Source: Bdellovibrionia bacterium (GTDB taxonomy: Bacteria; Bdellovibrionota; UBA1018). Taken from it: 11,259 nucleotides of DNA. Shown piece after piece: positions 1 through 11,259 of the stretch (positions within the stretch are counted from its first letter, which is position 1; every line of letters starts with the position of its first letter). A program made the translations under genes and the position numbers. The DNA is taken from the NCBI GenBank assembly GCA_045805065.1, contig JBJMMA010000019.1, positions 1 to 11,259 on the forward strand, in the 5' to 3' direction. The notes beneath the pieces are model-generated. The model saw nothing but the letters and a program-made list of their open reading frames with translations. It had not been told where the DNA came from and searched no databases.

Positions 1-9
1 CACTTTACA

Positions 10-1527
10 CTACAAAAAAAAATAAACAAATTGAAGAGCTCCGGACGGCACGCCTGCTGAGTCGTATCGATTAACGCGGTTATTGTTCCTATCCGCTACA
101 TACAGATTTCCGCTGGAGTCCACGGCAACGCTTTGCGGGGAATTCATTGCGCCGTCCCGAGAGTCGCCGGCGGCGTTACCGCCAGAGCACCAGCCTGGCG
201 TAAGGGTTCCGGCACTTGCCCCAGCGCAACCCGGGTCGCCACCTGTGGGTGACAAGTTGATCAGCCCGATCCAACCGATGCCAACTCCCGTGGCTGCGTC
301 CCATTTGGAAATTCTTTGTGCGTTTCCGTCCGCAAGATAGAGCTTTCCTGCAGAGTCGATCGTCAGTGCGCTAGAAATGAGAGAAAGCGCTCCTGTTCCA
401 AGTCCGGTAGTTGAGACACCGCCTGAGCACCACCCTGGAGTAATGGAGAATGCCGCTGCACTACTGCAACCTGCAGCGCCTCCTGTAGGTGTGGAGCTGA
501 CTGCTCCGGTCCAGCCTTGATAGACTCCGGAAGAATTGTATTTGACCAGGCGGAAATTGTTGGAGTCGTTCACATAGATATTACCCGAGGCATCGATCGT
601 GATGCCTCGAGGCGTATGAAGCATTCCATCTCCGCTGCCAGAGTTGGATGTTCCCCCCGTGCACCAACCCGGAGTAACACCACTTGCGCCATTGCAGCCT
701 GCGGCTCCTCCAGTAGGCGAGCTTGAGATCTTCCCAGTCCAGCCTTGGAAAACTCCGGATGAATTGAACTTTGAGATTCGATGATTGGAGTCGGTGACGT
801 AGATATTGCCTGAAGAGTCCAGAGCGATACCATTCGGGCCATTCAACATTCCATCGCCCGATCCCAATCCGGCGGCTCCTCCCTTGCACCAGCCGGGAGT
901 GGCTGAGCCAACGGATGCGCCATTGCAGCCCGCATCGCCCCCTGTCGGAGACGTCGCTATTTTGCCAATCCACCCTTGGAAGACTCCGGCAGAATTAAAC
1001 TTGTCGACACGATTATTGTCATACTCAATAACGTAGATGTTTCCTGATGAATCGATCGCAATTCCTGTGACGCCATTGAGCATCCCATCGCCCGAACCAC
1101 TCGTTGAGGTTCCGCCTTTGCACCAACCTGGCGTTGCGGAGCCAACAGCTGCGCCGTTGCATCCGGCTGCACCTCCTGTCGGAGAAGTTAAGATCTTTCC
1201 AATCCAACCTTGAAAAGCCCCGGCAGAGCTGAATTTACTGATGCGATCAGTGCTATCGGCCACATAGATGTTGCCAGACGTGTCGGTGGCGATGACGTTT
1301 GGGTTATTCGACATTCCGTCATCGTAGCCCCCGACAGAAGCGCCGACGCCAGAAGTGAAGCCTGCTTGAAAAATTACATCCGCGCCCAGGCGGTATGGAT
1401 TCATCCCGCCTTTCCAGTGCGATCCCAAATTGTAATAGCCAGTCGCGTATGCCGGAAGAGAAAGGAACAGGCTTAAACTGAGGAACGAGCATGAAAGGGC
1501 GGAGCGCCCTCTGGGTTCGCTGTTCAT
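10..1527 (-). CDS. Secreted NHL-repeat (six-bladed beta-propeller) protein with Gly/Cys-rich repeated inserts
   Basis: 505-aa ORF with an N-terminal signal-peptide-like segment (SFLSLSLFLSLPAYA). Six NHL motifs: IATDTSGNIYVAD, IAIDSSGNIYVIE, IALDSSGNIYVTD, ITIDASGNIYVND, LTIDSAGKLYLAD, VAVDSSGNLYVAD, each followed by an 'RI/VxKF'-like strand. AAAGGA Shine-Dalgarno about 10 nt upstream of the ATG. Confidence 0.9.
   Translation of the reverse strand: MNSEPRGRSALSCSFLSLSLFLSLPAYATGYYNLGSHWKGGMNPYRLGADVIFQAGFTSGVGASVGGYDDGMSNNPNVIATDTSGNIYVADSTDRISKFSSAGAFQGWIGKILTSPTGGAAGCNGAAVGSATPGWCKGGTSTSGSGDGMLNGVTGIAIDSSGNIYVIEYDNNRVDKFNSAGVFQGWIGKIATSPTGGDAGCNGASVGSATPGWCKGGAAGLGSGDGMLNGPNGIALDSSGNIYVTDSNHRISKFNSSGVFQGWTGKISSSPTGGAAGCNGASGVTPGWCTGGTSNSGSGDGMLHTPRGITIDASGNIYVNDSNNFRLVKYNSSGVYQGWTGAVSSTPTGGAAGCSSAAAFSITPGWCSGGVSTTGLGTGALSLISSALTIDSAGKLYLADGNAQRISKWDAATGVGIGWIGLINLSPTGGDPGCAGASAGTLTPGWCSGGNAAGDSRDGAMNSPQSVAVDSSGNLYVADRNNNRVNRYDSAGVPSGALQFVYFFL
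60..1330 (-). repeat. Intragenic degenerate tandem repeats (~225-240 bp; 75-80 aa) in the NHL gene
   Basis: The TPGWC-coding anchor (cacca.c.gg.gt on +) recurs at 188, 428, 662, 887 and 1121, giving spacings of 240, 234, 225 and 234 bp, all multiples of 3. Confidence 0.9.
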
Positions 1528-1537
1528 ACTAAGTGGT

Positions 1538-1554
1538 TCCTTTATTTAATTATA
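1538..1554 (-). promoter_or_regulatory. Putative sigma70 -10 box (TATAAT) and Shine-Dalgarno (AAAGGA) for the NHL gene
   Basis: The minus strand reads TATAAT at 1554-1549 and AAAGGA at 1543-1538 in an AT-rich patch. No convincing -35 at 17 bp. Confidence 0.45.
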
Positions 1555-1673
1555 GTTTAACAGCGGCAGATCGGGCCCAAGGACAAATGGACGCTAGCGC
1601 CGGAAATAGGAAACACGTTTGCAGAAGTCGGAAATGACCCAGGTCATTACTGGCCTGCCGCGGAAGGCTTCGG

Positions 1674-2618
1674 CTAGATTCCCAGGCTGAGGATCTTGAT
1701 GATCTTCTTGAGTTTCATCGGATTGAACTGATGAGCCAGTGGACCATCCAGCTGGGTGAGAGCGTTTCGCTGTCTCTCAGCAAGCGGGCCTTTGCCTTCG
1801 GAAACTAAGCCATCAAATACGTTAGCGATCGCGACGATCCTGGCCAGATCGTAGATCTGATTGCCGTGCAGGGCGTTGGGATAGCCTGTTCCGTCGTGAA
1901 ACTCGTGATGTTGGGCGACGATCATCTTCACTTCGCGAGATACGTTTTCCATTTTTGAAACCATGGCTTCGCCAAGGGCAGGATGCTCGCGCAGTTTCTT
2001 TTCATATTCCGCAACATTGGCTTCTTCCACTCGCAGGGCTTCGATTTTTCCAATGTCGTGAAGCAGCGCTCCTGCCGCCAGGTGCTTCAGAATGATCATA
2101 TGGGAATATCCCATATTGACCGCCAGATAGACGGAGAGAACGCTGACGTTCACGGAGTGGTCAGCTGTTCCGCGCGAGAGAGTCTGAAGCTCGGCGAGCG
2201 GTTTGCTGGTAAAGGGTTGTTTTGTCAACTCGTCCACAAGTTGAGTAGAAGTTTCAAGAACCTGGGAAATGCTCTCCTCTGCATGAAAGGAGTGAAAGAT
2301 ATCCGCGATCTTTCTTTGTGCCTCTTGGCGTCTGGCTCGAATTCCTTCGCCAGGGCTTTCCTGAGCCGAAATCATTGCTTGAGCCGCCTCGATTTGAAAC
2401 TGGGTCGACCAAATTTCGAACTCCTGCTCGTCCGACTCAAGAATGAAAAAGTGCTGGAAGTTCTTGATCTCCATCCGATCAAAGATGGTTCTGTCAATAA
2501 TTTGACCCTTGCCGCGATATTGTACATAGCGGCCCTCAAGGTGCAGATAGAGCGGTGCCGGGATGGGTTCGCCCGGGATGACTTTTCTAAGACTCCACTG
2601 CTTATAGTTCTGGGCCAT
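1674..2618 (-). CDS. HD-GYP domain protein (cyclic dinucleotide phosphodiesterase family), divergent motifs
   Basis: Motifs DHSVNV, ALLHDIGK, EHPALG, QHHEFHDGTGYP and ARIVAIANVFD. The ORF track starts at 2657; ATG at 2618 (MAQNY) is chosen as the likelier start. Confidence 0.9.
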   Translation of the reverse strand: MAQNYKQWSLRKVIPGEPIPAPLYLHLEGRYVQYRGKGQIIDRTIFDRMEIKNFQHFFILESDEQEFEIWSTQFQIEAAQAMISAQESPGEGIRARRQEAQRKIADIFHSFHAEESISQVLETSTQLVDELTKQPFTSKPLAELQTLSRGTADHSVNVSVLSVYLAVNMGYSHMIILKHLAAGALLHDIGKIEALRVEEANVAEYEKKLREHPALGEAMVSKMENVSREVKMIVAQHHEFHDGTGYPNALHGNQIYDLARIVAIANVFDGLVSEGKGPLAERQRNALTQLDGPLAHQFNPMKLKKIIKILSLGI

Positions 2619-2677
2619 TTGTTTAAGGTTATCAGTGCGTTTCCGGCCTGTCCACAAGGCCAGCGAGTCAAAAAATG

Positions 2678-2683
2678 TATAAT
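2678..2683 (+). promoter_or_regulatory. Possible -10 box (TATAAT) for the Crp-like operon in the divergent intergenic region
   Basis: Perfect TATAAT about 43 nt upstream of ATG 2726. No clear -35. A small inverted repeat GGCCT-N7-AGGCC lies at 2645-2661. Confidence 0.35.
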
Positions 2684-2725
2684 TTCGGTTTATGTTTGGA
2701 CTTCAGATCACCGATCAGAAAGGTG

Positions 2726-3799
2726 ATGGCACAGGATAAAAGAAATCCGATCCGGACTTATGCAAAAGGAGAGACGCTTTTCAAGCAGGGTGAGCCTGTT
2801 CGCAGTGTCTTTTTTCTTCAGACAGGTCTGGTGGGTATGTCGGTGGCGTCGCAATCCGGCCGGGTCGAAGCCTACCAGGCAACCGCGCCTCAAGTGGTTG
2901 GAAGCGAGGCCTTGCAAGGAGCCGCAGTTTACGAGACCACCGCGGTTGCTCTGAACGATACCGCTGTGATCGAGTTTCCAGCCGAAGTCGCCGCTCAGGC
3001 GATCTCCAAGGCAGTGCCGGCGCACAAGTTGATCTTAACGGGCATGATCAATAAAATTGCCGCAATTCATGCCGAGCTTCGCAATATCAAGCTGCTATCG
3101 GATCCAACGCCTTGTCCGCCTGCCCTGACGGCAAAAATGTTTGCTACTGTCTTTCACGTTGTTTCATACTCGGGCACGCCTAAAGGCGATACGCTGCGAA
3201 TTGTCTGGCCGAGCTTTCGTAAGTATTGCCAACGCGTTTTTGGCGAGTCTCCTGTACGACTGGAACAACTAGTCTATCTGCTTTCAACGTTGGGTTACGC
3301 CGAACTCGAAATGGTCGCAAGCGACACGGATCCGGATGGTCCTGAAGAGCTGGGTTTTGTCCGTTTCAAGGACATCGCGCAGATTGAGAGCTTCTCCGAG
3401 TTTTTCAAAAAGCGATTGAGCGCGCTGGGACCTGAGAAATGCATGGATGTTTTCGATCCGTGCCTCCAGGCAGCGGAGATCCTGCAGCGGAATTTCAGCA
3501 CTCAACCGGTTGATCAGATCGGCAAGAGAAGCGTAAGCCTGAATGCCGCTCTCACCATCCTGAAAGCTGAGCTTGCCCCACAGCCTATGGCAGTGAGTGA
3601 TTTTGAGAAGCTTGTCAAACGCGGACTGCCCATCGAGATCGTGGGGAACGAGATCAGGTTCATCCCTTCGGGCTTTCAGCGCCTGTTCAAGAATTTCAGA
3701 ATTTTAGGGAAGATTGTCGAATGGAACCGTGTAGGCCGCGCGCCTGGCGCGCCGGATCCGGACGCGAATAAGAAGAAGAAGGATACAAAGGGAAGTTAA
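2726..3799 (+). CDS. Crp/Fnr-like protein: N-terminal cyclic-nucleotide-binding (CAP_ED) fold plus extended winged-helix-like C-terminus (paralog 1)
   Basis: cNMP-fold signature RTYAKGETLFKQGEPVRSVFFLQTGLV...TTAVALNDTAVIEFP, then a C-helix and a helical region (ESPVRLEQLVYLLSTLGYAEL). The ORF track starts at 2675; ATG 2726 (MAQDK) is preferred but the start is uncertain. Confidence 0.8.
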   Translation: MAQDKRNPIRTYAKGETLFKQGEPVRSVFFLQTGLVGMSVASQSGRVEAYQATAPQVVGSEALQGAAVYETTAVALNDTAVIEFPAEVAAQAISKAVPAHKLILTGMINKIAAIHAELRNIKLLSDPTPCPPALTAKMFATVFHVVSYSGTPKGDTLRIVWPSFRKYCQRVFGESPVRLEQLVYLLSTLGYAELEMVASDTDPDGPEELGFVRFKDIAQIESFSEFFKKRLSALGPEKCMDVFDPCLQAAEILQRNFSTQPVDQIGKRSVSLNAALTILKAELAPQPMAVSDFEKLVKRGLPIEIVGNEIRFIPSGFQRLFKNFRILGKIVEWNRVGRAPGAPDPDANKKKKDTKGS

Positions 3800-5089
3800 A
3801 TGCCGCAGCAGCCTGCCATCCAAGTAAGAAACTTCAAGCGTGGGGAAGTGATTTATTCCCCGGGATTGGGCGCGGCTTCCGTCTATTTGGTCCAAAGCGG
3901 ACTGATCTCCGTGTGCGTTCTAAAGGAGGGGTGCGCTCAGCTTCATCTTGTGCGACCCATGCAAATCTTCAAAGAAGATGCGCTGATGACGGGGCCTGCT
4001 TCTGGAACAACCGCGATTGCGCTTAAGGATACTCAGGTCATCGAGATTCCGATCGAGATCGCCAAGACTCTGTCAGGAGCCACCCAAGCGCCACTGGGAA
4101 CCTTGTTCAAGAGCCTGATTGAGAGGCTGAAATCTGCTGCCAACGAGCTCCGTTCGCTGAGGATGAATCGCGGCGCGCAGCCATGCCATCCCGATTTAGT
4201 TGCGAAAGTCTACGGCGTGATCTTCTACACGGCCCGATATCTCGGAAAAAAGGAAGGCGATTCGATCGTTCTTCCCTGGAGTCAGCTCAAGACTTACGCT
4301 GTGGAGACATTCCATGAGGAGGAGACGCGCCTTGAGGAAGCGATCTATTCGCTCATCAAGTTAGGATACGCGGAACCCCGTACTGAGAAACAAGAGAGCT
4401 CTGGCCCGGTTCCGCAGAGCGACCGCTGGACAGATATCTGTTTTCGCAACATGGTCCAGATTGAGGCCTTTTTTGATTTTTATCAAAACTACCACTTCAA
4501 AGGCGGATACGCGGGCCTCCTAAAGACCAACGACAAGGCGACGGAATTAACTCAGGCCCTCATCAGGCTTGCAGATAAATATCAGGCGGATCGAGCTGGC
4601 ATGGTGACCATGCCATACAAGCTGACTGTCGATACTTTGAAGGCGACGCTCGGGAAGACTTTTGAAGCCGAACAGATATTCAGGTTGGAGCAGAAGGGCC
4701 TGATGGTGAAACGCACCACTACGCAGGATGGAGGCGTTCTTTCGCTCTTTAAGCCGGAATTCGAGCAAATGCTGTTGAACTGGAAAGTCTTGAAAGAAGT
4801 CGAACAGTGGAACGAGTTCGGGTTCGTCAAACTTCCTGAAGAAATGATCAATGAGCAATCCAACGCGAAGAGCGTCGGAGCAGACGAAAAAGAGTCAGCT
4901 CAAGTGAAAGCTGCAATGGAGGCCTTGGAGTCCTGGAAGCCATTGATCGTATCGGGCTCGGCACCTGTGATTCGAACAGAGCCGCCTCGCCATGACGAAG
5001 TGCTTTGTCCCCTTTGTTTGAGTCCAGTGCTGGCTTCTCAAACCTACTGCACCATCTGTGATTCCGAGATACCGAAAAAAGCCGCTTAG
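3800..5089 (+). CDS. Crp/Fnr-like protein (paralog 2) with C-terminal zinc-ribbon
   Basis: RNFKRGEVIYSPG..SVYLVQSGLI...TTAIALKDTQVIEIP. Colinear similarity to paralog 1 (PCHPDLVAKVYGVIF vs PCPPALTAKMFATVF; RLEEAIYSLIKLGYAE vs RLEQLVYLLSTLGYAE; QIEAFFDFY vs QIESFSEFF). C-terminal CPLC-x10-CTIC. The ATG directly follows the upstream TAA. Confidence 0.8.
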   Translation: MPQQPAIQVRNFKRGEVIYSPGLGAASVYLVQSGLISVCVLKEGCAQLHLVRPMQIFKEDALMTGPASGTTAIALKDTQVIEIPIEIAKTLSGATQAPLGTLFKSLIERLKSAANELRSLRMNRGAQPCHPDLVAKVYGVIFYTARYLGKKEGDSIVLPWSQLKTYAVETFHEEETRLEEAIYSLIKLGYAEPRTEKQESSGPVPQSDRWTDICFRNMVQIEAFFDFYQNYHFKGGYAGLLKTNDKATELTQALIRLADKYQADRAGMVTMPYKLTVDTLKATLGKTFEAEQIFRLEQKGLMVKRTTTQDGGVLSLFKPEFEQMLLNWKVLKEVEQWNEFGFVKLPEEMINEQSNAKSVGADEKESAQVKAAMEALESWKPLIVSGSAPVIRTEPPRHDEVLCPLCLSPVLASQTYCTICDSEIPKKAA

Positions 5090-5185
5090 CTCAGCACGCC
5101 GGGAACGCTGCATCAAAGTCTGAAATTTGCAGCAGCTGCTCGAGCGGGTCAACTCAGGAAACGGAGCTACCTGCGTGCGAAACCA

Positions 5186-6880
5186 GTGCTGAAGTGGTAT
5201 TGGAAGCTCAGCTTGAAAAATACCTGGAATGATCTAGAAAAAGCACGGACAGCGGAACTTAAGCGGAAAGCCATCAGTGTCACTCTTGTGACAATTCCGA
5301 CGGTGATTTTGCTTGAGCTTATCTTCTATCGAGTGAACGGCCATGACCCAATCAGCTGGCTGTCTATGCTCGTGGTCGCGGGCGTCTCATTCTGCCGGTT
5401 TTTTCATGTCAGATATTCACGCCAATCCGCGATTACTTGGCAAAGAACGACAGCGGTTTTTGCCACGCTTTCGGGGACGGCCTGGGGACTTTATTTCTTT
5501 CGGGCTGCAACGCTGGCAAGCGATAATTTGTCGATCCAGGTCATGGCATTTATCTGCGGCCTGGGTTACTCGGCCACCAGCACTTATACTCTCGCCATCG
5601 AGAAATATGGTTATCGCGGTTATCTGACACCGCTGGTTGCCTTAATCTCGGCTGCCTGGGCGATGACTACGGGAGCGTACCCTCTCGACCGGATCGTAGG
5701 TCTTGTTCTTTTCTTTATCCTGTATCTGGTTGCGCTATCCCAGGGCAATATCGTTGAAAGAAGTTGGGTGCGTGCTGAAAGATACACTCTTGAGCTTCAG
5801 TCTTTGATCGACTCTTTTCCCGGTGGCATTCTTGTTACCATGAACGATGCGACCATTCGTGCGAATGCATACTTCAAAGCTCTTTTTGGTTCAGTAAAGG
5901 TTTTCGATGAGCTGATGGAGTCGCCTGAATTCGCAGAGCGCTTCAGACGGTTCAAGCAGGATGAAAGTGCACTCAGAACAGACTTCGAAGCGATCATCCC
6001 GCTCTCGACTGGAAATCGGGTGTACTGGTTTCTCCTCGTTAAAACTGAGGGATCCTTGCAAGGCGTGGAAGAAATCATTGTAGTCGCCCTGGACGTTCAG
6101 GCTAAGAAAGACGCAGAAGCCCAGATCGAGTCACAAAGAATCAAATTACAAACCAGTGCAAAGCTTGCTGCTCTAGGTGAAATGGCTGGAGGGGTGGCCC
6201 ACGAGATCAATAATCCGATCTTTGTGATTTCTTCGCGAGTGCAGCTGATGCTTCTCATGCTTCAAAAGGATTCAGAAAACGAAAGAATCTGGAAGCCTCA
6301 TTTCAACGCAATCTTGGAAACCTGCGATCGCATCGTCAAAATCGTTCGCGGCTTAAAAGTTGTATCTAGAAGTGCGGAGAACGAAGCATTTGAGACAGCC
6401 TCCATTTGCGGGATCCTGGAGCAGACGCTGGATCTGTGTGCATCCAGACTTGCCCGAGCAGGCGCAAAGCTTGAACTTGGGACAATGCCTAAGGACTGTG
6501 ATGCCGAGGTCCGCTCCGTTCAGATATCGCAGGTATTTCTGAATCTCCTGAATAACGCCTTTGATGCCATCGAGGGAACGGAGTCGCCCTGGATCCGCAT
6601 TGAAATCAAAAGTGAGCCAGGCGAGCTTGTGATCTCCATCACTGATTCTGGAAACGGGATTCCTGCGGAAATCCGAAGCCGCGTGATGGACCCTTTCTTT
6701 ACGACCAAGGCACCTGGCAAAGGCACAGGCCTAGGTCTGAGCATCTCTTTGGGAATCATGAGAGTTCATCACGGCGAACTCTCTCTCGACGAGTCCTGCC
6801 CAAACACCCGCTTTGTGCTGCGTCTCCCAAAAACCCAGAAATTCTCTCCCCCACAAGTTTCAGGAAACGCTCGCGCATAA
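5186..6880 (+). CDS. Membrane-bound sensor histidine kinase (multi-TM N-terminus, PAS-like linker, HisKA + HATPase_c; NtrB-like)
   Basis: H-box [16 protein letters not shown]-box [14 protein letters not shown]1 DSGNGIP, F/G2 [18 protein letters not shown]. About 5-6 hydrophobic segments in the first ~190 aa and a PAS-like '[11 protein letters not shown]...ANAYF' segment. The GTG start is uncertain. Confidence 0.92.
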
Positions 6881-6908
6881 TCCGCATCCAGCGGTACAAA
6901 CGCCCCCT

Positions 6909-7130
6909 CAAGGCCCACCACATCGCCCATTTCATCCCCCGAAAACCGATGCAGACATATTTCAGTCTCATTTTAAAAGTTAATTAGAATGGATTCACTT
7001 CAGCCATGATGGCGAGCGGAAGTGAAAAGGCAGGATGCCTGCTCCATTCTAATTAACTTTTAAAATGAGACTGAAATATGTCTGAACCGAATTTTTCGAT
7101 TTGATGAAATGGGAGAAGTGGTGGGCCTTG
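6909..7130. repeat. Long inverted repeat/foldback overlapping the tRNA 3' end; perfect 42-bp inner arms
   Basis: 6952-6993 (CAGACATATTTCAGTCTCATTTTAAAAGTTAATTAGAATGGA) is the exact reverse complement of 7043-7084. Outer blocks also pair: 6909-6921/7118-7130 (13 bp), 6926-6936/7103-7113 (11 bp), 6940-6945/7093-7098 (6 bp). Confidence 0.97.
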
Positions 7131-7195
7131 TAGGACTTGAACCTACGACCAATCCGTTATGAGCGGACCGCTCTAACCGGCTGAGCTAAAGGCCC
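7119..7195 (-). tRNA. tRNA-Ile2 (anticodon CAU, lysidine-modified, reads AUA); elongator tRNA-Met less likely
   Basis: 77 nt GGGCCTTTAGCTCAGCCGGTTAGAGCGGTCCGCTCATAACGGATTGGTCGTAGGTTCAAGTCCTACAAGGCCCACCA. Acceptor stem GGGCCTT/AAGGCCC, anticodon loop CT-CAT-AA, T-arm GTAGG-TTCAAGT-CCTAC, encoded CCA. G1:C72 is paired, so it is not the initiator. C4:G69 and C5:G68 match known TilS recognition pairs. Confidence 0.93.
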
Positions 7196-7203
7196 CCGAC
7201 ATC

Positions 7204-7212
7204 AAGCTAGCA
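7204..7212 (-). promoter_or_regulatory. Putative extended -10 promoter (TG-C-TAGCTT) for the tRNA
   Basis: The minus strand reads TGCTAGCTT, ending 8 nt before tRNA position 1, inside the 25-nt gap after the esterase stop. Confidence 0.45.
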
Positions 7213-7220
7213 CAACGTGA

Positions 7221-8225
7221 TCAAAACGAAAACAAAAGCTGCGCAGCCATTTGTGATGCGCTAGGGCCTGCTGGATCGGAAAAAGTGATTCCTCCGGTTC
7301 CACCGCTCCAGGCGTGAGGCATTTCATCCACAATCACTTCACGAATTTGCTCACGGCCATTTCCGCCGTAACTGAATACTTCAAAGGCATGGCCGCCTGG
7401 GACTTGGCCTTTTTCGGATTTGATCACGGCGCTCGTTTGAGATCCGTTTTTTTGACCATCGTCCAAAAGGTCATTCATCTGTGTGAACTGCTCGATGATG
7501 CGAGGAGCGTTCTTAGGATTTACAACCGGGTCAGCTGCGCCTTGAATCACTAAAAGCTTGGCCATGCGAGCGCCAGCCCCGGTGCAGCTGGCGCCTTCCA
7601 AGGCCGTTGCTGCAAGATCATGCTTGGGAGTCTGAGTCATTGCAACGTAAGCTTCACGGATATCGGATGCGGCCTTGTACTCAAGACCTGCATCCAGAAT
7701 TCCAACAGAGAAAAGATCCGAATGGCAGGCAATCAGATTTGAGGTGAGGGCAGCACCAGCCGATAGACCTGCCACTCCAATGTGGCGAGGATGAATGGGG
7801 ATCATTCTGCGAACTTCATCTACCATTCCGGTGATGATTCCTAGCTCTCCTCCGCCGCGAACCGCATTGTCGCGAAGGAACCAGTTCCAACAGTTCGAAG
7901 AGTTACTTGCCTTGTCTTGTTCAGGATAAAGAACGACAAACCCCATTTGATCAGCCAGCGTATTCATTCGCGTGGACTGTGCAAAAACGGCTGCTGATTG
8001 TCCGCAACCATGAAGCATGACCATCAAAGGAACCGGAGTCCCTTTACGAAGTCCTTGAGGAACATAGACGTAATAGTTGCGCTGACCGTAAGAGTTTTGA
8101 AATGTTCTCTGGGTCCAGCTTCCGTTTCCGTCCGGGCTTGCATCTGAAGCAAAGCATGTCGAGCCGGCAGAAAGGGTCGTGAGAGCCATGCAGACCGAAA
8201 ACAAGGTAGCGAACTTGGATGTCAT
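7221..8225 (-). CDS. Secreted PHB depolymerase-family (LpqC/type-1 catalytic domain) alpha/beta-hydrolase esterase
   Basis: Signal-peptide-like N-terminus, oxyanion MLHGCGQ, YPEQ...CWNWF, lipase box GLSAG, Asp region QGAADPVV and His region MPHAWSGG. No linker or substrate-binding domain. Confidence 0.88.
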   Translation of the reverse strand: MTSKFATLFSVCMALTTLSAGSTCFASDASPDGNGSWTQRTFQNSYGQRNYYVYVPQGLRKGTPVPLMVMLHGCGQSAAVFAQSTRMNTLADQMGFVVLYPEQDKASNSSNCWNWFLRDNAVRGGGELGIITGMVDEVRRMIPIHPRHIGVAGLSAGAALTSNLIACHSDLFSVGILDAGLEYKAASDIREAYVAMTQTPKHDLAATALEGASCTGAGARMAKLLVIQGAADPVVNPKNAPRIIEQFTQMNDLLDDGQKNGSQTSAVIKSEKGQVPGGHAFEVFSYGGNGREQIREVIVDEMPHAWSGGTGGITFSDPAGPSASQMAAQLLFSF

Positions 8226-8277
8226 AAATATTCCCCCAGATAGGGAAAGATTTATGAAAATAGCGGAAATCTGTCAA
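8222..8277 (-). promoter_or_regulatory. Upstream control region of the esterase: TTGACA -35 plus an inverted repeat covering RBS and start codon
   Basis: TTGACA on the minus strand at 8277-8272, with a weak -10 (TAAATC at 17 bp). Inverted repeat TCATAAAT(8222-8229)/ATTTATGA(8250-8257) with inner TTCCC(8231-8235)/GGGAA(8243-8247). Confidence 0.5.
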
Positions 8278-8300
8278 AGAGAACGTAAGGAAGGCGCTGA

Positions 8301-8996
8301 CTAGCTGTGTTGTTTTCGAAGATCGCGATAATACTCAAGATACTTCGACATGACGCGGGTCGGATAGTCTTTTGGCCAAACTTGTTTTGCCAGGGCGCGG
8401 TTCACATTAGTTGCGCCCATATTATAAGCGGAGAGATACAGTCTGCCGTGCGAGTCGAATTGTTTTCTCAGATAAGCCAGATACGCGGCGCCAATCTTGA
8501 TGTTCATGACGGGATCGTGGAGGCACTTTTTAGTGATCTTGATCTGCCAGCCCTCGCGTTGAGCGATCCAGCGTGCAGTCTCAGGAAGAATCTGCATCAT
8601 TCCAATTTCGCCTGAGGTCCCTTTTGCAAGCGGGTTAAAGCTGCTCTCGCTTTGAATCACGGCCATTAAAAAAATCGGGTCAAAACCATGCGCTCTGCTT
8701 TCAGCAAGAATGGCTTTTGCCACCCCGCGAGCGTGGCGATGATATTTGCCTTTCATTGCTTCGTCGGTCCATTCGAGGACATGGGAGCTCAGATCATCAA
8801 TATTCTCAGCGCGCTTGACGATGCTGTGAGTGTAATAGGAGCCCATGAGTTCGCGGGCCTGCACAAGGCGGGGACTCTGGGTTGTAGCTTGCTGAGAGGC
8901 ATCTGCAGGAGCGCCAAAAATAAAGATCAATAAGAACGCACTGAACGTGATTCCCATCCAAGCAAAGCGGTTGATCTGTGATTTCGTGATGCCCAT
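8301..8996 (-). CDS. Lytic transglycosylase (SLT domain) with N-terminal signal/TM anchor
   Basis: Motif I AVIQSESSFNP (catalytic Glu), motif II GMMQILPETA, NIKIGAAYL, motif III SAYNMG, and a hydrophobic N-terminal segment. The ORF track starts at 9119; ATG 8996 (or 8957) is more plausible. Confidence 0.9.
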   Translation of the reverse strand: MGITKSQINRFAWMGITFSAFLLIFIFGAPADASQQATTQSPRLVQARELMGSYYTHSIVKRAENIDDLSSHVLEWTDEAMKGKYHRHARGVAKAILAESRAHGFDPIFLMAVIQSESSFNPLAKGTSGEIGMMQILPETARWIAQREGWQIKITKKCLHDPVMNIKIGAAYLAYLRKQFDSHGRLYLSAYNMGATNVNRALAKQVWPKDYPTRVMSKYLEYYRDLRKQHS

Positions 8997-9150
8997 ACCC
9001 AATATGAATGCAAGGAGAGGGCCCGCTTTTTCGCCTTTAGAATCAACGACGTGTCCATTGTGACACTCTCTAAGTTTTAGACTGGATGTAAATTTTCTAG
9101 GTAGCGCTGAATCGCTCATTAGCGCCGTTTGATGCGCTTTCAGGCGTGGT

Positions 9151-10254
9151 TTATGCGCTTTTACGTTTATCAGGATGAGCCAGGCGTTTTGCCAAAGCAG
9201 GATCGTCGCGCTCCGAAAGAAGATCTCCCAGAGGCTTCAGGGAAGGTGAGGCGGATAATAAGATTCGAAAGATCGCTAAATAAGGCAGGCTCAAAAACAT
9301 TCCGGCCACGCCCCAGAGCCTTTCTCCTGCCAGAAGGCCAATGAAGGTGGTGAGCAAATTGAGGTTGATCCGCTTTCCCACCCACTTGGGTGTGAAGACA
9401 TGGGATTCGAGCGCGGAGATCACGGCAAGGCCAGCAAAAAGGAAAATCGTTTTAAGAAGCGAGTTCCCGGAGATCAAGGAGATGAGGAGAGTGGGGGTCA
9501 GGGCAATAATGAAGCCCACAGCCGGAATCAGAGTCATCACGCCTAAAAAAACCGCAAGAAGGATAAAGTATTCGACGTGAAAGGCACGGAGGATAATGAG
9601 GTCAGCCAGTGCAACAAGGAGAACCAGGGCAAGTCTCGCGACCAGAAATCGTTCGATGAGGAGCATCGATTCTTCTAGGATCGCGTGATACTGAGGCATC
9701 TTCCACGTATCAAACGCATGGTCGAGACCGCGCCTCAGAGAGTGGCGAGAGATGACCATGACAACGCCAAGCAAGATCACAATCAGTACCTCTGAGCCCA
9801 ATGAAAGAAGTGCGTGCAGTCCTTCAAGCAGATACCGAAACCCCTGGCTTGCCTCGTTTGCGGCTCGTTGCCGAAGCGTTGAGCCTTGCATGACGTTCTC
9901 CAAGTGAAACCTGTTGCCGAATGAAGATCTTGAGATCTGATCCCAATGCTTTTGCAGGGTATCCATCATCGCGGGCGAGTTGCGAATGAAGTGGTCGATC
10001 TCAACTGATAGAAAATAGCCGAGAGTAAAAATGGGCGCGACCACAGCAACGACCGAGATCACGATAGCCAGCCAGTCGGGAATCCGGAGAAGCCGAAGCG
10101 CGTGCACCAAGGGGGTCATGATGAATGCAAGAAGCGCTGCAAAGCTGAGCGGGACAAGAAAGCTTTGAGCCTCTCGAGCGCCCCACAGCGTCAGTGTCAG
10201 AAGGCTCAGGATGATCAGAGTGATAGGAATGCGAGGTGCCAGGCGGCTTTCCAT
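9151..10254 (-). CDS. AI-2E family (PerM/TqsA-like) inner-membrane transporter
   Basis: Multi-TM protein with family-typical LVPLSFAALLAFIMTPLV, LIPAVG, ESHVFTPKWVGKRINLN and LWGVAGMFLSLP. AAGGA SD upstream of ATG 10254. The ORF-track start at 10314 overlaps the upstream gene. Confidence 0.88.
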   Translation of the reverse strand: MESRLAPRIPITLIILSLLTLTLWGAREAQSFLVPLSFAALLAFIMTPLVHALRLLRIPDWLAIVISVVAVVAPIFTLGYFLSVEIDHFIRNSPAMMDTLQKHWDQISRSSFGNRFHLENVMQGSTLRQRAANEASQGFRYLLEGLHALLSLGSEVLIVILLGVVMVISRHSLRRGLDHAFDTWKMPQYHAILEESMLLIERFLVARLALVLLVALADLIILRAFHVEYFILLAVFLGVMTLIPAVGFIIALTPTLLISLISGNSLLKTIFLFAGLAVISALESHVFTPKWVGKRINLNLLTTFIGLLAGERLWGVAGMFLSLPYLAIFRILLSASPSLKPLGDLLSERDDPALAKRLAHPDKRKSA

Positions 10255-10303
10255 GCGGCGAGTCCTTGAAAAAGGAGTGCCAAAGTTGGGACCTGGCCTG
10301 AGA

Positions 10304-11259
10304 TTATTGCGCAACCGCAGAGACGCCTGTTGGCGCTTGGATATAGGAGAGAGCGTTCATTGCGTTCACTGCTTTTCCAGTTTTGGTTTTTCCGGAAAGG
10401 GCTGAAAGGGATACGCCATGCTTAATGGCAGCAACGACATCTGCGTACGTAAAGTTTGGATTGTAGGCAAAGATCATCGCAGCCAAGCCCGCGACATGCG
10501 GCGTTGCCATCGAGGTGCCTTCCAAGACGTTGTAATGGGCTGTGTCGTAGTTGCTTTTCATGACCTGAAACTCCAGAAAGGCGACGCCCGTTTTCTGGGT
10601 GCTTGCGTTGCTGGTAAAACGAAGGCCAATCGTGCAGGTTGTGGTCAAGCACGAAGAGGAAACAGAAAGCTCGCCATCGTAATAAGTGCTGGTTCCGCTG
10701 TCGGAGCTGATCTGAGATCCGTTCGTCACGGGATCCCCACCGCTGCCCGAATTGTAGATGCGGAACAAGTCCGCGCTCGCTTCAGTGTCCAGGTCAACCA
10801 AGTAAGCAAGCGTGGCTTTGGTTGCACCTGACAGATTGAATGTCTTGTAAACATGGTGATCAGCGTTGGCAGAATAAGTAATACTGCCGTCCCAGTTAGA
10901 GGGATTCACCAGGGATGGATAGCCCACTCCACCTGAGTAAAGCGTCTCCAGCCCCCATCCACCGCTGTTGGGTGTGTAAGTCCAGCCTGAGCTGAAATTA
11001 TCAGCAATCGCTGTCACCAGGTAAGGCCACGTGCTGGCGATATTAACGCCAGGAGCTGCAACATCCACCGTGGTCGCACCATAGTTCGAAAAAGATGCGA
11101 GTCCGTACGCTTGGTCTAAGGCAGCGACACAGATCAGATTCGCCTTCGAGAAATTGCAAGGGTACGAAGGTGTCGTATCATTGTTAGTGCCATCATTGCC
11201 TGCCGCCACCACGACTACGACTCCGCTCGTTCTTGCATTATCGATGGCAGTCCCCATGG
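10304..11259 (-). CDS. S8 subtilase-family serine protease, C-terminal part (5' end beyond the window), with an inserted beta-rich domain
   Basis: Oxyanion VVVAAGNDG, ASFSNYG..VDVAAPGVNI, catalytic Ser motif GTSMATPHVAG. The Asp and His motifs are absent, so the gene starts outside the window. Confidence 0.92.
   Translation of the reverse strand, partial: MGTAIDNARTSGVVVVVAAGNDGTNNDTTPSYPCNFSKANLICVAALDQAYGLASFSNYGATTVDVAAPGVNIASTWPYLVTAIADNFSSGWTYTPNSGGWGLETLYSGGVGYPSLVNPSNWDGSITYSANADHHVYKTFNLSGATKATLAYLVDLDTEASADLFRIYNSGSGGDPVTNGSQISSDSGTSTYYDGELSVSSSCLTTTCTIGLRFTSNASTQKTGVAFLEFQVMKSNYDTAHYNVLEGTSMATPHVAGLAAMIFAYNPNFTYADVVAAIKHGVSLSALSGKTKTGKAVNAMNALSYIQAPTGVSAVAQ

Follow-up and report, generated by a model that had tools for sequence, protein, structure and literature searches.

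Among the described systems, the closest to the element analysed here is TwoAYGGAY (RF01731), whose 2010 listing describes it as a probable RNA without a known role (Weinberg et al. 2010, PMC2864571). According to the main text of a later study (10.64898/2026.09.22.753630), TwoAYGGAY reaches medians of 11-23 copies per Pseudomonas genome, and 68.4% of the Pseudomonas doublets are divergent, their spacing having a median of 249 bp. The same text reports an association with REP arrays and elongated basal stems in Bacillota, and proposes a mobile-element-like expansion; it contains no mention of stems derived from the 3' ends of adjacent genes or tRNAs. A literature search on tRNA genes with inverted repeats, palindromic elements, and the acceptor stem gave nothing relevant among the matches listed.

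REPINs are built of conserved arms and a variable loop. Fold-back or quasipalindrome template switching gives rise to multi-base changes of the compensatory kind, to indels mirrored between the arms, and to inverted repeats that grow outwards. The covered part of one report states that template switching can create perfect stems in a single event and maintain them (PMC8794818).

The 222-nt hairpin described below is probably (with a probability of about 0.6) a TwoAYGGAY-like palindromic repeat, whose match to the acceptor end of the neighbouring tRNA arose as a by-product of inverted duplication and does not represent a dedicated tRNA switch. The recurrent capture of tRNA ends by TwoAYGGAY-type stems, as recognised from sequence comparison, appears to be new, with no description found in the literature covered, which for TwoAYGGAY was a main text.

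Genomic Context of the Locus

The window, i.e., the whole stretch of DNA analysed, is a complete contig of 11,259 nt (C19) belonging to a MAG of 262 contigs with a completeness of 94%. This genome is designated G000; G001 represents the same genus, and other G numbers denote the genomes of relatives in the family. The features of the locus are listed below.

5186-6880, plus strand: histidine kinase gene, the convergent neighbour (ORF list; Pfam HisKA and HATPase_c)
6909-6936, unstranded: far outer arm of 28 nt, 93% complementary to 7103-7130 (repeat search)
6937-6951, unstranded: weakly paired middle segment of the left arm, partner of 7085-7102 (internal loops in the minimum-energy fold)
6952-6993, unstranded: left inner arm of 42 nt, A/T-rich, perfect complement of 7043-7084 (locus-specific basal stem)
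6994-7042, plus strand: conserved two-hairpin core of 49 nt, subfamily A, with the GGA strand on plus (nhmmer, alignment, covariance model)
7043-7084, unstranded: right inner arm of 42 nt, perfect complement of 6952-6993 (inverted-repeat search)
7085-7102, unstranded: weakly paired middle segment of the right arm, within the tRNA trailer (internal loops in the fold)
7103-7130, unstranded: near outer arm, composed of the native tRNA 3' end (7119-7130) and trailer (7103-7118) (inverted-repeat search)
7119-7195, minus strand: tRNA-CAT gene with encoded CCA, likely tRNA-Ile2 of the lysidine type (ARAGORN, Rfam, acceptor stem, tilS)
7221-8225, minus strand: PHB-depolymerase-like esterase gene, the other neighbour (domain search)

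The tRNA-CAT gene is the only tRNA found in the window by ARAGORN, and its interval scored 71.6 bits with the Rfam tRNA model. Three CAT tRNAs are present in the genome, and one of the others is initiator-like (C1/A72). The original prediction had named the window gene tRNA-Ile2; the 6/7 acceptor pairs in common with tRNA-Ile(GAT) and the finding of tilS in the genome make this identity plausible and probable, though short of proof. The stop codon of the histidine kinase gene lies 28 nt upstream of the far arm of the palindrome, and the GGA strand of the core is sense relative to this gene and antisense to the tRNA.

No integrase or transposase domains were found among the nine large ORFs of the window. 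A partial copy of a tRNA 3' end (up to the T-loop) shortly downstream of an intact tRNA gene resembles an attL/attR arrangement; however, the copy is inverted and not direct, and is located only 125-225 nt away. The scar of an integrative element was rejected on the inverted orientation and on the lack of an integrase domain in these nine ORFs, both of which had been anticipated.

Architecture of the Palindrome

Positions 6909-7130 form an imperfect palindrome of 222 nt composed of nested inverted repeats, and the last 12 nt of tRNA-CAT (7119-7130) fall within it. The outermost end of the nested repeats is the 13-mer CAAGGCCCACCAC, which occurs exactly twice in the window, at 6909-6921 (plus) and 7118-7130 (minus), against a chance expectation of 0.01 matches; two or more matches were obtained in 0/200 shuffles. 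As originally noticed, the last 12 tRNA nucleotides together with the first trailer base are repeated exactly, in inverted form, at 6909-6921. The adjacent segment 6922-6936 is an inverted copy of trailer positions 7103-7117, complementary at 13/15. Further inwards, the wider inner arms 6942-6993/7043-7094 are 92% complementary over 52 nt, and perfectly so over 6952-6993/7043-7084. The pairing blocks of 11, 6, and 42 bp given in the original prediction were roughly right, the perfect inner arms measuring 42 nt.

In the core, P1 (6994-7001/7019-7026) surrounds a small stem at 7003-7005/7011-7013, and P2 (7028-7032/7036-7040) bears a GGA loop at 7033-7035. The inner hairpin of P1 has no GGA in the window copy, whereas most other copies have GGA in both hairpins. 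The window core was detected with an nhmmer E value of 2.2e-15 and scored 79.1 bits with the covariance model.

The minus-strand RNA of 6880-7200 had a predicted folding energy of -176.4 kcal/mol (z = -15.9), equalled in 0/100 shuffles. In the comparison of folds that had been proposed, the structure with the acceptor stem forced reached -162.1 kcal/mol vs. the above value for the fold-back, and the cloverleaf was predicted to be lost from 290 nt. The scan for intrinsic terminators showed no G+C-rich stem of the long hairpin directly before a U-run; on the minus strand, only the 5-bp P2 mini-hairpin followed by CTTTT was found (2 sites vs. 1.2 expected). No promoter-like sites beyond chance were detected in 6600-7500.

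Short-read contigs from four soil-metagenome runs of one study cover 6600-6722, 6739-6917, and 7055-7500 and are 100% identical to the window over 6739-6917 and 7055-7269; none of them spans 6918-7054. The search of public runs gave no usable RNA run for this organism. The fragmentation of the MAG (262 contigs) and this interval, bridged by no public contig, would fit a fold-back artefact of assembly or amplification in a short-read MAG. Such an artefact is extremely unlikely because the outer arms deviate from a perfect match by 2 mismatches in 28 nt, followed by indels, each flank is a unique sequence carrying genes, and the core with its stem recurs in many independent assemblies: at 30 sites in the own genome, in 26 other assemblies, in public MAG records, and in metagenome contigs.

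The Core Repeat Family

The BLAST search with the whole element, as suggested originally, returned only the locus itself in the own genome, and only the tRNA was conserved in relatives; the family emerged from the search with the 49-nt centre. Used alone as a query, the centre matched two other genomes, where it lies between inverted arms of ~40 nt of different sequence. An HMM built from four centres (nhmmer) retrieved five strong and three weaker copies in the own genome, all eight at the tip of a long near-perfect hairpin with a copy-specific arm sequence. A covariance model of the core gave 30 matches in the own genome, i.e., at least 30 copies, and the locus of the window is a member of this family. 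In total, the model matched 27 of 75 family genomes (MAGs of the Bdellovibrionota/Oligoflexia type), with a patchy distribution of 0-21 copies per relative.

Near-perfect arms of 29-53 nt were found by ungapped extension in 27 of the 30 copies; the remaining copies, C170:3438, C148, and C175, required gapped alignment and had 32, 86, and 53 paired positions, respectively. Among the pairs of copies less than 400 nt apart, 11/12 were divergent doublets in the (-,+) orientation. Most copies are located at gene 3' ends, often 0-17 nt from a stop codon according to crude ORF calls. The cores fall into two subfamilies, A, to which the window copy belongs, and B. The arms of subfamily A are unrelated between copies. 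Those of subfamily B are homologous but diverged, have conserved ends of the CAAATCAAAAC type, and are flanked by inverted copies of a separate 17-nt box, which occurs in 42 copies on 22 contigs. The homologous arms of subfamily B indicate that whole palindromes may also spread as units.

In metagenomes, a degenerate core pattern was found at 61 loci, only six of which belong to the family by the covariance model (E < 1e-8); the others are probably chance matches. The exact 24-nt tRNA/trailer junction had no match in metagenomes.

Comparison with Known Elements

The present family resembles TwoAYGGAY in that a common, poorly conserved, and often elongated basal stem carries a pair of small hairpins whose loops are of the (A)YGGA(Y) type. 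This architecture is present and covaries, although the window copy matches the loop motif in part only. The resemblance extends to many copies per genome in patchy numbers and to an association with REP-like repeats. The mobile-element-like distribution with divergent doublets is likewise found; these doublets are ~200-300 bp apart and account for 11/12 of the pairs here vs. 68.4% in Pseudomonas, as given in the main text of the study (10.64898/2026.09.22.753630). However, the family stays below the Rfam threshold and belongs to a different phylum (Bdellovibrionota/Oligoflexia-type MAGs), and the window copy has GGA in only one of its two loops. The Rfam search that had been recommended recovered the tRNA and gave no RF01731 match for the window copy at E values up to 1; four other copies scored 37.8, 35.7, 32.1, and 29.1 bits with the full model on the GGA strand, against a gathering threshold of 43. 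The loops of the present family fit the CsrA site proposed in the covered part of the literature (PMC4333381), and a CsrA gene (PF02599; 90.9 bits) was found on C164. The combination of a CsrA gene and GGA hairpin loops seen in CsrA-sequestering sRNAs of the CsrB/RsmZ type is thus present, and binding is putative, being deduced from sequence.

REP, BIME, and REPIN elements are also short intergenic palindromes at gene ends with tens of copies, and Y1_Tnp-like ORFs occur in the genome. In contrast to REPINs, in which the arms are conserved and the loop varies, subfamily A shows the reverse pattern. REP/REPIN elements with a RAYT were rejected on the unrelated arms of subfamily A and on the finding that no Y1_Tnp gene is flanked by cores or by the 17-nt box within 1.5 kb. 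A MITE was rejected as well: no flanking direct repeats were seen by eye, and the ends of subfamily A are unconserved (those of subfamily B are conserved).

Pairing of the Arms

The alignment of ten copies showed a three-way structure comprising the basal stem, P1 enclosing the small stem, and P2 with the GGA loop. In this alignment, 93.4% of the cells were paired and 14 of the 24 pairs were changed on both sides, a level reached in 0/500 shuffles. Only 2 of 228 cells were G-U, i.e., the covariation in the core family is almost entirely of the Watson-Crick type. Of the 125 arm mismatches counted in the 30 copies, those of the G-U type numbered 22 on the GGA strand and 31 on the opposite strand; the remaining 72 were of other types. 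In the subset of 14 copies that had at least one mismatch and an alignment shorter than 50 positions, the short inner arms showed eight mismatches of the G-U type on the GGA strand vs. three on the other, and this skew is a weak hint of tolerance at the RNA level.

The two arms change in concert. This is seen at tRNA-Val(TAC), an orthologous locus in G000 and G001, where one indel in the homologous arms is mirrored on both sides; the palindrome reaches 2 nt into the tRNA in G000 vs. 8 nt in G001. The copies at the cysS-uvrB locus in the same two genomes have arms that look homologous by eye and changed on both sides, and a second element is present at this locus in G001. In genus g4, G004 and G080 have the proximal arm and the core in common, with 76.5% identity over 230 nt. 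The palindrome is kept in G004 and decayed in G080, which has no anti-acceptor, while the tRNA of G080 is 99% identical to that of G004. Copies adjoining protein genes have the same architecture as the tRNA-adjacent ones.

Capture of tRNA 3' Ends

In the own genome, a palindrome with a big loop follows 5 of the 44 tRNAs, and each of these palindromes starts within the tRNA: at -12 relative to the tRNA end in tRNA-Ile2, -6 in tRNA-Gln-CTG, -10 in tRNA-Ser-TGA, -6 in tRNA-Arg-CCG, and -2 in tRNA-Val-TAC. Behind about 20 other tRNAs, there are terminator hairpins of the plain A/T-rich kind, with starts between +1 and +18, and the hairpin of Val-CAC reaches imperfectly to -9. The arms of the core-bearing palindromes (44-88 nt) are far longer than those of the plain terminators.

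At the tRNA-Ile2 loci of the own genome and 39 relatives, ~10 of 40 carry a big-loop palindrome as classed by eye. Three loci with less than 200 nt downstream were dropped from scoring, and a score of at least 12 with p <= 0.005 in 200 shuffles was taken as significant. A significant inverted copy of the tRNA's own 3' part was detected at 7 of the 10 palindrome-bearing loci, whereas scores at the 27 scorable loci classed as palindrome-free did not exceed 8. The sub-threshold palindrome loci were those of G004, with the block broken by a 4-nt deletion, and of G072 and G088, with weak or partial blocks. In the comparison that the original prediction had proposed as a check, the anti-acceptor follows the local tRNA in relatives: the acceptor stem of G002 is a different one, and the far arm there matches it over 15 nt. 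The copy spans the T-arm and the acceptor strand in G064, G060, and G066, with 15-21 nt aligned; in G064 and G060, the T-arm is matched and the CCA complement is absent. In G064, G066, and G008, the anti-tRNA block persists beside an unpaired or interrupted arm segment.

The arrangement recurs at many tRNA genes. A tRNA lies at 6 of the 65 model-match loci in relatives, its 3' end always 20-56 nt from the core; overall, 8 of about 95 model-match loci lie behind a tRNA gene. The tRNA-adjacent copies are always on the 3' side of the tRNA (6/6 in relatives and 5/5 in the own genome). The last 22-23 nt of Arg-ACG in G060 are perfectly copied in inverted form, reaching the T-loop; Val-TAC of G001 has an inverted copy of 8 nt, and Arg-TCG on a metagenome contig one of 13 nt. 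The captured length thus varies from 2 to 23 nt, even among orthologous loci of one genus, and the copy always matches the local tRNA. GGA-loop hairpins in 22 tRNA-adjacent palindromes were antisense to the tRNA in 19 cases, sense in one, and absent in two. In other phyla, genomes with an identical tRNA 3' half showed terminators of the ordinary kind, and no exact anti-acceptor there exceeded 6 nt.

No homologues of the G000 ORFs within 1.5 kb of the tRNA were found at the tRNA-Ile2 loci of 15 relatives. G002 and G008 have only the upstream side in common with palindrome-lacking relatives, and the best-matching tRNA-CAT of G001 (C307) has a different acceptor stem and no common flanks. No clean empty/filled orthologue pair for the window locus was found among the relatives compared, and the duplication event itself was unobserved.

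Origin of the Stems and Alternative Explanations

In the preferred reading, the hairpin is a palindromic repeat at the DNA level, in which a conserved core of ~50 nt, with two small G+C-rich hairpins (one of them GGA-looped), sits atop a long stem of local, copy-specific sequence that would have arisen by inverted duplication of the DNA adjoining the core. The likely route would be template switching during replication or snap-back synthesis, for which the hairpin-prone core or a native terminator hairpin would provide the seed, and copying of the same kind within the palindrome would keep the two arms matched (arm-to-arm homogenisation). At the window locus, the adjoining DNA is the tRNA trailer and the tRNA 3' end. 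The tRNA side is under selection and unable to change, and it would therefore be the donor and the far arm its inverted copy. We infer a template switch as the molecular mechanism: the perfect stems, the compensatory changes, and the mirrored indels are all accounted for by it. It is, however, a mutational mechanism and not an element family, and it leaves the conserved core, the orientation bias, and the preference for tRNA 3' ends unaccounted for. The anti-acceptor block would have no selected function; it gives no sign of constraint because the G080 copy decayed while the G004 palindrome was kept. Neutral template switching predicts neither the orientation bias nor the enrichment at tRNA genes (~1/4 of the tRNA-Ile2 loci). 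The anti-tRNA blocks beside decayed arm segments in G064, G066, and G008 are likewise unpredicted by it and could reflect selection on the block. Owing to the orientation bias, the tRNA enrichment, and the persistent anti-tRNA blocks, explanations by insertion-coupled duplication and by a core placed in a terminator loop therefore stay alive.

It is rather unlikely that the core is a dedicated mobile element that integrates at gene 3' ends, preferring tRNA genes in a fixed orientation, with the target flank duplicated in inverted form upon insertion, for example by an HUH/Y1 or Xer-type enzyme that acts on a single-stranded or hairpin intermediate. The patchy copy number (0 to 30 matches per genome) would agree with it, as would the antisense orientation in 19/22 cases, the exclusively 3' position next to tRNAs (6/6 and 5/5, none 5'), and six weak Y1_Tnp-type ORFs in the genome (25.6-29.6 bits). 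The predominance of divergent doublets among close pairs (11/12) also parallels that of Pseudomonas TwoAYGGAY according to the main text cited above (10.64898/2026.09.22.753630). However, no enzyme is linked to the cores: within 1.5 kb of the six Y1_Tnp loci, there is neither a core (best E 0.01) nor the 17-nt box. Neither target-site duplications nor conserved ends were seen by eye in subfamily A flanks, and the captured tRNA length varies from 2 to 23 nt even between orthologues in one genus. No transposition process is known to leave an inverted target duplication of 40-90 nt as its mark. The same low probability applies to cores as active "palindrome makers", a class of small non-coding mobile elements that would settle in a fixed orientation at gene 3' ends, above all those of tRNA genes, and upon insertion or during maintenance would write inverted copies of gene ends (up to 23 nt of tRNA) on their far side. 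Alternatively, the core may have been inserted into the loop of a native tRNA terminator that was already present, the outer arms with the tRNA overlap being the tRNA's own long bidirectional terminator. The hairpins behind ~20 other tRNAs at +1 to +18, and to -9 in Val-CAC, are consistent with this, as are the tRNA-Val(TAC) arms, which consist of an A-run, a G+C stem, and a T-run with the core at the expected loop position, and the poorly paired segment between the outer and inner arms of the window, which fits nesting. This origin is nevertheless unlikely: the core-bearing arms are much longer than those of plain terminators, anti-tRNA blocks of at least 12 nt occur only at palindrome loci (7/10 vs. 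0/27), the identical tRNA 3' half in other phyla has no exact anti-acceptor over 6 nt, and a perfect 22-23-nt copy reaching the T-loop is not a terminator feature.

The original prediction had proposed a cis-encoded anti-tRNA switch, in which the trailer of a read-through pre-tRNA folds onto the acceptor/CCA end, and a released trailer acting as a sponge or primer-binding site. A functional RNA of this kind, or an antisense GGA-strand RNA acting on the tRNA or on CsrA, is very unlikely, and the same low estimate holds for any selected anti-tRNA function. The fold-back is thermodynamically possible, being favoured by a predicted 14.3 kcal/mol from ~290 nt of transcript, and the complementarity to the local tRNA recurs across several genera and tRNA species in a constant orientation. 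The CsrA gene (90.9 bits) and the AYGGAY-type loops, proposed as CsrA sites in the part of the literature covered (PMC4333381), would also suit an RNA function. Against this, co-transcriptional (prefix) folds are predicted to keep the cloverleaf to 260 nt, and the arms carry no wobble signature. The block is lost in G080 with the tRNA intact, and the matched part of the tRNA differs, being the last 12 nt here but, in G064 and G060, the T-arm with no complement to CCA. The switch and the sponge or primer-binding roles are unsupported because neither a promoter-like site nor a canonical terminator for the long hairpin was found. The covariation of the anti-acceptor in relatives, which had been put forward as evidence for the switch, has a simpler explanation in copying at the DNA level: the stems of this multi-copy family are all self-complementary and locus-specific, including those beside protein genes, the arm mismatches show an excess of G-U on neither strand, indels are mirrored between the arms, and the anti-acceptor is lost from the decayed copy of G080.

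Implications

TwoAYGGAY-type elements are widespread, multi-copy, and unexplained, and their long basal stems have hitherto been read as RNA structure supported by covariation. The tRNA-adjacent loci provide a natural marker for the origin of these stems: the stem contains the neighbouring tRNA's own inverted 3' end, and therefore at least the outer stem derives from local DNA, with the constrained gene as the donor. Perfect compensatory changes in such stems are thus unsafe as proof of a functional RNA. If the anti-acceptor arms acted on pre-tRNAs, which is unlikely, they would represent a new cis control of an essential decoding tRNA. If the cores were indeed palindrome makers, the inverted target duplication would be without a known counterpart, and each such tRNA could gain a built-in anti-acceptor acting on read-through precursors. 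Under the preferred reading, the sequences that follow tRNA genes in the phylum may be shaped by a hairpin-seeded process of inverted duplication acting at gene ends.

tRNA-CAT genes and tRNA trailers

Besides the minus-strand tRNA-CAT of the window, probably tRNA-Ile2, the following genes were noted in the source genome (G000) and a same-genus relative (G001):
G000 C26:14368-14925, minus strand, tilS (lysidine synthetase)
G000 C26:15151-15227, plus strand, the other elongator-type tRNA-CAT
G001 C307:3352-3428 (locus L062), tRNA-CAT

The C26 genes are divergent and lie approximately 230 nt apart; this tRNA-CAT looks like tRNA-Met rather than tRNA-Ile2. The G001 gene shares the anticodon arm of the window's tRNA but differs in the acceptor stem, and its gene context is unrelated. 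Among the tRNAs found in the 490-contig assembly of G001, none carries the acceptor stem of the window's tRNA. Most of the 44 tRNA genes in G000 encode CCA followed directly by TTT, while the trailers of about eight, including the window's probable tRNA-Ile2 (CTTCTCCC), lack an initial T.

Palindromic elements, flanking box and Y1_Tnp-like ORFs

Distinct from the elements, a conserved box with the core AAAAGGTGGTCGCCTCC occurs at 42 sites on 22 contigs of G000; it is about 30 nt long and forms a small hairpin by itself. Inverted copies of the box flank the subfamily B elements, whose arms are homologous but diverged; examples of box sites are the flanks of C10:13870-13993 and C180:28116-28240. 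In another relative (G003, locus L006), a hairpin related to this box comes after the CCA of tRNA-Ile2.

Two known-RNA matches lie beside palindromic elements in G000:
C143:5849-6021 (locus L026:1650-1822), minus strand, 6S/SsrS RNA gene, 78.6 bits (gathering score 46.4)
C247:13432-13788 (locus L030:933-1289), plus strand, sub-threshold cspA thermoregulator match, 56.2 bits (against 78)

The former is immediately adjoined by the element copy C143:5715-5846; the latter is situated just upstream of the doublet of elements on C247.

Six ORFs of G000 (196-257 aa) match Y1_Tnp (IS200/RAYT-like) weakly, at 25.6-29.6 bits:
C34:41079-41366
C251:16123-16458
C152:10200-10400, adjoining tRNA-Arg(TCG)
C243:232-459
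C226:9593-9826
C143:7573-7803

They form two sequence groups with visible HxH motifs; none of the six is flanked by the two-hairpin cores of the elements or by the AAAAGGTGGTCGCCTCC box.

Gene neighbourhood

In the window, an adjacent pair of genes precedes the histidine kinase gene, with a further gene upstream:
1674-2657, minus strand, HD-domain protein, upstream of the following pair
2675-3799, plus strand, N-terminal cyclic-nucleotide-binding domain
3800-5089, plus strand, N-terminal cyclic-nucleotide-binding domain, adjacent to the former

This neighbourhood may represent a signalling cluster.
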